A stretch of DNA of 37,716 bases, taken from the IMG/VR virus record IMGVR_UViG_643692022_000005; one strand, given 5' to 3'. Made by a program: the position numbers and the translations under genes. This document shows, piece after piece, positions 1 to 37,716 of the stretch. The notes beneath the pieces were generated by a model. That model saw nothing but the letters and a program-made list of their open reading frames with translations, ran no database searches and was not told where the DNA came from. How positions within the stretch are numbered: the first letter of the stretch is position 1; the number at the start of each line of letters is the position of its first letter. The stretch comes from a virus (lineage: Duplodnaviria; Heunggongvirae; Uroviricota; Caudoviricetes).

Positions 1-123
1 TCAGTTTTCGTTTAAAATTTCCGAAATGTTGCTCAGCAACACCGGTTTAGTACGTGATAAAAAAATAGAAAATAAGAAAAATGAACGATTCGTACACTTA
101 GCCAGCAAACAAATCAAAAGCCA

Positions 124-151
124 TTGACTAAGCAGGTGCTGACCGTATAAT
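124..151 (+). promoter_or_regulatory. Candidate sigma70 promoter of the tRNA gene
   Basis: TTGACT at 124-129 and TATAAT at 146-151 separated by 16 bp, followed by a GC-rich discriminator-like stretch, about 40 nt upstream of the tRNA 5-prime end. Read by eye, untested. Confidence 0.5.
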
Positions 152-190
152 TCACGCGTTTCACCCGCACAGAAGATCATATCTTTCTAT

Positions 191-267
<77 letters not shown>

Positions 268-282
268 TTTAGAATCAATCAC

Positions 283-1446
283 TTAAATGCTTCCTCCCGC
301 TTCTGCTTTTCCTTTGTGGGACAAATTTGGGACATCATCGTTAAAAATAGCGTCAATTTGCTTTGCGTGCTCGGTCAGGTGATTAGGTGCCAGGTGAGCA
401 TACCTGCGTACCATTTCGATTGATTCCCATCCTCCCATTTCCTGAAGCACAGATAACGGCACGCCAGCCTGAATAAGCCAGCTCGCCCATGTGTGTCTCA
501 GGTCATGAAAACGGAAATCCTCAATACCTGCTCGTCTGCACGCTGCCTTCCAGGCTCTGCCGTCATCGACTCGCATCTTTCTGACTGCAGGAGTGAGAGA
601 GCCATCAGGCCGTCTTGCTGGCTTTGTGTGTACGAACACAAATTTATGATGGTTGCCTATCTGGTCTCGCAGAACCTTACATGCAGTATCATTCAGCGCT
701 ACGCCAATAGCTCTGTTTGATTTACTGTCTTCCGGGTTGATCCACGCAACACGGCGCTGCATGTCTATCTGTTGCCACTCCAAATTGATAATGTTCGAAC
801 GCCGTAAACCTGTCGCCAGTGCAAACTTGACGACAGACTTTAATGGCTCCGGGCATTCATCAATCAGCCTTTTTGCTTCCTCCTTTTCCAGCCACCGCAC
901 ACGCTTGTTGCGTACTGTCGGTATCTTGATGACCGGTGCTTTCTCCAGCCATTTCCAGTCACGTTCTGCTGCTCTCAGAATGGCTTTCATCAGTGCAAGA
1001 TGCTTTGCCTTGGTGGCAGTGGTGACTGGTTTAGCGACATATTCAGGCACAGGTTTTCCTTTCTTCCTTGCCGCCTCTGCCTTTGCTTTCCATATCTCAA
1101 GGTGATTACGGTTATGCATCCTGCTGACGGCTGAGTAAATCCTTGCCTCAGTAATATCCTTTAGCCGCACACCTTCAAAATGCTCAAGCCAGAATCCCAT
1201 CCGGCCTTTATCTGTATCGAGCGATTTCTTATCTGATTTCTCTTCAATCCAGCGCAAGCATGCTTCTTCAAACGTCACATCTGGAAAATCACCAAGCCTG
1301 TCTACTCGCCAGAGCTCAGCTTTTCGTTTGTCGTGCAGCTCCTGCGCTTGCCGCTTGTCCTTTGTGCCAAGAGATTCCTTAATTCGCTTCCCGCCCGGGA
1401 GCGAGTACGAGGCGTACCATATTTCACCTCTGCGGAAGAGTGACAT
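283..1446 (-). CDS. int: Tyrosine-type site-specific integrase
   Basis: 387-aa ORF starting [14 protein letters not shown], with C-terminal [39 protein letters not shown] (tyrosine recombinase R-H-R-Y signature region); position beside a tRNA. Confidence 0.92.
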
Positions 1447-1673
1447 TTTCTTTCCTCTGTTATGCCATCACCCGCGCTCACCTGGACAGTATGCAGCGGA
1501 GACTGAAGCGCCGCAATGCAGGCTTGTCGTGTTGTGAGGTAAGGGGATTTATTCTTAGTGGGATCTTTGCGTGTTGCCTGCAAACGCCCTGTGCGTATCC
1601 AGTTAATGGCAGTCGGTCTGGATATCTTGAGAAAATGACAGGCCTCATCGAGTGTGAGGCTGTATGGCTCCAT
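1302..1673 (-). CDS. xis: Excisionase-like DNA-binding protein
   Basis: Start taken at the internal Met ([31 protein letters not shown]), whose ATG overlaps the upstream stop as TAATG. Helix-turn-helix-like N-terminus. The 3-prime end overlaps the integrase start by about 145 nt in another frame. Confidence 0.6.
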
Positions 1674-1978
1674 TATTTCACCTCTTGTTGTGACATTGTT
1701 GAAAAATGGATACCAGCTCGTTGCTGCCAGACGATCCAACCGAGAGTCATATCCCATGCCATGTATTCTTTATCGCCGTTTTTTGCTCTCCGACGATCTA
1801 CTAAGTCACCGAAACGCTTTTCCATGAATAATTCATAAGCTTCGCGTTCATCTGGTTCTACTTCCAGAGATAGGAGTGCGATTTCATAAGCACGGCGCTC
1901 AATATCGTCTCGCACGTCAAGGCTGCTGATACGCTCTTTAATTTCTTTAATCAGTTCTTTGTCGGTAAAAGTGGTCAT
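1673..1978 (-). CDS. Hypothetical phage early protein
   Basis: 101-aa ORF, co-directional and tightly packed with neighbours; no motif recognised. Confidence 0.6.
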   Translation of the reverse strand: MTTFTDKELIKEIKERISSLDVRDDIERRAYEIALLSLEVEPDEREAYELFMEKRFGDLVDRRRAKNGDKEYMAWDMTLGWIVWQQRAGIHFSTMSQQEVK

Positions 1979-2340
1979 TATGCTCCAGCCTCCGGTGCTT
2001 TTGGCATTACTGCCCAGTGAGTGATATTGACGTTTTCAAGGTCCCCGACCTGAAATGTCCACTGCCATTCTCCGGTTTCTTTTTGTCCCCAGGTGTACCA
2101 GAGAGAACGCCAGCCAATTAGCCAGCCTTCTCCGTTAGCATCGAATAACAAAACACTTTCATTTGCTGGTGGCAGTTCAGTTGACACTGGTATTACTTTG
2201 TTTTCCTGTGCTGCACATTTAGCTTCAAGCGCATCGAATTTACGCACTAGGTATTCAGCATCTGTTTCATTTACTTTCAGATCTCGCGGTACACATCTCC
2301 CACGAAGAAACCCTTCCATTTCGAAAACATTCATGCGCAT
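1978..2340 (-). CDS. DUF551-like phage protein
   Basis: 120-aa ORF with a Trp-rich C-terminal half ending ...NITHWAVMPKAPE, which resembles the DUF551 family from memory. Confidence 0.6.
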   Translation of the reverse strand: MRMNVFEMEGFLRGRCVPRDLKVNETDAEYLVRKFDALEAKCAAQENKVIPVSTELPPANESVLLFDANGEGWLIGWRSLWYTWGQKETGEWQWTFQVGDLENVNITHWAVMPKAPEAGA

Positions 2341-2867
2341 TTGCGTAACTCCGATAACTCGTTAAAGCGTTCCATAAACATCCCGTAGGCATGGCCCGGA
2401 GCCAGTGGAATCACGTTGAACATCTCTGTTGCCGGGATACCTTCCAGTACAGGCCAGAAAGAGCCATCATCAAGCCCGAGATCGCGGCGTTCGGTTGCCA
2501 GCATGATGAGATCGGCATATTTCACGGGCGTACTCATAACTGGGGGTAACCCGTATTTCTCACGGATTACGGCGTCTATTTTTTCTTCCATTTGTTTATA
2601 GTCAGGAAGAAGGCGTTTCAGTGGTGCGGGAATGTCCTGGCAATACGCTTCTGTTGCATCATGCATTAACGCTTCAAAAGCAAATTCCTGCGGCACCAGC
2701 TGGCTGCAAAGAACCGCATGTTGGGCGACGCTGTAGAAGTGCGAAAGATGACCGGCAAAGCGACAGATATTTGAAAGGGAAACCGCGATATCGTTAATAT
2801 CGATGTCGTCTTTATTTATCCTGTCATAATAAAAATGCTTCCCGGAAAAAGTTTTAATAAATGACAT
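2331..2867 (-). CDS. HD-domain phosphohydrolase (YfdR-like 5-prime-deoxynucleotidase)
   Basis: HD-type motifs (H...HD...E: SVAQHAVLCSQL, MHDATEAY). Start placed at the internal ATG (MSFIKTF) preceded by GGAG at 6-nt spacing; the track ORF runs to 2894 from a GTG. Confidence 0.75.
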   Translation of the reverse strand: MSFIKTFSGKHFYYDRINKDDIDINDIAVSLSNICRFAGHLSHFYSVAQHAVLCSQLVPQEFAFEALMHDATEAYCQDIPAPLKRLLPDYKQMEEKIDAVIREKYGLPPVMSTPVKYADLIMLATERRDLGLDDGSFWPVLEGIPATEMFNVIPLAPGHAYGMFMERFNELSELRKCA

Positions 2868-2994
2868 TTTGCTCTCCACGTATATGCGCTGCACCGCGCT
2901 GAATTCTGGTAAAAAGAATCCCTCACCATCCGGCGATTATTGAGTAAATTACGTTTCCATAAATGCCCCCGCAGGGGCATTTGCAGTAATGAAA

Positions 2995-3819
2995 TCAGGC
3001 GGTGAAAGTACCAATAAAGGTTTCTACTTTGCTGTCCTTGAATTTCTCAACAAGCAGATCACGAAATTCGTTAGCCATTTCTTCCTGCACCGCCTCCAGC
3101 TGAATAATGCGCAGAACCAGTACAGGACGATCGCCAGTGATAATACTGAGGCGTAATTTAAACGGACGTTCTTTCAGACCTTCAAACGGAACGCATTTAA
3201 ATTCAAATGTCACTGGCATAATGTCTTTGGTCTTCGCTTCGACAGACTCCATCAGGGAGCGTTTGCCGCTGAAGTCATTATCTTCAAAATCAGCGGTCTG
3301 GTTTGCTTCAATCGTGATTTTACGGACAGCCGCAGCCGCTTTTGTTGCCTGAATAGCGTCACCATTAGCATCAAAGCCCACAAGATAGTCGGCCCAGTCT
3401 TCAATCCATTCTGCCAGTGACTTCTGGGAGTTACGCTCGCCGTTAACAGACAACAGAGCAGAGAACGGTGCTGTCTTTTTCAGTTTGAGTGTGGCGGTGT
3501 TATCTGCGTGACCTGGTTCATCAATAGTACCCAGGTTAAGCACACTGACGGCACGCATATTATCAGCATCGATAAAGCAGCGGGTGCCTTCATCTGCAAG
3601 ATCTTTAGAATAACGGGTAAAGTCATCGATGCTGGCAGTGGAAAGCGCACCACGGAAACGGAAGCGATTTAAATTAAATTTTTCCAGATCATGAATGCGG
3701 AAATTCTCAGGCAATGCCACAGCATCGGCACCAATCTTACTGATAATTTCATTAACACCCTGAGCAGAAATAAGGGCATGGATTTGATTAATTGCGGTTG
3801 CGTCTAAGTTCTGAGACAT
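2995..3819 (-). CDS. YfdQ-like (DUF2303-like) phage protein
   Basis: 274-aa ORF; family assignment recalled from the E. coli CPS-53 prophage, where it sits next to an HD-domain gene as it does here. Confidence 0.6.
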
Positions 3820-3884
3820 AATAAGTCCTCACTATATAAAGATATTCAGTGATGAGATAAATAATCAGTTAATTAAAAACGATA

Positions 3885-4247
3885 TTAACGACCTGCTGCG
3901 CGGAGTTTTCCGTCAGGTTCACCGGCAAGAGTCAGTAACTGTCCCTGGTCTTCCTGCAGAATAGTCAGGCGACCACCGCGATTGACATACATCGGCGTTT
4001 CGGTGGTGTCTTCTTCGGAAATTTTCCCGCGGTTAGTCGGGCGAACATATGAGAGTTTGTGTTTGATTTTCACTCGGTTCTCATCAAACGGTTCGATTTC
4101 CAGGTTGAGCGAGACCTTACCTTTGGTTTTCGTGTTCATCACACCGGAAGCGACTTCACTGAGAACTGCGCCGATTTTGGTTTCAAATACGCCGCCGTCC
4201 AGCTCCCCGATAAATGCCTGCACATCAGTACTGCGTTCGCTAGCCAT
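3885..4247 (-). CDS. Hypothetical phage early protein
   Basis: Start at the internal Met (MASERSTDVQAFIGELDGG) preceded by GAGGAG at 9-nt spacing. The longer track ORF (to 4565) runs through a structured non-coding region and is not credible as coding. Confidence 0.65.
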   Translation of the reverse strand: MASERSTDVQAFIGELDGGVFETKIGAVLSEVASGVMNTKTKGKVSLNLEIEPFDENRVKIKHKLSYVRPTNRGKISEEDTTETPMYVNRGGRLTILQEDQGQLLTLAGEPDGKLRAAGR

Positions 4248-4295
4248 TTTGCTGCTCCTCATCATATCGACCCTGCAAGGTCGGTTAGTTTCTCC

Positions 4296-4384
4296 ACAAA
4301 ACAGAGAAGAACACCTGCGGTGACTGCCGCCCGGATGGATTGGGTTATGAGCCCGTCGTCCGGTGATGCTCTTCTCTGTTTTGT
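4296..4384. repeat. Long perfect inverted repeat (15-bp arms, 59-nt spacer) forming a large stem-loop
   Basis: 4296-4310 ACAAAACAGAGAAGA pairs perfectly with 4370-4384 TCTTCTCTGTTTTGT. By my estimate a 15-bp inverted repeat within 100 nt is expected about 0.003 times by chance in a window this size. Confidence 0.7.
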
Positions 4385-4648
4385 AAAAAGGACGGTACCA
4401 GCCGGAAGCAAGGGTACAAACTGGTACCGCCAGGACTACACACAGCATAAAGTTGTGGTGCCGGGTGCCTCCCGGTGCCTGGCGAAGGTTGCACACCAGA
4501 CGGGTGGGTATCCACAGAAGGTCGACTGTCAGCCTCAACCTTAACCCGCGTGCGCTGAGCCGCATTCACCACAACGCTAAGAATTCTCTCTGGTTGAAAA
4601 TACTTAGCTGTTATGTGCCTGCTTTTAGCCACATCAGGCGAGGTGGAC

Positions 4649-4700
4649 CTGGTTATTCCCCAACAACAAGGATTCGGTTAATCTGGTTATCCCCAACAAC
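4649..4700 (+). repeat. Two direct repeats (CTGGTTAT(T)CCCCAACAAC) upstream of the 4716 gene
   Basis: Copies at 4649-4667 and 4683-4700 differ by one inserted T; the second ends 15 bp before the ATG. Each contains a TTATCCCCA-like core one or two mismatches from a DnaA-box consensus. Confidence 0.6.
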
Positions 4701-4715
4701 GCAAAAGGAAAAGAA

Positions 4716-5150
4716 ATGTCCGGTAATATCTATACGCTGTACAAATCCCACTGTGAAAATGTTGGAAAGTATCGGGGCATTGAAATCAGTGGGGTAGTGT
4801 CATCAGTCGAAATAAGCAAAGTTGAATCAAGGGCAACATTACTTACTCTTCTGGACCTTGTCTTACATGAGCACCGGAAGAAATTCGGCACTCCCTATAA
4901 TCAGTTGAATGGGAAAAAGGCTCTGGTTCACCTTATTCTGATGAAGCATCACTGGATGCCAAAACAGATTAATGAGATGAAATTTGATGAACTTCTTCTT
5001 TCAATTCAGGATGAACTCACACTTGATAAAATAAGCGTAACCGCCCAGAAATTTTTAGATTATCGAGACTGGAGATCACAAATTCATCACTTTGATGATT
5101 TTGACGAAAATGAATGGGATCCTAATTTGTCTGCACAATATCTAAAGTAA
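4716..5150 (+). CDS. Hypothetical protein (AT-rich cargo gene)
   Basis: 144-aa ORF in AT-rich DNA, where a long ORF is unlikely by chance; purine-rich RBS-like stretch (AAAAGGAAAAG) upstream. No recognised motif. Opposite strand to the flanking early operon. Confidence 0.6.
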   Translation: MSGNIYTLYKSHCENVGKYRGIEISGVVSSVEISKVESRATLLTLLDLVLHEHRKKFGTPYNQLNGKKALVHLILMKHHWMPKQINEMKFDELLLSIQDELTLDKISVTAQKFLDYRDWRSQIHHFDDFDENEWDPNLSAQYLK

Positions 5151-5328
5151 CATCCTGTGATAAAACCGTGATTTCCTGATCCAGTTTTTTTAAGGAGTCT
5201 ATTGTTTCCTGTCGATAAGACAGCACTTCACGAAGCTGGTTTATAGCTGCCAGCTTCTTTGCCATCCACTCGTAAATTTCCTCATTTGTGTATCCGGGCG
5301 CGACGATTTTTGGTTCTGTTTTGTGCAT
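5122..5328 (-). CDS. Small hypothetical protein (68 aa, predicted helical/coiled-coil)
   Basis: Internal ATG (MHKTEPKIV) preceded by a strong RBS GAGGAGGTG at 5-nt spacing. Converges on and overlaps the 3-prime end of the 4716-5150 gene by 29 nt. Confidence 0.5.
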   Translation of the reverse strand: MHKTEPKIVAPGYTNEEIYEWMAKKLAAINQLREVLSYRQETIDSLKKLDQEITVLSQDVTLDIVQTN

Positions 5329-5373
5329 TTCACACCTCCTCAAGTTATCAGTTACTTGTTGATGGGGACCAGA

Positions 5374-5385
5374 TTGTTAAAGAGC
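5374..5385 (-). promoter_or_regulatory. boxA-like antitermination element (GCTCTTTAACAA on the minus strand)
   Basis: Exact 12-mer match to the core of the rrn/lambdoid boxA consensus as I recall it (TGCTCTTTAACAA), in the orientation of a leftward early transcript and directly after a hairpin. Confidence 0.4.
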
Positions 5386-5387
5386 TA

Positions 5388-5410
5388 AGCGTCCTGTAGG
5401 GCGCTTTTTT
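5388..5410 (+). terminator. Rho-independent terminator (plus-strand reading)
   Basis: Stem AGCGTCC/GGGCGCT (7 bp, one G-U) with loop TGTA, followed by TTTTTT. On the minus strand the same hairpin precedes the boxA-like element instead. Confidence 0.55.
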
Positions 5411-5593
5411 GTTGCTAACGAATCATCCTGGACTTCATATGCCCCAGGCGGCTACTTCGTGGGCGTCCTGCCTGTTCGTTGTTTTAACATCTTTAAGTTG
5501 TAATTCAGTTGTGGTTTTGAATGTTGTCAACAACTTTATGTGGTTTGAACGAGTAGCCAAGGAGTGCAAGGATTATCAAAAAAAGGAGGTTGT
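5411..5593. promoter_or_regulatory. Divergent promoter/operator-like region (candidate leftward early promoter and rightward cargo promoter)
   Basis: Perfect TTGACA -35 hexamer on the minus strand (top 5525-5530) with a weak -10 about 17 bp downstream; clustered GTTGT/ACAAC motifs like those in the cI-cro intergenic region; AGGAGG RBS at 5583-5588. Confidence 0.4.
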
Positions 5594-6484
5594 ATGGAAG
5601 ACGCGCTTTACGCTTTTAATTACACACAGAACCGGGACAAGTTATTTGCTAACTTGATTAGCATCATTGATGGAATCATTGCAGATGGAGTTGTCCGTGA
5701 AGAGGAGGTTCTTTACTTAGATACATGGTTACTTGAAGCAAAGCAGATTATCAATAATGGAGTTATAAAAAGTCTATCAGCACGGGTGTCGGATATTCTT
5801 GCGGATGGAATAATCACATCAGAAGAACGTGATGACCTTAAAAATAGCCTTCTCCAAATACAGAGGGAAATTCTTGATATCCCTGAAATTGATTTTTACT
5901 CCAAGGATGTAGATGTCCATTTACTTAATGGACTATGTAAAGGATTAATTGCTGATCGGAACTTAACTCAAGAAGAAATAAGATATCTTAATTGGTGGCT
6001 TGAGCAAAATGGAGCTTTGAAGAACAACTACCCAGGAAAAAAACTTTATGCACTTGTAAAGGAAATTCTTAAAGATGGGGTTATTACTGAAGATGAGAGT
6101 TTAACTCTACATAAGGCATTAGTAGACTTCACAGGATGTGACTTGGAAAGTGGGGTGGTGGATGGTTTGGCGACCAGGCTGCCTATTGATGTAGGGGCTT
6201 CGATAGAGTTAGAGGGTAAAACCTATTGTCTTACAGGCACTTTTGTTGCAGGAAAGAGAGCCGTAGTTGAAAATTTGATTAAAAATGCTGGTGGGAACAT
6301 CAGTAGTGGAATTACTCAAAAGTTGGATTTTTTAGTAATTGGGACGCTTTCCTCCCGTGATTGGAAATTCTCAAGTCACGGAAGGAAGATCGAAAAAGCT
6401 ATATCTTATAGGGATGATAATGGTGCAAAACTTAAAATTATTTCTGAAGAAATGCTTTTCGATGCATTACCAAGTTCGCGATGA
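5594..6484 (+). CDS. Protein with four TerB-like helical repeats and a C-terminal BRCT-like domain (candidate defence/exclusion gene)
   Basis: Start at the ATG preceded by AGGAGG (the track ORF begins 30 nt earlier). Four repeats of a D-G-[VI]-[VI]-x-x-E-E helical motif; C-terminus GKTYCLTGTF...AGGNISSGITQKLDFLVIG matches the BRCT pattern of NAD-dependent ligases. AT-rich; 3-prime end overlaps the cI 3-prime end. Confidence 0.75.
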   Translation: MEDALYAFNYTQNRDKLFANLISIIDGIIADGVVREEEVLYLDTWLLEAKQIINNGVIKSLSARVSDILADGIITSEERDDLKNSLLQIQREILDIPEIDFYSKDVDVHLLNGLCKGLIADRNLTQEEIRYLNWWLEQNGALKNNYPGKKLYALVKEILKDGVITEDESLTLHKALVDFTGCDLESGVVDGLATRLPIDVGASIELEGKTYCLTGTFVAGKRAVVENLIKNAGGNISSGITQKLDFLVIGTLSSRDWKFSSHGRKIEKAISYRDDNGAKLKIISEEMLFDALPSSR

Positions 6485-7153
6485 CCAGAATACCCTACCT
6501 ATAACATGAATTCTGGCTCGTCTATCTTCAAAGGTGAGTATTTCATCTGGGTACTCATCTTTGTTGAAGCTTCTAAGAATCAAGCCACCGTCAGGTAAGT
6601 TGATAAGTATTTTAACCCTTAGCAATACACCATCTCGTACGGCATAAAGATCGCCATCACGAATAGGAACGGTTTGAGAAATATCAACGGCAACAAGATC
6701 TCCATTATTGAGAACCGGTAATAAACTGTTCCCCCATATTTTTACGATCTTGGCATTAGATGCACATACGCCAGATTTTCTCAAATCTGCTCTTCTTAAC
6801 GGAAACCAGTCAATAGCTGATTCAACTATTTCAGCCAGACATCCGTTACCTGCCGATAACTCGACATCTAAAACAGGAATGTTTACGAAAATATCGGGGT
6901 CTAATGCGGTGCTTTCTGCTTCTTTTACAACAAGATCAGGTATGGATGCGTTGTCTTCAATACCAAGTTGTAACCACTTTTGTGATACACCTAAAACTTT
7001 TGCAATTTCTTTAATTTTGCGCGGTTGTAGAGTTTCGCCATTCTCTATTTTGGCTACAGATTGTTGTGAAAGTCCAATTTTTTCAGCTAGTTGAGCTTGG
7101 CTCATGCCAGCTATCTCTCTACCTATCTTTAATCGTTCTGCCAGTGTTTTCAC
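6467..7153 (-). CDS. cI: CI-like repressor (HTH plus S24 LexA-like peptidase domain)
   Basis: N-terminal HTH (MSQAQLAEKIGLSQQSVAKIENGET) and a C-terminal S24-like autoproteolysis domain (GNSLLPVLNNGDLVAVD...); divergent from a Cro-like gene; GTG start. Confidence 0.88.
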   Translation of the reverse strand: MKTLAERLKIGREIAGMSQAQLAEKIGLSQQSVAKIENGETLQPRKIKEIAKVLGVSQKWLQLGIEDNASIPDLVVKEAESTALDPDIFVNIPVLDVELSAGNGCLAEIVESAIDWFPLRRADLRKSGVCASNAKIVKIWGNSLLPVLNNGDLVAVDISQTVPIRDGDLYAVRDGVLLRVKILINLPDGGLILRSFNKDEYPDEILTFEDRRARIHVIGRVFWSSRTW

Positions 7154-7288
7154 AACATATCCCTCTCTTTTTTGATGAGGTTACAACTTTATGTTTTAGC
7201 TTTCCAACACCTAAAAGTTGTGATAAAAGTTGTTAATGTTGTATTCTTGCAACTCGTAACAACTTAACTACCTAAAAAGGAGAAAGCT
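7154..7288. promoter_or_regulatory. Immunity-region operator/promoter (OR-like) between cI and cro
   Basis: 135-bp divergent intergenic region with repeated ACAACTT/AAGTTGT half-sites in inverted orientation (7183, 7215, 7228, 7259) and AAGGAG before cro. Confidence 0.6.
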
Positions 7289-7537
7289 ATGACACCTGAG
7301 CAATTAGCCTTATCGGAGGCAATCGCTCTGGCTGGTGGTCAATCAGAATTGGCTCGGAAGCTCACAGCCAGCAGCGGTCATTTAGTAAAGCAACAACATG
7401 TCTGGAACTGGTTGAACAGAGAAAAGCGTCCCCCTGCAAAGCTCTCGATATTCATTGAAAAGACCACTGGCATATCAAAAGAAAAATTACGTCCAGATAT
7501 TTTTCAAAAGATTAAAGATTCATCAGATGAAAAGTAA
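7289..7537 (+). CDS. cro: Cro-like (YdaS-like) HTH regulator
   Basis: 82-aa ORF divergent from cI, with HTH (QSELARKLTASSGHLVKQ) and AAGGAG RBS. Confidence 0.8.
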   Translation: MTPEQLALSEAIALAGGQSELARKLTASSGHLVKQQHVWNWLNREKRPPAKLSIFIEKTTGISKEKLRPDIFQKIKDSSDEK

Positions 7538-7559
7538 CCACAGTTTTAAGGAGATAGCC

Positions 7560-8111
7560 GTGGGTAAGCATCACTGGAAAGTAGAAAAACAGCCTAAGTG
7601 GTACGTGAAAGCTGTCAGAAAAACTATCGCAGCGTTGCCGGGGGGTTACGCTGAAGCAGCTGACTGGCTGGATGTAACAGAGAACGCATTATTTAACCGC
7701 CTTCGTGCCGATGGCGATCAAATTTTCCCGCTGGGATGGGCAATGATTTTACAACGTGCTGGTGGCACTCACTTCATTGCTGACGCTGTGGCGCAGTCTG
7801 CAAATGGCGTCTTTGTGTCTCTTCCTGACGTCGAGGATGTGGATAACGCCGATATTAACCAGCGCCTGCTGGAAGTCATTGAACAGATTGGCAATTATTC
7901 CAAACAGATTCGTTCGGCAATCGAAGACGGTGTGGTGGAACCGCATGAGAAGACAGCAATTAACGACGAGCTGTATCTCTCAATTTCGAAACTGCAGGAG
8001 CATGCAGCACTTGTCTACAAAATTTTTTGCATTTCAGAAAGTAATGACGCCCGCGAGTGTGCAGCTCCGGGCGCCGTGGCGTGTCGTGACTGTGGAGAAA
8101 CTAACGCATGA
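7560..8111 (+). CDS. CII-like / YdaT-family regulatory protein
   Basis: Position directly after cro. Start placed at the GTG preceded by AAGGAG at 6-nt spacing; in-frame alternative ATG at 7527. Family assignment from memory. Confidence 0.55.
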
Positions 8112-8446
8112 ACAGTTTAACAACACACTACCGTCGCTCGCAACTGATTGCGCTTCCTGTACCGGGTGGAAAAGCGAAGGTGGAGTATTGCTATGCAGTA
8201 AATGTACCAGGTGACAGGGAAATTGTAACCCACAGCTTTGCAGAGTGGGCTGTGGGTGATTTCAACCGGCAGAAGGAGACAGTCCTTTGCGACAAGTTAA
8301 CCGCTGGTTCAAAGATCACTACGGAGTGCCCGTCAGAGTCATTCGTTGGGAACCGGAAACACAACGGGTTATCTACCTCCGCGAAGGCTATGAGCATGAG
8401 TGCTTCAGTCCGCTCGAACAGTTTCGTCGTAAATTCAGGGAAATAG
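8108..8446 (+). CDS. Hypothetical protein (uncertain ORF)
   Basis: ATG overlaps the upstream stop as ATGA, suggesting translational coupling, but the C-terminal half is Ser-rich and looks like out-of-frame translation of the 8287-8466 ORF. Confidence 0.3.
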
Positions 8447-8466
8447 AGGTCGGTCATGAGCACTAA
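8287..8466 (+). CDS. Small hypothetical protein (59 aa, TTG start), not in the ORF track
   Basis: My own translation: [68 protein letters not shown] 8 nt before the TTG; stop overlaps the replication gene start. Confidence 0.4.
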
Positions 8467-9397
8467 ATTAACCGGCTATGTATGGGATGGTTGCGCAGCG
8501 TCAGGCATGAAATTATCCAGCGTGGCAATTATGGCCCGCCTGGCTGATTTCAGTAATGACGAAGGTGTGTGCTGGCCATCAATTGAAACCATTGCCCGTC
8601 AGATTGGCGCGGGGATGAGTACCGTCAGAACGGCTATCGCACGGCTGGAAGCAGAAGGCTGGTTAACGCGTAAGGCGCGTCGCCAGGGTAACCGCAATGC
8701 GTCGAATGTTTATCAGCTTAACGTTGCGAAGCTTCAGGCAGCGGCATTTTCTCAACTGTCAGATTCTGACCCGTCAAAATCTGACGCATCAAAATCTGAC
8801 CCGTCAAAATTTGATGCGTCGAAATCTGGCAAAAAAGCGGGTTTTCACCCGTCAGAATCTGGCGGGGATCCGTCAGTAAAATCAAAACATGATCCGTCAG
8901 ATAAAAAACCTTCTCGTCCGGACGCTTCGCAACCGGACACGCAGACGGCTGAACAGGATTTTTTAACTCGCCATCCTGATGCGGTTGTATTCAGCCCTAA
9001 AAAGCGCCAGTGGGGAACGCAGGATGATTTGACCTGTGCACAGTGGCTCTGGAAAAAAATCATTGCCCTGTACGAGCAGGCTGCCGAATGTGACGGCGAG
9101 GTGGTTCGTCCCAAAGAACCGAACTGGACAGCCTGGGCAAACGAAATTCGCCTGATGTGTGTGCAGGATGGTCGTACTCACAAACAAATCTGCGAGATGT
9201 ACAGCCGCGTCAGCCGCGATCCGTTCTGGTGCCGTAACGTGCTCAGCCCGTCGAAGCTGCGGGAAAAATGGGATGAGCTTTCCCTGCGCTTATCGCCGTC
9301 CGTAAGCACGTACACCGAAAAACGCGAAGACCCGTACTTCAAATCCAGTTACGACAACGTGGACTACAGCCAGATCCCGGCAGGATTCAGGGGGTGA
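8456..9397 (+). CDS. Replication initiator (O-like, N-terminal winged-helix)
   Basis: 313-aa ORF with N-terminal winged-helix-like region; contains the iteron array, which encodes the repeat peptide SDSDPSKSDASKSDPSKFDASKSG, as the lambda O gene contains its origin. Confidence 0.7.
   Translation: MSTKLTGYVWDGCAASGMKLSSVAIMARLADFSNDEGVCWPSIETIARQIGAGMSTVRTAIARLEAEGWLTRKARRQGNRNASNVYQLNVAKLQAAAFSQLSDSDPSKSDASKSDPSKFDASKSGKKAGFHPSESGGDPSVKSKHDPSDKKPSRPDASQPDTQTAEQDFLTRHPDAVVFSPKKRQWGTQDDLTCAQWLWKKIIALYEQAAECDGEVVRPKEPNWTAWANEIRLMCVQDGRTHKQICEMYSRVSRDPFWCRNVLSPSKLREKWDELSLRLSPSVSTYTEKREDPYFKSSYDNVDYSQIPAGFRG
8760..8910. repeat. Iteron array (candidate phage replication origin) inside the initiator gene
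   Basis: Four tandem 15-bp units (TCTGACCCGTCAAAA, TCTGACGCATCAAAA, TCTGACCCGTCAAAA, TTTGATGCGTCGAAA), each with internal TGAC..GTCA dyad symmetry, then degenerate CCGTCAG copies and an A-rich stretch. Confidence 0.7.
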
Positions 9398-9888
9398 TCA
9401 TGAGTCTGTTAAATGACGTTCAGAAATTCATTGAAGCCCATCCGGGGTGTACTTCCGGAGACATTGCGGATGCTTTTGCTGGTTACTCACGGCAGCGCGT
9501 TCTGCAGTCAGCAAGCAAGTTACGTCAGAGTGGGCGTGTGGCTCACCGTTGTGAAGGAGATACACGCAGACATTTCCCGCGCCTGACTGAGAGAGCGCAG
9601 GAGCCGAAACCACAACCAGTTCGTGAAACCAGACCTGTGCGTAATTTCTATGTCGGCACTAACGACCCCCGGGTGATTTTGTGCCTGACCCGCCAGGCTG
9701 AAGAACTGGAGTCCAGGGGCTTATTCCGTCGAGCCGCAACGGTGTGGATGGCGGCATTCCGTGAAAGCCACTCCCAGCCAGAACGAAACAATTTTCTGGC
9801 GCATCGTGAGCGGTGCTTACGGCAAAGCAGCAAGCGCTCTGCATCGGGTGAAGAGTGGTATCTGTCAGGGAATTACGTGGGGGCTTAA
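9394..9888 (+). CDS. Hypothetical protein with N-terminal winged-helix-like region (replication-module associated)
   Basis: 164-aa ORF translationally coupled to both neighbours (overlapping stop/start codons); no motif recognised with confidence. Confidence 0.55.
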   Translation: MIMSLLNDVQKFIEAHPGCTSGDIADAFAGYSRQRVLQSASKLRQSGRVAHRCEGDTRRHFPRLTERAQEPKPQPVRETRPVRNFYVGTNDPRVILCLTRQAEELESRGLFRRAATVWMAAFRESHSQPERNNFLAHRERCLRQSSKRSASGEEWYLSGNYVGA

Positions 9889-10541
9889 TGAGTAATAAAT
9901 ATTGCCAGGCGCTGGTGGAGCTGCGGAACAAACCAGGCCATGAACTGAAGGAAGTGGGCGATCAGTGGCGCACGCCGGACAACATTTTCTGGGGAATTAA
10001 CACCCTGTTTGGCCCGTTTGTTCTGGATCTGTTCACTGATGGTGATAACGCCAAATGTGCCGCTTATTACACTGCGGAAGACAACGCGCTGGCGCATGAC
10101 TGGTCAGAACGTCTTGCGGAGCTTAAAGGTGCTGCCTTTGGTAATCCCCCATACAGCCGCGCCAGTCAGCATGAGGGGCAATACATCACCGGCATGCGTT
10201 ACATCATGAAACATGCCAGTGCCATGCGTGATAAGGGCGGGCGCTATGTTTTCCTGATCAAAGCTGCCACCAGCGAAGTGTGGTGGCCGGAAGGTGCGGA
10301 CCATATTGCTTTTATTCGCGGGCGTATTGGTTTTGAACTGCCTGCCTGGTTTATCCCGAAGGACGAGAAGCAGGTGCCGACAGGAGCGTTCTTCGCTGGT
10401 GCTATTGCTGTTTTCGATAAGACCTGGAAGGGGCCGGCAATCAGCTACATCGGGCGCGATGAACTTGAGGCATGTGGTGAGGCGTTTCTGGCGCAGGTTC
10501 GCCAGCAGGCAGAAAAACTGGTCAGGGAGATGGCGGCATGA
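9888..10541 (+). CDS. Phage DNA N6-adenine methyltransferase (Dam-like)
   Basis: NPPY catalytic motif (GNPPYS) in a phage-type adenine methylase context; start taken at the ATG overlapping the upstream TAA. Confidence 0.75.
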   Translation: MSNKYCQALVELRNKPGHELKEVGDQWRTPDNIFWGINTLFGPFVLDLFTDGDNAKCAAYYTAEDNALAHDWSERLAELKGAAFGNPPYSRASQHEGQYITGMRYIMKHASAMRDKGGRYVFLIKAATSEVWWPEGADHIAFIRGRIGFELPAWFIPKDEKQVPTGAFFAGAIAVFDKTWKGPAISYIGRDELEACGEAFLAQVRQQAEKLVREMAA

Positions 10542-10864
10542 CGACGTTAACTCAATGCCAGCAGCAGGTGCTGGATATGCTGATTTCTTACCAGAAAGAA
10601 CGTGGCTTCCCGCCAACCAATCAGGAGGTGGCAACCATGCTGGGATACCGTTCGGTGAATGCAGCGGTGGAGCATCTTCGCGCACTGGAGAAAAAAGGCG
10701 TCATCACAATAAAGCGTGGCGTGGCCCGGGGGATAACGCTTCATACCGCAGTGAAGGACGACGACAGCGAGGCGGTCGGGATTATCCGCGCACTGCTTGC
10801 CGGTGAGGAATACGCCAGGCTGCGTGCAACTCACTGGTTACATGAAAGGGGCTTGAAAGTATGA
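10538..10864 (+). CDS. LexA N-terminal DNA-binding-domain protein (no peptidase domain)
   Basis: 108 aa; QQQVLDMLISYQKERGFPPTNQEVATMLGYRSVNAAVEHLRALEKKGVI resembles the LexA winged-helix DNA-binding domain; no S24 domain follows. Confidence 0.65.
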   Translation: MTTLTQCQQQVLDMLISYQKERGFPPTNQEVATMLGYRSVNAAVEHLRALEKKGVITIKRGVARGITLHTAVKDDDSEAVGIIRALLAGEEYARLRATHWLHERGLKV

Positions 10865-11250
10865 AGCTTATCCTGCCTTTCCCGCCCAGCGTGAACACGT
10901 ACTGGCGACACCCTAACAAAGGGGCGTTTGCAGGTAAGAGCCTGATAAGCGCGGCGGGGCGAAAATTCCAGAGCGCGGCGTGCGCTGCAATAGTTGAGCA
11001 GTTACGTCGTCTGCCGAAACCAACGTCGGCACCTGCTTCAGTGGAGATCGTGTTGTTTCCTCCTGATAACCGGATCCGCGATCTGGACAACTATAACAAG
11101 GCGCTGTTTGACGCCCTGACCCACGCGGGTGTGTGGGAAGACGACAGTCAGGTGAAAAGAATGCTGGTGGAGTGGGGACCGGTTATCCCGGAAGGGAAGG
11201 TCGAGATCACTATCAGTAAGTACGAGAAAACGGCGGGTGCAGCCGCCTGA
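10861..11250 (+). CDS. rusA: RusA-type Holliday junction resolvase
   Basis: 129-aa ORF with the RusA N-terminal signature (MKLILPFPPSVNTYWR) and conserved acidic residues (DLDNYNKALFDAL). Confidence 0.8.
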   Translation: MKLILPFPPSVNTYWRHPNKGAFAGKSLISAAGRKFQSAACAAIVEQLRRLPKPTSAPASVEIVLFPPDNRIRDLDNYNKALFDALTHAGVWEDDSQVKRMLVEWGPVIPEGKVEITISKYEKTAGAAA

Positions 11251-11269
11251 TTAAGAGGAGAAACGAAGT

Positions 11270-12067
11270 ATGAATAATCTGATGGTTATTGATGGTATTG
11301 AAGTTCGTCGTGATGCTTATGGGCGTTACAGCCTGAACGATCTGCACAGGGCTGCTGGTTCTCTGGATAAGCATAAGCCTGCATTCTGGCTCCGCAATGA
11401 GCAAACTGAGCGTTTAATAAGCGAGTTGCAGATTTGCAACTCGGTCAATATAGAGCCAGTTAACGTTATTCGTGGCGGAAATAACCAGGGGACGTATGTC
11501 TGCAAAGAACTGGTGTATGCCTATGCAATGTGGATCAGCCCGTCATTCCATCTGAAGGTGATCCGTACTTTCGACATGGTAACCAGCGCACCGGAAAAAT
11601 TATCCGGACAGGCTGCTGACAAGATGCAGGCTGGTGTGATTCTGCTGGACTTTATGCGCCGGGAATTAAACCTGTCTAACTCTTCAGTGCTTGGTGCCTG
11701 CCAGAAACTCCAGGAGGCTGTTGGCTTACCGAATCTGGCACCGCGCTATGCCATTGATGCTCCTGCTGATGCACACGATGGCTCAAGTCGCCCCACGCTG
11801 TCGCTGAGTGCACTGCTGAGGCAGTATGGTATCCGCCTGACGGCTAATCAGGCATATCACCAGATGGTGAAGCTGGGGATCGTTGAACAACGCGAACGAT
11901 ACAGCCGTACCGCGATTAACAACATCAAAAAATTCTGGTCGCTGACGGCGAAAGGCTGCATGTTCGGCAAGAACATCACCAGTCCTGCAAATCCGCGCGA
12001 GACGCAGCCGCATTTCTTCGAATCCCGATTCCCTGAGCTGTTAAAGCTGCTCGATACCGTTCATTGA
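11270..12067 (+). CDS. KilA-N domain protein (antirepressor-like)
   Basis: N-terminal region (GIEVRRDAYGRYSLNDLHRAAG...YVCKELVYAYAMWISPSFHLKVIRTFD) resembles the KilA-N domain. Confidence 0.65.
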   Translation: MNNLMVIDGIEVRRDAYGRYSLNDLHRAAGSLDKHKPAFWLRNEQTERLISELQICNSVNIEPVNVIRGGNNQGTYVCKELVYAYAMWISPSFHLKVIRTFDMVTSAPEKLSGQAADKMQAGVILLDFMRRELNLSNSSVLGACQKLQEAVGLPNLAPRYAIDAPADAHDGSSRPTLSLSALLRQYGIRLTANQAYHQMVKLGIVEQRERYSRTAINNIKKFWSLTAKGCMFGKNITSPANPRETQPHFFESRFPELLKLLDTVH

Positions 12068-12068
12068 G

Positions 12069-13064
12069 GTGACCGTGAGAGCACTACTGACCCCTGAAAT
12101 TGCCCCGCGTATGGGGATCGTATTGTTCAGGCCAGGTTCAGAGCTGATGCCCCTGTTTATGCAGGGGCGTGTCCTGCTGGAGCCTGAGCCGGAACGTTAT
12201 TCATCTTTCGCCAGTGGTGCCGTTCCGGCGGCATCACAACCGCTGGCGGATGATCCTGCCGTTCGGGCCGTGTTCCGCAATGAGGCAGTGATCCGTCGTG
12301 CTGGTGGTGTGGAATGTCTTGAAAGCTGGTTACTTCGTGAAAAGGGCTGTCAGTGGCCTCATTCCGACTGGCACAGCGAGAACATGACCACAATGCGGCA
12401 CGCTCCGGGAGCAATTCGTCTGTGCTGGCACTGCGATAACCAGCTGCGTGACCAGTTCACGGAACGGCTGGAATCAATGGCAACGGATAACTGTGCCCGC
12501 TGGGTGTTGTCTGTCGTGCGTCGGGATCTCGGTTTTGATGACAGTCACGTTGTGACAATGCCGGAACTGTGCTGGTGGCTGGTTCGTAATGATTTGGCGG
12601 ATGCCTTACCGGAAAGTGCAGCCCGTAAGGCACTGAGATTACCGAAGCCTGTTGTGCCATCTGTCACCCGGGAAAGTGACCTTGTGCCTTCGGTTCCTGC
12701 CACCAGCATCATCCAGGATAAAGCGAAAAAGGTGCTGGCGCTGAAAGTGGATCCGGAGTCGCCGGAGTCTTTTATGTTACGCCCCAAACGTCGCCGCTGG
12801 GTTAATGAAAAGTACACGCGCTGGGTTAAGACGCAGCCGTGCGCATGTTGTGGAAAGCCAGCTGATGATCCCCACCACCTGATAGGCCACGGTCAGGGTG
12901 GAATGGGTACAAAAGCGCATGATCTCTTTGTGTTGCCTTTGTGCAGAAAGCATCACGACGAGCTGCATGCAGATACCGTGGCATTTGAAGAGAAGTATGG
13001 CTCCCAACTGGAGCTGATATTTCGTTTTATCGATCGTGCGCTGGCAACTGGCGTGCTGGCCTGA
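12069..13064 (+). CDS. DUF968-like protein with C-terminal HNH-like motif
   Basis: GTG start; C-terminus CACCGKPADDPHHLIGHG...LPLCRKHHDELH has an HNH-like Cys/His pattern. Resembles E. coli prophage YdfU-type proteins from memory. Confidence 0.6.
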   Translation: MTVRALLTPEIAPRMGIVLFRPGSELMPLFMQGRVLLEPEPERYSSFASGAVPAASQPLADDPAVRAVFRNEAVIRRAGGVECLESWLLREKGCQWPHSDWHSENMTTMRHAPGAIRLCWHCDNQLRDQFTERLESMATDNCARWVLSVVRRDLGFDDSHVVTMPELCWWLVRNDLADALPESAARKALRLPKPVVPSVTRESDLVPSVPATSIIQDKAKKVLALKVDPESPESFMLRPKRRRWVNEKYTRWVKTQPCACCGKPADDPHHLIGHGQGGMGTKAHDLFVLPLCRKHHDELHADTVAFEEKYGSQLELIFRFIDRALATGVLA

Positions 13065-13081
13065 TTTTGTGGAGAAAGTTG

Positions 13082-13444
13082 ATGCGTGATATTCAGATGG
13101 TTCTGGATCGTTGGGGAGCATGGGCGGCGAGTGATAGTTCTGGAGTAGACTATTCTCCTATAGCTGCTGGGTTTAAAGGGCTTCTTCCCTATACAAGCAA
13201 AACACGTCAGGCTTGTTCAGATAGTGATGCATTAATTATTGAAGGTTGTCTTGCTCTTCTTAAGAAGAGAAAACCGTATGAGCACTCTCTGATTGTGGCT
13301 CATTACCTGTATGGCATCTCGAAAAGGAAGATAGCAAAAGCATACAAAAAAGATGAGAAATTGATACGTATAGAGATACAGTTGGCTGAAGGGTTTATAG
13401 ATGGTTGTCTCTCGATGCTGGATATTCGTTTAGAAATGGAGTAA
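13082..13444 (+). CDS. Antitermination protein Q-like
   Basis: Starts MRDIQMVLDRWGAWAA, an N-terminus typical of short Q-family antiterminators; GGAG RBS; sits upstream of the lysis cassette. Confidence 0.7.
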   Translation: MRDIQMVLDRWGAWAASDSSGVDYSPIAAGFKGLLPYTSKTRQACSDSDALIIEGCLALLKKRKPYEHSLIVAHYLYGISKRKIAKAYKKDEKLIRIEIQLAEGFIDGCLSMLDIRLEME

Positions 13445-13454
13445 TAAAATTAAG

Positions 13455-13485
13455 GCAGCAACATAGAGTTTAACTTTGTTGCTGC
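13455..13485 (-). terminator. Terminator hairpin at the 3-prime end of the HNH cargo gene
   Basis: 9-bp stem GCAGCAACA/TGTTGCTGC with a 13-nt loop; on the minus strand it is followed by a U-rich run (CUUAAUUUUAUU). Confidence 0.5.
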
Positions 13486-13494
13486 GTAACAGAT

Positions 13495-14241
13495 TTAATC
13501 TGGCATTATGGTAGATAATTGTGGGCTAGGTTTAACCCCGTAGGTTTCTGATATTCTTTTAACGTTGATACCTACGATTTTTCTGACAGCTCCCAACGAA
13601 AATTCTAACTCTTTAATCCCTGCGTCTTTAGAAGTGTTGTTCATATAATAACGGCATGCTTCTCGAATTGACTTGCAAACGATAAATAGAGGTGATTCAT
13701 CTGGGATTTGAGAAAGCAAAGAGGTCAAACATGTTCTTAACTCTTTGAGTGATTCGGCAACAAAACAGGGGTTTTCAAGATGATATTCTACGAACAAAGC
13801 CCCTTTATCATCCAATTCATTTATAATCTTTTTTGCCAGATTTCTTTCATCATGCTGTTGAATATATTTCAAAGCATCGAAGGTAATATTAATCGAACCT
13901 TCAAGACAGGAGCTTATAAGGCTTTCATGATCTTTTTTCCATTTTCTTAATACAGGTGCCGGATAGTCTAGCCCCTGATTCTTATCTATTAATACAGAAC
14001 AAGTAGCACACAGCCATATGCCATTGTTAATTGACTTCCTTTCTGTTTCTGATTGTGACATGTCATAGCGTGGGCCATCAGGAGATGCTGCACATATGTG
14101 AGCAGCAACTCCTGTCTTGATTGATTTATTGCCATCAATTGATGGGCCAATGGTCAATCTGGGGCATGAAGGGTTTGAACAAATGAATGCTGCCCGCTCT
14201 GCTAATTTTTTTATAGTGTCTTTAGAAAAATTATGTCGCAT
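13495..14241 (-). CDS. HNH-motif nuclease-domain protein with uncharacterised C-terminal domain (cargo gene; candidate defence)
   Basis: N-terminal HNH pattern CSNPSC ... AAHICAASPDGPRY ... NGIWLCATCSVLID; the ~150-aa C-terminal half has no motif I recognise. AT-rich, opposite strand to the surrounding late genes. Confidence 0.7.
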   Translation of the reverse strand: MRHNFSKDTIKKLAERAAFICSNPSCPRLTIGPSIDGNKSIKTGVAAHICAASPDGPRYDMSQSETERKSINNGIWLCATCSVLIDKNQGLDYPAPVLRKWKKDHESLISSCLEGSINITFDALKYIQQHDERNLAKKIINELDDKGALFVEYHLENPCFVAESLKELRTCLTSLLSQIPDESPLFIVCKSIREACRYYMNNTSKDAGIKELEFSLGAVRKIVGINVKRISETYGVKPSPQLSTIMPD

Positions 14242-14333
14242 GTAGTGAACCCAATATATGAGAAAAATATTACTAACGCGGTCCGCATTTTATCATGTAA
14301 TGTGTTAAGAGTGGTTACTTCGCCACACAGCTT

Positions 14334-14363
14334 AAACCCGCCGTCGAGCGGGTTTTGTCGTTT
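14334..14363 (+). terminator. Rho-independent terminator (candidate tR-prime-like) upstream of the lysis genes
   Basis: 8-bp stem AAACCCGC/GCGGGTTT with loop CGTCGA followed by TTTTGTCGTTT, about 150 bp upstream of the holin start. Confidence 0.55.
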
Positions 14364-14507
14364 CTGGGGCTGGGGATTCGTTGGTCCTTGCCTATTCCGC
14401 AGTTATCCATTGGTTCGGCTTCTTTGACGTTTCCGCTTCTGATTTGCGGTACATGATGTTCCCTCAATTTGCACCTGCTGTATCAGCGAGGTGAGAGATA
14501 ACTACAA

Positions 14508-14834
14508 ATGCCTCATAACCCAAATACCTGGTTGGAGTTGGTCCAGAGCTGGTGGCGTGGAGACACACCGCTGGGCGCAGTGATTATGTCGATTGTTATG
14601 GCTGGCTTGCGCATTGCATATTTTGGCGGTGGTGGGGGCTGGAAACGAAAAACGCTCGAGATTTTGCTCTGTGGTGCTCTGACGCTGACTTTTGCATCCG
14701 CTCTTGAGTATGTCGGATGGCCTAAATCTCTTTCTGTTGCCATTGGTGGTGGCGTTGGGTTGATCGGTGTCGATGCTATTCGTGGGGCTGCAATGAGAGT
14801 AATCGGTAATAAGTTTGGTGGTTCTAAGGAGTAA
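14508..14834 (+). CDS. Holin
   Basis: 108-aa protein with hydrophobic segments and a charged C-terminal tail, immediately upstream of the endolysin. Confidence 0.75.
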   Translation: MPHNPNTWLELVQSWWRGDTPLGAVIMSIVMAGLRIAYFGGGGGWKRKTLEILLCGALTLTFASALEYVGWPKSLSVAIGGGVGLIGVDAIRGAAMRVIGNKFGGSKE

Positions 14835-14837
14835 TTT

Positions 14838-15314
14838 ATGCAGGTGCTAAATCCCCAGCGTAAAGCTTTCCTTGATATGGTGGCTTGGTCAGAAGGAACG
14901 GATAACGGGCGACAAGCGACACGTAATCACGGTTATGATGTTATTGTTGGCGGCGAACTGTTTACTGATTACTCTGATCACCCTCGCAAACTTGTCACGT
15001 TAAACCCCAAACTCAAATCAACAGCCGCCGGACGTTATCAGCTTCTTTCACGCTGGTGGGATGCTTACCGTAAACAGCTTGGTTTGAAAGACTTCTCCCC
15101 CAAAAGCCAGGACGCAGTGGCATTGCAGCAGATTAAAGAGCGTGGCGCTTTACCGATGATTGATCGCGGTGATATCCGTCAGGCTATCGATCGTTGCAGC
15201 AATATCTGGGCGTCGTTACCTGGTGCAGGTTACGGTCAGTATGAACATAAAATCGGTGACCTGATTTCCCGGTTTAAAGAGGCTGGTGGGGTGGTAAATG
15301 AAGTTGAGCTATAA
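14838..15314 (+). CDS. R: Endolysin, lambda R-type lytic transglycosylase
   Basis: Near-identical over most of its length to phage lambda R as I recall it (QRKAFLDMVAWSEGTDNGRQATRNHGYDVIVGGELFTDYSDHPRKLVTLNPKLKS...). Confidence 0.92.
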   Translation: MQVLNPQRKAFLDMVAWSEGTDNGRQATRNHGYDVIVGGELFTDYSDHPRKLVTLNPKLKSTAAGRYQLLSRWWDAYRKQLGLKDFSPKSQDAVALQQIKERGALPMIDRGDIRQAIDRCSNIWASLPGAGYGQYEHKIGDLISRFKEAGGVVNEVEL

Positions 15315-15690
15315 GCTGGTTATCGCTGCATTCTTCTTTACTGTCATCGGTTCTTTCATCTGGTCTGCCAACCACTACTACAGCAAATATCAGCACGAAA
15401 AGAAACGTGCTGATGAGGCTGTACAAAATGTTGAATCTGCAACAGCCATTACCCGTAACGTCCTGCAATCACTGCAAATCGTCAATACAGTTATAGAGGT
15501 TAACCAGCATGCAAAACAGCAGATCGCACTGGAGTCACAGAGAACCCAGGAAGATATCAAAGTGGCTGTTGCGGATGATGATTGTGCTTCACGTCCTGTG
15601 CCTGCTGCCGCTGCTGACCGGTTGCGGAAATTCGCGAACGGTTTACGTGAGCGCTCCGGTGGCACCACTGCCAGCCAGCCTGACTTCTGA
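15298..15690 (+). CDS. Rz: Rz-like inner-membrane spanin
   Basis: N-terminal transmembrane segment then a charged, predicted coiled-coil periplasmic region; directly follows the endolysin. Confidence 0.75.
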   Translation: MKLSYKLVIAAFFFTVIGSFIWSANHYYSKYQHEKKRADEAVQNVESATAITRNVLQSLQIVNTVIEVNQHAKQQIALESQRTQEDIKVAVADDDCASRPVPAAAADRLRKFANGLRERSGGTTASQPDF

Positions 15691-15847
15691 TACTCCTGTA
15701 CCGTTTATACCCAATCCGCTGACGTATGGTACCAGTCTGGAGTTGAATGTTGCTCTATTGTCAGCCTTGGGACAATGTAATTTTGATAAAACTGGAATCA
15801 GAAAGATTGAATCACGGCGCGCTATTTTGCATTCGAAAGACAAATAG
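15575..15847 (+). CDS. Rz1: Rz1-like outer-membrane lipoprotein spanin (overlapped arrangement)
   Basis: In the +1 frame inside Rz, starting MMIVLHVLCLLPLLTGC (lipobox LLTGC), Pro-rich mature part; extends past the Rz stop. Confidence 0.65.
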   Translation: MMIVLHVLCLLPLLTGCGNSRTVYVSAPVAPLPASLTSDTPVPFIPNPLTYGTSLELNVALLSALGQCNFDKTGIRKIESRRAILHSKDK

Positions 15848-16212
15848 CTCGAGTTATATTTTTCATTATCAGTGCGAATGCGCCTAATAAAGCTGTGTAT
15901 TATGATAATTTTATAAAACTTATGGGCTTAAATTCAGACGCCAGCGTTTTTATAGTGTAATGTAGCAGCTTACATAAAATATGCATCGTGATTAACTATT
16001 AGTCCAACCTTTTGGACCAATATGAAAGTGGAAGTTTGTACAAATCGTTTGTAGATGATTAAACATGTGTCTAGTAGAGCTAGTCATGAACAGGTTTATT
16101 ACGTATCATTTTGTTTAGATTATCGAGAGTACAACTAGTAGAGCAGCTAATCTTTAGATAGTGCCAGTGATGTTCACTTACGATAAACTAACCTTTTCAT
16201 TCAGTGGAGGTT

Positions 16213-16650
16213 ATGATGTGGCATACATTACTTAACTGGCCTTGGGGAACTGTGTGGTCAGCTGTATCGGCTTTAGGTTCAATTGTAACTGTTACATTAG
16301 GTTTTTGGGCAATGAATGTTTGGCGGCGACAGGAGGCTCTGAAGGCCAAAATGGCTCTGAAAATGGCAGTGGCTGATTATTCAAATGCATTATCACAGCT
16401 ACCTTTATCTCTTAGTCGTAATGTTCGTATTGAAAAAAGGGCCGAGCTACGAGAGTTAAGCCATAAATTAAATGCTATTAATAATGCTTTTTTGATATGC
16501 GAACATATGTTGGAAAAATACCCACGTGTAAACAGCGGTTGTCGTTCTTTATCTGTTGCCCACAAAGAATATATTAGAATGAGAGATAATAGTATTCAGG
16601 CGAAATATATTTGTCAGAATATTCTTTCAGAACAGTTTGTATTCAAATGA
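16213..16650 (+). CDS. Hypothetical single-pass membrane protein (AT-rich cargo gene)
   Basis: GGAGG RBS; one hydrophobic helix (WSAVSALGSIVTVTLGFWAMNVW) then a charged domain. AT-rich island between lysis and packaging genes. Confidence 0.6.
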   Translation: MMWHTLLNWPWGTVWSAVSALGSIVTVTLGFWAMNVWRRQEALKAKMALKMAVADYSNALSQLPLSLSRNVRIEKRAELRELSHKLNAINNAFLICEHMLEKYPRVNSGCRSLSVAHKEYIRMRDNSIQAKYICQNILSEQFVFK

Positions 16651-16708
16651 AAATGAACGATTGGCATTTACTTGCCGTTTATTCATTGGATTGAAAAGTC
16701 TATTTAGC

Positions 16709-16728
16709 AAACCGTGTTAAAGCGGTTT
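16709..16728 (+). terminator. Weak hairpin after the membrane cargo gene
   Basis: 6-bp stem AAACCG/CGGTTT with 8-nt loop; the following T-run is poor. Confidence 0.3.
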
Positions 16729-16777
16729 CTGATTGCAGTTATGGTTAGATATTTAACGAAAACTACAGGGATAATAG

Positions 16778-17128
16778 ATGCCTCCACGAACCCCAAAAGC
16801 CTGCCGCGTTCGCGGCTGCCGCCATACCACGACTGACCCATCAGGCTACTGCGAAAGCCACAAAAGCGAAGGCTGGAAGCAATACAAGTCTGGCCAGTCC
16901 CGTCATCAGCGCGGTTATGGTTCGAAGTGGGACGTTATCCGCGCGCGTGTGCTGAAGCGTGACAAAGGCCTGTGCCAGTTGTGCCTGCGTGCCGGTGTGG
17001 TGCGCGAGGCGAAAACCGTTGACCACATCATCCCTAAAGCGCATGGCGGCACCGATGCAGACAGTAACCTACAGAGTCTGTGCTGGCCGTGTCATAAGGC
17101 GAAGACGGCCCGTGAACGGATTAAGTAA
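16778..17128 (+). CDS. HNH endonuclease (packaging-associated)
   Basis: 116 aa with CxxC...H...N...CxxCH motifs (CQLCLRAG...DHIIPKAHGGTDADSNLQSLCWPCHKAK), directly upstream of the terminase small subunit as in HK97-type phages. Confidence 0.8.
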   Translation: MPPRTPKACRVRGCRHTTTDPSGYCESHKSEGWKQYKSGQSRHQRGYGSKWDVIRARVLKRDKGLCQLCLRAGVVREAKTVDHIIPKAHGGTDADSNLQSLCWPCHKAKTARERIK

Positions 17129-17136
17129 GAACCAGT

Positions 17137-17218
17137 TCCCTCTGCCAGAGGGGAGGGGCGGGTCAAATCCCTGTGACCTGACGTCTTCCGGACTGCCCGC
17201 CCCATCGTTTTTTTATAC
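17137..17218. other. Structured GC-rich region between HNH and terminase genes (candidate cos/packaging site or terminator)
   Basis: Hairpin CCCTC...GAGGG at 17139-17153 and long-range stem GGGGCGGG (17156-17163) / CCCGCCCC (17197-17204), followed by TTTTTTTA. Confidence 0.3.
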
Positions 17219-17253
17219 CCGCGAAAAATGAAATTTAACCAGGAGTGCCGCAT

Positions 17254-17748
17254 ATGGCTGGAACGGCGGGGCGTTCCGGGCGTCGCCCCAAGCCAACGGC
17301 GCGCAAGGTGCTGGCCGGAAACCCCGGCAAGCGAGCCCTGAACAAAGATGAACCTGTTTTTACGCCCATCAAAGGTGTTGAGCCACCGGAGTGGTTCGCT
17401 GAAGAAGATCTCCCTCTCGCCACGATCATGTGGCAACTGACAACCAAAGAACTCTGCGGTCAGGGCCTGCTGTGCGTGACTGACCTCGCGGTGCTTGAGC
17501 GGTGGTGCGTGGCCTACGAGTTCTGGCGACGTGCCGTGAAAAATATTGCCAGACAGGGCAACACCATCACCGGTGCAATGGGCGGTATGGTCAAAAATCC
17601 GGAGCTGACCGCCAAAAAAGAACAGGAGTCCGAGATGAGCAGTACGGGGGCAATGCTCGGACTCGACCCCAGCAGCCGCCAGCGTCTGATTGGCCTGGCG
17701 GGGAAGAAGAAAGCCACTAACCCGTTTCTGAAAATCATCGAATCATGA
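17254..17748 (+). CDS. Terminase small subunit (P27-family-like)
   Basis: Starts [14 protein letters not shown]...GNPGKRALN, typical of P27-family small terminases; AGGAG RBS 8 nt upstream. Confidence 0.8.
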
Positions 17749-19478
17749 GCCGGAAATCTTACCCCAACGTAAATGCTGCCAATCAGTATGCCCGGGATGT
17801 CGTGCGCGGAAAGATTGTGGCCTGCCAGTTTGTGATTCAGGCCTGCCAGCGCCATCTTGATGACCTGATGGCGGAAAAAAGTAAGTCGTTTCGTTACCGC
17901 TTCGACAAGGACTTGGCTGAACGGGCCGCCAAATTTATTCAGCTGTTGCCGCACACCAAGGGTGAGTGGGCATTCAAGAGGATGCCCATCACGCTGGAGC
18001 CGTGGCAGCTCTTTGTGATCTGCTGCGCGTTTGGCTGGGTCAATAAAGGCTCCCGGCTGCGCCGCTTCCGGGAGGTGTATACCGAAATCCCCCGTAAGAA
18101 CGGCAAATCAGCAATCTCTGCCGGTGTCGCCCTGTATTGTTTTGCCTGTGATAACGAGTTCGGCGCGGAAGTGTATTCCGGTGCCACGACGGAGAAACAG
18201 GCATGGGAAGTCTTTCGTCCGGCAAGACTGATGTGTAAACGCACACCCATGCTGACGGAAGCGTTCGGGATTGAGGTTAACGCCTCAAACATGAATCGTC
18301 CGGAGGATGGCGCGCGGTTTGAACCGCTGATCGGTAACCCCGGTGATGGTTCATCACCCCACTGTGCGGTGGTGGATGAATATCACGAGCACGCCACCGA
18401 TGCGCTTTACACCACGATGCTTACCGGGATGGGGGCGCGACGTCAGCCACTGATGTGGGCCATTACTACTGCCGGGTACAACATTGAGGGGCCGTGCTAC
18501 GACAAGCGACGGGAAGTTATCGAGATGCTCAACGGGTCGGTACCCAACGATGAACTGTTCGGGATCATCTATACCGTTGACGAAGGCGATGACTGGACCG
18601 ACCCGCAGGTGCTGGAAAAAGCTAACCCGAATATTGGCGTGTCGGTTTATCGCGAATTTTTGTTAAGTCAGCAGCAGCGTGCGAAAAATAACGCCCGTCT
18701 GGCAAACGTCTTTAAAACAAAACACCTCAATATCTGGGTGTCGGCGCGTTCGGCGTATTTCAACCTGGTGAGCTGGCAGAGCTGCGAGGATAAATCACTG
18801 ACCCTTGAGCAGTTCGAGGGGCAGCCGTGCATTCTGGCCTTTGACCTGGCGCGTAAGCTGGATATGAACAGCATGGCGCGACTTTATACCCGCGAGATTG
18901 ACGGTAAAACGCATTACTACAGTGTGGCCCCGCGTTTCTGGGTACCGTATGACACGGTGTACAGCGTCGAGAAAAATGAAGATCGACGGACAGCCGAACG
19001 CTTTCAGAAATGGGTGGAAATGGGCGTTCTGACCGTTACCGATGGTGCGGAGGTGGATTATCGCTACATCCTCGAGGAGGCCAAAGCGGCGAACAAAATC
19101 AGCCCGGTCAGTGAGTCACCCATCGACCCCTTCGGGGCGACCGGGTTGTCACATGACCTTGCTGATGAAGACCTGAACCCCATCACTATCATTCAGAACT
19201 ACACCAACATGTCCGACCCGATGAAAGAGCTGGAAGCGGCAATTGAATCGGGGCGCTTTCATCATGATGGCAATCCCATCATGACCTGGTGTATCGGCAA
19301 CGTGGTCGGCAAAACCATTCCGGGTAACGATGATGTGGTGAAGCCCGTCAAAGAGCAGGCGGAAAACAAAATCGATGGTGCAGTTGCGCTGATTATGGCG
19401 GTTGGCAGAGCCATGCTGTACGAGAAAGAAGACACGCTGTCTGACCACATTGAGTCCTATGGGATCCGCTCGCTTTAA
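17745..19478 (+). CDS. Terminase large subunit
   Basis: 577 aa with Walker-A-like GKS ([11 protein letters not shown]) and a C-terminal nuclease region; overlaps the small subunit stop. Confidence 0.88.
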
Positions 19479-19489
19479 CTGAGGTAATT

Positions 19490-19672
19490 ATGATCATGCT
19501 GATTCTCGCGCCTCTGGTGGGCGTGCTGGGGGCGCTTTTGCTGGCGTATGGTGCCTGGCTGATTTATCCCCCGGCGGGGTTTGTTGTTGCCGGGGCGTTG
19601 TGCCTGTTCTGGTCGTGGCTGGTGGCGCGATATCTCGACCGTACACAGTCGTCTGTCGGCGGAGGTAAATAG
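19490..19672 (+). CDS. Small hydrophobic protein
   Basis: 60 aa, two predicted transmembrane helices, GAGG RBS, wedged between terminase and portal. Confidence 0.45.
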
Positions 19673-20913
19673 TGTTCTTTTCGGGATTATTTCAACGAAA
19701 AAGTGACGCACCGGTGACCACGCCAGCAGAGCTGGCGGATGCTATCGGGTTGTCCTACGACACCTATACCGGAAAGCAGATCAGCAGCCAGCGGGCCATG
19801 CGACTGACGGCGGTTTTTTCCTGTGTCAGGGTGCTGGCGGAGTCGGTCGGGATGTTGCCCTGCAACCTGTATCACCTGAACGGCAGCCTGAAGCAGAGAG
19901 CCACTGGCGAACGTCTGCATAAGCTGATCTCCACGCATCCCAATGGCTATATGACGCCGCAGGAGTTCTGGGAGCTGGTGGTCACCTGTCTGTGCCTGCG
20001 GGGAAACTTTTACGCCTACAAAGTGAAAGCATTTGGCGAAGTGGCTGAACTGCTGCCCGTCGATCCCGGCTGTGTGGTACCGAAGCTTAACAGTAGCTGG
20101 GAGCCGGTCTATCAGGTCACATTCCCGGATGGCTCCACGGATGTACTGAGCCAGGAGGATATCTGGCATGTGCGCACGCTGACGCTGGACGGACTGGTGG
20201 GGCTGAATCCCATCGCCTATGCCCGCGAGGCAATATCGCTGGCGGCAGCGACCGAAGAGCACGGGGCCAGACTGTTCAGCAATGGCGCGGTGACGTCGGG
20301 TGTGTTGCGTACAGAGCAGACGCTGTCAGATCAGGCTTACGAGCGCCTGAAGAAAGATTTTGAGGAGCGTCACACCGGGCTTGGTAATGCTCACCGCCCG
20401 ATGATCCTTGAGATGGGGCTGGACTGGAAGTCGATGGCGCTGAACGCCGAGGACAGCCAGTTCCTGGAAACCCGCAAGTTTCAGCTTGAAGAAATCTGTC
20501 GTCTGTTCCGGGTGCCGTTGCACATGGTGCAGAACACCGATCGCGCCACCTTCAACAATATTGAAGAGCTGGGGCTGGGATTTATCAACTATTCACTGGT
20601 GCCGTATCTGACCCGCATCGAGCAGCGGATCAACACCGGACTGGTTCGAAAAAGTAAGCAGGGCGTTTATTACGCCAAATTTAACGCCGGGGCGTTACTG
20701 CGCGGGGATATGAAGTCCCGTTTTGAAGCCTACGCCACCGGGATTAACTGGGGAATTTACTCTCCCAATGACTGCCGCGACCTGGAAGATATGAATCCGC
20801 GTCCCGGTGGGGATGTCTATCTCACACCGATGAACATGACCACGAAACCCTCCGATGGCAGTAAAGCCGGTAAGCAGAAGGATAACGCCAATGCAGACGA
20901 AACAACGTCTTGA
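19672..20913 (+). CDS. Portal protein (HK97-family-like)
   Basis: 413 aa; GTG start preceded by GGAGG; position after the terminase. Confidence 0.85.
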   Translation: MFFSGLFQRKSDAPVTTPAELADAIGLSYDTYTGKQISSQRAMRLTAVFSCVRVLAESVGMLPCNLYHLNGSLKQRATGERLHKLISTHPNGYMTPQEFWELVVTCLCLRGNFYAYKVKAFGEVAELLPVDPGCVVPKLNSSWEPVYQVTFPDGSTDVLSQEDIWHVRTLTLDGLVGLNPIAYAREAISLAAATEEHGARLFSNGAVTSGVLRTEQTLSDQAYERLKKDFEERHTGLGNAHRPMILEMGLDWKSMALNAEDSQFLETRKFQLEEICRLFRVPLHMVQNTDRATFNNIEELGLGFINYSLVPYLTRIEQRINTGLVRKSKQGVYYAKFNAGALLRGDMKSRFEAYATGINWGIYSPNDCRDLEDMNPRPGGDVYLTPMNMTTKPSDGSKAGKQKDNANADETTS

Positions 20914-21541
20914 TGTACCGCTGAGTCTGAAATCTGTCAGTGACTCCGGTGAGTTTGAAGGGTATGGCTCCGTCTTTGGTGTAAAGGACAGCCACGATGA
21001 TGTGGTGATGTCCGGGGCATTTGCTGCTTCCCTACGGGCGTGGAGTGACAGAAAAGCGTTACCAGCGCTGCTCTGGCAGCACCGCATGGATGAGCCCATC
21101 GGTGTTTATACCGAAATGAAGGAAGACGATGTCGGGCTTTACGTCAGGGGGCGGTTGCTCATTGATGATGATCCCCTGGCAAAACGCGCACATGCACACA
21201 TGAAGGCCGGTTCGTTAACCGGCCTTTCTATTGGGTACGTCCTGAAAGACTGGGAATACGACCGGAGCAAAGAAGCCTTTCTGCTGAAAGAAATTGACCT
21301 CTGGGAAGTCAGCCTGGTGACGTTCCCGTCTAACGACGAGGCGCGGATCAGCGACGTCAAGAACGCACTGGCCCGCGGGGAAATCCCCGAACAGAAAAAA
21401 ATCGAAAGAGTCCTGCGTGATGTCGGACTCTCCCGTACCCAGGCCAAAGCATTCATGGCCGGGGGCTATGGCGCACTGTCCCTGCGCGACGCTGAGGATG
21501 TGGGCTCTGCACTGAATGCACTGAAAAATCTGAACTTCTAA
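20891..21541 (+). CDS. Prohead protease (HK97/U35-family-like)
   Basis: Start placed at the internal ATG (MQTKQRLDVPL); the track ORF begins at 20855. Position between portal and major capsid. Confidence 0.75.
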   Translation: MQTKQRLDVPLSLKSVSDSGEFEGYGSVFGVKDSHDDVVMSGAFAASLRAWSDRKALPALLWQHRMDEPIGVYTEMKEDDVGLYVRGRLLIDDDPLAKRAHAHMKAGSLTGLSIGYVLKDWEYDRSKEAFLLKEIDLWEVSLVTFPSNDEARISDVKNALARGEIPEQKKIERVLRDVGLSRTQAKAFMAGGYGALSLRDAEDVGSALNALKNLNF

Positions 21542-21555
21542 TCAGGAGAAATACG

Positions 21556-22761
21556 ATGGCGGTTGATATTAAAGATGTCGAACAGGTCGCGCAGGAGCTG
21601 CAGCAGAAGTTTGACGACTTCAAAGCAAAGAACGACAAGCGCGTGGATGCGATTGAGCAGGAAAAAGGCAAACTTGCCGGGCAGGTGGAAACCCTGAACG
21701 GGAAACTCAGCGAGCTGGAAAACCTCAAAAGCGATCTTGAAAAAGAGCTGCTTGAGCTGAAACGTCCGGCAGGTGGTGCGCAAAATAAACTGGCCACCGA
21801 GCATAAAGAGGCGTTTGTGGGCTTCCTGCGTAAAGGCCGTGAAGACGGTCTGCGCGATCTGGAGCGTAAGGCATTGCAGGTGGGCACCGATGAAGACGGT
21901 GGCTACGCCGTGCCGGAAGCACTGGATCGCAACATTCTTAACCTGCTGAAAGATGAAGTGGTGATGCGTCAGGAAGCCACGGTGATCACCGTTGGCGGTT
22001 CCGACTACAAAAAACTGGTGAATCTAGGCGGTACGGCTTCCGGATGGGTGGGGGAAACGGATACGCGATCCCAGACTGCCACCTCCAGACTGGAGCTGAT
22101 TGAACCTCTCATGGGGGAAATCTACGGCAACCCGCAGGCTACCCAGAAAATGCTGGACGATGTCTTCTTCAACGTGGAGGCCTGGATCAACAGCGAGCTG
22201 GCAACCGAATTTGCCGAACAGGAAGAAATTGCCTTTACCTCAGGCGATGGCACCAAGAAGCCGAAAGGGTTCCTGGCGTATGAATCCACTGATGAAACCG
22301 ATAAGGTCCGGGCGTTCGGCAAACTTCAGCATATTGTATCCGGCGAAGCAACCGCGGTGACCGCAGACGCCATTATCAAACTGATTTACACGCTGCGTAA
22401 GGCACACCGCACTGGCGCGAAGTTCATGATGAACAACAACAGCCTGTTTGCCATCCGTCTGCTGAAAGACACCGAGGGTAACTATCTGTGGCGTCCGGGG
22501 CTGGAACTGGGGCAGCCGTCCTCTCTGGCGGGTTACGGTATCGCTGAAAACGAACAGATGCCGGATATCGCCGCTGATGCGAAAGCCATTGCATTTGGTA
22601 ACTTCAAACGGGGTTACACCATCGTTGACCGTATCGGCACCCGCATTCTGCGTGACCCGTACACCAATAAACCGTTTGTCGGTTTTTATACCACCAAGCG
22701 CACCGGCGGGATGCTGGTCGATTCGCAGGCCATCAAACTGCTGAAGATTGCAGCGGCGTAA
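21556..22761 (+). CDS. Major capsid protein (HK97-fold family)
   Basis: 401 aa; N-terminal coiled-coil delta-domain-like region then capsid domain; follows the protease. Confidence 0.85.
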   Translation: MAVDIKDVEQVAQELQQKFDDFKAKNDKRVDAIEQEKGKLAGQVETLNGKLSELENLKSDLEKELLELKRPAGGAQNKLATEHKEAFVGFLRKGREDGLRDLERKALQVGTDEDGGYAVPEALDRNILNLLKDEVVMRQEATVITVGGSDYKKLVNLGGTASGWVGETDTRSQTATSRLELIEPLMGEIYGNPQATQKMLDDVFFNVEAWINSELATEFAEQEEIAFTSGDGTKKPKGFLAYESTDETDKVRAFGKLQHIVSGEATAVTADAIIKLIYTLRKAHRTGAKFMMNNNSLFAIRLLKDTEGNYLWRPGLELGQPSSLAGYGIAENEQMPDIAADAKAIAFGNFKRGYTIVDRIGTRILRDPYTNKPFVGFYTTKRTGGMLVDSQAIKLLKIAAA

Positions 22762-22768
22762 TCACTCA

Positions 22769-22795
22769 GGGGCGCGGAACCGCGCCCCCTGTTCT
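22769..22795 (+). terminator. GC-rich hairpin after the major capsid gene (attenuator/terminator-like)
   Basis: GGGGCGCGG-AA-CCGCGCCCC inverted repeat immediately after the stop, followed by a weak U-run. Confidence 0.4.
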
Positions 22796-22810
22796 GACGG
22801 GTGAAGAATC

Positions 22811-23011
22811 ATGATCCTGAAACAAGATCTGAAATGGTCACCGGACGGTATGCGTGTTGAGGTCATTCGGGCCGGTGAGTATGGCGACGGGGCGCTTCCT
22901 GCCCGGGTGCAGGAGATTGCACTTCAGGCCGGGTTAGCAGAGCGCGGAACCCGTGCAAAAAGCAGTAAAGCGACAAAAGAGAAAAAAGCCACGACCAGTA
23001 AAGAGGGCTGA
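22811..23011 (+). CDS. Small hypothetical head-region protein
   Basis: 66-aa ORF between capsid and connector genes with a Lys-rich C-terminus. Confidence 0.45.
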   Translation: MILKQDLKWSPDGMRVEVIRAGEYGDGALPARVQEIALQAGLAERGTRAKSSKATKEKKATTSKEG

Positions 23012-23013
23012 GT

Positions 23014-23337
23014 ATGCTTCTGACAATGGAAGAGATTAAAGCCCAACTCCGGCTGGATGAGGATTTCGATGCTGATGACCGCCATCTGCAACTGCTGGCC
23101 TGTGCGGCGCAAAAGCGGACGGAAACGTATCTGAACCGGAAGCTCTATGCACCGGATGAAACCATTCCGGACAGCGATCTGGACGGGCTGCACCTGCCGG
23201 ATGATATTCGTCTGGGGATGCTGATGCTTATCAGCCATTTTTACGAAAACCGCTCGTCGGTTACGGAAGTGGAGAAACTCGACATGCCGCAGAGTTTTGG
23301 CTGGCTTGTCGGCCCGTACAGGTACTTTCCGCAATGA
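23014..23337 (+). CDS. Head-tail connector protein (gp6-like)
   Basis: 107 aa, position and size typical of the HK97 gp6-like connector. Confidence 0.65.
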   Translation: MLLTMEEIKAQLRLDEDFDADDRHLQLLACAAQKRTETYLNRKLYAPDETIPDSDLDGLHLPDDIRLGMLMLISHFYENRSSVTEVEKLDMPQSFGWLVGPYRYFPQ

Positions 23338-23744
23338 AAATTCGTCAGGCGCAGACCAGCGCAACCTACATTCTGCCGGACCCCGGTGAACTGAATAAAC
23401 TCGTCCTGATCCGCCAGCGGGTGGATATGCCCGCGGATAACTTTGGCGTGGAGCCTCAATACCCGGTTACGTTCCGGACATGGGCGAAGGTTATCCAGAC
23501 CAGTGCCACCACCTGGCAGGAAACCGCGCAGACCGGAGACGCCATCACCCATTACATCACCATTCGCTACCGCCGGGGGATCACCGCTGATTATGAGGTG
23601 GTCTGCGGTGACAGTGTGTACCGGGTAAAACGTCAGCGCGATCTGAACGGGGCGCGGCGCTTTCTGCTGCTGGAGTGTACGGAGCTGGGCGAATTTACGC
23701 AGAGTCACGGAGGCAACAATGGCGACTTCCTTTTTGCACGTTGA
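23334..23744 (+). CDS. Head closure / head-tail adaptor protein
   Basis: 136 aa, overlapping start and stop with neighbours; position in the head-completion block. Confidence 0.6.
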   Translation: MKIRQAQTSATYILPDPGELNKLVLIRQRVDMPADNFGVEPQYPVTFRTWAKVIQTSATTWQETAQTGDAITHYITIRYRRGITADYEVVCGDSVYRVKRQRDLNGARRFLLLECTELGEFTQSHGGNNGDFLFAR

Positions 23745-24225
23745 TTTTCAGCAGCCCGCGGAGATGCGCTTTAACCGCGCCCGTGTCCGGCGGGCGTTTG
23801 TCACCATTGGTCAGCGTCATATGCGTGATGCCCGTCGGCTGGTGATGCGCCGTGCGCGGTCGGCACCGGGTGAAAACCCCGGTTATCAGACCGGACGCCT
23901 GGCACGTTCGATTGGGTATATGGTACCCAGAGCCAGTAAACATCGCCCCGGTTTTATGGCACGTATAGCCCCTAACCAGCGTAATGGTGAGGGAAATCGC
24001 CGCATCACCGGTGATTTTTATCCGGCTTTTTTGTTCTATGGCGTGAGGCGAGGGGCAAAGCGTCGTCGCAGCCATCATCGTGGTGCATCCGGTGGCAGCG
24101 GCTGGCGACTGGCTCCACGTAATAACTTCATGGTGGAAACGCTTGAAAAGAACCGCAGCTGGACACGCTATTTTCTGGCGCGGGAATTACGTAAATCACT
24201 GAAGCCGGAGCGACGACGCAGATGA
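23719..24225 (+). CDS. HK97 gp10-like head-tail joining protein
   Basis: 168 aa, basic; position; family assignment from memory. Confidence 0.55.
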   Translation: MATSFLHVDFQQPAEMRFNRARVRRAFVTIGQRHMRDARRLVMRRARSAPGENPGYQTGRLARSIGYMVPRASKHRPGFMARIAPNQRNGEGNRRITGDFYPAFLFYGVRRGAKRRRSHHRGASGGSGWRLAPRNNFMVETLEKNRSWTRYFLARELRKSLKPERRRR

Positions 24226-24782
24226 AACTGACTCCTGTTATTGCTGCGCTGCGTACCCGCTGCCCGTATTTTGAAAACCGGGTGGCAGGCGCGGCACAGT
24301 TCAAAAATCTGCCGGAGGTCGGAAAGCTGAGACTCCCGGCAGCGTATGTGGTACCGGGTGATGATTCTCCTGGAGAAAACAAAAGCCAGACCGACTACTG
24401 GCAGGAGCTGAAAGAGGGCTTCTCCGTGGTTGTCATACTGAGTAACGGGCGTGATGAGCGCGGTCAGTTTGCCTCGTATGATGTGGTGGACGATGTCCGG
24501 CAGATGCTCTTTAAGGCCCTGCTGGGCTGGAACCCGGAAGCGTGCGGTAACCCGATTACCTATGACGGCGGCACGCTGCTGGATCTGAATCGTCATGAGC
24601 TGATTTATCAGTTCGATTTTTCGGTCATCAGCGAGCTGACCGAAGACGATACCCGCCAGCAGGATGACCTGAACAGTCTGGATGAACTGCGAACGCTGGC
24701 GATTGATGTTGATTATCTCGATCCCGGTAACGGGCCTGACGGCGATATCGAACATCACACCGAAATAACCCTTCCTTCCTGA
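24222..24782 (+). CDS. Tail completion / tail terminator-like protein
   Basis: 186 aa, immediately upstream of the sheath gene; function inferred from position only. Confidence 0.5.
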   Translation: MKLTPVIAALRTRCPYFENRVAGAAQFKNLPEVGKLRLPAAYVVPGDDSPGENKSQTDYWQELKEGFSVVVILSNGRDERGQFASYDVVDDVRQMLFKALLGWNPEACGNPITYDGGTLLDLNRHELIYQFDFSVISELTEDDTRQQDDLNSLDELRTLAIDVDYLDPGNGPDGDIEHHTEITLPS

Positions 24783-24790
24783 GAATCTTC

Positions 24791-24961
24791 ATGTTTGTGA
24801 AACCTGTTAAAGGGCGGTCAGTGCCTGACCCTGCCCGCGGTGACCTTTTGCCCGCCGAAGGGCGAAATGTTGACGAGAACAACTACTGGCTGCGCCGTGA
24901 AGCAGCGGGTGATATCCGGCGCGTGAATAAAAAGGTGAACACCGATGACGATGAGCTTTAA
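24791..24961 (+). CDS. Small conserved tail-module protein (DUF2635-like), not in the ORF track
   Basis: My own translation: MFVKPVKGRSVPDPARGDLLPAEGRNVDENNYWLRREAAGDIRRVNKKVNTDDDEL (56 aa). Recalled as a small protein that precedes the sheath in Mu-like tail clusters; overlaps the sheath start. Confidence 0.5.
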   Translation: MFVKPVKGRSVPDPARGDLLPAEGRNVDENNYWLRREAAGDIRRVNKKVNTDDDEL

Positions 24962-26441
24962 CACCATTCCGTCGAATACGCTGGTTCCGCTGTTTTATGC
25001 GGAAATGGATAACCAGGCGGCGAATACTGCACAGGACAGCGGGGCATCATTGCTGATTGGTCACGCCAATAACGGTGCAGAGATTGTTGCCAACAGTCTG
25101 GTGCTGATGCCGTCGGCAGACTATGCACGCCAGATTTGTGGTGCGGGAAGTCAGCTGGCGCGTATGGTCGAGGCTTATCGCCAGACCGACCCGTTTGGCG
25201 AGCTGTATGTGATTGCCGTTCCGGAAGCCACAGGCGCGGCGGCAACGGTTACGCTGACGGTGACCGGGGCGGCAACCGAAACAGGCACGGTGAATGTTTA
25301 TGTGGGACGTACCCGCGTGCAGGCACCGGTGACCAACGGCGATAACGTCGCGATGATTGCCGGCAGTATCCAGGATGCCATCAATGCCGTTCCGGCCCTG
25401 CCGTTTACGGCCTCATCTTCGGCTGGCGTGGTTACACTGACCGCGCGTCATAAGGGGCTTTGCGGGAATGAAATTCCTGTCAGCCTCAATTACTACGGCT
25501 TTGGTGGGGGCGAAGTGCTGCCAGCGGGCGTACAGATTGCCGTGGCGACGGGTACCGCCGGAACGGGCGCTCCTGTTCTCACCGGTGCGGTGGCTGCAAT
25601 GGCGGATGAGCCGTTTGATTATATCGGCCTGCCGTTCAACGACACGGCCTCCGTTAACACGCTGGTGACCGAGATGAACGATACCAGCGGTCGCTGGAGC
25701 TATGCGCGTCAGCTGTATGGTCATGTGTATTCGGCAAAGATCGGCACGCTGTCAGAACTGGTGACCGCAGGTGGCCAGTTTAACCAGCAGCACATTACCC
25801 TGGCGGGGTACGAAAAAGACACCCAGACGCCTGCCGACGAGCTGGCGGCAAGCCGTACCGCCCGCGCAGCGGTGTTTATCCGCAACGATCCGGCACGTCC
25901 CACGCAGACCGGTGAGCTGGTGGGTATGCTGCCTGCACCGAAGGGGAAACGGTTCACGATGACCGAACAACAGACCCTGCTGTCTCATGGCGTGGCAACG
26001 GCGTATGTCGAAAGCGGGGTACTGCGCATTCAGCGTGATGTTACCACGTACAGGAAAAACGCTTACGGGGTTGCGGATAACAGCTACCTCGACAGTGAGA
26101 CACTGCATACCAGCGCGTATGTACTGCGCAAACTGAAATCCGTCATTACCAGTAAGTACGGGCGTCACAAGCTTGCCAGTGACGGTACCCGCTTTGGTCC
26201 CGGTCAGGCGATTGTCACCCCGGCGGTGATCAAAGGGGAACTGCTGGCAACCTACCGTCAGCTTGAGCGTGCGGGGATCGTGGAAAACTACGAACTGTTT
26301 AAGCAGTACCTGGTTGTGGAGCGTGATGCCAGCGATCCGAACCGCCTGAACACGCTGTTCCCGCCTGACTATGTTAACCAGTTGCGTGTCTTTGCCGTGG
26401 TTAACCAGTTCCGTCTTCAGTATTCAGAGGAGTCTGCATAA
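24945..26441 (+). CDS. Contractile tail sheath protein (Mu gpL-like)
   Basis: 498 aa; size and position (followed by tube, chaperones, tape measure). Confidence 0.85.
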   Translation: MTMSFNTIPSNTLVPLFYAEMDNQAANTAQDSGASLLIGHANNGAEIVANSLVLMPSADYARQICGAGSQLARMVEAYRQTDPFGELYVIAVPEATGAAATVTLTVTGAATETGTVNVYVGRTRVQAPVTNGDNVAMIAGSIQDAINAVPALPFTASSSAGVVTLTARHKGLCGNEIPVSLNYYGFGGGEVLPAGVQIAVATGTAGTGAPVLTGAVAAMADEPFDYIGLPFNDTASVNTLVTEMNDTSGRWSYARQLYGHVYSAKIGTLSELVTAGGQFNQQHITLAGYEKDTQTPADELAASRTARAAVFIRNDPARPTQTGELVGMLPAPKGKRFTMTEQQTLLSHGVATAYVESGVLRIQRDVTTYRKNAYGVADNSYLDSETLHTSAYVLRKLKSVITSKYGRHKLASDGTRFGPGQAIVTPAVIKGELLATYRQLERAGIVENYELFKQYLVVERDASDPNRLNTLFPPDYVNQLRVFAVVNQFRLQYSEESA

Positions 26442-26797
26442 TGGCCCGTATCGGGGGAACCTGTTATTTCAAAATTGACGGTCAGCAGCTATCGCTGACC
26501 GGCGGCATTGAGGTGCCCATGAACAGGACGGTCAATGATGACATCATCGGCCTGGACGGTTCAGTGGACCGCAAGGAAACTCACCGTGCGCCTTATGTTA
26601 AAGGGACCTTCAAGGTGCCGAAGAATTTTCCGGTGAGCAAAATCACCTCGTCTGATGAGATGACCATCACTGCCGAGCTGGCGAACGGTCAGGTCTATGT
26701 ACTGTCGTCTGCCTGGCTGCACGGCGAAGCGAACCATAATGCCGAAGAAGGCACGGTCGATCTTGAGTTCCACGGTGAAGAAGGGGATTACCAGTAA
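26441..26797 (+). CDS. Tail tube protein (Mu gpM-like)
   Basis: 118 aa directly after the sheath, start overlapping its stop. Confidence 0.8.
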   Translation: MARIGGTCYFKIDGQQLSLTGGIEVPMNRTVNDDIIGLDGSVDRKETHRAPYVKGTFKVPKNFPVSKITSSDEMTITAELANGQVYVLSSAWLHGEANHNAEEGTVDLEFHGEEGDYQ

Positions 26798-27066
26798 TGA
26801 AAGAGCTTGAGTTAAAGAAACCGATTACCGCTCATGGCGAGACACTCTCCGTACTGGAGTTTGATGAGCCCACCGGGAAAGATGTCCGCGAGCTGGGGTA
26901 TCCCTACCAGATGAATCAGGATGAGTCCGTCAGACTTCTGGCGCATGTGGTATCGAAATATATTGTGCGGCTGGCGAAAGTGCCGCAAAACTCTGTCGAC
27001 CAGATGTCTCCGGCAGACCTGAATGCAGCGGCGTGGCTTGTGGCCGGTTTTTTCCTCCAGGCCTGA
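26797..27066 (+). CDS. Tail assembly chaperone (short form)
   Basis: 89 aa between tube and tape measure, ending just after the slippery heptamer T-TTT-TTC. Confidence 0.7.
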   Translation: MKELELKKPITAHGETLSVLEFDEPTGKDVRELGYPYQMNQDESVRLLAHVVSKYIVRLAKVPQNSVDQMSPADLNAAAWLVAGFFLQA

Positions 27067-27215
27067 CGGCTGAATACCTCACTGATCGCTTCTTTGACTG
27101 CGCCAGTTACTGGCGCATTAATCCCTTCGAATTGCTGAATATGCCGATCAGTGAAATTCCCTTGCTGGTCAGTCAGGCAAACAGGATAGAGCAGGAGAAA
27201 CGCACACATGGCTGA
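26797..27215 (+). CDS. Tail assembly chaperone, predicted -1 frameshift product
   Basis: Slipping -1 at T-TTT-TTC (27048-27054) continues into the 27033-27215 frame (...FFPPGLTAEYL...) and ends at the tape measure start. Confidence 0.5.
27048..27054 (+). other. Candidate -1 programmed ribosomal frameshift slippery heptamer (T TTT TTC)
   Basis: X-XXY-YYZ heptamer in the zero frame of the chaperone gene, 4 codons before its stop, with the -1 frame open for 54 further codons. Confidence 0.55.
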
Positions 27216-29040
27216 ATTTGAGCTTAAGGCGTTGATCACCGGTGTCGACAGGCTTTCTCCCGCGCTGTCGAAAATGCAAAAGAAAATCCGGGGATTTAAA
27301 CGCCAGGCGGAAGAAGCGTCACAGGGTGGGCTGGCGCTTGGTGGCGGACTGGCAGCGGGTCTGACGCTTTCCCTGAAATCTTATGCCGATCAGGAAAACG
27401 CCGCCACCGGGCTGAAAGTTGCCATGATGGATGCGAACGGCGAGGTCGGAAAGCGCTTTCAGGACATCAATAAACTGGCTATTGGCCTGGGTAACCAGCT
27501 ACCCGGTACAACGGCTGATTTCCAGAACATGATGCAGATGCTGGTGCGTCAGGGGATCCCGGCAGAAAACATTCTTGGCGGTGTGGGTAAAGCGACAGCT
27601 TATCTTGCGGTACAACTGAAAAAAACACCGGAAGCGGCTGCCGAGTTTGCTGCAAAGATGCAGGATGCTACCGGAACGGCGTCAGAAGACATGATGGGGC
27701 TGTTCGACACTATCCAGAAGGCGTTTTATCTGGGCGTTGACGATACCAACATGTTGTCCTTCTTCACTAAAACCAGCTCTGTTCTGAAGATGGTGAACAA
27801 GGACGGTCTTCAGGCTGCACAGAGCCTTGCCCCCATCAGCGTCATGATGGATCAGATGGGGATGAACGGGGAGTCGGCAGGTAATGCCCTGCGAAAAGTT
27901 ATCCAGTCCGGATTAAGTGTTAAGAAAATCAGGGACGTCAATAAAGTCATGGCCCGCCAGAAACTCGGGGTACAGCTCGATTTTACTGACGGCAAAGGAA
28001 GTTTTGGCGGTCTTGATAACATGTTTAAGCAACTGGCAAAGTTGCGAAAACTGACTGACGTTAAGCGAACTAATGTACTTAAGGCAATATTTGGTGATGA
28101 TGCCGAAACCATTCAGGTGGTCAATGCGCTGATCGATAAAGGAAAGGATGGTTACGATCAGATCCAGCAGAAGATGAATAAACAGGCCAGCCTGAATAAA
28201 CGTGTTCAGGCACAGCTTGGTACGCTGTCCAACCTGTGGGAGGCAATGACGGGGACCGCAACTAACGGCCTTGCAGCTATTGGCGGCGCATTTTCTGGTG
28301 ACGCTAAAAATATCACGCAATGGCTGGGGGAGTTGGGGGAGAAATTCACGAAGTTTGCGGATGAAAATCCCCGGGTTATTCGCGGCGTCGTCGGGCTTGC
28401 TGCCGGTCTTGCGATTCTGAAACTGGGATTGATGGGCGTTGGCGGTGCCATCAGTATTGTCAGCAGGATCATGTCGATGACGCCGATTGGCATGATTGCG
28501 ACGGCGATAGCCCTGGCTGCGGGATTAATTATCACTAACTGGGATGTTGTCGGACCTTATTTTAAGAAACTCTGGGAAACCATTGGTCCTTATTTTGAGG
28601 CTGGCTGGGAACTTCTGAAGAAAGTTTTTGCCTGGTCGCCGCTGGGGATGGTGATCAATAACTGGGGACCGGTTGTTAAGTGGTTTCAGGATATGTGGGA
28701 CAAGCTGAAGCCAATTATTGAGTGGTTTACCGACAGTTCCGGTGACACGGTCGATGCCATTAACTCTGCGCAGTGGGGCGCGGGTGCTTATGATGCTTAT
28801 GGGACGGGAATACCGGCGCGGGGATACACACCTTATCCGGCGGTAGATCCGGCTCAGTCAAACAACGCCTCCGATGCCACAGGCCCGAATCCCTTCATGA
28901 TTAACAAAGCTTCTGCGCCAAAAGTTGATGGTGAGATCAAGGTCTCTTTTGTGAATTCGCCTCCGGGTATGCGGGTTATGGAAACGCGATCCAGCGGTAT
29001 TGATGTCAGCCATGATGTTGGCTATACGCGGTTCAGGTAG
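27208..29040 (+). CDS. Tail tape measure protein
   Basis: 610 aa, helical N-terminal half and Gly/Ala-rich hydrophobic segment; position after the chaperones. Confidence 0.85.
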   Translation: MAEFELKALITGVDRLSPALSKMQKKIRGFKRQAEEASQGGLALGGGLAAGLTLSLKSYADQENAATGLKVAMMDANGEVGKRFQDINKLAIGLGNQLPGTTADFQNMMQMLVRQGIPAENILGGVGKATAYLAVQLKKTPEAAAEFAAKMQDATGTASEDMMGLFDTIQKAFYLGVDDTNMLSFFTKTSSVLKMVNKDGLQAAQSLAPISVMMDQMGMNGESAGNALRKVIQSGLSVKKIRDVNKVMARQKLGVQLDFTDGKGSFGGLDNMFKQLAKLRKLTDVKRTNVLKAIFGDDAETIQVVNALIDKGKDGYDQIQQKMNKQASLNKRVQAQLGTLSNLWEAMTGTATNGLAAIGGAFSGDAKNITQWLGELGEKFTKFADENPRVIRGVVGLAAGLAILKLGLMGVGGAISIVSRIMSMTPIGMIATAIALAAGLIITNWDVVGPYFKKLWETIGPYFEAGWELLKKVFAWSPLGMVINNWGPVVKWFQDMWDKLKPIIEWFTDSSGDTVDAINSAQWGAGAYDAYGTGIPARGYTPYPAVDPAQSNNASDATGPNPFMINKASAPKVDGEIKVSFVNSPPGMRVMETRSSGIDVSHDVGYTRFR

Positions 29041-29121
29041 TGTACAAAATGATTAATGTGTTTTTGTCTGGCATAATTTGGGTTTTCAACTTTAAGTAGT
29101 TAATATAATCACTCCTTACAA

Positions 29122-29634
29122 ATGATTGAAGGGATGATTAAGCGTATCTTTGTGTTTTTTATATCTGCACTTTTATCTTTTAACTTGGCAGCGGAAGAGT
29201 GTAAGTTCAGCTTTAATGAGTCAGAATTAATTTCTTCTATAGGTATTGCACCAGTTAAGCAAGAGATAGTAAAGGATGAAGGAATAACTAAGCGTCAATA
29301 TGAATTCAGGAGAGAATTGTCTTTTGAAGAAATGCTTGGCGATGATGCTGATGAAAAATATGAGCCGCAGTTTTATATATCTGTTTATAATCCATCATGT
29401 CCACAAAAGGTTATTATTTGGTTTTTCAAAGACAATAAAAATACACAAACTTTAAGTAATGAGGTCCTTGCTGGTAGAGCATTCAAGTATTTAACTGGTG
29501 TTAATGAAAGTATTTTTGAAAATAAAATGAAAAAGTTTTCAAAGGTACAGTCATTTGAATCCTTTGATGAAAGGACGGACTCTAAATTTATAAAGAGTGG
29601 TAATGTTTATTCCATTGATGTTCAACTCAGATAG
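29122..29634 (+). CDS. Hypothetical secreted protein with signal peptide (AT-rich cargo gene in the tail module)
   Basis: N-terminus MIKRIFVFFISALLSFNLAAEE looks like a Sec signal peptide with an A-x-A-type cleavage site. AT-rich, weak RBS, start ambiguous (29122 or 29134). Confidence 0.6.
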   Translation: MIEGMIKRIFVFFISALLSFNLAAEECKFSFNESELISSIGIAPVKQEIVKDEGITKRQYEFRRELSFEEMLGDDADEKYEPQFYISVYNPSCPQKVIIWFFKDNKNTQTLSNEVLAGRAFKYLTGVNESIFENKMKKFSKVQSFESFDERTDSKFIKSGNVYSIDVQLR

Positions 29635-29650
29635 TAATTGAAAATATTAG

Positions 29651-29710
29651 AACCCCGCCACATCTTCTGCGATGTAAATAACTGACAAAGCAGATTTGGC
29701 GGGTTTTTTG
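29651..29710 (+). terminator. Terminator-like structure after the secreted cargo gene
   Basis: CCCGCCA (about 29653-29659) pairs with TGGCGGG (about 29696-29702) around an inner hairpin, followed by TTTTTTG. Confidence 0.4.
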
Positions 29711-29724
29711 TATCCGGAGTTTAT

Positions 29725-31053
29725 ATGACGTGGAAAGGCAGGCTTCAGGATGCGTCATTTCGCGGCGTACCGTTTAAGGTTGAAGAAGAAAGTGCGGGAA
29801 CCGGTCGCCGTGTGGAAACACATGAATACCCGAACCGCGACAAGCCCTATACCGAAGATCTGGGAAAAGTCACTTTCCGCCCGTCCATCACAGCTTATGT
29901 GGTGGGAGATGACTGCTTTGACCAGCGCGATCGCCTGATTGACGCGCTGAATAAACCCGGTCCCGGCACGCTTGTCCATCCGACATACGGTGAGATGAAA
30001 GTCTGTGTTGACGGGGAAGTTCGGGTCAGCACATCGAAAAGTGAAGGGCGTATTGTCCGCTTTGACCTGAAGTTTGTCGAAGCAGGAGAACTTTCTTACC
30101 CCACATCAGGTGCGGCGACGGCGCAGACGCTGATGTCATCCTGTTCTGCACTGGATGACTGCATCAGTGACAGCTTCAGTGGTTTCAGTATCGATGGCGT
30201 GGCGGATTTTGTGCAGAACGACGTCGTTGGTAATGCCAGCACAATGCTTGGGTATGTTTCTGATGCGATGAAAGTGGTGGATTCTGCCGTATCGGATGCT
30301 GCCAGGCTGTTGCAGGGGGATATCTCGGTACTTCTGCCGCCACCATCGTCAGGCAAAAATTTCGTTGAGCAGGTGCAGAAAATGTGGCGTACCGGGAAAC
30401 GCCTTTATGGTAACGCCAGCGACCTGGTCACCATGATCAAAACGCTTTCCGGTGTCAGCCTCGGCAGCGATCTGCAACCGCGCGGCGTCTGGAAAACGGA
30501 CAGTAAAACCACCGCCACGGCGACGCAGCAGCGTAACGTGGTTGCCAGCATCCTTCGTACGACCGCAATCAGCGAAGCGGCGTATGCCGTCACCCGATTG
30601 CCTGCGCCAACAACTTCCGCGGTGATGCAGAATTCCGCAGTGGGGCAGGCAACAACACCTGCGCAGAGCACTGGCTGGCCTTCCGTCACGCATCCGGCAC
30701 TGAACAATGCACCGGCGGTGAAAAACACGGTTGACCTGCCGACGTGGGAAGAACTGACTGACATTCGCGACACACTGAATACGGCAATTGATAAGGAGTT
30801 GTCCCGTACAACCAGTGATGCGCTGTTTCTGGCGCTGCGCCGGGTGAAAGCAGATCTGAATGCGGATATCAACACGCGCCTTGAACAGTCTGCACGGATC
30901 ATTCAGCGCACACCGGATGAGGTTTTACCCGCACTGGTGCTGGCGGCTACCTGGTTTGATAACGCGGCGCGTGATGCGGACATTATCCGGCGTAATGCCA
31001 TTACGCATCCCGGCTTTGTGCCGGTGATCCCTCTGAAGGTACCAGTGCAATGA
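29725..31053 (+). CDS. DNA circulation protein (Mu gpN-like)
   Basis: Starts MTWKGRLQDASFRGVPF, matching the conserved N-terminus of Mu N-family proteins as I recall it; follows the tape measure in Mu order. Confidence 0.8.
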   Translation: MTWKGRLQDASFRGVPFKVEEESAGTGRRVETHEYPNRDKPYTEDLGKVTFRPSITAYVVGDDCFDQRDRLIDALNKPGPGTLVHPTYGEMKVCVDGEVRVSTSKSEGRIVRFDLKFVEAGELSYPTSGAATAQTLMSSCSALDDCISDSFSGFSIDGVADFVQNDVVGNASTMLGYVSDAMKVVDSAVSDAARLLQGDISVLLPPPSSGKNFVEQVQKMWRTGKRLYGNASDLVTMIKTLSGVSLGSDLQPRGVWKTDSKTTATATQQRNVVASILRTTAISEAAYAVTRLPAPTTSAVMQNSAVGQATTPAQSTGWPSVTHPALNNAPAVKNTVDLPTWEELTDIRDTLNTAIDKELSRTTSDALFLALRRVKADLNADINTRLEQSARIIQRTPDEVLPALVLAATWFDNAARDADIIRRNAITHPGFVPVIPLKVPVQ

Positions 31054-32129
31054 ACGACAATGTCACGCTACGGGTAAATGGCCGGGAGTGGAATGGCTGG
31101 ACATCGGTGCGCATCGGTGCCGGTATTGAACGGCTGGCGCGGGATTTCAGTGTGGAGATCACCCGCCAGTGGCCGGGAGATGAGGGTATCACCACGCTTC
31201 ATCCGCGCATTAAAAACGGTTCAAAAGTGGAGGTGCTGATTGGTGATGAGCTGGTGATCACTGGCTGGGTGGAGGCGACGCCCGTTCGTTACGATGCCCG
31301 TTCGGTCAGCACCGGTATTGCCGGACGCAGTCTGACCGCTGACCTGATTGACTGTGCAGCCGAACCGACACAGTTTAACGGACGATCGCTGGTACAGATT
31401 GCGCAGGCGCTTGCTGCGCCTTTCGGCATTGAGGTGGTGAACAACGGTGCGCCGTCGGGTGTTATTCCTGACGTCCAGCCTGATCACGGCGAAACGGTGA
31501 TTGAGGTGATCAACAAAATACTCGGTCAGCAGCAGGCACTGGCTTACGACGACCCGCACGGCAGGCTGGTGATTGGCGGTATTGGCTCAACGCGGGCACA
31601 TACCGCGCTGGTACTCGGGGAAAACATCCTTTCCTGCGATACGGAGAAGAGTATCCGGGAGCGGTTTTCAGTTTACCAGGTGGCGGGGCAGCGTGCCGGA
31701 AACGACGATGATTTCGGTGAGGCCACCACCACCGCGCTGCGGGCCCGCACAGAGGACGCATTTATTGCCCGTTACCGTCCGATGTATATCAGGCAGACAG
31801 GGCAGGCTACGGGGGCAGGCTGTATTGCCCGTGCTGACTTTGAAGCCCGACAACGGGCGGCGCGGACGGACGAAACCACCTATGTGGTGCAGGGCTGGCG
31901 ACAGGGTAACGGTACGCTGTGGCAGCCCAACCAGCGGGTGATTGTCTTCGATCCGGTCTGTGGTTTCGACAATACCGAACTGCTTGTCTCGGAAGTCACG
32001 TTTACTCAGGACCAGAACGGCACCCTGACGGAAATCCGTGTCGGCCCGCCTGATGCTTATCTGCCTGAACCCGAAGACCCCGGCGCGCGGAAAAAGAAAA
32101 AAGCCAGAGTACAGGAGGACCCGTTCTGA
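31050..32129 (+). CDS. Baseplate hub protein (Mu gpP-like)
   Basis: 359 aa, overlapping start; order and size match Mu P. Confidence 0.7.
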   Translation: MNDNVTLRVNGREWNGWTSVRIGAGIERLARDFSVEITRQWPGDEGITTLHPRIKNGSKVEVLIGDELVITGWVEATPVRYDARSVSTGIAGRSLTADLIDCAAEPTQFNGRSLVQIAQALAAPFGIEVVNNGAPSGVIPDVQPDHGETVIEVINKILGQQQALAYDDPHGRLVIGGIGSTRAHTALVLGENILSCDTEKSIRERFSVYQVAGQRAGNDDDFGEATTTALRARTEDAFIARYRPMYIRQTGQATGAGCIARADFEARQRAARTDETTYVVQGWRQGNGTLWQPNQRVIVFDPVCGFDNTELLVSEVTFTQDQNGTLTEIRVGPPDAYLPEPEDPGARKKKKARVQEDPF

Positions 32130-32677
32130 TGAGGACGATTGAAGCCATGCAGCGACAACTCCTCGGTCTGATTGGGCGGGCAGTGGTGAAAAGCATCAGT
32201 GCCGCCACGAAATGTCAGACCGTGGATGTGTCCCTGATTGCTGGTGAACCCAAAGCAGGGGTTGAACATCTTGAACCCTACGGTTTTACCGCAAGGGCAA
32301 ACAGCGGTGCGGAAGCGGTGGTGTTGTTTCCGGATGGCGACCGTTCTCATGCGGTGGTTGTTACGGTGTCGGACCGGCGCTACCGCCTGAAAGGGCTGCA
32401 GACGGGGGAGGTGGCTGTCTATGATGATCAAGGGCAGTCCGTGACGCTGACCCGGGCGGGGATCGTGGTGGACGGTGCAGGTAAAACGATCACGTTTCGC
32501 AATGCGCCTAAGGCTCGTTTTGAAATGGACCTGGAAGTGACCGGACAGGTGAAAGACCTGTGCGACTCCACCGGCACCACCATGTCAGCGATGCGGCTTG
32601 CCTATAACGGGCATCGTCACAGAGAGAACGGTCAGGGCAGTAACACCGACAAACCTGATAAAGCGATGGAGGCATGA
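32129..32677 (+). CDS. Baseplate spike / assembly protein (Mu gp45-like)
   Basis: 182 aa, order and size match the Mu Q position. Confidence 0.65.
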   Translation: MRTIEAMQRQLLGLIGRAVVKSISAATKCQTVDVSLIAGEPKAGVEHLEPYGFTARANSGAEAVVLFPDGDRSHAVVVTVSDRRYRLKGLQTGEVAVYDDQGQSVTLTRAGIVVDGAGKTITFRNAPKARFEMDLEVTGQVKDLCDSTGTTMSAMRLAYNGHRHRENGQGSNTDKPDKAMEA

Positions 32678-33102
32678 TGGAACTGTGGCTGACGGTGAAC
32701 GGTAAACGCACCTGCGCCAGCGCACCGCTGGATCCGCTGACCCGTGCCGTGGTGATTTCCCTGTTCACCTGGCGGCGGGCTGAACCTGATGATAATGCCG
32801 ACGTCCCGATGGGATGGTGGGGGGATACCTGGCCTGCGGTACAGAATGACCGTTACGGCTCCCGACTGTGGCTGCTTCAGCGCAGCAAACTGACCAATCA
32901 GCTGGTGCAGACGGTAAGGGGATATATCCGCGAATGCCTGCAATGGATGATTGATGACGGTGTGGTGTCCCGTATTGATCTGGATATCCGCCGCACCGGG
33001 ATTAATGAGCTGGGTAACAGTATCACCCTCTGGCGTCGTGATGGACCGGTAATGATTTCTTTTGATGATCTGTGGAGTGCGATAACGCATGGCGGACAGT
33101 GA
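32674..33102 (+). CDS. Baseplate protein (Mu gp46-like)
   Basis: 142 aa, order and size match the Mu V position. Confidence 0.65.
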   Translation: MMELWLTVNGKRTCASAPLDPLTRAVVISLFTWRRAEPDDNADVPMGWWGDTWPAVQNDRYGSRLWLLQRSKLTNQLVQTVRGYIRECLQWMIDDGVVSRIDLDIRRTGINELGNSITLWRRDGPVMISFDDLWSAITHGGQ

Positions 33103-34147
33103 ATTTCAGCGCCCGACGCTGGCAGAAAATATCAGTATGCTCCGTAACGATTTATTCGCCAGGCTGGACGTCAGCGACACGCTCCGGCGTATGGATGAAG
33201 ACGTGCGGGCAAAGGTGTATGCGGCGGCGCTGCATACGGTTTACGGTTACATTGATTATCTGGCAATGAACATGCTGCCTGACCTGTGCGATGAGTCCTG
33301 GCTGGCACGACATGCTGCGATGAAACGGTGTCCGCGTAAGGATGCCACGGCTGCCAGCGGGTATATGCGCTGGGAAGGTGTCAGCGATGGCCTGAAGGTA
33401 ACTGCCGGGAGTGTTATTCAGCGCGATGACCTGGTTCAGTACACGGCAACTGCCGATGCAACCAGCGCCGGTGGTGTCCTGCGCGTGCCGATCGCCTGCT
33501 CAAGTGCAGGTGCGGTCGGTAACGCTGACGACGGTACGTCATTAATCCTGGTCACGCCGGTGAATGGTCTGCCGTCTTCCGGTGTGGCAGATACCCTGAC
33601 AGGCGGATTTGATACTGAAGAGCTGGAAACGTGGCGCGCCCGCGTCATTGAGCGGTATTACTGGACGCCGCAGGGTGGGGCGGACGGGGACTATGTCGTC
33701 TGGGCTAAAGAAGTGCCAGGCATTACCCGCGCATGGACATACCGTCACTGGATGGGAACGGGAACTGTCGGCGTGATGATTGCCGGCAGTGACCTGATTA
33801 ATCCCATTCCGGAAGAATCAGCTGAAACGGCGGCAAGAGAACATATTGAACCGCTGGCTCCGGTGGCAGGTTCTGATTTGTATGTGTTCAGACCGGCGGC
33901 GCATAAAGTGGATTTTCATATCCGCGTGACGCCGGACACACCGGAAATACGGGCTGCCATCACCGCCGAGTTGCGTTCGTTCCTGCTGCGTGATGGTTAT
34001 CCGCAGGGAGTACTGAAGGTATCGCGTATCAGTGAGGCGATTTCCGGTGCGAACGGGGAATACAGCCATCAGTTGCTTGCACCGGCGGACAATATCTCCA
34101 TTGCAAAAAATGAACTGGCGGTACTGGGGACGATTTCATGGACGTGA
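33089..34147 (+). CDS. Baseplate J-like wedge protein (Mu gp47-like)
   Basis: 352 aa, order and size match the Mu W position. Confidence 0.75.
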
Positions 34148-34722
34148 CAAACGATGATTACATCCGTCTGTTGTCGGCACTGCTGCCCCCCGGTCCGGCA
34201 TGGTCAGCCAGCGATCCGGCGATTGTCGGTGCGGCACCTTCATTAACCCGTGTTCATCAGCGTGCGGATGCCCTGATGCGGGAGCTGGATCCGCGCACCA
34301 CCACCGAACTGATAAATCGCTGGGAGCGTCTGTGCGGCCTGCCGGATGAATGTATTCCGGCGGGAACGCAGACCCTTCGCCAGCGTCAGCAACGGCTGGA
34401 TGCGAAGGTTAACCTGGCGGGCGGTATCAATGAGGATTTTTACCTTGCTCAGCTTGCTGCTCTGGGCAGACCAGACGCCACCATCACGCGATACGACAAA
34501 AGCACTTTCACCTGCTCATCGGCCTGTACTGACGCGGTGAATGCGCCGGAATGGCGGTATTACTGGCAGGTCAATATGCCTGCTGCCACCAACACCACCT
34601 GGATGACATGTGGTGATCCCTGTGATTCCGCGCTGCGTATCTGGGGCGATACTGTAATCGAGTGTGTGCTTAACAAACTCTGCCCTTCACATACCTACGT
34701 AATTTTTAAATATCCGGAGTAA
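34138..34722 (+). CDS. Baseplate/tail protein (Mu gp48-like)
   Basis: 194 aa, Cys-containing C-terminus, order matches the Mu R position. Confidence 0.65.
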
Positions 34723-34725
34723 TCC

Positions 34726-35655
34726 ATGCATCGTATAGACACGAAAACCGCGCAGAAGGATAAGTTCGGCGCGGGTAAAAACGGTTTTACCCGTGGTAAT
34801 CCCCAGACCGGCACGCCTGCCACCGATCTGGATGATGACTACTTTGACATGTTGCAGGAAGAGCTTTGTGGCGTGGTGGAGGCATCCGGTGCCAGTCTGG
34901 AGAAGGGGCGGCATGACCAGCTGCTTACTGCGCTTCGGGCGTTGCTGTTAAGCCGCAAAAATCCGTTTGGCGATATTAAATCGGATGGTGCGACTGATGT
35001 GGCACGAAAAAACCTGGATCTGGGTACTGCGGCATTAAAATCCGCTCAGACTTCAGTCAGTGACAGGACTAATGGTGCACTGATGCTTGTTGGTGCATTT
35101 GGTTTTGGTGGAGAGGGGGGAGATTCAGTAATCCGGGATATTACCAACGTTTTCACACTACCGATTGGTAATGAAGGTAATCCGGAACCCTATCAGAACT
35201 ATGTACATCTGAATCTTGCCGGAAATTATTTTTATTCCGCTCGCCTGGCGATAAGTCTGAATGGTACTGATAATCCAAGATTTTTCCTTAAAAATCGTGC
35301 CGGAGATGCCGAAAGTGACTGGATGGAAATTTATACAGCAAGGAATCCTCAACGAACGGTTGCACAACTTACAACAGCGAGAAAGATTTCCCTCTCTGGT
35401 GACGCCAGAGGTTATGCCATGTTCAATGGTGGGGCTGATGCAAATATTGCAGTCACTGTCGCAGACTCAGCAAAAGGTGTTATTAAGCTACGGGAGGGGG
35501 CCGTCTCGACACTTTATGCGTCGAATAATTTTATTTCAATTGATACCGGATTAATGGTTCGTGGTATCACTTTTAGCGCTAACGCACAGAGCGTAAATGT
35601 ACGTCCGCTTCAGATGCTTATTGGCACACAATGGGTAACGGTAGGTTTATCATGA
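34726..35655 (+). CDS. Tail fiber protein
   Basis: N-terminus [47 protein letters not shown] matches the conserved tail-fiber N-terminal domain of Mu/P2-like phages as I recall it. Confidence 0.8.
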
Positions 35656-36191
35656 TGGAAATGAGAAATTTTGTTATTTCTGAGCCTGTTTCAGATGAAG
35701 AAAAGCTACTGGCAGAACTCGGTGCCATTATTCTGCGTGATGAAGAAGGCCGGGAGTGGTACACCTCTCAGCAGTTATTTAAGGACGATACATTCAAGAT
35801 AATGTATGACAGTGAAGGTATTGTGAAATCAATAACCAGAGATGTTTCCACGCTGTTTCCTGTATCGTGCAGTGTGGCAGAGGTTGCCAGTATTCCTGAA
35901 GGTATTGATATTTATGGCGGGTGGGTTTATTCGGACGGTAAGGTATCTGCAAGACAGTATACCCGGAGTGAGCTTATTACCCTGGCTGAGATGGAAAAAC
36001 AAACAAAAATCAGTCAGGCAAATGAATTCATGAACAGCCATCAGTGGGCAGGAAAGGCTGCCATTGGGCGGCTGAAAGGTGATGAGCTTGCGCAATATAA
36101 CTTGTGGCTGGATTATCTGGATGCACTGGAAAAAGTAGATACATCCGGGGTTCCGGATATTCAGTGGCCGACAAAACCAGACACAATGTAA
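35652..36191 (+). CDS. Tail fiber assembly protein (Tfa-like)
   Basis: Start at the ATG overlapping the fiber stop (ATGA); 179 aa directly downstream of the tail fiber. Confidence 0.7.
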
Positions 36192-36567
36192 GCGAAAAAT
36201 AAAAACCGCAGACACGCCGTATGCAGGACGTACTGCGGATTGGCTGGTGAACTTTTGATAGTGCGAGTATTGAATGATTTCCAGCCGTTACTGATTTTAC
36301 GTGCTAATTAGTGAACAAACCACTCGTCAGCAGTCTCCTTGGTATCTTTCTAAGTGTCCAGAACAAAAGTTTAGCTGAATCTTTATCGGCGGCGCGCGTA
36401 ACAGAAAGGCCATCGATGCTACTGGTGCCGACAAATCCGGATTGAATACGTCTAATAAGCTCTGGTTCGGCGAGAATCAGACATACAATTCGACGTTGAC
36501 ATGTAACTATCCTTCAATAAACAAGGCAAACACAGATGTTACACAGACTTTAAGTGTATAGTAAAAA

Positions 36568-36597
36568 GGCGGCATTGCCGCCTTTGTTTTATTTTAT
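36568..36597. terminator. Bidirectional rho-independent terminator
   Basis: Hairpin GGCGGCATTGCCGCC flanked by AAAAA upstream and TTTGTTTTATTTT downstream; overlaps the stop of the convergent acyltransferase gene. Confidence 0.55.
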
Positions 36598-37716
36598 CTT
36601 GTATCTTTTTTCAATTGTATTATACAGGATAGCGGAAAGTATAATTGCTAATGTTATCGCCCCAAACTGCATCAATATAAAATATCTAGCTGATGTTTGC
36701 TCTAGGTTGATAAATTTGCTGTAAGAATTGAATGTAATGTTAAGCGATAACTGATGTACTAAATACAAACTGTAACTTATGATACCAATATTCGATATGC
36801 TTCTTTTAGAGAATATAGACGGCCTGGATGCGATAAACGCTATGAAAAATATTGATGTCGCGCAGAACATTTCGAATTCATATACTTTAAAATCACCAAA
36901 AATCGAATATAAAAAGAGTAATAGCATTACGATCCACAAAGCATATTTCAAATAATTGTTTGCAGGTTTCTTTATGTACGAAGCAATAAACCCTGTCAGG
37001 AAGTATGTCCACATTATTTGTTCGTTCTGATATCCAAGATATATAATTATCAGAGCTAAAGGTATTAAAGATATTCTTAACGGTTTAATAGCAAATGCAC
37101 AAGCAAGAAATGGAACTGCTGCATAATATTTCCATTCGTAAGGTAACGTCCATGTAACAATATTAAGGCTCCAGTCCCATATTGCACCAACCCTAATCCC
37201 ACCGCCCCAGAAACCAAATCCATAAACACTACGAATGACTGTCATTATATCATCAATAGTTTTTATTTCCCCGTATCTCTGGAACATGAAAATTGCAAAA
37301 ACTATTGTAGAAACAACAATGTATGCAGGAAGTAATCTATAAATCCTTTTTTGGAAAAAAGAAATATCGAAAATTCCCTTTTTTATAGTGGCTGAAAATA
37401 AAAAACCTGTTAAGCAAAAGAATATGGATACTCCAAACGCGCCCATTTTTTCAAATGCGTACGCTGGCTGAATATTCATATATGGTGATTTTAATCCTAT
37501 AGCAGCAATTACAGTGTATGAGTGGTTAACGAAAACTAATAGACACGCAACCCCCCTTAAGCCCTCTAAACATAAGTCATTGTGGCTTCCAATAGGGGAT
37601 ATATCAACTATCTTATTAATAAGAAAACAAATAAATGTTGCGAATAAAATAAAAGATGATGCATATATGGTATTGTGAACACTAAGATATGGTAATAAAG
37701 TAGCAAATGTATCCAT
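36589..37716 (-). CDS. Acyltransferase-3 family membrane protein (candidate O-antigen acetyltransferase); 5-prime end at or beyond the window edge
   Basis: 375 aa in the window, about 10 hydrophobic segments, AT-rich; resembles OafA/Oac-type acyltransferases from memory. The ATG is the last three bases of the window, so the true start may lie outside. Confidence 0.7.
   Translation of the reverse strand: MDTFATLLPYLSVHNTIYASSFILFATFICFLINKIVDISPIGSHNDLCLEGLRGVACLLVFVNHSYTVIAAIGLKSPYMNIQPAYAFEKMGAFGVSIFFCLTGFLFSATIKKGIFDISFFQKRIYRLLPAYIVVSTIVFAIFMFQRYGEIKTIDDIMTVIRSVYGFGFWGGGIRVGAIWDWSLNIVTWTLPYEWKYYAAVPFLACAFAIKPLRISLIPLALIIIYLGYQNEQIMWTYFLTGFIASYIKKPANNYLKYALWIVMLLLFLYSIFGDFKVYEFEMFCATSIFFIAFIASRPSIFSKRSISNIGIISYSLYLVHQLSLNITFNSYSKFINLEQTSARYFILMQFGAITLAIILSAILYNTIEKRYKIK

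Follow-up and report, generated by a model that had tools for sequence, protein, structure and literature searches.

An excisionase gene that overlaps its integrase gene by 145 nucleotides in a P22/epsilon34-type phage module

The window analysed here is a stretch of 37,716 nucleotides from a virus of the class Caudoviricetes (IMG/VR record IMGVR_UViG_643692022_000005). Towards its left end lie a tRNA-Arg gene, an integrase gene (int), an excisionase gene (xis) and a yfdT-like open reading frame, the last three on the minus strand (Table 1). The 387 codons of int encode a protein that displays the catalytic domain of tyrosine integrases at residues 184–355 (Pfam PF00589, E=1.5e-45). This domain, the length of about 387 aa and the adjoining tRNA-Arg(tct) gene place the integrase in the IntD/argU subgroup, and its RefSeq homologue is named intD. 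An identical arrangement of tRNA-Arg and intD is seen in RefSeq E. coli loci. A second copy of the tRNA 3′ end is absent from the window, the P arm (attR side) lying outside it.

Table 1. Coordinates of the features discussed in the text (positions in the window)
Feature	Position	Strand	Description and basis
tRNA-Arg (anticodon tct)	191–267	+	attachment-site tRNA, 16 nt from the int stop; ARAGORN
int	283–1446	−	tyrosine integrase, IntD/argU type, 387 aa; PF00589
xis	1302–1673	−	P22/epsilon34-type excisionase (recombination directionality factor), 123 aa plus stop
Dual-coding segment	1302–1446	−	145 nt; Xis residues 77–123 plus stop / Int residues 1–48
int codon 41 (CGA, Arg)	1322–1324	−	middle base fixes the end of xis; DNA alignment, per-codon table
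Xis helix, residues 91–101	1371–1403	−	only helix predicted in the tail, pLDDT about 50–59; AlphaFold2
Mosaic junction, about 1410	1405–1415		after int codon 12, Xis residue about 88; identity in 100-nt bins and alignment
int Shine-Dalgarno AGAGGAAAG	1450–1458	−	inside the xis coding sequence, 3 nt before the int ATG
xis Shine-Dalgarno AGAGGTG	1679–1685	−	5 nt before ATG 1673; sequence
Upstream yfdT-like ORF	1673–1978	−	101 aa; ORF list; PHROG 660 (function not assigned there)

The helix-turn-helix (HTH) domain of the excisionase is found in a single open reading frame, that of xis. This gene runs from the ATG at 1673 (N-terminus MEPYS...) to a stop codon at 1302–1304, so that its 3′ part is read from the same DNA as the beginning of int. 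A sequence-only reading of the window had placed this overlap at about 145 nt in a different frame, and the figure is exact: the shared segment consists of one nucleotide, 47 sense codons and the stop codon, which also agrees with the 48 codons given in that reading if the stop is counted. The second codon position of xis coincides with the third codon position of int.

The two genes have separate starts. An in-frame ATG further upstream, at 1757, would give a protein of 151 aa. Nevertheless, the ATG at 1673 is the conserved, real start of xis, because it is preceded at 5 nt by AGAGGTG, because it overlaps with the TAA stop of the yfdT-like ORF (named after its RefSeq homologue) as TAATG, and because the homologues agree: those located behind unrelated upstream genes all begin at the equivalent position. 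The P22 entry X04052 marks a ribosome-binding site of xis at the corresponding position and lists the equivalent of AGAGGAAAG as the ribosome-binding site of int.

The N-terminal part of the xis product matches Pfam PF12728 (HTH_17) at residues 6–36 (E=2.5e-8, 34.5 bits against a cut-off of 27). The whole protein is similar to the PHROG 2907 profile, 'excisionase' (E=4.6e-46), with residues 1–116 aligned to profile positions 2–117 of 117; the family profile itself therefore reaches into the overlap. Together with the HTH_17 domain at the N-terminus, this full-length similarity, tail included, and the overlap of 124 or 145 nt with the gene of a 386–390-aa integrase assign the protein to the P22-type excisionases. 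Likewise, the module was recognised as belonging to the P22/SfV/epsilon34 int-xis family by megablast and by a protein search in the phage collection. We consider it about 85% probable that the locus is the usual int-xis module of a temperate phage of the P22/epsilon34 type, inserted at tRNA-Arg(tct).

An AlphaFold2 model of Xis, built from an alignment of 45 sequences, divides the protein into two parts. Residues 1–60 are predicted to adopt a winged helix (pLDDT 77–90), with a strand-helix-helix-wing succession at residues 5–57. This is an excisionase-type fold: the best match in the PDB is Xis of the mycobacteriophage Pukovnik (4j2n; TM-score 0.73–0.76 on the target), and further matches are BldC and the N-terminal domains of the MerR family. 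A search for a solved structure of a close relative returned only the weak match to Pukovnik Xis. The remainder of the chain is modelled as a low-confidence linker (residues 62–90), a single helix (residues 91–101) and a disordered C-terminal end, the pLDDT of the tail being 45–59. The helix contains the invariant L98 and adjoins the invariant L102 and T106; given the low confidence of the model in this region, however, no structural role of the tail can be read from it. By BLASTP, similarity to lambda Xis was not detected (E=13), and the protein is not a member of the lambda Xis family at the sequence level.

The long overlap is conserved. Among the 185 related loci in which both genes are readable, its length is always 124 or 145 nt. 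These comprise 102 loci from phage, genome and IMG/VR collections, all of them with one of the two lengths; 80 further IMG/VR loci, all with a Xis of 123 aa and an overlap of 145 nt; and three RefSeq E. coli loci, with uninterrupted ORFs and again 145 nt. The two scans of viral contigs yielded close relatives only, the distant relatives coming from the phage collection. The 124-nt class, with a Xis of 114–116 aa, includes P22 (X04052, xis 1083–1433, annotated as 'aa 1-116', and int 43–1206; also BK000583), SfII, SfV and HK75, the last with an N-terminal Xis part 45% identical to that of the window. The 145-nt class, with a Xis of 122–123 aa, includes epsilon34 (gp24/gp23), the E. coli argU prophages and APSE-1 (P40/P38), whose N-terminal Xis part is 41% identical. 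The integrases follow the same division, that of the window being 83–94% identical to those of the 145-nt class and 71–74% identical to those of the P22/SfII type. A similar picture was obtained with 101 homologues from a large protein database, most of which measure 114–116 or 122–123 aa; their hosts include Salmonella, Citrobacter, Cronobacter, Serratia, Xenorhabdus, Yersinia and Erwinia. The gene table of UAB_Phi20 also contains a 124-nt xis-int overlap (PMC4837284). By comparison, int (27812–28882) and xis (28860–29078) of lambda (NC_001416) share 23 nt, in line with the earlier remark that the overlap in the window is the longer one. The overlap is thus the norm of the family and was already known, since the P22 sequence was deposited in 1986 and the annotations of APSE-1 and epsilon34 show the 145-nt form. 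The suggestion that the excisionase of the window is C-terminally extended relative to its relatives is not supported, as every relative overlaps int by 124 or 145 nt.

A frame extending this far into the next gene could also arise from a sequencing frameshift, or xis could be a pseudogene lacking its true C-terminus. The annotation of three RefSeq genomes points in this direction, PGAP having labelled the gene 'helix-turn-helix domain-containing protein; incomplete; missing C-terminus'. However, the very same three loci contain intact ORFs with an identical 145-nt overlap, and just two geometries occur among 185 independent loci, which stem from phages, prophages and metagenomes. The sequence-only reading had proposed that homologues ending well before the int start would indicate a frameshift or a shorter true product; among the 185 loci there is no xis homologue that ends ahead of int. 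With the ORFs intact in all of these loci, we rejected this explanation, whose probability is close to nil.

The existence of two overlap lengths is accounted for by a single position of int. In the window, codon 41 of int is CGA (Arg) and is read as GAA in the xis frame, which then continues for seven more codons to the TAG at 1302–1304, within int codons 47–48. When codon 41 is CTA or CTG (Leu), the xis frame reads TAA or TGA, and the resulting Xis has 116 aa. Arginine is found at this position in all ten sequences of the 145-nt class and leucine in all six of the 124-nt class. Consequently, the Xis of the window is only seven residues longer than a P22-type Xis. The pair is a small and clean example of dual coding, where a single nucleotide of int codon 41 determines how long Xis becomes. 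Across the 185 loci the length of the Xis tail (116 versus 123 aa) tracks the type of Int without exception. Judging from sequence divergence, both classes are old, because each holds a relative with just 41–45% identity in the N-terminal part of Xis (APSE-1 and HK75, respectively).

In a rival explanation, the tail would be unselected read-through, the functional Xis consisting of some 60–75 residues followed by an extension that is tolerated but useless and that ends in int at whichever stop the Int sequence first permits. Lambda Xis has just 72 aa, and the modelled tail is mostly coil with low pLDDT. Moreover, when the synonymous codons of int were shuffled 20,000 times with the Int amino acids kept, 52% of the shuffles left the xis frame free of stops for 47 codons or more, and stop-free runs of 36–56 codons occur elsewhere in the equivalent frame of int. 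The open frame of a single sequence is thus no more than chance would give, and the case has therefore to rest on comparison with other sequences. Owing to the frame relation, a change that is synonymous in int hits the second codon position of xis; if the tail matters, the overlap should therefore show a lower synonymous divergence of int.

This was indeed observed. Divergence was measured in 16 diverse sequences as the fraction of int codons with identical amino acid that differ; the values are raw fractions among related sequences, in which kinship is ignored. For codons 2–41, overlapped in both classes, it is 0.22 in the 145-nt class and 0.33 in the 124-nt class, as compared with 0.46–0.49 and 0.48–0.51, respectively, in the rest of int (codons 50–110 and 50–387). 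Codons 42–48, which are overlapped in the 145-nt class only, provide an internal control: here the divergence is 0.30 in the 145-nt class and 0.48 in the 124-nt class. Overall, the synonymous divergence of int is two to three times lower through the whole overlap and normal again after it, and the first window of int ranks lowest or second lowest among about 350 sliding windows. A lowered synonymous rate at the 5′ end of a gene can have other causes. With 91 unique int sequences, the divergence is lowered in every 10-codon bin of the overlap and not merely in the first codons. In this larger set, which is composed mostly of close relatives, the control is weaker, codons 42–47 of the 124-nt class giving 0.026 versus about 0.05 for the rest of int.

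Individual positions lead to the same conclusion. The third positions of four int codons are invariant in all 16 diverse sequences, namely those of Gly/Asn/Ser7, Ile/Phe/Val22, Leu26, a residue with six-fold degenerate codons, and Asp30; in the xis frame they encode V/M83, L98, L102 and T106, respectively. The third positions of codons 3–6, 17, 21, 32 and 39 are nearly invariant in the same sequences. In an alignment of 48 sequences, the tail residues G86, L98, L102 and T106 of Xis are invariant, so that invariant third positions of int coincide with invariant Xis residues at L98, L102 and T106. Useless read-through would also leave unexplained why xis has only two discrete ends in relatives down to 41% identity and why the PHROG excisionase profile runs to position 117; we consider it very unlikely. 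As far as these comparisons of codons can tell, the Xis tail is a selected coding sequence and both frames of the overlap are under selection, because the synonymous divergence of int is reduced and degenerate third positions of int are invariant.

The long overlap had further been taken to imply tight translational coupling, in which the translation of int would depend on, or be set by, that of xis. The Shine-Dalgarno sequence and the ATG of int are both located inside xis, and ribosomes translating xis must cross them. In addition, TAATG overlaps link the upstream genes to one another, as seen at 1673 between the yfdT-like ORF and xis, so that coupling is used elsewhere in this operon. The geometry of the xis-int pair is nonetheless wrong for termination-reinitiation: in such pairs the stop codon lies at the start codon or within a few nucleotides of it, whereas the stop of xis is about 145 nt downstream of the int ATG, its three bases (1302–1304) being 142–144 nt beyond the first base of that ATG (1446). 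Furthermore, int is preceded by its own strong Shine-Dalgarno sequence, which in the minimum-energy fold of the RNA is found in a loop. Significant structure hiding the int ribosome-binding site was not detected around the int start (z = −1.31), and masking by RNA structure as a coupling device was rejected on these grounds. Finally, coupling needs a short overlap only, and it leaves the selection on the tail codons unexplained. Tight coupling thus appears unlikely, and the claim that the overlap implies it is not borne out.

The arrangement would rather correspond to interleaved translation of two genes, xis and int each using its own Shine-Dalgarno sequence and ATG, with the ribosomes that translate xis crossing the start of int and stopping 145 nt inside it. 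The two genes are presumably co-transcribed, since they point the same way and close a series of ORFs that are tightly packed or overlap. A search of the minus strand between 100 and 2400 did not reveal a sigma-70-like promoter, and xis does not contain a cII-type TTGC-N6-TTGC site, the sole match in the window being at 26382, far from xis. A promoter comparable to lambda PI inside xis, considered as a candidate, was rejected, as neither a sigma-70-like nor a cII-type site was found there. The overlap may also influence the Int:Xis ratio.

As to the protein, Xis may be viewed as a winged-helix DNA-binding domain (residues 1–60) followed by a flexible basic tail (residues 62–123), the last 47 residues of which are read off the DNA that encodes Int residues 1–48, in another frame. 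P22 Xis has been purified and was found to bind and bend att DNA, according to the passage of PMC7498355 that refers to Mattis et al. (2008). On the model of lambda Xis, the window protein would use its N-terminal domain to bind the P arm of the attachment site and to bend it, and its putative role would be to stimulate excision by Int. The tail probably makes protein contacts; if the analogy extends this far, it may touch the arm-binding domain of Int or a neighbouring Xis and thereby drive excision.

Comparison of the DNA with that of related phages uncovered a mosaic junction close to position 1410. From the junction rightwards through xis, the window is at least 98% identical to SfII and SfV, while to the left it is of the argU/IntD type. 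The junction falls inside the overlap, the window having exchanged int and the distal tail for those of the argU type, so that the distal tail of Xis moves along with int. This raises the possibility that the overlap serves as a linkage device. The distal tail with its L98/L102 helix, which is the portion of Xis expected to touch Int, and the arm-binding domain of Int are encoded by the same bases, and mosaic recombination therefore cannot part the Xis tail from its cognate Int. If so, the window would offer a natural example, in which a DNA-binding domain of the SfII type is joined to a tail and an Int of the argU type. The idea presupposes a contact between tail and Int, which is putative in P22-type Xis, and we regard it as speculative and on balance doubtful.

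The main use of these observations lies in annotation, where a long overlap on the same strand looks like an error. The RefSeq pipeline marks intact homologues as pseudogenes, and the record of phage Kati omits the xis gene altogether. Knowing that overlaps of 124 or 145 nt are to be expected allows excisionases to be called correctly in prophages of the argU and thrW types, and correct calls of xis matter for judging the ability of a prophage to excise.

The module can be compared with several known systems. In lambda, xis is likewise located directly upstream of int and overlaps it, and its product, which would do the same job, is also a small DNA-bending protein of the winged-helix type whose C-terminal tail is flexible. 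The tail of lambda Xis contacts the N-terminal domain of Int. Lambda nonetheless differs from the window in the short overlap (23 nt) and the smaller Xis (72 aa), which has no detectable sequence similarity to that of the window. P22 is much closer. Residues 1–74 of its Xis are 92% identical to those of the window, and the start, the frame relation and the location of the int Shine-Dalgarno sequence inside xis are the same. However, P22 integrates at thrW and not at argU, its Int (387 aa) is 71% identical to that of the window, and its overlap is limited to 124 nt, since Leu41 (CTG) yields a TGA in the xis frame and a Xis of 116 aa without the last seven residues.

The Shigella phages SfII, SfIV and SfV resemble the window closely in the DNA to the right of about 1410, early genes included (94–100% identity in 100-nt bins, at least 98% through xis), and residues 1–74 of Xis are 100% identical in SfII and SfIV and 97% identical in SfV. 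Unlike the window, they have a P22-type int (74% identical) and a 124-nt overlap, and in GenBank the xis of the SfII/SfV phages begins at an upstream ATG, giving coding sequences of 435–444 nt. The Hamiltonella phage APSE-1, in contrast, shares the 145-nt overlap, and the end of its Xis tail (...TTNEELNYGE) closely resembles that of the window, even though the N-terminal part of its Xis has diverged to the 41% identity mentioned above. It differs in its distant host, an aphid symbiont, and in the start of P40, which is placed 12 nt further upstream in GenBank. Finally, epsilon34 differs from the window in its unrelated upstream early genes and in the 5′ part of xis, which is of the SfII type in the window. 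Its Xis residues 1–74 and its Int are 89% and 85% identical to those of the window, respectively. As in the window, its Xis has 123 aa (372-nt coding sequence), its Int has 387 aa, the two genes overlap by exactly 145 nt, and the annotation of its attP notes a similarity to the 3′ end of argU.

A mosaic junction lies at about position 1405-1415 of the window, within the xis/int overlap, as comparison of segment 1410-3000 with segment 283-1410 shows. To the right of the junction, through the excisionase gene xis, identity to SfII and SfV is at least 98%, and the values per 100-nt bin lie at 94-100% rightwards as far as position 2950. To its left, in contrast, the integrase gene int, together with the distal Xis tail, is of the argU/IntD type and shares 63-84% identity with SfII. 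In the bin 1351-1450, identity to the class of loci with a 145-nt overlap (epsilon34, APSE-1 and E. coli argU prophages) reaches 94-97%.

Upstream of xis, minimal overlaps link the small early genes to one another and to xis itself (see table). This is the classical coupling geometry, from which the xis/int pair differs. At the integrase end of the window, a near-consensus sigma-70 promoter located ~40 nt upstream of the tRNA-Arg gene is presumably that gene's own. At the far end, the ORF matching an O-acetyltransferase is likely to be a serotype-conversion gene near the other end of the prophage; a search across the window for attR, in which the tRNA 3' end would recur, found none.

Features at the window ends and overlaps in the early gene chain
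Feature	Position	Strand	Detail
Near-consensus sigma-70 promoter	124-151	+	TTGACT, 16-nt spacer, TATAAT; 11/12 matches
TAATG overlap, yfdT-like ORF / xis	1673		
TAATG overlap, ORF 1978..2340 / yfdT-like ORF	1976-1980		
10-nt overlap, ORF 2331..2894 (5'-deoxynucleotidase, yfdR-like) / next ORF	2331-2340		
ORF matching O-acetyltransferase / O-antigen acetylase	36589-37716	-	PHROG 3333, E=1.4e-35

At three RefSeq E. coli loci with a homologous xis, L105 (NZ_CP007491; 1888-2067), L106 (NZ_CP148573; 1625-1804) and L107 (NC_013353; 1625-1804), PGAP calls xis a pseudogene, worded as 'helix-turn-helix domain-containing protein; incomplete; missing C-terminus'. All three ORFs are intact, with 151 codons counted from the annotated start, and each overlaps int by 145 nt, as in the window. 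The pseudogene label looks like a systematic annotation artefact, brought about by the long overlap. In the record of phage Kati, xis carries no annotation at all. In the GenBank entries for SfII (1607-2041 of the locus) and SfV (1607-2050), xis begins at an ATG further upstream, so that its CDS measures 435 and 444 nt, respectively, and reaches ~90 nt into the preceding gene; it is the start conserved in the family, as opposed to these upstream ATGs, that matches the 116-aa product of P22. The records JAEWTL010000063 ('MAG: Bacillota bacterium') and CACSKA010000001 ('Chryseobacterium sp. 18061') carry enterobacterial-type xis-int modules with Xis proteins 85-92% identical to that of the window, and are probably mis-binned or contaminated assemblies.

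Duplicated and decayed copies of the module were also encountered. The chromosomes CP178302 and CP182556 each hold two int-xis copies ~13 kb apart, both with an SfII-type int, one with a full xis and the other with xis truncated to residues 36-74, which suggests tandem or nested prophage remnants. At four further loci (L017 and L018, from E. coli CP178306 and CP178308, together with L016 and L019), xis has lost its N-terminal DNA-binding part and retains residues from ~31-45 onwards. The reading frame of the tail has stayed open as far as the same stop, presumably held in place by int. These decayed copies resemble the remnant of xisD in DLP12 of E. coli K-12.

Follow-up and report, generated by a model that had tools for sequence, protein, structure and literature searches.

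Stem-loops with a function in the transcript are known from several phage and bacterial systems, and these offer the closest comparisons for the element described here, a hairpin (hairpin-1) that stands between the yfdQ-like and HD-domain genes of a Caudoviricetes virus (IMG/VR record IMGVR_UViG_643692022_000005; the whole 37,716-nt stretch is referred to as the window). With the terminators of the lambda pL operon (tL2, tL3 type; the likeness is drawn from the general lambda literature) and with A-tract/U-tract terminators, hairpin-1 shares a sense-strand stem-loop, rich in G/C and placed between early-left genes 10–30 nt past a stop codon, as well as an A-rich 5′ flank complementary to a U-rich 3′ flank, a stable tetraloop and a dependence of the downstream genes on read-through. 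Unlike the pL terminators, hairpin-1 has only a short, broken U-tract (UUUAU, with 4 U of 8 in the window), and termination here is predicted. A second set of relatives comprises mRNA-stabilising hairpins: the C(UUCG)G intercistronic hairpins of phage T4, reportedly described by Tuerk et al. in 1988, the REP element in malE-malF and the Rhodobacter puf hairpin. As in these, hairpin-1 is intercistronic, has a C-G pair closing an extra-stable UNCG or GNRA loop, lacks a strong U run and is conserved in structure rather than in sequence; unlike REP, it is single-copy, and the T4, REP and puf elements are not known to have its conserved A/U base. The sib element of lambda, a retroregulation site located past int that folds into a long substrate for RNase III, is likewise a hairpin of the leftward early transcript close to int in a lambdoid phage, but the helix of hairpin-1 has 9–13 bp and lies 1.5 kb upstream of int. 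Finally, as at the boundaries of morons and PeSL-type regulatory cassettes, a stem-loop is located exactly at the edge of a module, here the 1.3-kb yfdP-yfdQ module, that is variably present in collinear phages, although our locus has one junction type, no within-genome repeat and no promoter attached to the hairpin. A further difference from lambda pL is that no N-type antiterminator has been reported for the Shigella phages SfIV and SfV (PMC3851460).

The left end of the window is organised as an integration and early-left region. An integrase gene (283–1446, minus strand) adjoins a tRNA-Arg gene (anticodon TCT; 191–267, plus strand), which is presumably the argW attachment arrangement of KplE1/CPS-53. 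Further genes of the minus strand are, in order of increasing coordinates, a xis-region ORF, a yfdT-like gene (1673–1978), a DUF551/eaE-like gene (1978–2340), the HD-domain 5′-deoxynucleotidase gene yfdR (2331–2867; the HD gene), the DUF2303 gene yfdQ (2995–3819, stop codon at 2995–2997) and yfdP (3885–4247), and a repressor gene with HTH and S24 peptidase domains is found at 6467–7153. The segment 2331–3819 is 99.7% identical to SfIV and 99.1% identical to SfV, and 2700–3200 shares 96% identity with CPS-53/KplE1 of E. coli K-12. DNA matching 2700–3200 is present in 2997 of the 5426 complete E. coli genomes, K-12 with its CPS-53 among them, and the hairpin element is likewise present in Stx2c phages and in serotype-converting phages of Shigella. 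Hairpin-1 stands where the yfdP-yfdQ module meets the HD (yfdR)-eaE-yfdT-xis-int module.

Two stretches between this region and the repressor gene deserve mention in their own right. About 430 nt 5′ of yfdP (4284–4715, minus strand) hold no convincing ORF and are partly conserved, even in relatives without yfdP-yfdQ; they may be the remains of a gene or a long leader, and in the relative L002 PGAP calls the equivalent stretch a frameshifted hypothetical gene. Two plus-strand genes (5564–6484 and 4716–5150) separate the repressor gene from the leftward early genes; the product of one carries a BRCT domain at its C-terminus (Pfam E = 1.4e-6), the second matches PHROG 5286 and has a homologue in E. 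coli locus L002 annotated as an ECs1072-family protein, and the pair, which run opposite to early-left transcription, resemble moron-type cargo.

Hairpin-1 is located at 2961–2982 with the minus strand as the sense strand, and consists of the 5′ arm AAAUGCCCC (2982–2974), the loop UGCG (2973–2970) and the 3′ arm GGGGCAUUU (2969–2961); on the plus strand the same positions read AAATGCCCC-CGCA-GGGGCATTT. The original prediction of a perfect 9-bp GC-rich hairpin between the YfdQ-like and HD genes is confirmed on both counts: there are nine perfect pairs, five of them G-C, closed by a 4-nt loop that on the sense strand is a C(UNCG)G tetraloop, and both flanking genes lie on the minus strand. In transcript order, the yfdQ stop UGA (2995–2997) and a 12-nt spacer UUUCAUUACUGC (the two together spanning 2983–2997, minus strand) lead into AAAUGCCCC-UGCG-GGGGCAUUU, and then follows AUGGAAACGUAAUU (also given as AUGGAAAC); across 2964–2956 the sense strand reads ...GGGGCAUUUAU. 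The 3′ flank AUGGAAACGUAAUUUAC (2944–2960, minus strand) forms, together with the UUU of the 3′ arm, a weak U-rich tail. The hairpin begins 12 nt past the yfdQ stop and finishes 93 nt ahead of the HD ATG. The intergenic gap, initially given as 100 bp, has that length only if the HD gene is read from the in-frame upstream GTG at 2894; measured to the ATG at 2867, the start annotated in K-12, it is 127 nt. This ATG (2865–2867) has a GGAG Shine-Dalgarno sequence (2874–2877), the element occupying 2865–2877 on the minus strand, and TGGAGA is invariant in our alignment.

Folded in isolation, hairpin-1 has a predicted free energy of -15.8 kcal/mol (z = -2.6), and it dominates the local fold on both strands. 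Its core, UGCCCC-UGCG-GGGGCA, is a 6-bp, G/C-rich stem of -12.1 kcal/mol, where a terminator calls for at least 5 bp and a loop of 3–8 nt. There are seven distinct perfect hairpins of at least 9 bp with 3–8-nt loops in the window, as compared to 0.96 ± 1.1 in 300 dinucleotide-preserving shuffles of it: hairpin-1, the terminator at 36565 and five more of 9–10 bp (21203–21226, which sits within the long ORF 20855–21541, 11422–11443, 15389–15414, 19262–19284 and 34772–34793). Since 20% of the shuffles contain one or more hairpins with at least five G-C pairs and a loop of no more than 5 nt, the sequence of the window taken alone is suggestive rather than decisive, and we judge hairpin-1 to be real because of its conservation and covariation.

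To follow the element among relatives we used regions 5′ of HD-gene homologues, taken from one genome per species, together with IMG/VR contigs and annotated phages. Every locus with a yfdQ C-terminus upstream of HD (209/209) has, within 90 nt past the yfdQ stop, a hairpin of 9 bp or more (G·U allowed), with predicted energies of -11 to -21 kcal/mol. In these 209 loci it starts 10–32 nt past the stop (13–35 nt counted from the first base of the stop), close enough for a terminator of the preceding gene; the E. coli, Salmonella and Mixta types have it at 10–12 nt and the Serratia type at 17–30 nt. The arms themselves differ: AAAUGCCCC / GGGGCAUUU in Escherichia and Phytobacter, UAAAUCCCCG / CGGGGAUUUA in Salmonella ST64B and Citrobacter, UAAUUGCCC.. 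/ ..GGGCAAUUA in Mixta and phiNP, AAUAGCCCCC / GGGGGUUAUU and AAUAACCCCG-GCAA-CGGGGUUAUU in further IMG/VR types, and UCAAAUACCCCA-GCAA-UGGGGUAUUUGG in the Serratia type. Aligned with MAFFT, 34 distinct sequences keep the nine core pairs in 99.7% of cells, with compensatory double changes at four of the nine (AU/UA, UA/AU, GC/AU/CG and CG/GC). The observed covariation was reached by none of 500 shuffles, sliding the partner by 1–3 columns lowered pairing to 34–55%, and RNAalifold independently predicts the identical core helix. The comparison indicates that the pairing of the stem is under selection and that hairpin-1 is a real, evolutionarily conserved RNA stem-loop; the stem conservation in related prophages that had been proposed as a check is thereby borne out. 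A functionless chance palindrome would be in keeping with the shuffled windows described above, but it is already refuted by the comparative data, namely the conservation across loci, the compensatory changes and the retained tetraloops, and we give it practically no weight. In Rfam, only a tRNA in the window passes its gathering threshold and permissive thresholds likewise return nothing at hairpin-1, the best sub-threshold match there scoring 15 bits, with 55 needed, on the wrong strand.

Several asymmetries between the strands tell at which level the element is read. One-sided changes in the stem, mostly C to U in the 5′ arm, all give G·U pairs on the sense strand only and amount to A·C mismatches on the opposite strand. 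Tetraloops occur in 138 loci; read on the sense strand, 133 of them belong to the extra-stable UNCG or GNRA classes, and read on the antisense strand, none does. Within a lineage, loops vary at the degenerate positions of these motifs (UGCG, UACG, UUCG; GCAA, GUAA, GCGA). The covariance model scores 64.6 bits on the minus strand and 21.1 bits on the plus strand. The strand-specific G·U pairs, the loop types and the pattern of loop variation therefore point to an RNA structure of the sense strand, and together with the covariation they show that selection acts on the early-left transcript, in agreement with the placement of the element within a polycistronic early transcript in the original prediction. 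A terminator for the antisense strand was considered and rejected (no converging gene, a poorer tail, 21 bits as compared to 65). The covariance model detected no second copy of hairpin-1 in the window or in 69 loci, a scan of the window with up to three mismatches returned one site only, and an exact-pattern scan of IMG/VR found one hairpin copy per contig (n = 120 contigs). We rejected a REP/BIME element, a dispersed repeat and a mobile element, as the hairpin is single-copy in each phage and position-specific.

Hairpin-1 is kept upstream of HD in the absence of an intact yfdQ: in E. coli variants without yfdP-yfdQ, in Enterobacter L014/L309, in L233/L237, both of which have an unrelated gene upstream of HD, and in L197. 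In the Stx phage ArgO145, the DUF2303 gene is followed by a different gene and has no hairpin. As the hairpin stays with HD and is absent after the ArgO145 DUF2303 gene, it constitutes the upstream edge of the HD module, a position that is equally compatible with an insulating terminator and with a 5′-proximal stabiliser of the HD message. The 1.3-kb yfdP-yfdQ module (window 2970–4280) is missing in 19 of the 120 IMG/VR contigs with an E. coli-type hairpin, as well as in some E. coli genomes. Both ends of the deletion fall inside 5′ arms of hairpins (...CTAACC|GCCCC-TACG-GGGGC...), the far one being the hairpin before yfdP, and the junction is seen in L002, L003, L008, L111, L333 and others; these variants retain a 5-bp hairpin, GCCCC-UACG-GGGGC, of -12 kcal/mol.

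This junction bears on whether the palindrome acts in the DNA, as a protein-binding site (one of the functions originally suggested for it) or as a cruciform or recombination hot spot that marks the mosaic boundary. One end of the deletion is placed precisely between the A/U base and the G/C core of the 5′ arm in those 19 contigs, and BLAST identity of several genomes stops at window position 2978, both of which would suit such a feature. However, all variants without yfdP-yfdQ share the loop UACG and changes in the flanks, and they therefore probably go back to a single ancestral event; moreover, the G·U-only changes and the strand-specific tetraloops are unexpected for a site in double-stranded DNA, and the arm sequences vary between families while the structure is kept. 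A DNA-level role is thus very unlikely, and a DNA protein-binding site in particular is disfavoured by the strand asymmetry.

A further trace of recombination may be preserved in the flank. A box, xUGAAGCG(U/A)AAUU, is conserved in 2944–2960 and copies the last codons and stop of yfdQ: the yfdQ end with its stop (AAAGCGTAATTg) recurs 2–3 nt past the hairpin (GAAGCGTAATTc), with 10–11 of 13 positions identical in several lineages and the two copies ~47–50 nt apart. In the window itself (2995–3003 and 2946–2956) the repeat is weak, and it is clearer in L018, L256, L263, L301 and L004; the downstream copy remains where yfdQ is absent. The repeat has the look of a scar left when a hairpin-bearing segment was inserted or recombined. 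Two coding interpretations of this stretch were rejected: a T4 gene-60-like translational bypass across a ~50-nt gap flanked by repeated GCG-UAA, because a stop again follows the landing codon, and a small ORF (2816–2980) starting from an ATG in the 5′ arm, because the ATG is missing in the AAATCCCC, AATTGCCC and AAATACCCC families.

Of the RNA-level functions, a processing site for RNase III had been proposed at the outset. Substrates of this enzyme usually need about two helical turns. Around hairpin-1 the window does hold a longer, imperfect inverted repeat with 22-nt arms that are 73% complementary, and three of the outer pairs are partly conserved; still, the conserved helix has 9–13 bp, short of the ~20 bp called for, and an internal loop of 3 x 8 nt sets off an outer 5-bp helix whose pairs form in only 67% of cells. 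We accordingly regard RNase III processing as highly improbable.

The tail of the hairpin is more equivocal than its stem. A terminator consensus scan of the window, with a rule of at least five T in eight, did not call hairpin-1, and, as first described, no U run follows the full stem; nevertheless, the 3′ arm itself ends in UUU, AU comes next, and the tail past the G/C core, UUUAUGGA, contains 4 U in 8, one short of the rule. Among relatives, at least 5 U in 8 past the G/C core are found in 10 of 17 stem variants. Tail scores, computed with a d'Aubenton-Carafa-type formula, are 3.2–4.2 for the hairpin-1 variants and 3.5–5.1 for canonical terminators of the same window and of a Vibrio phage, the two ranges overlapping. 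Every stem has an A-rich 5′ side and a U-rich 3′ side at its base, as in an A-tract/U-tract terminator. The two outermost A-U pairs are never reversed, leaving the UU at the 3′ base invariant, whereas the next two are: in some families A-U is replaced by U-A (AAUU:AAUU), such that pairing is kept and the U count falls to 3 of 8, which suggests selection on the stability of the stem more than on the U-tract. In the Serratia type, the stem extends across the U-rich stretch, and GGUGAAG follows.

The slot occupied by hairpin-1 holds canonical terminators elsewhere: directly after its DUF2303 gene in Vibrio phage VvAW1, and, in the form of canonical terminator-like hairpins (e.g. AGACCA..UGGUCUUUUUU), in front of HD genes that have other genes upstream. 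An example of an unambiguous terminator in the present phage is the textbook bidirectional one at 36558–36592 (AAAAAGGCGGC-AUU-GCCGCCUUUGUUUUAU), located between the convergent genes 35631–36191 (plus strand) and 36589–37716 (minus strand). The earlier assessment that hairpin-1 is unlikely to be a simple intrinsic terminator is right insofar as the element is not a canonical strong one, but to set termination aside was premature given the A-tract/U-tract architecture, the variants that pass the tail rule and the canonical terminators in the same slot.

Whatever passes hairpin-1 would also have to serve the genes beyond it. Between the hairpin and the HD start, neither a scan nor inspection of the alignment by hand revealed a sigma-70-like promoter, and we conclude that HD is reached via read-through. 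Conserved TTGAAG and TAATTA-like hexamers were rejected as a promoter, their spacing being only 11–13 bp, and so was a sigma-54 promoter at TTGCA, which has no GG at -24. A nut site would combine a boxA with a 5-bp hairpin behind it, capped by a GNRA-like pentaloop, near the early promoter; looking for one by eye, we saw no boxA-like CGCUCUUUA in the spacer, and hairpin-1 lies far from the repressor region (6467–7153). According to its authors, SfIV has no N, cII or cIII homologue (PMC3851460), which agrees better with a weak than with a strong stop. We also searched K-12 end-mapping data sets by gene name and coordinates: no transcript ends at yfdQ or yfdR are listed in the supplementary data of Adams 2021, TERMITe 2025, TRS 2023 and Cappable-seq 2016, the locus being weakly expressed. 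In the K-12 data, Rho terminates transcription in a region of yfdP whose untreated coverage is very low, and since sense transcription is low and Rho stops it there, the lack of K-12 ends at hairpin-1 is uninformative.

Our preferred explanation, to which we assign a probability of roughly 45%, is that hairpin-1 acts as a leaky intrinsic terminator and a 3′-end cap at the module boundary. RNA polymerase would pass yfdQ, and the UGCCCC-UGCG-GGGGCA core would fold while the weak, rU:dA-rich UUUAU occupies the hybrid; a fraction of the polymerases would be released and the remainder would read through, this being the only visible route to transcription of HD and the genes downstream. On the released or processed RNA, the full 9-bp hairpin could then form, with the A-tract paired to the U-tract, and block 3′-to-5′ exonucleases. 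The net result would be a yfdP-yfdQ message that is more abundant and longer-lived than the HD...int message, with hairpin-1 serving as a point of polarity and insulation and not as a full stop.

A possible, if somewhat unlikely, competitor is an element of RNA stability or processing that does not terminate at all, with polymerase reading through essentially always: either a block to 3′ exonucleases that protects the yfdP-yfdQ RNA after a downstream cut, or a 5′ stem-loop that protects the HD message after an upstream cut by RNase E. This possibility, also voiced in the original prediction, is a live one, for selection is seen on pairing and on extra-stable UNCG/GNRA loops and not on the U count, the hairpin accompanies the HD leader in at least four upstream contexts without an intact yfdQ, and an intercistronic site with no strong U run is in line with what has been described for the T4 C(UUCG)G hairpins, for REP in malE-malF and for the ompA 5′ stem-loop. 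What stability alone does not explain is the invariant AA...UU base with its polarity of A on the 5′ side and U on the 3′ side, where G-C pairs would serve better, nor does it account for the canonical terminators that hold the same slot in other contexts.

The spacer between hairpin-1 and the HD gene carries structure of its own. Hairpin-2 (UCGCC-GGAU-GGUGA, 2923–2936, minus strand) shows a compensatory series among relatives (UCGCC/GGCGA, UCGCC/GGUGA, UCACC/GGUGA; alignment pair 68:77 is GC in 12, GU in 3 and AU in 2 cases) and is followed, in 2900–2922 on the same strand, by the invariant boxes GGGAUUC and ACCAAAA. Hairpin-3 (GCG-GUGCAG-CGC, 2886–2899, minus strand) has an NUGCAG loop and lies 9 nt ahead of the HD Shine-Dalgarno sequence; its stem has 3–4 bp in the present phage and 5 bp in relatives. 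In lineages with a long spacer the two hairpins form a block-conserved yfdR leader, and they are absent from Serratia-type leaders. Hairpin-1 might accordingly be the first module of a cis-regulatory HD leader, bound by a host or phage factor or taking part in alternative structures that would govern HD expression. The 127-nt spacer is indeed block-conserved across genera whose flanking genes are ~66% identical, it contains these two additional covarying hairpins along with the invariant boxes GAAGCGUAAUU and GGGAUUC, and hairpin-1 is linked to HD and not to yfdQ. On the other hand, the hairpin-1 loop differs between families (UNCG, GNRA, loops of 6–8 nt), which argues against sequence-specific recognition of the loop; Serratia-type leaders keep hairpin-1 without hairpins 2 and 3, folding predicts no alternative pairing partner, and there is no match to an Rfam family. 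We therefore consider the regulatory-leader reading distinctly unlikely.

Hairpin-3 belongs to a wider family with 5–7-bp covarying stems (at least 14 different ones) and a strand-specific (G/U/A)UGCAG hexaloop, which ends 2–25 nt ahead of a GGAG and a start codon and has no match in Rfam. In the window such hairpins precede yfdP (4268–4283, minus strand), yfdR (2886–2899, minus strand) and a KilA-N gene of the rightward operon (11232–11247, plus strand), the last of them overlapping the end of rusA; in relatives they precede at least three more early genes (L369, L264 near 2783, L260 near 2708, L014 at 2397, L016 at 182 and L026 at 1468). The collected loci have 200 distinct hexaloop hairpins ahead of start codons; 48 of these have the (G/U/A)UGCAG loop, and the next unrelated loop accounts for 7. 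The UGCA core of the loop is self-complementary. The NUG of the loop was rejected as an alternative HD start, being in frame in only three of the five lineages checked by hand. It is conceivable, although rather unlikely, that hairpin-1, the structured yfdR leader and the pre-Shine-Dalgarno (G/U/A)UGCAG hairpins before at least six early genes in both early operons together form a post-transcriptional layer of SfV/KplE1/ST64B-type lambdoid phages, which would be read by a phage or host RNA-binding factor or through UGCA:UGCA loop-loop contacts and would set relative expression within the early transcripts.

Mechanistically, hairpin-1 would add nothing new to the known terminators and stabilising hairpins, and it is an ordinary kind of element. 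The yfdR product is a DnaA-binding deoxynucleotidase, and over-expression of the yfdQ-yfdR-yfdS-yfdT cluster blocks replication initiation (PMC4776307). If hairpin-1 is a leaky stop, it would set the share of early-left transcription that reaches yfdR and then the excisionase and integrase genes; it would be one insulator among those keeping the prophage quiet, and a simple case of within-operon tuning without an N-type antiterminator.

Follow-up and report, generated by a model that had tools for sequence, protein, structure and literature searches.

Organisation of the head of the leftward early operon

The DNA analysed here (the window, 37,716 nt) is an SfV/SfIV/ST64B-type lambdoid prophage adjoining a tRNA gene. 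Its minus strand carries yfdR, yfdQ and yfdP, and the ATG of yfdP is at position 4247, to which the PGAP start of yfdP in phage L001 corresponds. A divergent ECs1072-family gene starts at 4716 and a CI-like repressor is encoded at 6467-7153. The stretch preceding yfdP (4250-4640) has a GC content of 0.55, compared with 0.38-0.50 in its flanks, as the original prediction had noted in calling it GC-rich. We consider it likely that this stretch forms a non-coding head to the leftward early operon, with two adjacent RNA elements on the minus strand: an sRNA gene (element 1) and a folded leader (element 2), whose functions in trans and in cis, respectively, we infer. The original proposal of a structured RNA (an sRNA, a long 5' UTR or a processing site) agrees with the evidence for an sRNA gene together with a structured 5' leader. 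The features are as follows.

3885-4247, minus strand: yfdP, first gene of the leftward early operon yfdP-yfdQ-yfdR...xis-int (phrog_204, function unknown)
4245-4283, minus strand: small hairpin (4283-4268), Shine-Dalgarno sequence GAGGAG (4260-4255) and yfdP start codon (4247-4245), read from the sequence
4285-4392, minus strand: three-way-junction leader, ~108 nt, from folding, covariation and a covariance model
4385-4431, minus strand: intrinsic terminator, stem 4431-4421/4401-4391 and U-tract 4389-4385, from sequence and fold
4432-4451, minus strand: single-stranded linker of 20 nt, putative seed, unpaired in the centroid fold
4452-4575, minus strand: STnc100-type tRNA-like structured core, from Rfam match, covariation and pseudoknot
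4575-4567/4460-4452, minus strand: P1 closing helix of the core (7-9 bp, acceptor-like)
4564-4551, minus strand: P2 hairpin
4542-4536 with 4491-4485, minus strand: pseudoknot, AAGGUUG with CAACCUU
4501-4494/4484-4477, minus strand: P4
4475-4471/4465-4461, minus strand: P5, invariant hairpin
4576-4608, minus strand: P0 hairpin, an inverted repeat (arms 4596-4608/4576-4588) directly 5' of the acceptor-like helix
4610-4640, minus strand: conserved upstream block CCUGAUGUGGCUAAAAGCAGGCACAUAAC, candidate promoter or RNA 5' leader

A 481-bp query from the locus was matched in 2781 of 5426 complete E. coli genomes (about half), in 1608 of which the match covered most of the query, and was also found in 74 phage records. 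Similarity to relatives breaks at 4397, 4432, 4447, 4646 and 4700, indicating that the region is a mosaic of modules. None of the records inspected carried an ncRNA annotation at the locus; one carried a frameshifted pseudogene called by PGAP. The K-12 yfdO/yfdP spacer, which contains SrsR sites, is a different sequence that has the Shine-Dalgarno region alone in common with the stretch. Comparison of YfdP with solved structures gave no match.

The stretch is non-coding

ORFs of 95-226 aa span the region mechanically, PGAP calls a frameshifted CDS as a pseudogene at the locus in a 99.6% identical genome, and hypothetical proteins are annotated there in several phage records. The open frames could be read as a small protein, such as the product of the 95-aa ORF at 4345-4632 or YfdP extended at its N terminus. 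However, indels of 1 nt and 20 nt separate the window from ST64B and break the frames, ST64B and phiES15 carry different ORFs at the homologous place, and substitutions in the stems are compensatory. The frame-breaking indels and non-conserved ORFs indicate that the region is non-coding, as originally proposed, and rule out a coding frame; we find a small protein scarcely credible. The accompanying statement that there is no credible ORF stands as far as the frames are broken by indels, but mechanical ORFs and an annotated pseudogene do cross the region.

A retron msr/msd, against which the original prediction had already argued, was also rejected because no reverse-transcriptase gene adjoins the stretch. 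No reverse-transcriptase domain was found among the seven genes at 2334-7153, which encode YfdR, YfdQ, YfdP, the ECs1072-family protein, phrog_1744, a BRCT-domain protein and the CI-like repressor.

A predicted sRNA gene with an STnc100-type core

Element 1 runs on the minus strand from ~4577 (or 4605) to 4385 and would constitute a composite sRNA gene of ~190-225 nt. It ends with an intrinsic terminator (UCCUUUUU), the stem of which contains the 9-bp stem 4393-4401/4421-4429 listed in the original prediction. None of the stems had been credited with a U-tract. This is true for the plus strand only; on the minus strand, the hairpin at 4391-4431 is followed by CUUUUU (4390-4385). The terminator aligns to the terminator part of the STnc100 model, and its stem is kept in ST64B and phiES15 by means of differing sequences.

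A scan with Rfam covariance models, which had been suggested as a check, matched the full-length STnc100 model (RF02076) to 4605-4383 on the minus strand with 41.9 bits, under the curated gathering score of 47 bits. The E-value was 1.1e-7 in a local scan and 6.3e-6 over the whole window, and homologous copies were present in ST64B and in Cronobacter phage phiES15. The earlier remark that the stretch could not be matched to a named family is therefore superseded, by the STnc100 match (E = 1e-7, local), by the published sRNA-17 and by a DicF-type architecture. STnc100, a relative of PasD, is an sRNA present in multiple prophage copies in Salmonella and E. coli; its copies are discrete RNAs in EHEC, with a Northern blot available for STnc100_4. 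Similarly to STnc100, the window copy has the 5' box GUGGUGAAU with a closing helix to CACCAC (4575-4567/4460-4452), a pseudoknotted middle, the CACCGGGAGGCACCCGGCACCA hairpin, a linker and an intrinsic terminator. It differs from STnc100 in its score relative to the gathering score and in P2 (UGCG-GCUCAG-CGCA), which is unlike the STnc100 P2 (CCCCCUnnGCGGnGGGG) in sequence and register and for which cmscan flags non-canonical pairs. Furthermore, its linker carries an RprA seed, and it lies in the early-left operon before yfdP, whereas canonical copies are found in late-region tRNA arrays or downstream of stx.

Comparison of 36 sequence clusters revealed a common architecture made of P1, P2, a P4 hairpin whose loop forms a pseudoknot with the segment following P2, and P5, set immediately next to the 3' strand of P1; all of these are present in the window copy, P2 as a hairpin with a sequence and register of its own. 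The invariant 22-mer CACCGGGAGGCACCCGGCACCA, found exactly at 4478-4457, recurs in more than 120 viral contigs that otherwise share little. A hairpin had been placed at 4463-4477 by the original prediction; it exists, as CCGGG/CCCGG, but two bases away, at 4461-4475. P1 covaries from GUGGUG/CACCAC to AUGGUG/CACCAU and GUGAUG/CAUCAC. Among 24 diverse members, 5 of its 9 pairs changed on both sides, a number reached in none of 500 shuffles; for P1 and P5 combined, 92% were paired and 6 of 14 pairs changed on both sides (again 0/500 shuffles as high). The pseudoknot was defined in this analysis and is absent from the Rfam STnc100 structure. A complement of at least 6 bp was found in 34 of 38 family representatives with differing sequences, such as AAGGCUGG/UCAGCCUU in phiES15 and an 11-bp pairing in contig L096. 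The folding energy of the body (4383-4577) was unexceptional (z = -1.5 on the minus strand) and not significant on either strand; the support for this part comes instead from homology and covariation.

On the 5' side, the block at 4610-4640 is kept before differing RNA bodies in phiES15, Klebsiella phages, Mangrovibacter, Atlantibacter and Kosakonia, and a related block precedes dicF in K-12 Qin. Hairpins of other sequence occupy the P0 position in other genera and before dicF. A sigma-70 promoter scan near 4600-4660 returned no consensus. As no promoter was identified, a longer leftward (PL-type) transcript may be the only source of the sRNA, through processing. A sigma-54-like TGGC-N9-GGC spacing that would set +1 at 4605 was also noticed; SfV-type relatives have a 1-nt insertion there.

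Relatives of element 1 are discrete RNAs

In E. coli K1 RS218, a mEp460-type prophage gives rise to sRNA-17, a discrete RNA of 193 nt that was detected on Northern blots and mapped by RACE, and for which control by ArcA has been reported (PMC7719688). Using the primers of that study, we located it in mEp460, which stood in for RS218, directly upstream of the same inverted repeat/leader and yfdP. sRNA-17 occupies the same slot as element 1, and the two have their first 16 nt (CGUUGUGGUGAAUGCG), closing helix and terminator in common, with 96-98% DNA identity over window positions 4240-4432. The similarity stops at 4432, however: the body between the closing-helix strands is unrelated, and the sRNA-17 linker GCCACUGCUUU matches the RybB seed, whereas the window has a 14-mer of RprA.

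Replacing sRNA-17 by a cat cassette increased yfdP ~95-fold, and yfdR was also up (PMC7719688). Judging from the primer design, cat would point toward yfdP, and the increase was probably caused by read-through in cis from the cassette rather than by a loss of regulation. The mutant does show that the terminator region keeps yfdP silent in the lysogen.

The same features can be read without an independent sRNA: 4250-4640 would be one long structured 5' UTR of yfdP, and the 'terminator' an attenuator read through lytically. In agreement with this reading, no local promoter was found, the DicF RNA of K-12 derives from an operon transcript, the Buttiauxella core abuts its gene with no terminator, and the STnc100-like core of K-12 abuts dicB likewise. 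However, Northern blots show sRNA-17, which has the same ends, as a discrete RNA of 193 nt, the STnc100 copies of EHEC are discrete RNAs as well, and a conserved single-stranded seed beside a terminator is a typical sRNA layout; on balance, we consider a single 5' UTR unlikely. The two views are not mutually exclusive.

Similarly to element 1, the DicF locus (RF00039, dicB operon of K-12 Qin) has a CAUAAC block, a P0 hairpin and a domain closed by GGUUGUGGC/GCUGCAAC, followed by a seed and a terminator (GGCGGUAUCAG...), in an immunity-proximal early operon; DicF itself consists of the linker and the terminator. It differs from element 1 in its seed, which pairs with ftsZ, in its upstream body, and in that its STnc100-like core (34.4 bits) comes after dicF, as the dicB leader, whereas the window core precedes the seed. 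The DicF model gave 15.7 bits on the window (E = 1.2), with a gathering score of 48 and a K-12 control of 76.7 bits. DicF is reportedly made by termination combined with RNase E and RNase III processing. In combining the STnc100, sRNA-17 and DicF designs, the sRNA part of the locus brings together known prophage sRNA architectures.

A conserved three-way-junction leader at the operon head

Element 2 begins with the U-tract of the terminator and is followed by the small hairpin, the Shine-Dalgarno sequence and the ATG. The hairpin at 4268-4283, already recognised in the original prediction, and the Shine-Dalgarno sequence are kept before yfdP in a cross-genus alignment (A2). The main stem of the leader, 4384-4360/4320-4296, is the perfect 15-bp inverted repeat reported earlier (4296-4310/4370-4384), which extends to 25 nt with 84% complementarity (4296-4320/4360-4384) and onto the U-tract. 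The stems belong to the minus strand, which is the sense strand of yfdP, and the large inverted repeat is part of the leader, not of the sRNA. The minus strand, the intrinsic terminator, the matches to named RNAs and the separation of the inverted repeat from the sRNA had all been missed at first.

Folding of 4240-4392 gave a minimum free energy of -62.4 kcal/mol (z = -5.6), and none of 200 shuffled sequences folded as well. By folding energy, the description of the stretch as highly structured is borne out for this part, far beyond chance; that of 4383-4577 is unexceptional taken alone (z = -1.5), and the structure there is supported by homology and covariation. An alignment placed the leader upstream of yfdP in 12 genera besides Escherichia and Salmonella, including Mangrovibacter, Enterobacter, Atlantibacter, Leclercia, Superficieibacter, Phytobacter, Kosakonia, Scandinavium and Pseudocitrobacter; the inverted repeat is kept in these 12 further genera. 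The loop GGCUCAUAACCCAAUC and the tail GUGGAGAAACUAACC are invariant. Across the alignment, 97.3% of cells were paired, compared with 44-60% in slid controls. Compensatory changes were found in 11 of 37 pairs, which changed on both sides; shuffles gave 5.0 +/- 1.4 such pairs, and 0/500 reached 11. A covariance model scored 118.7 bits on the minus strand and 30.1 bits on the plus strand, which, together with conserved U.G pairs, indicated that the structure is carried by the minus-strand RNA. No match to the leader was found in Rfam.

The strand asymmetry also bears on whether the inverted repeats act as DNA, in the form of an operator, a cruciform or a recombination site, a protein-binding element having been one of the options put forward originally. 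The long and perfect arms and the clustering of mosaic breakpoints nearby (4397, 4432 and 4447) would fit such a role. Four conserved U.G pairs, however, become C.A mismatches on the other strand, the covariance model separates the strands by 118.7 versus 30.1 bits, and the arms are 39-59 bp apart, which is atypical for a protein-binding site. We regard a DNA-level function as very improbable.

An nhmmer search identified 124 strong same-strand copies of the leader, all at operon heads. Most of them (116/124) preceded yfdP; in the other 8, yfdP had been deleted and the leader stood before yfdR, xis or an rdgC-like gene. Since it precedes other head genes after deletions, the leader appears to be an operon-head leader and not a yfdP-specific operator. 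Autoregulation by YfdP, which had been considered for the leader, is weakened by the same copies before yfdR, xis or the rdgC-like gene.

The most interesting rival explanation is that the leader or the STnc100-type core is a cis-acting, put-like antiterminator that binds RNA polymerase and carries it through the early-left terminators. The put RNA of HK022 is a two-stem structure of ~74 nt located downstream of both early promoters. Like put, the leader is a structured RNA that heads, as a nascent transcript, an early operon of a lambdoid phage apparently without N; its junction is complex and conserved, and its loops are invariant. A put-like RNA has also been speculated for LLS by the authors of its genome, who found no N homologue and whose phage has an early-left operon closest to that of ST64B (PMC12315714). 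However, the leader is a three-way junction rather than a two-stem RNA of ~74 nt, and HK022 has no sequence or covariance-model similarity to it. The model found one copy per phage in the window, L001, ST64B, mEp460 and SfV and none in HK022; no second, putR-like copy was found in the rightward operon of the five. Identity with HK022 put was rejected on the same two grounds. The leader also lies after the terminator, not before it, and being downstream cannot control it. Put-like antitermination therefore lacks support here, and we hold it to be quite improbable.

The linker carries a putative RprA-like seed

Turning to the sRNA gene, the single-stranded linker between the core and the terminator contains 14 bases (4447-4434, UGCUGUGUGUAGUC) that are identical to nt 62-75 of RprA (14/14); in phiES15, the match to RprA reaches 23 of 24 bases. 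The 14-mer forms a perfect 13-bp duplex with the csgD 5' UTR at -98 to -86, with an energy of -22.3 kcal/mol. Shuffled sequences gave -11.9 +/- 2.4 kcal/mol, and none of 1000 was as low. The best duplex of RprA nt 56-80 formed at the same csgD site (-24.6 kcal/mol, 15 bp). The seed would accordingly be predicted to pair with RprA-type targets such as the csgD 5' UTR. With the rpoS leader, the window linker paired no better than shuffled sequences did.

The window sRNA and RprA thus have in common 14 bases next to the terminator and complementarity to the csgD 5' UTR. The window sRNA has no counterpart to the 5' half of RprA, the rpoS-pairing part included, and it is borne by a prophage in another promoter context, whereas RprA is a core sRNA regulated by Rcs. 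The Rfam RprA model (RF00034) found no match in the window at E up to 10, and the 14-nt seed is all that is shared.

Among 80 yfdP-anchored viral loci, 60 contained the 14-mer UGCUGUGUGUAGUC, and 19 were of the sRNA-17 type, with GCCACUGCUUU, the first 11 nt of RybB. The occurrence of RprA and RybB seeds in these loci indicates that the linker behaves as an exchangeable seed cassette.

Proposed mechanism

The mechanism outlined here builds, at the sequence level, on the strand, the terminator anatomy, the family architecture, the covariation of both structures, the seed identity with its csgD complementarity and the operon-head position, and on the discrete RNAs and the yfdP silence in the lysogen reported by others. 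Most transcripts would end at 4385-4390 and give rise to the sRNA. Its mature 5' end would be a processing product lying at the base of the acceptor-like helix (~4575-4577), as mapped for sRNA-17, and a shorter species made of seed and terminator could be released, as for DicF and RprA. With Hfq, this short RprA-like species may act on csgD-type targets. Expression as a discrete RNA is documented for relatives and predicted by analogy for this exact variant; Hfq binding, csgD regulation by the window RNAs and their cleavage by RNases are putative.

In cis, the terminator would insulate yfdP-yfdQ-yfdR from upstream transcription in the lysogen. Transcripts reading through it would fold into the leader, placing a helix of ~25-30 bp before the ribosome binding site of whichever gene heads the operon. 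The leader could thereby determine processing, stability or translation. An RNase III-type target is the leading candidate, by analogy with DicF maturation and with the lambda N leader, which provides an RNase III precedent.

If confirmed, a very common prophage sRNA with an RprA seed could repress the biofilm regulator csgD, and prophage carriage would be linked to curli and biofilm phenotypes. For phages of the LLS/ST64B/SfV type, the leader would provide a concrete candidate for the control of early operons. In the literature covered, on STnc100, yfdP with sRNA, the 14-mer and the 22-mer, no description of the RprA seed, of the tRNA-like relationship or of the leader motif was encountered.

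The core and tRNAs share a modular slot

We surveyed 47 yfdP loci from other species. The recurring order was the upstream block (..GUGGCUAAAAGCAGGCACAUAAC), the P0 hairpin, a helix GUUGUGGNG...CNCCACAAC round a variable body, the linker, the terminator and the leader. The body was STnc100-like in E. coli, Salmonella, Cronobacter and Buttiauxella, sRNA-17-like in others and missing from one Kosakonia locus. It was a true tRNA, the acceptor stem of which is the closing helix of the family, in Phytobacter (ARAGORN tRNA-Ile; Rfam tRNA 52.8 bits) and Yersinia (40.3 bits); true tRNAs occupied the homologous slot in loci L224, L230 and L248.

Similarly to a tRNA, the core has a 7-bp closing helix that directly abuts a 5-bp hairpin stem, and the stack of P1 (7 well-conserved pairs) on the 5-bp P5 has the dimensions of a tRNA acceptor/T minihelix. 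Unlike a tRNA, it has a hairpin loop of 5 nt instead of 7, no anticodon arm and no CCA end. Neither ARAGORN nor Rfam RF00005 called a tRNA in the stretch, and the sole tRNA of the window is at 191-264. The minihelix geometry may serve processing by RNase P or RNase E.

These observations would also allow a broader reading of the locus that we put forward tentatively, judging it possible but rather doubtful as a whole. The STnc100-type core would be a tRNA mimic, with its 7-bp acceptor-like helix on a 5-bp T-like stem, interchangeable with real tRNAs before a swappable seed cassette. RNase P on the 5' side and RNase E in the trailer would release a short sRNA copying the seed of an envelope-stress sRNA (RprA here, RybB in mEp460-type prophages, DicF in Qin) and plugging the prophage into csgD/curli regulons, and the leader would represent a new class of cis-regulatory RNA in lambdoid phages apparently without N. 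Independently of this broader reading, if the inferences on the two elements are correct, STnc100, PasD, sRNA-17 and DicF would be modules of one architecture (P0, tRNA-like domain, seed and terminator), which would explain the association with phage tRNA arrays. In 51 of 120 viral contigs, canonical STnc100 had Met/Arg tRNA genes no more than 1.5 kb away; all of these tRNAs lay on the STnc100 strand, and some contigs contained tandem arrays.

Transfer RNA genes and STnc100-like cores upstream of yfdP

The slot upstream of yfdP that is taken by the structured sRNA core was filled by true tRNA genes in three loci from Phytobacter and Yersinia:
L224, 1223-1296: tRNA gene in the core slot
L230, 1186-1264: tRNA gene in the core slot
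L248, 1169-1296: tRNA gene in the core slot

The Phytobacter gene was identified as tRNA-Ile(AAU) and the Yersinia tRNA carried a long insertion; in both, the acceptor stem corresponded to the closing helix of the STnc100-type family. Tandem STnc100-type arrays, with copies at 457, 710 and 963 in L102 and four copies in L094, adjoined tRNA-Arg genes, the elements being spaced approximately 253 nt apart and each having its own terminator.

In the E. coli K-12 prophage Qin (L257, 2433-2642), an STnc100-like core was also found, downstream of the dicF terminator and ahead of the dicB start codon. At 34.4 bits it fell short of the gathering score; a compensatory change (CCUGG/CCAGG) was seen in its P5 hairpin. 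This core is not annotated in K-12.

Possible exchange of seeds and retention of the leader tail

Analysis of the linker of sRNA-17, encoded on the minus strand of phage mEp460, revealed the sequence GCCACUGCUUU, which was also present in 19 of the 80 viral yfdP-anchored loci. Since this sequence is identical to nucleotides 1-11 of the RybB seed, the comparison suggests that seeds are swapped between prophage sRNAs and core sRNAs. In SfV-type loci, the 5' half of an sRNA-17-type body, in truncated form and joined to a small ORF (near 1521 in L018), precedes the intact element by approximately 650 nt; this fragment was left over from an earlier exchange of modules.

In Buttiauxella (L214, 1318-1500), the STnc100-like core ran directly into the GUGGAGAACUAACC tail and the ribosome-binding site of yfdP, and both the terminator and the long stem were absent. 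The invariant tail is therefore predicted to have a role independent of pairing with the U-tract.

Neighbouring features and annotation in relatives

Further features of the window are:
4642-4667: direct repeat, first copy
4676-4700: direct repeat, second copy
5564-6484, plus strand: gene encoding a BRCT-domain protein (PF00533; phrog_3989) of 296-306 aa

Each repeat contains CUGGUUAUYCCCCAACAAC, and the pair lies just ahead of the divergently oriented ECs1072-family gene, whose ATG is at 4716. The repeats may serve as a regulatory site or belong to the leader of that gene. The segment carrying them is common to the window and Klebsiella phages. The BRCT-domain gene separates the early-left region from the repressor gene, which it overlaps at its 3' end. 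Because it is missing from L001, a prophage otherwise nearly identical to the window, it looks like an inserted moron.

In L001, PGAP annotates positions 4023-4333 (window 4262-4572), spanning the RNA elements, as a 'frameshifted hypothetical protein' pseudogene, probably a mis-annotation propagated through E. coli genomes. ST64B contained an isrK sRNA match (5232-5308; 64.3 bits, above the gathering score) within its early-right region.

Follow-up and report, generated by a model that had tools for sequence, protein, structure and literature searches.

A convergent, 3′-overlapping gene pair of fixed polarity in temperate Enterobacterales phages and its possible coupling of a lysogen-expressed protein to the lytic operon

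ORF144 and ORF68, two small genes that converge and overlap at their 3′ ends in a prophage sequence of 37,716 nucleotides (the whole stretch analysed, called the window here), belong to a gene pair that recurs in divergent phages with one and the same polarity. At all three genome positions where the pair was found, the small gene follows the direction of the lytic operon and the large gene opposes it. That the pair forms a conserved convergent cassette with this polarity is, in our judgement, highly probable.

A fuller mechanistic reading, to which we assign a probability of about 40%, is that the large gene encodes a lysogen-expressed accessory or conflict protein coupled to a partner in the lytic operon. 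The sequences and their families are already in databases and the transcript of one homologue has been noted before. The conserved convergent small partner and the fixed polarity across three genome positions are new. Searches by accession, PHROG and NCBIfam identifiers returned no report on the pair, and the literature yielded no description of the conserved convergent partner, the three-position polarity rule or any function.

Results

The gene pair and its slot in the prophage backbone

The window is an E. coli prophage of lambdoid, SfIV/CPS-53-like type. The region matches hundreds of other E. coli prophages at 99–100% identity and Shigella phage SfIV at 99.5%. The minus strand carries the integrase gene (283–1446), the early-left genes yfdT, yfdR, yfdQ and yfdP (up to ~4241) and an S24/HTH CI-type repressor gene (6467–7153), while cro lies on the plus strand (7289–7537). 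ORF144 (4716–5150, plus strand, ATG start, 144 aa) is the sole plus-strand gene amid the minus-strand early-left genes. ORF68 (5122–5328, minus strand, ATG at 5328–5326, 68 aa) faces it, and their coding sequences share 29 nt on both strands (5122–5150).

The Shine-Dalgarno sequence of ORF68 is GAGGAGGTG (5341–5333, minus strand) with a 4-nt spacer before the ATG. The first-pass annotation had described this convergent pair, its overlap and its strong ribosome-binding site (RBS), and all of these are confirmed. A longer form of ORF68 from a TTG at 5343 is possible in the open-reading-frame listing; by comparison of the loci, the ATG form with its RBS is the version kept elsewhere. The RBS reads GAGGAG(G/A)TG across 81 loci and GGAG in a divergent metagenomic locus (L005). 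No terminator was found between the two genes, so each transcript must run into the other gene.

Comparison with prophages of the same backbone but different cargo sets the cassette limits at ~4701 and ~5352, and this interval contains just ORF144, ORF68 and their RBSs. The backbone up to ~4700 and from ~5353 is common to related prophages that carry a plus-strand gene of 171–173 aa in the same slot. The GC content is 39.5% over 4716–5328; the window as a whole has 50.2%, and the neighbouring 4242–4715 has 52%. The earlier remark that the pair is AT-rich relative to the backbone thus stands, but AT-richness is not unique to it because the BRCT gene (38% GC) and cI (40% GC) are equally AT-rich.

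Transcription signals around the pair

An intrinsic terminator lies at 5387–5412 on the plus strand, with an 8-bp stem (AAGCGTCC/GGGCGCTT) followed by a T-run, and is the top terminator match in the region. The hairpin is stronger as plus-strand RNA (−11.5 kcal/mol) than as minus-strand RNA (−7.5 kcal/mol) because a G·U pair turns into a C·A mismatch on the other strand. The asymmetry is similar in L005, and in the phage of locus L124 the values are −17 and −8.2 kcal/mol, respectively. In two loci with alternative cargo (L006 and L007), the plus-strand cargo gene stops just short of this hairpin.

At 237 nt past the stop codon of ORF144, this terminator probably ends the ORF144 transcript; hence, the 3′ UTR of the ORF144 mRNA should be antisense to ORF68 over its whole length. 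A minus-strand terminator candidate at 5047–5032 was a weak match, by eye not conserved in L005, and was disregarded.

Just 3′ of the hairpin, an exact boxA-type sequence, GCTCTTTAACAA (5374–5385, minus strand), lies in the leader of the leftward transcript; it has this single exact copy in the window. The hairpin and boxA occur together also in the pL leader of L124, a phage of unrelated immunity. The backbone element at 5353–5420 is found in ~800 E. coli genomes, of which half lack the pair. By this distribution, the boxA element belongs to the prophage backbone and not to the cassette.

The segment 5486–5550 is probably OL/pL, directed leftward. It has ACAACTT/AAGTTGT half-sites in common with OR (7183–7265), and seven of the ten ACAACTT heptamers in the window fall in these two places. 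Repeats D3, D9, D11 and I4–I6 connect it with 7182–7278, in three operator-like blocks. A TTGACA at 5530–5525 reads leftward, toward ORF68, with a weak −10 (TGAATT), and a consensus promoter scan of the segment called no promoter. At the equivalent position, SfIV has its own GGGTACAT operators and a leftward TTGACA-16-CATAAT promoter.

ORF68 is probably the first ORF of the pL transcript and has the same direction as the early-left operon. The suggestion that it opens the leftward early transcript, made from the window alone, is accordingly supported by its place immediately downstream of the likely OL/pL.

Upstream of ORF144, the backbone has a plus-strand direct repeat, GGTTAT(T)CCCCAACAAC, at 4651–4700 (copies at 4651–4667 and 4685–4700). 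The 4651–4700 sequence is present also in prophages with a different plus-strand cargo gene in the slot and is a candidate promoter or regulatory region for plus-strand cargo. Neither a consensus scan nor a positional comparison of eleven upstream regions revealed a convincing σ70 promoter upstream of ORF144, and the missing consensus promoter in the window counts against the reading of ORF144 as a lysogen-expressed partner of the lytic operon.

The large protein

ORF144 belongs to NCBIfam NF033230, the 'ECs1072 family phage-associated protein' (157.8 bits against a cutoff of 70, E 1.7e-46), its residues 4–144 aligning on profile positions 2–142, and to phrog_5286 (E 1.5e-90). A HMMER search of 1.84 billion proteins gave homologues in 76 representative clusters at E<1e-3, all of ~143–161 aa. 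Against a 52%-identical homologue, pN is 0.32 and pS is 0.78. In the SfIV paper the gene is annotated as orf36 with 'no clear function' (PMC3851460).

The AF2 model of ORF144 (pLDDT 78.5, pTM 0.78) has nine helices, and no structural or sequence relative was found in PDB or BFVD. The protein is predicted to be soluble and entirely helical, and its fold has no described counterpart. ORF144 and ORF68 are both mildly acidic and lack membrane segments, the maximum 19-residue Kyte-Doolittle means being 0.84 and 0.29.

The small protein

ORF68 matches phrog_1744 over its full length (residues 1–68 of 68, E 4.8e-34). Among ten aligned small partner proteins, six match phrog_1744, five phrog_3501 and one phrog_8304. 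These small proteins share an N-terminal motif, P-h-h-x-x-G-x-(T/S)-x-(E/Q)(E/Q)(L/I)-x-x-W, followed by a long helix, and the Trp (Trp21 in ORF68) is invariant in the family alignment. A word-indexed search for ORF68 homologues returned only Escherichia/Shigella sequences and one metagenomic sequence; the distant partners were recognised through synteny only.

The AF2 model of ORF68 (pLDDT 86) has ~14 N-terminal coil residues and then a single helix of residues 15–67, which is amphipathic with a heptad-like hydrophobic stripe. The pI is 4.97 and there is no transmembrane segment. ORF68 is not a λ N-type antiterminator, given this pI, the lack of an Arg-rich motif and the presence of the boxA leader in ~400 genomes without ORF68. 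It was also rejected as a λ CIII, with an hhalign probability of 0.3% (E 0.19 across 12 columns of an alignment with a CIII sequence) and no match to Pfam Lambda_CIII.

All 81 near-identical loci that were examined have an intact ORF68. In L005, at 58% nucleotide identity, it is still open, and its frame has a dN/dS of 0.27, the lowest of six frames. The N-terminal 33 codons are the most constrained (pN 0.23, pS 0.85). The C-terminal half is nearly neutral (dN/dS ~0.9) and frameshifted variants occur at an A7 run, and both observations count against the reading that couples the two proteins. On this comparative evidence from sequence, both ORFs are real genes, beyond chance.

The families NF033230, phrog_5286 and phrog_1744 are all annotated as of unknown function. 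Both proteins, with 24 and 10 family members, matched only unknown-function families in Pfam, NCBIfam, PHROGs and PADLOC, and PADLOC-DB 2.0 gave no family for ORF144, ORF68 and the 24 family members. The first-pass annotation had called the two genes orphans, which they are not, as they belong to these families.

Conservation, polarity and distribution of the pair

HMMs of both families were run on the DNA around divergent ECs1072-family genes. Of the 26 loci that have a recognisable large gene, 22 have a homologous small ORF that converges with it and overlaps its 3′ end by 29–113 nt. Single-protein viral scans for further loci gave no match. The pairing is kept in ~15 lineages, at large-gene identities down to ~25–40%. 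They include E. coli, Shigella, E. albertii, Sakai Sp4, Salmonella ST64B, Photorhabdus, Superficieibacter, Franconibacter, Limnobaculum and IMG/VR contigs.

The large gene is also found by itself: it has no recognisable small partner in L003, where it is 56% identical, or in three Symbiopectobacterium copies of one genome, and this weighs against the coupled reading. In a Klebsiella phage locus (L143), the small ORF is present and the large gene was not recovered intact. ORF144 is present in 415 of 5,426 complete E. coli genomes and ORF68 in 411, and the two occur together in at least 406. The share with both genes is ~7.6%, and phage SfIV also has the pair.

The cassette occupies one of three positions. 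It lies at the start of the pL operon in this window, SfIV, L123 and L124; between cII and O, the oop position, in Sakai Sp4, the home of ECs1072 itself; and between Q and holin in ST64B, Klebsiella phage KPP5665-2, L125 and L136. In 13 of 14 informative loci, the long genes flanking both sides are on the small ORF's strand and the large gene is the lone opposite one.

Adjacency, convergence and overlap survive both divergence and relocation, which favours ORF144 and ORF68 as a functional unit. The idea of a functional pair, raised at first from the layout in the window, is thereby strengthened by very divergent homologues. The accompanying notion that a place next to the repressor characterises such pairs did not hold, as the Sp4, ST64B and Klebsiella phage positions are elsewhere.

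Transcription of homologues in lysogens

In prophage ST64B of S. Typhimurium D23580, STMMW_20121 (435 nt) is the large gene and STMMW_20131 (sb50) is the small gene, with a 71-nt overlap. Their membership is supported by HMMs with E-values of 2e-34 and 2e-28 for the large and small genes, respectively. STMMW_20121 is 29% identical to ORF144 by blastp (E 9e-16).

STMMW_20121 has its own promoter with a mapped start site and is transcribed in almost all lysogenic conditions, antisense to lytic genes (PMC7067206). The read maps of that study distinguish the strands. Owen et al. 2020 flagged it as a candidate 'accessory or regulatory' gene, and its pairing and small partner go undiscussed there (PMC7067206). 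It reaches 70–270 TPM in 16 of 17 conditions, STMMW_20131 ranges over 23–258 TPM in lysogens, and the flanking holin, lysozyme and Q genes are at 0.1–40 TPM (PMC7067206 Table S5). The expectation of a lysogen-expressed kind of gene is supported, for the large gene, by this homologue.

The peroxide and NO shocks are ST64B-inducing conditions (PMC7067206). From InSPI2 to the peroxide and NO shocks, STMMW_20121 goes from 269 to 113 and 105 TPM, respectively, and STMMW_20131 from 108 to 148 and 258 TPM (PMC7067206 Table S5). Late stationary phase separates the two genes, with 4.9 TPM for the large one and 101 TPM for the small one (PMC7067206 Table S5), so the two are transcribed independently. 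The small gene of ST64B is not strictly lytic-only since it is transcribed in lysogens, which speaks against the coupled reading, although this could be constitutive pR′-type transcription. ECs1072 was a regulated transcript in a Sakai microarray (PMC2241611).

Discussion

A possible mechanism

We propose that 4701–5352 is a moron of temperate Enterobacterales phages, a mobile accessory cassette with two genes. ORF144 would be an independent transcription unit set against the lytic operon and on in the lysogen. Because the genes converge and overlap without an intervening terminator, their transcription should be mutually antisense: the ORF144 mRNA would run antisense over ORF68 to the terminator at 5387–5412 and pL transcription antisense over ORF144. 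The N-terminal Trp motif of ORF68 most likely binds the ORF144 protein, we infer.

Such an arrangement would work as a toggle. ORF144 would be on during lysogeny. Once the lytic operon is active, ORF144 would be silenced, either by convergent transcription or by antisense RNA, and ORF68 would neutralise the ORF144 product. The most likely role would then be a lysogen-expressed phage-conflict function, either exclusion or abortive infection, with self-immunity of the carrier phage.

Regarding the features of morons, the pair is inserted between backbone genes, in a slot where siblings have the 171–173 aa plus-strand gene instead, and its base composition deviates from that of the window. As to own promoter and terminator, the plus-strand terminator is strong and a consensus promoter of ORF144 was not found. 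A type II toxin-antitoxin (TA) identity is not supported, since in every locus the genes face each other from opposite strands and do not form a co-transcribed operon, and neither protein matches a known TA superfamily. A type I identity is not supported either: both ORFs are under purifying selection as proteins and have no transmembrane segment, and just the 3′ overlap fits.

No Pfam, PADLOC, PDB or BFVD match points to a toxin, antitoxin, exclusion or anti-defence identity. The absence of matches to defence, TA, Pfam, PDB and BFVD entries counts against the conflict function proposed here.

Alternative explanations

The pair might instead be a TA-like addiction or abortive-infection system in the lysogen, with ORF144 as a growth inhibitor, ORF68 as a labile antidote and the overlap tuning their ratio. 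The tight pairing and the acidic, helical small partner would suit it, as would the independent transcription of both ST64B homologues in lysogens, and convergent 3′-overlapping layouts are known among type I TA loci. We consider it unlikely, though, since the genes are not co-transcribed as in type II operons, belong to no TA family and can be parted, the large gene of L003 surviving without its partner. Moreover, the small gene here and in Sakai Sp4 is in a CI-repressed early operon, so the supposed antidote would be off in the lysogen while the supposed toxin is on. A lysis-lysogeny regulatory device, whose anti-oriented transcript and/or protein dampens leaky or early lytic transcription and in which ORF68 is an ordinary early regulator, would suit the placement of the cassette, which in every case heads a lytic operon (immediately behind pL, behind cII or behind Q), and the anti-oriented Sp4 large gene in the oop position between cII and O. 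The label of STMMW_20121 as 'accessory or regulatory' also agrees with it (PMC7067206). This is quite unlikely, however: close sibling prophages of the same backbone lack the pair or have other cargo, so the switch can do without the cassette; different operons are affected at the three insertion positions; and a purely RNA-level role is insufficient for two proteins under purifying selection.

It is improbable that the two are unrelated neighbours, ORF144 being a stand-alone moron and ORF68 a separate early gene brought together merely by adjacency. The solitary large gene of L003 and the weak constraint on the C-terminal half of ORF68 would be natural for neighbours of this kind, but adjacency, convergence and overlap persist at 25–40% identity in three genome contexts, and mere linkage is not expected to persist as phage genomes are mosaic. 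Very improbable is that ORF68 is no gene and only a chance ORF antisense to the 3′ UTR of ORF144. It does lie between the ORF144 stop codon, with the 29-nt overlap, and the ORF144 terminator, and it is unannotated in SfIV and several RefSeq genomes; a strong conserved RBS, an intact frame in 81 of 81 loci with the lowest dN/dS of six frames, and invariant-Trp homologues in ~15 lineages and three PHROG families argue against chance.

Implications

The coupling of a lysogen-expressed ORF144 protein to ORF68 in the lytic operon is therefore our preferred reading. It may be extended, somewhat doubtfully, to a widespread and hitherto unrecognised class of prophage conflict systems, in which a lysogen effector of new fold would be turned off by a protein antidote together with antisense transcription, both built into the lytic operon (pL, pR or pR′) where the cassette happens to sit, so that the carrier is exempt and superinfecting phages are not. 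If its function is defence or TA-like, the pair would enlarge the known range of prophage defences by one protein family and one regulatory layout, both new, and would explain also the puzzling lysogenic transcript of ST64B.

The carriers comprise about one in 13 complete E. coli genomes, serotype-converting Shigella phages, Salmonella ST64B and Klebsiella prophages. The fixed polarity makes a testable design rule for how a prophage might have an accessory or defence function on in lysogeny and off in its own lytic growth.

Comparison with known systems

The closest system is the ST64B pair of STMMW_20121 and STMMW_20131. It is homologous, converges with a 71-nt 3′ overlap and has its large gene antisense to lytic genes. 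It differs in lying between Q and holin rather than at pL, and its large gene is only ~29% identical to ORF144.

The lambdoid morons, a concept of Hendrix and colleagues with λ rexAB/sieB, bor and lom as examples, resemble the cassette as inserted units of deviant composition, in slots that have alternative cargo in related phages. They have their own terminator and are prophage-expressed, as may be the case for ORF144. Classical morons are, however, single insulated units, whereas here a second, opposite gene overlaps the first and is wired into the lytic operon.

Convergent antisense control is known from the λ OOP RNA against cII, the face-to-face pR/pL interference of phage 186 and the 3′ overlaps of type I TA loci. 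As in these, the convergent units here overlap at their 3′ ends, and the Sp4 large gene is exactly at the oop position. OOP is discussed also in the ST64B study (PMC7067206). Unlike in those systems, both partners here are conserved protein-coding genes and neither is a small hydrophobic toxin.

Several exclusion systems have cognate self-immunity, such as λ Rex/ren, P22 SieB/Esc and BstA/aba. The immunity element differs among them, from an in-frame internal product (Esc) to a DNA element (aba) or a distant gene (ren). The ST64B study discusses bstA as well (PMC7067206). Our proposed logic is akin to theirs, in that a lysogen protein would harm lytic growth and a phage-borne exemption would spare the carrier, and in this window the position near the immunity region is shared too. 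There is no sequence or fold similarity, and the candidate antidote here is a separate convergent gene.

Cassette slot and its variants

The slot at 4701-5352 is a cargo hotspot, since in two sibling prophages its equivalent holds a different plus-strand gene that ends just ahead of a terminator also found in the window. This alternative gene (2980-3495 in L006 and 2956-3477 in L007) is not accompanied by a small partner. Its product, 171-173 aa long, has a coiled coil at the N-terminus and a CxxC...CxxC motif at the C-terminus. Shortly upstream of the start of ORF144, the ECs1072-family gene of our cassette, a direct repeat, GGTTAT(T)CCCCAACAAC, is found at 4651-4667 and 4685-4700. It is kept in the metagenomic locus L005 and in the prophages with the alternative cargo gene, and may serve the plus-strand cargo as a promoter or regulator site, or else belong to the leftward RNA.

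In one phage (L124), a KAP-family P-loop NTPase gene, split into 170 and 341 aa (850-2405, plus strand; Pfam KAP_NTPase, 6.8e-6), precedes the ECs1072-family gene on the same strand. This arrangement suggests that the same pL-proximal site as in the window holds a cluster of accessory or defence genes there.

The small convergent partner varies as well. Frameshifted variants of ORF68, such as the 80-85 aa form of E. albertii (L004) and the database proteins P0034-P0043, part ways at codons K47-K48-L49, where the ORF reads through an A7 run (T7 on the plus strand, 5185-5191). Possible causes of the divergence there are slippage, sequencing error and a weakly constrained C-terminal half of ORF68. 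In cassettes of the Sakai type, 14 nt separate the cII stop codon from the start of the small ORF, which has no stop codon where one normally falls and continues for ~170 aa (19114-19677, plus strand, in Sakai Sp4; 2643-3206 in L120). Its predicted extension runs antisense across ~316 nt of ECs1072, and the ORF is left unannotated in RefSeq.

Flanking elements

Between OL/pL and the repressor gene cI lies a plus-strand gene (5594-6484) whose 296-aa product ends in a BRCT domain (Pfam, 1.3e-6), belongs to phrog_3989 and has a weak PADLOC match to PDC-S48 (2.4e-7). It is convergent with cI, overlapping it by 18 nt, and is a further candidate for lysogen-expressed cargo. The related Shigella phage SfIV lacks this gene, and its pair adjoins cI.

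STnc100 is a prophage sRNA lately tied to PasD. An Rfam match to it is placed at 4383-4605 on the minus strand, in the part of the early-left transcript that separates yfdP from the pair, and scores 41.9 bits, below the gathering score of 47 (E = 7e-7). The matching stretch is labelled 'frameshifted hypothetical protein' in RefSeq, and the sequence surrounding it is shared with ~1,900 E. coli genomes.

The pL leader carries a boxA and a hairpin (5374-5412, both strands), and this element is kept in the pL leaders of phages differing in immunity and found in ~800 E. coli genomes. Further copies lie at 3352-3392 in L124, 1193-1235 in L005 and 3521-3560 in L006. The hairpin doubles as a plus-strand terminator. 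Neither a second exact boxA nor an N-like protein was found within the window. The boxA is an exact copy of the rrn/P22-type GCTCTTTAACAA on the leftward strand and lies directly 3′ of the hairpin, so the order is hairpin and then boxA, the reverse of that in the lambda nut site.

Follow-up and report, generated by a model that had tools for sequence, protein, structure and literature searches.

A putative rrn-type BoxA and a covarying leader RNA behind the early-left promoter of an SfIV/SfV-like prophage with no evident N protein

Comparison with related phages identified the window analyzed here, the whole stretch of 37,716 nucleotides, as an SfIV/SfV-like prophage of E. coli. The leader of its early-left (pL) transcript contains the 12-nt sequence GCUCUUUAACAA (5374–5385, minus strand), placed 2 nt behind a hairpin, with the first start codon 45 nt further on. 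Our preferred reading, held with moderate confidence, is that this 12-mer works as a BoxA of the rrn type within the 5′ leader of a repressor-controlled pL transcript, in a prophage of the N-less SfIV/SfV-like type. The site would most likely serve for loading of Nus factors, with an anti-Rho effect, as one part of a compound antitermination leader. The dominant conserved feature of that leader, missed by the original prediction that drew attention to this region, is a 64-nt structured RNA directly downstream of pL.

The promoter of this transcript was located on the minus strand at 5502–5530, with the −35 hexamer TTGACA at 5530–5525, a 17-nt spacer and the −10 hexamer TGAATT at 5507–5502. A simple promoter scan missed it because the −10 hexamer has no A at position 2, and with so poor a −10 sequence the transcription start near 5494 is an estimate rather than a mapped position. 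The heptamer ACAACTT occurs 10 times in the window, including four copies in the cI–cro intergenic region (7183–7265) and two around the TTGACA promoter, where OL-like half-sites at 5495–5501 (minus strand) and 5530–5536 (plus strand) bracket pL. The pL and cI–cro regions also have 8- to 15-mers in common. The ACAACTT clusters at 7183–7265 and 5495–5536 are probably repressor operator half-sites. Because the TTGACA promoter is bracketed by half-sites common to the cI–cro region, we read it as the repressor-controlled promoter pL. The minus-strand TTGACA promoter that had been predicted upstream of the boxA-like site is thus present at 5530–5525, and the leftward early transcription attributed to it agrees with a pL under repressor control. 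A palindrome, ACAtCTTTAAGTTGT, was also seen at 5487–5501 among the ACAACTT operator sites.

The surrounding genes are arranged as an immunity region followed by an insert-bearing early-left operon. The cI-like repressor gene occupies 6467–7153 on the minus strand and the cro-like gene 7289–7537 on the plus strand. Between pL and cI, and convergent with cI, lies a plus-strand gene for a BRCT-domain protein (phrog_3989, 5564–6484); its location in the rexAB position of lambda suggests that it may be a cargo or defence gene expressed in the lysogen. The first gene of the pL operon (5122–5328, minus strand) encodes 68 amino acids behind the ribosome-binding site GAGGAGG and gives a full-length match to phrog_1744 (E 4.8e-34). 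Leftward of it the operon contains an embedded convergent gene of the ECs1072 family (phrog_5286, 4716–5150, plus strand) and continues to the excisionase and integrase genes. Beyond its first gene, the pL transcript has to traverse 556 nt of untranslated sequence antisense to this convergent gene (4566–5121, minus strand), in which the longest sense ORF does not exceed 54 codons and a 78-nt segment beginning at ~4833 is C-rich and G-poor (24 C, 8 G, C/G = 3).

Sequence reading and pattern search both identified GCTCTTTAACAA at 5374–5385 on the minus strand as the sole exact copy in the window, in agreement with the original prediction. The chance expectation for an exact 12-mer, recomputed as ~0.0045 in 2 × 37.7 kb, is close to the 0.005 proposed before, and the comparative enrichment reported below also argues for more than chance. 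The consensus for gamma-proteobacterial BoxA elements is GYTCTTTAANA (PMC5725501), and GCTCTTTAACA at 5385–5375 (minus strand) fits it. The element is on the transcribed strand, in the leader, ~110 nt downstream of pL when the start is estimated as above. No boxC-like GU-rich element follows it, the downstream sequence being AAUCUGGUCCCCAUCAACAAG, nothing like UGUGUGGG; a BoxA sought in the right operon of the window was not found. In a single-sequence minimum free energy (MFE) fold of 5366–5500 (minus strand), the 5′ leader AGAUGUUAAA pairs with the boxA region UUUAACAAUCU, an arrangement that could occlude BoxA. The 5′ leader of that fold recurs in a related leader (L048) with a boxA-less downstream module, so the pairing is probably a coincidence.

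The hairpin next to BoxA, AAGCGTCC-TGTA-GGGCGCTT at 5387–5406, consists of eight pairs including five G-C pairs and is followed by TTTTGTTG. It was present as predicted, with an extent slightly larger than the 5388–5404 first assigned to it. On the plus strand the 8-bp stem, TGTA loop and T-run form an intrinsic terminator (5387–5410) for convergent transcription, and the terminator scan called the hairpin on that strand only. The predicted fold of the window hairpin is −11.5 kcal/mol on the plus strand versus −7.5 kcal/mol on the minus strand, and across 10 sequence variants the plus-strand values were −7.4 to −15.8 kcal/mol with a U-run, compared to −1.8 to −7.6 kcal/mol on the minus strand. 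The leftward hairpin is weak because a G.U pair of the plus-strand RNA becomes a C.A mismatch, kept in 10/10 variants, and the leftward RNA contains no clean U-tract. The longest ORF within the first 700 nt was on the opposite strand in 13/13 distinct hairpin-plus-boxA contexts versus 27/65 boxA-less leaders, the latter score marking this as a crude test. Since the hairpin always faces a convergent ORF and is strong on the plus strand, the most fitting reading is that it terminates the convergent gene, its strength in the pL transcript being deliberately kept low. The earlier view of the plus-strand hairpin and T-run as a terminator is upheld by the scan call, the strand-asymmetric fold and the convergent ORF. 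Its assignment to the gene starting at 4716 holds to the extent that transcripts of this gene would end there; the gene itself stops 237 nt short of the hairpin, and the minus-strand gene 5122–5328 lies between.

To place the 12-mer in a comparative frame, ~96–100 related leaders were gathered from phage records and IMG/VR, and matches to GYTCTTTAANA were counted relative to the leader RNA. On the transcript strand we found 15 matches within the first 200 nt downstream (18.7 kb, 0.80/kb), five between 200 and 1000 nt (0.07/kb) and none between 1 and 3 kb; the same strand upstream contained none in 242 kb, and the opposite strand had four (0.0044/kb). BoxA orientation was identical across all related leaders, always on the early-transcript strand. 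Because common descent links many of the hairpin-plus-boxA copies, the number of independent arrangements behind the enrichment is ~4–5, not 15, and by these counts the enrichment is still far above background. Module placement was assessed with a scan anchored on the hairpin, not on boxA: 19 of the 20 hairpin-plus-boxA modules follow the leader RNA, or a diverged version of it, on the same strand at a distance of no more than 500 nt. In modules of the window type the core GCUCUUUAA stays constant, and the hairpin loop and the spacer of 1–3 nt vary; a mutated boxA was seen in a single copy (L217) among ~30 distinct modules. The sequence past ..AAUCUGG differs among modules, indicating that the module ends at a mosaic junction. 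Hairpins of the window type without the 12-mer are common elsewhere in phage DNA, and two leaders (L087 and L091) have boxA ~350 nt downstream without the hairpin. The 12-mer is therefore conserved in related phages, the comparison on which the original prediction had staked itself, in a strand-specific and leader-located manner. Judged by this distribution, it has the properties expected of a genuine BoxA in the leftward RNA. Separately, we observed in L091, at 2408–2419 (minus strand), the order hairpin-AU-GCUCUUUAACAA after a small leftward ORF, in the operon divergent from the leader RNA (the cro side). The position resembles that of nutR and the phage is apparently N-less, which suggests that BoxA serves both early operons in some relatives.

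Sites of the rrn type were also found to head the pre-early (first-step-transfer) operons of T5-like phages, in some cases preceded at 2 nt by a hairpin. There are three plus-strand boxA copies in PR1 (L008), a T5-like Providencia phage, at 2076, 2524 and 2934, each just after a sigma-70 promoter. In T5 itself (L360) a boxA at 4977–4988 (minus strand) stands at the head of a pre-early operon in the order promoter, GGCGG..CCGCC, AC, GCUCUUUAAAAA. An annotated CDS, T5.009, overlaps this site and may be spurious. We met no pairing of boxA and T5 in the literature searched, of which coverage was incomplete. As a side observation, the pL operon of the window encodes a deoxyribonucleoside 5′-monophosphate phosphatase (phrog_318, 2331–2894, minus strand), whose family carries the same function annotation as the T5 pre-early gene dmp; this gene is a second parallel between the early-left operon and T5-type pre-early regions.

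The 64-nt leader RNA (5417–5480, minus strand) is composed of three helices: a closing stem P1 (5480–5475/5422–5417), P2 (5472–5470/5464–5462) and P3 (5448–5444/5431–5427). Its conserved location is the space without annotation that separates the repressor gene from the first gene of the early-left operon in SfV, SfII, ST64B, ZF40, mEp237, mEp460, SPN3UB, Klebsiella, Pantoea and Yersinia phages, as well as in the Aeromonas phage pAEv1818 and in T5-like Providencia phages including PR1. In total it occurs in ~90 distinct phage contexts, and the gene that comes first after it varies among the phages. Each phage has one copy, in the left operon only, and the right operon of the window has no second one. 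In an alignment of 86 sequences, 94.4% of cells were paired, versus at most 42% when the partners were slid by 1–3 columns, and 10 of 14 pairs showed changes on both sides. P1 and P3 covary strongly, P3 closing a conserved loop GGCRYAYGAA; the invariance of P2 (GGC/GCC) leaves covariation nothing to test there. The junction GCCCACGAAGUAGC (5464–5451) is likewise invariant in sequences that were collected by that very 14-mer, and it varies in diverged copies found by other routes. Searching the window with a covariance model of the RNA gave a single match, at 96 bits (E 2e-30). Of 84 contexts, 74% had a sigma-70 site scoring 9/12 or better in the 70 nt preceding the RNA, versus 1.2% of control windows, with the −10 hexamer ending a median of 15 nt before P1; the position of pL in the window agrees with that in related phages.

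This RNA appears to belong to an undescribed family. Rfam 15 gave no family over it in 5100–5700, only chance-level plus-strand matches driven by the terminator, and an Rfam scan of five related phages returned nothing overlapping it. Single-sequence MFE folds of the window leader produced a wrong pairing, CAGGC/GCCUG, with unremarkable z-scores; P1 and P3 emerged only from comparative data, and RNAalifold alone recovered P3 only. Hammerhead, kink-turn and CsrA-site readings of the junction, tried by eye, found no consistent fit and were set aside. When species genomes were scanned with the 14-mer, chance accounted for all but 5 of the 120 matches, and the genuine ones were confined to Enterobacteriaceae; complete copies were found only in Enterobacteriaceae in this sample of species genomes. 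A decayed copy together with a second conserved domain was detected in the Rac prophage of E. coli K-12 (L359, ~8517–8600, minus strand), between racR and ydaG. It follows a TTGACA-17-TATAGT promoter, and the annotated sRNA KilS further downstream is a different element. The second domain, ..GCGCAGYAGGU..AACGUUCCGC, a small hairpin and GAUAAGG, comes after the leader RNA in phages of the mEp237, SPN3UB, pAEv1818 and Rac types (L006 2065–2140, L007 2055–2130, L009, L120, L176 and L359 ~8470–8520, minus strand); it is absent from the window and stands alone after a promoter in L176. In ST64B (L003), a sub-threshold Rfam match to STnc100 (2091–2209, minus strand; 35 bits versus a gathering score of 47) was seen on the strand of the leader RNA, ~280 nt past it.

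Among known antitermination systems, the rrn leaders resemble the BoxA part of the window. The rrn antiterminator consists of a boxB hairpin, boxA and boxC, and the rRNA transcription antitermination complex contains NusB/E, NusA, NusG, SuhB and S4. The P2 leader of E. coli rrnG reads GCCGCU..AGCGGC-ACU-GCUCUUUAACAA, and the window has its hairpin, UA and GCUCUUUAACAA. The 12-nt core is thus identical and promoter-proximal in both, the order hairpin, 2–3 nt, boxA is common to them, and no phage protein is apparently required. The window site differs from its rrn counterpart in being on a phage mRNA operon without boxC, in being preceded by the separate 64-nt RNA, and in having a hairpin that is mismatched in the leader RNA strand and is really the terminator of the opposite strand. 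With the nutL sites of lambda and P22, which need N, the window shares the position in the pL-operon leader before the first gene, BoxA and a presumed dependence on host Nus factors. However, boxA precedes boxB there and the hairpin precedes boxA here, without a GNRA-like boxB loop; there is also no matching right-operon site and no detectable N-like arginine-rich protein. A PHROG family scan of the 20 early-region proteins gave no match to an N-type antiterminator family, in keeping with the original prediction that no such protein is evident. A boxB role for the window hairpin is unlikely, given its weakness in the leftward RNA. Taken together, the hairpin 5′ of boxA as in rrn, the lack of an N match and the weak leftward hairpin speak against the nut-like site that had been suggested.

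The 64-nt RNA invites comparison with the put RNAs of HK022 and HK639, which are also cis-acting RNAs of ~65–70 nt right after pL in N-less lambdoid phages with differing downstream genes. The put RNAs are formed by two tandem stem-loops, whereas in the 64-nt RNA a closing stem encloses two hairpins. At first a shared CAGGAUGA hinted at put family membership, but this was excluded by the covariance model and by the way the helices pair; the model gave no match at HK022 putL, at putR or at the HK639 putL-like RNA (34187–34312). Stand-alone BoxA elements of CRISPR arrays and suhB, studied by the Wade laboratory, have in common with the window the consensus GYTCTTTAANA and, presumably, reliance on host Nus factors alone and a Rho-prone transcript. 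They differ from the window element, which belongs to the early operon of a phage and has a reverse-facing terminator and a conserved leader RNA coupled to it. At CRISPR arrays, stand-alone BoxA blocks Rho (PMC7665894). One indirect hint comes from mEp237, which contains the leader RNA, has Q annotated and not N, and belongs to a collection described as Nus-dependent.

Several other readings of these elements were weighed. The 12-mer might have no function in RNA and be conserved as a passive part of a mobile terminator cassette; in favor of this, the plus-strand terminator function of the hairpin is clear, the hairpin accompanies the 12-mer in most copies, and a convergent ORF accompanies the pair in 13/13 contexts. 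We nevertheless regard this as improbable, because the same type of hairpin is common without the 12-mer, the 12-mer occurs behind promoters without this hairpin in PR1, T5 and L087/L091, its orientation is always that of the early transcript, and we know of no reason for invariance just upstream of an intrinsic terminator. The reverse attribution, by which the hairpin is a bidirectional terminator acting as an attenuator that stops leftward pL transcripts unless they are antiterminated, is very doubtful, the least probable of the readings. A moderately U-rich UUAGCUCUUU does follow the hairpin in the minus-strand RNA, yet the fold on that strand reaches only −7.5 kcal/mol, the C.A mismatch is kept in all 10 variants and the terminator scan makes no minus-strand call.

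Two further readings were weighed as well. BoxA at suhB acts negatively, which counts against presuming a fixed positive sign for the window element. Nus factors bound 45 nt upstream could accordingly repress translation of the 68-aa gene and thereby provoke Rho termination, so that the pL operon would be damped. The gene is real (phrog_1744), and the site falls within the 50-nt distance from BoxA to start codon used to nominate regulated genes (PMC5725501). Several other contexts, however, have the 3′ end of a convergent ORF after the module and no start codon near, and T5-like phages place BoxA at the head of long operons; we think a damping role improbable, to about the same degree as a passive 12-mer. 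Unlikely too, if a little less so, is that the 64-nt RNA alone gives processive antitermination in the manner of put, with BoxA dispensable or vestigial. BoxA is indeed missing in most members of the family, and the RNA forms one conserved structural unit that lies close to a promoter in 74% of contexts. Approximately 80% of phages with the RNA have no nearby BoxA, so that BoxA is not essential to the action of the RNA and the two elements are separable. Against a vestigial BoxA stand the invariance of its core across variants, with one mutated copy (L217), its independent recurrence, and the fact that the 64-nt RNA, whose own role is a prediction, is not a put homologue.

In the favored reading, that of a functional BoxA in a compound leader, prophage induction would let RNA polymerase start near 5494 and transcribe the three-helix RNA (5480–5417) first. 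The structure of this RNA is supported by covariation, and we infer, as the weakest link of the model, that it is a second elongation-modifying module, put-like in role, as an analogue and not a homologue of put. The weak hairpin would be transcribed next, followed by GCUCUUUAACAA. NusB–NusE (S10) would bind the BoxA RNA and, together with NusA, NusG and SuhB, render the polymerase resistant to Rho, as in rrn and CRISPR-array leaders. Once resistant, the polymerase could get through the 556 untranslated nucleotides and on to the remaining genes of the operon, as far as xis and int. In the opposite direction, the hairpin would end transcription of the convergent gene, keeping it out of pL and the immunity region. 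We propose that terminator and BoxA together form a compact two-way insulation module. A wider possibility, which we offer tentatively and consider rather less than probable, is that the leader RNA represents a new class of processive antiterminator RNA acting in cis, only the second one, with HK022 put as the first. A large set of N-less temperate phages from Enterobacterales and Aeromonas, together with some T5-like phages, would rely on it, either by itself or in combination with a stand-alone BoxA of the rrn type through which the host Nus complex is recruited.

Antitermination by BoxA and Nus factors and reverse-facing terminators are already known kinds of element. What is apparently new is the use of BoxA, seemingly without N, in a temperate-phage pL leader and at T5-type pre-early promoters. 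No paper on such N-less phage use of BoxA was found in the literature searched, its coverage being incomplete, and the SfIV genome paper treats Q antitermination only. The arrangement suggests that such phages sustain early transcription by host factors and RNA alone. If this is true, a host-type BoxA would co-opt the rRNA antitermination machinery without a phage protein, and the widespread, strongly covarying RNA outside Rfam would be a second concrete element of the leader. To our knowledge, how early transcription proceeds through the long, insert-filled operons of N-less lambdoid phages such as SfV, SfIV, ST64B, Gifsy-like phages and mEp237 is largely unexplained outside HK022. The BoxA sites of T5 pre-early operons suggest that the strategy may extend to virulent phages. 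A terminator and a BoxA set back to back would provide a way to carry a reverse gene inside an operon with both transcripts intact, an arrangement that bears on the settling of cargo and defence genes in prophages.

Follow-up and report, generated by a model that had tools for sequence, protein, structure and literature searches.

A moron with a Shine-Dalgarno-sequestering leader and a membrane-anchored candidate exclusion protein in the late region of an HK97-like prophage

Morons are the store from which temperate phages supply their hosts with phenotype-altering genes, including anti-phage defenses, and most of these genes are unannotated. A moron carries its own promoter and terminator, has a deviant GC content and is expressed from the prophage (PMC3594210). 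One well-described example is gp15 of phage HK97, a moron-encoded inner-membrane protein of the late operon that excludes superinfecting phages (PMC3594210). A different precedent, concerning expression rather than function, comes from the e, soc, 49 and I-TevI genes of phage T4, in which the promoter lies in the 5' strand of a hairpin that contains the ribosome-binding site. Transcripts from the nearby promoter are translated, and read-through transcripts are silent because their ribosome-binding site is paired (PMC3014915). The locus described below occupies a position that in phage lambda belongs to bor, which lies directly after Rz/Rz1, though on the opposite strand.

The window (the whole 37,716-nucleotide stretch of IMG/VR virus record IMGVR_UViG_643692022_000005) covers the late region of an HK97-like E. 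coli prophage. The lysis cassette, on the plus strand, consists of genes for holin (14508-14834), endolysin (14838-15314) and Rz (15298-15690), and it ends with a gene for a lysC/Rz1-type o-spanin (15575-15847; Pfam LysC E = 9e-15, with RefSeq coordinates carried over from L001). The genes that follow on the same strand encode an HNH endonuclease of the HK97-type packaging module (16778-17128; Pfam HNH E = 2e-16, annotated from L001), a P27-family small terminase (17245-17748) and the large terminase (17745-19478). The neighboring slot between Q and holin holds defense genes, PDC-M68A-like in the window and KwaA and Abi_alpha in relatives.

Between the lysis and packaging genes lies the island analyzed here, 930 bp of AT-rich DNA at 15848-16777. 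Its existence, already reported by a first-pass annotation made from the sequence, is borne out both by base composition and by alignments with empty and filled sites. The GC content drops to 0.33-0.40 across 15750-16800; it is about 0.5 in the upstream lysis genes, and the downstream packaging genes have 0.55-0.60. When the locus is aligned with an empty site and with three sites that hold other cargo, the edges fall at 15848 and 16777, so that the island extends exactly from the lysC/Rz1 stop codon (15845-15847) to the HNH start codon (ATG at 16778). At the empty site, in a prophage of E. coli EC7, these two codons are separated by 26 bp. The alternative fillings, in other prophages, are a pair of minus-strand hypothetical genes, a small gene followed by a DUF2513 gene, and a gene for a 184-aa hypothetical protein. 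The 184-aa protein, from E. coli 2017.20.01CC, is a distant relative of the island protein in the PHROG 6169 family (hhalign probability 99.9%, E = 8e-32), and the slot therefore holds divergent alleles of one family besides unrelated genes.

The island is a sporadic element: of 5426 complete E. coli genomes, 28 carry it. A 2-kb junction query matched in some part 1323 of the same 5426 genomes, only 27 of which cover at least 80% of it. The strains that carry the island, E. coli Sanji and NCTC11129 among them, originate from many animal hosts as well as the environment. Neither the island nor its 368-nt upstream part gave a blastn match to 50,697 phage records, so the upstream stretch has no detectable relatives among those records. 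Judged by the Juhala/Hendrix definition of a moron, the island is extra DNA that is missing from collinear relatives (the EC7 empty site and the alternative cargo), and its GC content is unlike that of the flanking genes. With regard to an individual promoter and terminator, a promoter-like hexamer is enriched across the family and terminators follow many of its members, while both elements are weak in the window itself (an 8/12 match and a 5-bp stem). We read the island as a genuine and cleanly bounded moron that encodes a member of a membrane-anchored protein family. The earlier suggestion of an inserted accessory gene for a putative single-pass membrane protein, in the position of lambda bor, is supported, since the slot is empty or otherwise filled in relatives, the island is AT-rich and the open reading frame is under purifying selection.

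As the first-pass annotation also recognized, the island contains a single open reading frame with an N-terminal hydrophobic segment. The length it gave, 146 aa, needs correction: translation from the ATG at 16216 yields a bitopic membrane protein of 144 aa (16216-16650 with the stop codon, plus strand; phrog_6169), which RefSeq lists as the hypothetical protein WP_016159276.1. This start was preferred because four relatives (L011, L014, L017 and L018) have ATT in place of the ATG at 16213, the family consensus opens with MW, and RefSeq agrees. Comparison of the gene with its relatives gives dN/dS values of 0.14-0.40, which indicate purifying selection and therefore a genuine coding gene.

The protein matches the PHROG 6169 profile over its full length (E = 1.1e-56, with residues 4-145 aligned to profile positions 2-164 of 165), a membership that is uninformative on mechanism because the family is without annotated function. 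Searched with a family profile, 1.84 billion cluster representatives yielded 66 family proteins, nearly all of 137-184 aa, and 5.8 billion proteins yielded hypothetical proteins only. The hosts are Escherichia, Salmonella, Hafnia, Enterobacter, Serratia and Pantoea, so that only Enterobacterales were found. The first-pass annotation had recognized no motif in the protein, and the homology searches agree, finding no relationship to a known exclusion, defense, lysis or structural protein. Neither the single protein nor a 41-member alignment had a meaningful match in Pfam, NCBIfam, PADLOC or the PDB sequences. In PADLOC-DB 2.0 the window protein matched no family at E <= 1, and the 41 members gave scattered single weak matches only. 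Among the lysis families of Pfam and PHROGs (holin, antiholin, spanin) there was likewise no match, the sole strong PHROG match being the functionally unannotated one. A literature search by protein accessions and PHROG number found nothing, and the sources searched held neither a name nor a Pfam domain for family members.

All family loci that were examined belong to late regions of temperate lambdoid phages or prophages, with the gene co-oriented with the late genes. Three positions recur: between Rz/Rz1 and HNH, as in the window; between Rz and a lambda-type Nu1/gpA terminase, where the member is only about 22% identical; and between TerL and portal, in Enterobacter phage CobraSix and many relatives. 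CobraSix is itself temperate and carries integrase, excisionase, Q and ninG.

The strongest conservation in the family falls on the membrane helix, the juxtamembrane motif that follows it, K50 and E97. Residues 1-37 of the window protein are uncharged and rich in Trp, Ser, Ala, Gly and Thr, and the codons for the predicted N-terminal transmembrane helix lie at 16240-16320 on the plus strand (approximately residues 10-36, numbered from the ATG at 16213). The topology analysis upholds the single N-terminal helix of the first-pass annotation, with the qualification that the 19-residue Kyte-Doolittle maximum of the window protein is borderline at 1.54 (the family mean is 1.94). The juxtamembrane motif reads W-R-x-Q-E-x-L-K-A-K in the window and W-x-x-Q-[ED]-x-L-K-A-K in the family, and W37, Q40 and K50 are nearly invariant among 41 divergent members. 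Positive charges mark the cytoplasmic side of a membrane helix (the positive-inside rule). In the window protein five K/R directly follow the helix and none precede it, and the family means are 0.37 K/R and 1.2 D/E in the N-terminal tail and 5.0 K/R in the 15 residues past the helix. Based on this rule and the family charge distribution, the protein is predicted to be oriented N-out/C-in, with about 10 residues outside and a cytoplasmic folded domain.

An AlphaFold2 model of high confidence (pLDDT 94, pTM 0.78) is all-helical, a four-helix bundle that continues from the membrane helix; an earlier model built from 16 close homologues had a pLDDT of 55 and was discarded. Foldseek comparison to viral models found nothing at E <= 0.001. 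The periplasmic sensor bundles of histidine kinases and chemoreceptors (NarQ, TorS and 4HB_MCP) resemble the model in generic fold only, at 3-14% identity, and the same generic fold occurs in talin and in de novo bundles. Unlike those sensor proteins, the island protein has a bundle that is predicted to be cytoplasmic, and it has neither a second membrane helix nor a signalling domain.

The first-pass annotation had drawn attention to repeated motifs upstream of the gene. These exist, at slightly different positions, and they occur at frequencies expected by chance; the conserved signal sits beside the start codon instead. The 10-bp direct repeat CTAGTAGAGC has plus-strand copies at 16071-16080, 2 nt from where it had been placed, and at 16135-16144. 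Among Markov shuffles, 15% of those made from the 365-nt upstream region and 57% of those made from the whole island contain a 10-mer repeat, and in L017 and L018, which are 89% identical at the protein level, the two copies have diverged to ATAGCAGAGT and CTGGTAGGGC. The repeat was therefore rejected as a regulatory site. The hairpin GTCCAA-CCTT-TTGGAC lies at 16002-16017 on the plus strand, displaced by 1 nt from the earlier placement, and is one of two perfect 6-bp hairpins in the 365-nt upstream region, against 0.87 expected (P = 0.24). It has one compensatory change in L017 and L018 (GCCCAA..TTGGGC) and a mismatch in L011 and L014.

The conserved signal near the start codon is a hairpin that pairs the Shine-Dalgarno (SD) sequence. 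It occupies 16189-16213 on the plus strand, with a 5' anti-SD arm at 16189-16196 (UAACCUUU) and a 3' arm at 16206-16213 (GGAGGUUA) that contains the SD GGAGG at 16206-16210. In the window the probability that the SD is paired is 0.96. Divergent family members share an anti-SD/SD hairpin directly 5' of the start codon, for example AACCUCCUU-N5-AAGGAGGUU, and the arms vary by family class (CACCUC/GAGGUG, UCACC/GGUGA, UCUCCUU/AAGGAGA, CUCACU/AGUGAG and AUCCUUU/AAAGGAU). Median SD pairing is 0.96 in 48 distinct family leaders compared to 0.60 in 328 control genes with strong SDs taken from the same loci (Mann-Whitney p = 1e-11, an optimistic value given that the leaders are phylogenetically related). 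When the 3' partner is slid along the sequence, leader pairing falls from 79% to 39-65%. Furthermore, the 40-nt leader of the window is 80% identical to that of L022, while 64% of the synonymous sites in the gene differ.

On a fixed leader alignment, the paired columns of the hairpin covary no more than in shuffles because both arms are conserved. The case for the hairpin therefore rests on the pairing probability relative to controls and on the class-specific arms, not on column covariation. RNAalifold predicted no consensus structure for 24 leaders, probably because loop lengths vary, and an Rfam scan of the island found nothing. At the level of predicted pairing, the comparison with control genes and the class-specific arms show that selection acts to sequester the SD across the family. 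This hairpin and the hexamer that adjoins it (16184-16189) had gone unnoticed in the first-pass annotation.

The hexamer, TAAACT on the plus strand, resembles a -10 element and adjoins the anti-SD arm. In the window it matches the consensus at 8 of 12 positions together with a weak -35-like GTGCCA (16161-16166, plus strand, 17-bp spacer), and a promoter scan did not flag it. Across the family the signal is stronger: of 30 non-redundant leaders, 24 have a counterpart (TAAAAT, TAGAAT, TACAAT or TATAAT) that ends 0-6 nt short of the anti-SD core, most often 2 nt. Local 12-nt shuffles gave 10.2 +/- 2.5 such leaders, with a maximum of 20 in 5000. The background rate at 7-25 nt predicts 31% (P = 6e-8, a value made optimistic by the relatedness of the leaders). 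The composition of these hexamers (T in 22/24, A in 24/24, N, A in 24/24, A in 18/24 and T in 24/24) matches that of the sigma-70 -10 element. Transcription starting 7 nt past the hexamer would begin at or after the anti-SD core. The conserved SD-sequestering leader with its adjoining -10-like element is the main new observation of this analysis.

Other promoter candidates fit this arrangement less well. A distal sigma-70-like promoter, TAGTCA-17-TATCAT, lies at 16081-16109 on the plus strand (9/12 in the scan), and its -10 element TATCAT is kept in L017 and L018; its transcript would hold the whole hairpin. A second peak of -10-like hexamers occurs 15-17 nt upstream, as TGnGATAAT in other classes, and here too transcripts would carry the hairpin. 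In the most distant class (L082-L086) the sole good -10 element, TGTGATAAT, is about 17 nt upstream of the hairpin and misfits a promoter-in-hairpin layout. At some loci TAGAATAA overlaps the stop codon of an upstream open reading frame, and GAA..UUC pairing lengthens the stem, so that conservation of the hexamer could be partly structural or coding. At the other end of the gene, a weak terminator-like hairpin with a 5-bp stem and a T-rich tail lies 12 nt past the stop codon (16662-16687, plus strand), and in many family members a canonical intrinsic terminator stands at the corresponding place.

The explanation we prefer, to which we assign a probability of roughly one half, is that the island is a moron cassette whose gene is translated from its own promoter in the lysogen and is silent on late read-through, and whose product is likely an exclusion protein. 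The cassette would have been acquired horizontally as a self-contained expression unit between the last lysis gene and the HNH and terminase genes. Transcripts from its own promoter would start inside or after the anti-SD arm and leave the ribosome-binding site free, so that the protein could be made in the lysogen. Read-through transcripts of the late operon would carry the complete hairpin and be translationally silent, and on this proposal the protein would therefore not be made during the phage's own lytic growth. In this layout a moron would use the logic known from T4 e, soc, 49 and I-TevI. The protein itself is pictured as crossing the membrane by one helix, with a short N-terminal end in the periplasm and a four-helix bundle in the cytoplasm. 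By analogy only, with the exclusion protein HK97 gp15, its probable role in the lysogen is at the cytoplasmic face of the inner membrane, where it would exclude or abort superinfecting phages. The first-pass annotation had suggested either superinfection exclusion or lysogenic conversion, which remains a reasonable guess. A Bor-like role at the surface or in serum resistance is disfavored because the folded domain is predicted to be cytoplasmic, and an inner-membrane role fits better.

A broader version of this proposal is decidedly more tentative. The late-operon, plus-strand morons of enterobacterial lambdoid phages might share a portable expression module, with the PHROG 6169 protein as a new inner-membrane anti-phage factor that is kept off in the lytic cycle. 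The parts of such a module would be an upstream box that is conserved (TTCACTGAGTGCCTGYGATAAT), a -10 element of the sigma-70 type joined to the anti-SD arm, the SD hairpin and a terminator, and it would make its cargo translatable solely from the prophage's own promoter and silent on massive late read-through. The same leader design is found on the PHROG 6169 family, on the unrelated DUF2513 cargo of the same slot and, in part, on the HK97 gp15 moron.

The alternative that survives best, though we consider it rather unlikely, is a toxic or abortive-infection membrane effector. On this reading the hairpin would be present in all transcripts, and synthesis would be very low until the leader is opened or processed (by infection, RNA processing or temperature), as with type I toxin mRNAs. 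The family-wide sequestration of the SD is what such an effector would display, and the distal promoter candidates (16081-16109 in the window, TGnGATAAT elsewhere) would give the hairpin-containing transcripts that it calls for. A single-pass membrane protein whose helix has conserved small-residue faces would also suit an effector, as would the proximity of defense genes in the Q-holin slot. However, at 144 aa and with a folded cytoplasmic domain the protein departs from type I toxins of <60 aa, the island yielded no antisense promoter in the scan and no RNA family in Rfam, and there was no PADLOC match. The effector reading also leaves the tight coupling between the -10-like hexamer and the 5' arm unexplained.

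Less probable again is an accessory role in lysis or packaging with late expression, for example that of an inner-membrane modulator of the holin or of lysis timing, in which the hairpin would only tune the level of expression. The constant co-orientation of the gene with the late operon, its usual place immediately after the spanin genes and the inner-membrane location that it would share with holins and antiholins all speak for such a role. The distribution of the gene argues against it: 28 E. coli genomes carry the island compared to 1323 that match part of the junction query, the slot may be empty or hold unrelated genes, some of them on the opposite strand, and CobraSix-type phages place the gene well away from the lysis genes, between TerL and portal. 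The AT-richness of the island, the terminators that follow many members and the lack of lysis-family similarity in Pfam and PHROGs count in the same direction. A host-directed factor of lysogenic conversion like lambda Bor, active in envelope stress, serum resistance or colonization, is the least probable of these alternatives, for although it would account for the genomic position of bor in lambda, the moron architecture and carriers from many animal hosts and the environment, the folded domain is predicted to be cytoplasmic with only about 10 residues outside, the protein has neither a lipobox nor similarity to Bor, and the family is found only in phage late-region contexts, with no name or Pfam domain.

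Returning to the proposed lysogen-expressed exclusion cassette, the locus matters in two respects. A family of membrane proteins with a confidently predicted fold, a fixed niche and alternative alleles in the same slot is a well-delimited candidate for phage-exclusion screens. The design of the leader bears on a rarely asked question, namely how a gene that is co-oriented with a strongly transcribed late operon can be lysogen-specific. If a promoter within the hairpin were confirmed, it could provide a sequence signature for lysogen-expressed genes in prophage late regions.

Among the described systems, HK97 gp15 (YebO-like) is like the island protein in being small, with an N-terminal transmembrane helix, and in being encoded by a moron of an HK97-type late operon, in late orientation and with a terminator after it, though a weak one in the window; its leader, too, folds with the SD fully paired. 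The differences are that gp15 has 62 aa, is without a folded cytoplasmic bundle and sits in the tail operon. A sequence relationship between the two was not detected (hhalign probability 0.3%), and exclusion, which has been demonstrated for gp15, is proposed for the island protein by analogy only. Lambda bor shares the slot after Rz/Rz1 and before the packaging genes, and it is likewise accessory and dispensable for lytic growth. Unlike the island gene, however, bor is transcribed from the opposite strand, and its product is an outer-membrane lipoprotein. The island protein shows no similarity to Bor (hhalign probability 0.5%) and has no lipobox cysteine in its N-terminal region, and SD sequestration is absent from the lambda bor and lom leaders.

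The parallel in expression is with T4. The mechanism has been demonstrated for the phage T4 genes, and for the island we infer it from sequence. As in the leaders of e, soc, 49 and I-TevI, the SD of the island gene lies inside a hairpin (pairing of 0.96 in the window, and a family median of 0.96 vs 0.60 in controls), and the 5' arm of this hairpin overlaps or adjoins a promoter, here a promoter-like hexamer. The timing of the two kinds of transcript would differ: in T4 the nearby promoter is a late one, dependent on gp55, and the silent transcripts are early, whereas in the island the nearby promoter would be of the sigma-70 type and used in the lysogen, and it is the late transcripts that would be silent.

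The genes of PHROG 6169, the family of uncharacterised membrane-anchored proteins encoded by the island, repeatedly carry on their 5' side a conserved 22-nt box, TTCACTGAGTGCCTG(T/C)GATAAT, which contains an extended -10 element (TGnGATAAT). Among the related phages and prophages compared with the window, the box was found in L019-L022 (about 4938-4963), L082-L086, L050, L040 (1146), L043 (1794), L045 (1284), L048 (1871), L064 (1478) and L005 (about 2260-2295). In related phages it also precedes accessory genes that are unrelated, one of them the DUF2513 gene carried as cargo in the slot between Rz1 and HNH, and the window itself has a degenerate copy (15/22, about 16153-16174). The box may be a promoter or operator that morons have in common, or else a recombination linker. 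In one locus, L036, two family genes stand in tandem (4001-4438 and about 4575 onward), and the leader is present again in front of the second (…CCAGGGTAGAATAATCTACTTAACTCAAGGAGGTTTTCATG), so the cassette duplicates as a unit, with the -10-like element included.

On the left, the island abuts the spanin genes (15298-15847), in which Rz and the o-spanin gene (lysC/Rz1-type) are overlapped rather than embedded. The o-spanin frame starts within Rz and ends 157 nt beyond the end of Rz; its last codon is therefore the true end of the lysis cassette, and the island starts directly after it. A 15-nt inverted repeat flanks the island (15790-15804 and 16726-16740; AACTGGAATCAGAAA / TTTCTGATTGCAGTT), with one arm within lysC and the other close to the right end of the island; the arms are complementary at 14 of 15 positions, and the rough chance expectation for a region of this size is about 0.03. 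Further to the right, between HNH and the small terminase gene, a long inverted repeat rich in G+C precedes a run of T (17140-17215; GGGGCGGG…CCCGCCCC ATCGTTTTTTT), as read from the sequence only. In HK97-type phages the cos site lies at the matching position.

A second AT-rich island (13200-14250; GC 0.35-0.38) separates the Q-type antiterminator region from the holin gene, and contains a 248-aa gene on the minus strand (13495-14241), antisense to the late operon. Its product matches PDC-M68A, which PADLOC lists as a candidate defence family, at E = 7.5e-27, and HNH-type CBASS/SAVED effector endonucleases at E = 5e-21. Because related prophages carry different genes at this location, KwaA and Abi_alpha among them, the Q-holin slot looks like a defence hotspot.

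Pairing of the Shine-Dalgarno sequence (SD) recurs in the leader of the DUF2513 gene from the same slot, where the partner is an upstream UUCCCU. In the folded leader of HK97 gene 15, the archetypal moron gene (L088 640-706; -60 to +6, MFE -16.3 kcal/mol), the whole SD (AAGGAGG) pairs with upstream UUCCUU/CGCUC. The leaders of lambda lom and bor show no comparable SD sequestration.

Follow-up and report, generated by a model that had tools for sequence, protein, structure and literature searches.

The gene located between the tape-measure protein (TMP) gene and the Mu-N-like DNA-circulation gene (N) of the phage analysed here is very probably a dispensable exported accessory cassette, and the TMP–N junction in which it resides is a cassette hot spot. 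An exclusion mechanism for the encoded protein is put forward tentatively, at rather less than even confidence, since it is the position and the neighbours of the gene that point to it. The window, i.e. the whole stretch of 37,716 nucleotides that was analysed (IMG/VR record IMGVR_UViG_643692022_000005), represents an SfV-like temperate phage genome with an integrase, a cI-like repressor, a head module and a Mu-type contractile tail. The features of the region around the junction are listed below.

27208–29040, plus strand: TMP gene, 610 aa (Pfam PhageMin_Tail, E 3.7e-27; PHROG tape-measure families), left border of the slot
29041–29121, plus strand: AT-rich leader 5' of the accessory ORF, read from the sequence and conserved in SKA5 and the IMG/VR copies
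29122–29634, plus strand: ORF of the accessory gene (phrog_8976), 170-aa precursor (166 aa if the ATG at 29134 is the start)
29122–29193, plus strand: predicted Sec-type signal peptide (signal peptidase I), residues 1-24, predicted cut after A24 (NLAA–EEC)
29194–29631, plus strand: predicted mature acidic alpha/beta domain of around 146 aa, pI around 5, with the invariant cysteines C27 and C93
29654–29709, plus strand: intrinsic-terminator-like hairpin, consisting of a 7-bp G+C outer stem and an inner stem and followed by T6 (RNAfold)
29714–29724, plus strand: CCGGAG Shine-Dalgarno and spacer of the DNA-circulation gene, conserved when filled and empty junctions are aligned
29725–31053, plus strand: Mu-N-like DNA-circulation/baseplate-hub gene, N (Pfam DNA_circ_N, E 9e-35; phrog_184 baseplate hub), right border of the slot

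An optional AT-rich gene between TMP and N

The initial annotation had pointed to AT-rich cargo between the tape-measure and DNA-circulation genes, and this was borne out. The GC content is 0.31-0.35 between positions 29000 and 29750, as compared to 0.50-0.59 on both sides. The accessory ORF itself has a GC content of 0.318 and a GC3 of 0.27, against 0.52-0.56 and 0.57-0.59, respectively, for the flanking genes. The distance from the TMP stop to the N start is 684 nt in the window, nearly all of which is covered by the interval that was originally noted (29041-29720). Given that the family consensus begins with 'MR' or 'MIR', translation likely starts at the ATG at 29134 and not at 29122. An identical protein is on record from Escherichia fergusonii, where it is described as 'hypothetical protein from phage origin; putative exported protein', and phage SKA5 has the same insert, annotated as a hypothetical protein. 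Comparison of the accessory ORF with that of SKA5 yielded a dN/dS of 0.18 (dS 0.168, dN 0.031), which exceeds the values for TMP (0.10) and N (0.08) and indicates that the gene is under purifying selection yet evolves faster than its neighbours.

In SfV, SfII, SfI and vB_EcoM-689R6 both flanks are 96.5-98% identical to those in the window, and the TMP stop and the N start are only 60 nt apart. The gene is also absent from SfIV. Considering that SfV, SfII and SfI are isolated phages that lack the gene, it must be dispensable for building the virion. The protein is thus not the conserved virion component that the initial annotation had allowed it might prove to be, as the four phages do without the gene despite near-identical tail genes. 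It had also been suggested to look for the absence of the insert from related prophages. The closest 80 IMG/VR loci (N 98-99% identical) provided 77 readable junctions, 43 of which were indeed empty and 15 of which held the phrog_8976 gene. Another 13 contained phrog_5485, a TM-anchored protein of 176 aa, in an insert of nearly equal length to the phrog_8976 insert; four contained a TM-anchored tRNA_anti-like OB-fold protein that is encoded on the opposite strand, and two were disrupted by an IS.

These data bear directly on the reading of the gene as a tail structural or assembly component, in which the signal-peptide-like N-terminus would represent a membrane or assembly helix. The invariant position within the tail module, between TMP and the hub protein, fits such a role. 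Nevertheless, the reading is extremely improbable and largely refuted: the gene is missing from the four phages named above and from the 43 empty junctions although the tail genes are near-identical, unrelated proteins replace it at the same site (one of them on the opposite strand), its signal-peptidase site is conserved, and tail assembly is a cytoplasmic process.

We found this N allele in 1091 of 5426 complete E. coli genomes, so that the slot is present in about a fifth of them; 531 of the 1091 have an empty SfV-type junction and 85 the phrog_8976 gene. The claim that the junction is normally tight could not be upheld. When one GTDB genome per species was taken and loci with a related N gene were compared, 20 of the 36 species-level loci carried cargo of 270-2900 nt, mostly AT-rich, and the remaining 16 had gaps of 3-85 nt. 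The cargo falls into about 14 unrelated types. Nine of these are envelope-directed according to a heuristic (presence of a signal peptide or TM anchor), an excess with a one-sided binomial p of 0.008 against an assumed 30% baseline, which is a rough and unmeasured figure. The envelope-directed types comprise phrog_8976, a second signal-peptide family (phrog_5586, present for instance in phage vB_EcoM-720R4) and further proteins with a signal peptide or TM helix. The other cargo includes a bPH_1 protein, a ClpP-like protein, a RepL-like protein and a P22-type antirepressor with an S24 repressor. A PADLOC scan of ten cargo proteins returned no convincing match, one of the ten having marginal matches (E at best 3e-4). 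The idea that the cassette families are divergent alleles of one gene was rejected, as hhalign aligned phrog_8976 and the second signal-peptide family over their signal peptides only.

The stretch over which filled and empty junctions diverge extends from within the last ~60 nt of TMP to around 15 nt before the N start, with right-hand homology from about 29704; the last ~60 nt of TMP travel with the cassette. At cargo-bearing junctions TMP has 610 aa and ends in GYTRFR, at empty ones it has 611 aa and ends in GYTRFGR. A search for transposon-like ends, target duplications and structured RNA at the junction revealed short chance repeats only and no Rfam match. As the borders of the cassettes fall within the conserved TMP and N ends and are devoid of transposon-like ends, the cassettes are probably swapped by homologous recombination within these gene ends. 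The gene itself is well supported as an optional cassette at a recombination hot spot between the TMP and N genes of an SfV-type, Mu-like contractile tail module.

A moron, in the sense of Juhala and Hendrix as given in PMC3594210, is an extra gene between genes that are adjacent in relatives, with a deviant composition, a promoter and terminator of its own, and expression from the repressed prophage. The gene described here is extra (684 versus 60 nt), deviates in GC content at every homologous locus and is followed by a terminator (with the proviso that empty junctions also have a hairpin), and it is a tail-operon moron in kind. Literature searches by accession, phage name and concept retrieved no study of the phrog_8976 gene or of the TMP–N slot as a hot spot.

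The phrog_8976 family and its predicted protein

The sole significant PHROG match of the accessory protein was phrog_8976 (E 1e-103), a family without annotated function. In line with the lack of a recognisable motif reported initially, Pfam and NCBIfam scans of the protein returned no match and a PADLOC scan returned nothing at E-values up to 10. Likewise, no sequence homology was detected to the annotated Sie or defence families of PHROGs and PADLOC. A word-indexed search among 5.8 billion proteins yielded 19 clusters of the family, and an exhaustive profile search among 1.84 billion representatives yielded 13, of which 12 are real. The thirteenth, P0027 (1100 aa), was discarded as a repeat-driven false positive that resembles a cadherin-type repeat protein. 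Sequence identity ranges from 94% down to around 41%, beyond which the matches are profile-only.

The homologue loci that were read represent about eleven lineages and cover E. coli/E. fergusonii, Kosakonia, Cronobacter, Atlantibacter, the isolated Pantoea phage AH07 and four metagenomic lineages. In all of them, including the weakest profile-only relatives, the gene is found between TMP and DNA_circ_N. Besides these loci, a 38.9-kb Salmonella record that is filed as a plasmid carries the gene at 94% identity. The GC content of the gene is 7-20 points below that of its flanks in every locus read. The pairwise divergence of the gene correlates with that of TMP (Spearman 0.57) and of N (0.52), with one clear exception, and the gene diverges faster. 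Neither the exhaustive profile search nor the loci read revealed relatives away from the phage TMP–N junction, bacterial chromosomes proper included. The use of the same junction over deep divergence, together with the AT-richness in every lineage, indicates an old optional resident and not a recent one-off acquisition. The initial description as an inserted gene therefore needs some adjustment: it stands with respect to the absence from SfV, SfII, SfI and vB_EcoM-689R6, but the family is not sporadic and has remained tied to one junction.

An AT-rich gene with a predicted exported product on a temperate phage is reminiscent of lysogenic-conversion or host-fitness factors, like Bor and Lom of phage lambda, and the secreted protein would in that case alter the dealings of the lysogen with animal hosts or environmental stress. 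APEC, UPEC and Salmonella isolates are among the carriers, and the same prophage encodes at one end (36589-37716) an Oac-like O-acetyltransferase (acyltransferase), a classic conversion gene. Even so, we consider a conversion factor quite unlikely, because the family has no relatives beyond the phage junction, matches no annotated family and has an own promoter that is unproven. Moreover, plant-associated and environmental carriers occur as well, among them Kosakonia, Atlantibacter and Pantoea phage AH07, which came from a tree leaf, and their occurrence implies that the role is not specific to animal virulence. The confinement to the phage junction and the plant and environmental hosts make the virulence role that was proposed initially less attractive as well.

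The 170-aa ORF was described at the outset as having a Sec-type signal peptide, and the family lends support to this description. On the basis of a heuristic call (n-, h- and c-region features and the -3/-1 rule), the features of a signal peptide persist in 20 of 21 homologues despite sequence drift. The N-terminus across the 21 homologues consists of an n-region with K/R and a hydrophobic core of at least 12 residues (12-residue Kyte-Doolittle mean 2.1-3.2). Small residues at -3 and -1, in the form (V/A/S/I/L)-x-(A/S), precede an invariant Cys by two residues in all but one of the homologues. A lipobox, defined as [LVI][ASTVI][GAS]C with the Cys at +1, was not matched; the conserved Cys is the third residue (+3) after the predicted cut (A–E-E/Q-C). 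From these sequence features we infer that the protein would be a Sec/signal-peptidase-I substrate that is released to the periplasm.

The mature part of around 146 aa is mostly acidic across the family and contains exactly two invariant cysteines, C27 and C93, which are presumed to form a disulfide. The AlphaFold2 model, based on a 17-sequence alignment, has a mean pLDDT of 86.7 and values above 90 for the mature domain. The N-terminal helix (pLDDT about 55) stands apart from the domain, residues 19-25 are disordered, and a beta-barrel is not seen in the model. Cleavage of the Sec signal peptide would thus leave a soluble acidic alpha/beta protein of ~16 kDa in the periplasm, probably with a disulfide between its two cysteines. 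A fold relative was not found in the PDB, and a structure and a target of the phrog_8976 protein would be new information given the lack of a solved-structure relative. A profile search against PDB sequences returned noise only, the best hit being a mitochondrial protein (E 0.0018 over 45 residues). BFVD contained one match, a protein of 180 aa from a gut siphovirus (A0A8S5RVB8, E 3e-6, TM 0.64). The name of this entry, 'ABC transporter periplasmic binding protein', is probably the result of automatic annotation.

Immunity and inhibitor proteins that act against envelope toxins are typically small and have a signal peptide. With its size, predicted location in the periplasm, fast evolution and Cys pair of the disulfide type, the phrog_8976 protein would fit a periplasmic immunity or inhibitor protein directed against toxins that reach the envelope from outside (T6SS effectors, colicins or lysozymes, for example). 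The model displays no structural similarity to solved members of the known folds of such periplasmic proteins (Ivy, PliC/MliC and T6SS immunity proteins). We regard this role as highly unlikely.

Transcription signals at the junction

The stem of the hairpin 3' of the gene is formed by CCCGCCA (29654-29660) and TGGCGGG (29697-29703) and is followed directly by T6 (29704-29709). The RNAfold energy is -22.7 kcal/mol, which corresponds to a z of -3.86 in comparison to shuffles. A nearly invariant CCCGC-YYCG-GCGGG with a T-run is found 3' of the gene in all the other lineages, where it is followed by the CCGGAG Shine-Dalgarno of N. The initial annotation had credited the insert with a terminator-like structure of its own. 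A strong hairpin with T6 is indeed present, but the empty junctions possess a small, different hairpin and T-run within the 60-nt spacer before N. The terminator should therefore be looked upon as a feature of the junction and not as proof of an imported transcription unit.

Late transcripts of lambdoid phages read through terminators, whereas transcripts from ordinary promoters stop there. The phage in the window encodes a Q-type antiterminator, and by analogy we infer that Q-type late transcripts would pass the junction terminator and that ordinary-promoter transcripts would end there. In this way, the hairpin 3' of the gene would stop the transcripts of unmodified polymerase before N.

A scan for consensus sigma-70 promoters (16-18 nt spacing) on the plus strand upstream of the gene, in the window and in Kosakonia, gave none; the consensus scans as a whole were negative or at chance level. 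Inspection of the leader by eye revealed TTTTCA (29083-29088), followed after a short spacer of 15 nt by a perfect TATAAT (29104-29109), and an extended -10-like TGgCATAAT (29069-29077), all of which are imperfect promoter-like elements. Only 15-18 nt lie between the TMP stop and the gene start in Cronobacter, Pantoea AH07 and two metagenomic lineages. Considering this spacing and the lack of a consensus promoter, co-expression with the tail genes is the only mode of expression that is guaranteed by the anatomy. Since the gene lies on the strand of the late operon, its transcription must at least accompany that of the tail genes. The situation differs for the OB-fold cassette, whose orientation opposite to the tail genes implies a need for its own promoter and thus independent transcription.

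Expression together with the tail proteins would suit a late-phase periplasmic helper of the phage's own lytic cycle, exported during that phase and not active from the prophage state. Such a helper might affect the timing of lysis, spare progeny from lysing cells and debris, or neutralise a periplasmic host factor, and would hint that the lytic cycle of temperate phages with Mu-type tails includes a step in the envelope that has so far gone unrecognised. The gene lies within the late tail operon and shares its strand; in the four lineages with the 15-18 nt spacing it has its own Shine-Dalgarno and is packed like an ordinary operon gene. The lack of a consensus promoter, the strictly kept place in the tail module despite deep divergence and the fact that co-resident SfV-type prophages are not depleted (see below) are equally in keeping with a late helper. 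On the other hand, many phages with the same tail, isolated ones included, do without the gene, and the alternatives found in the slot include an opposite-strand gene, which cannot belong to the late operon, and a family annotated as Sie-like. Furthermore, the lysis cassette of the window is located elsewhere, at about 14.5-15.7 kb, and an AT-richness in every lineage is typical of accessory and not of core late genes. Taking both sides into account, we judge the late helper to be unlikely, though deserving of consideration.

Exclusion as a candidate function

The function that we favour, with the reservation made above, is that of a superinfection-exclusion-type factor. The protein would act in the cell envelope to the benefit of the phage itself, and could hinder incoming phages in delivering their genomes, at the stage when the tail tip and the ejected proteins pass through the periplasm. 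It would in that respect be analogous to gp15 of HK97, but act as a soluble periplasmic instead of an inner-membrane protein. The preference for exclusion follows from the fact that the family is found solely beside genes of the injection machinery, and from the enrichment of the slot for envelope proteins. In addition, one alternative cassette, encoding the OB-fold protein, matches a PHROG that is annotated 'superinfection exclusion Sie-like' (phrog_8545, E 1.5e-49), and does so in an orientation that requires independent transcription. The case is weakened by the lack of homology between the phrog_8976 family and exclusion proteins, and by the 'Sie-like' label of phrog_8545 being an annotation only. 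Exclusion, like lysogenic conversion, also requires expression from the repressed prophage, which is unsupported by the promoter scans and by the 15-18 nt spacing.

The co-residence of prophages provides a further constraint. Of 60 cargo-bearing E. coli chromosomes, 19 (32%) contained a second SfV-type N gene, where ~21% would be expected under independence, a comparison in which acquisition order and strain relatedness are uncontrolled. As co-resident SfV-type prophages are not depleted, the data speak against strong self-type exclusion and give no sign that carriers resist related phages; the hypothesis of a gene directed against phages of its own type was rejected on this ground.

Several known systems resemble the proposed one in part. 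The closest in terms of position is gene 15 of HK97, a moron beside the tape-measure gene, the product of which blocks genome injection by HK97-like phages (PMC3594210). Both are small genes of deviant composition in the tail operon beside TMP, with an envelope product (predicted in the present case), and both are dispensable for the virion. However, gp15 is a short protein of the inner membrane that has YebO homologues in bacteria and a defined promoter and terminator, whereas the phrog_8976 protein has a predicted cleaved, soluble periplasmic domain of ~146 aa and lacks bacterial homologues or a detectable relation to Sie families. The tRNA_anti-like OB-fold proteins of phrog_8545 share with phrog_8976 the TMP–N slot, with near-identical flanks (loci L078 and L014), the AT-richness and the envelope-directed product. 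They differ in that they are unrelated in sequence, TM-anchored and uncleaved, and in that their genes lie on the opposite strand and have a promoter side of their own; their Sie label is an annotation.

With respect to mechanism, P22 SieA, which blocks the ejection conduit at the periplasm/inner membrane (PMC10883804), T4 Imm and Sp, and Ltp of TP-J34 may serve as models, as these are phage envelope proteins that halt DNA delivery after adsorption. Unlike the phrog_8976 protein they are membrane proteins or lipoproteins encoded outside tail modules, and they lack homology to it, so that the resemblance is a functional speculation. Lambda Bor and Lom, Cor of phi80 and N15, and Llp of T5 are likewise encoded by accessory genes in or next to the tail genes and are exported. 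For these proteins, which are either lipoproteins or outer-membrane beta-barrels, targets are known (serum resistance, FhuA), whereas phrog_8976 lacks both a lipobox and a beta-barrel.

The exclusion reading can be extended to the slot as a whole. The TMP–N junction of SfV/Mu-type tails would then be a dedicated slot for interchangeable envelope-acting exclusion cassettes, and phrog_8976 a new-fold soluble periplasmic blocker of genome delivery by contractile-tailed phages that has been linked to the injection genes throughout evolution. We consider this extended proposal doubtful; if true, the periplasmic blocker would represent a kind of exclusion factor that has yet to be described for the temperate myophages of Gram-negative bacteria. 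Should the cassettes be exclusion factors, the slot would be a compact source, easy to mine, of small envelope proteins that decide on phage entry into common Enterobacterales, and this would bear on prophage ecology and on host range in phage therapy. What is most useful here is that a common and compact cassette slot has been recognised, the small envelope proteins of which lend themselves to direct tests as exclusion factors.

A comparable organization is known from the antiviral hot spots of P2/P4-like elements (Rousset et al. 2022, as cited in PMC11364771), at which, according to that account, closely related elements have alternating, unrelated accessory or defence cassettes at a fixed position between conserved phage genes. 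The TMP–N slot belongs to another phage group and another position, and its cargo, ten proteins of which were scanned without a convincing PADLOC match, consists mostly of small envelope proteins.

Alternative cassettes at the junction of the tape-measure and N genes

The slot between the tape-measure gene (TMP) and the Mu-N-like DNA-circulation gene (N), which holds the phrog_8976 cargo gene in the window, is filled in near-identical prophages by three alternative cassettes. All of these are AT-rich, and none of them has a PADLOC match:

L060 3909-4439: phrog_5485, a 176-aa TM-anchored protein
L078 3944-4390, opposite strand (-): phrog_8545 ('Sie-like'), a TM-anchored protein with a tRNA_anti-like OB-fold
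phrog_5586: a signal-peptide protein of 150-162 aa

Besides the two loci with coordinates given here, alternative cassettes were listed for L009 (2381-2869), L014, L015, L040 and L047. The slots of Lonsdalea are enlarged to 2.4-2.9 kb (L045 2171-4438 and L046 1665-4425) and contain a signal-peptide protein together with a P22-type antirepressor (P22_AR_N/C), accompanied, in L046 only, by an oppositely oriented S24/HTH repressor. Such an enlarged slot amounts to a small regulatory module within the tail operon. Furthermore, IS elements, recognized by their transposase ORFs, break the TMP gene or the junction in two close relatives from IMG/VR (L118 and L122), which are probably defective prophages.

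Conserved elements flanking the cargo gene

A short element precedes the N gene:

Window 29654-29724: hairpin CCCGC-YYCG-GCGGG with T-run, followed by CCGGAG
L004 8527-8549: the same element

The same hairpin, T-run and CCGGAG were found directly upstream of N in L006, L018, L051, L052, L054, L055 and L057, and the element hardly varies between lineages with proteins of just 40-60% identity; the surrounding coding sequence is less conserved than the element itself. In the window copy the loop of the hairpin is enlarged to ~36 nt and contains an inner stem. Within the late operon, the element could be a terminator for transcripts that are not antiterminated, or it could act as an RNA stability element.

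On the other side of the slot, the 3' ends of the TMP genes encode a conserved C-terminal motif G-Y-N-R/Q-F:

L006 ~7940-7960: TMP gene 3' end
L054 ~2280-2300: TMP gene 3' end
L057 ~2125-2145: TMP gene 3' end

In lineages whose cargo gene abuts TMP, this motif is encoded as GGnTAYAAT, so that a TATAAT/TACAAT hexamer precedes the start of the cargo gene by ~40 nt. The hexamer could be an embedded promoter, or it could be a mere by-product of the coding sequence.

SfV-type phages in carrier chromosomes

Among the 60 best cargo-bearing E. coli chromosomes (e.g. NZ_CP136018.1 and NZ_CM173879.1), 19 contained the SfV-type N gene in two or three copies (32% versus ~21% expected under independence), and polylysogeny with SfV-type phages is therefore common in carriers. 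The cargo gene was also recovered, with 94% protein identity, at 18893-19402 of CP077666.1, a Salmonella enterica record of 38,926 bp filed as a non-mobilizable plasmid in PLSDB. Since this length corresponds to that of the phage genome studied here, the record is probably a circularized phage assembly rather than a plasmid.

Other accessory genes in the window

Three further AT-rich genes were found:

5564-6484 (+): 306-aa protein whose C-terminal part is a BRCT domain (Pfam E 1.4e-6)
36589-37716 (-): 375-aa Acyl_transf_3 protein (Pfam E 1.2e-24; PHROG O-antigen acetylase / O-acetyltransferase)
13495-14241 (-): 248-aa ORF flanked by the DUF968/antiterminator region and by the lysis cassette

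The first, which belongs to phrog_3989, a PHROG of unknown function, and weakly matches the PADLOC candidate PDC-S48 (E 2.7e-7), adjoins a cI-like repressor gene (6467-7153, -) and is a further accessory gene next to the immunity region. The second (GC 0.32-0.34) lies at the prophage end, its ORF reaching the end of the window, and represents the serotype-converting cargo classically found in SfV-type phages. The third has no Pfam match; its N-terminal ~130 residues match PDC-M68A, a candidate defence protein of PADLOC (E 7.5e-27), as well as CBASS-type HNH endonuclease effectors (E 5e-21). Its product is possibly a defence nuclease carried by the prophage. A moron has been reported at the equivalent position in SfIV (PMC3851460).
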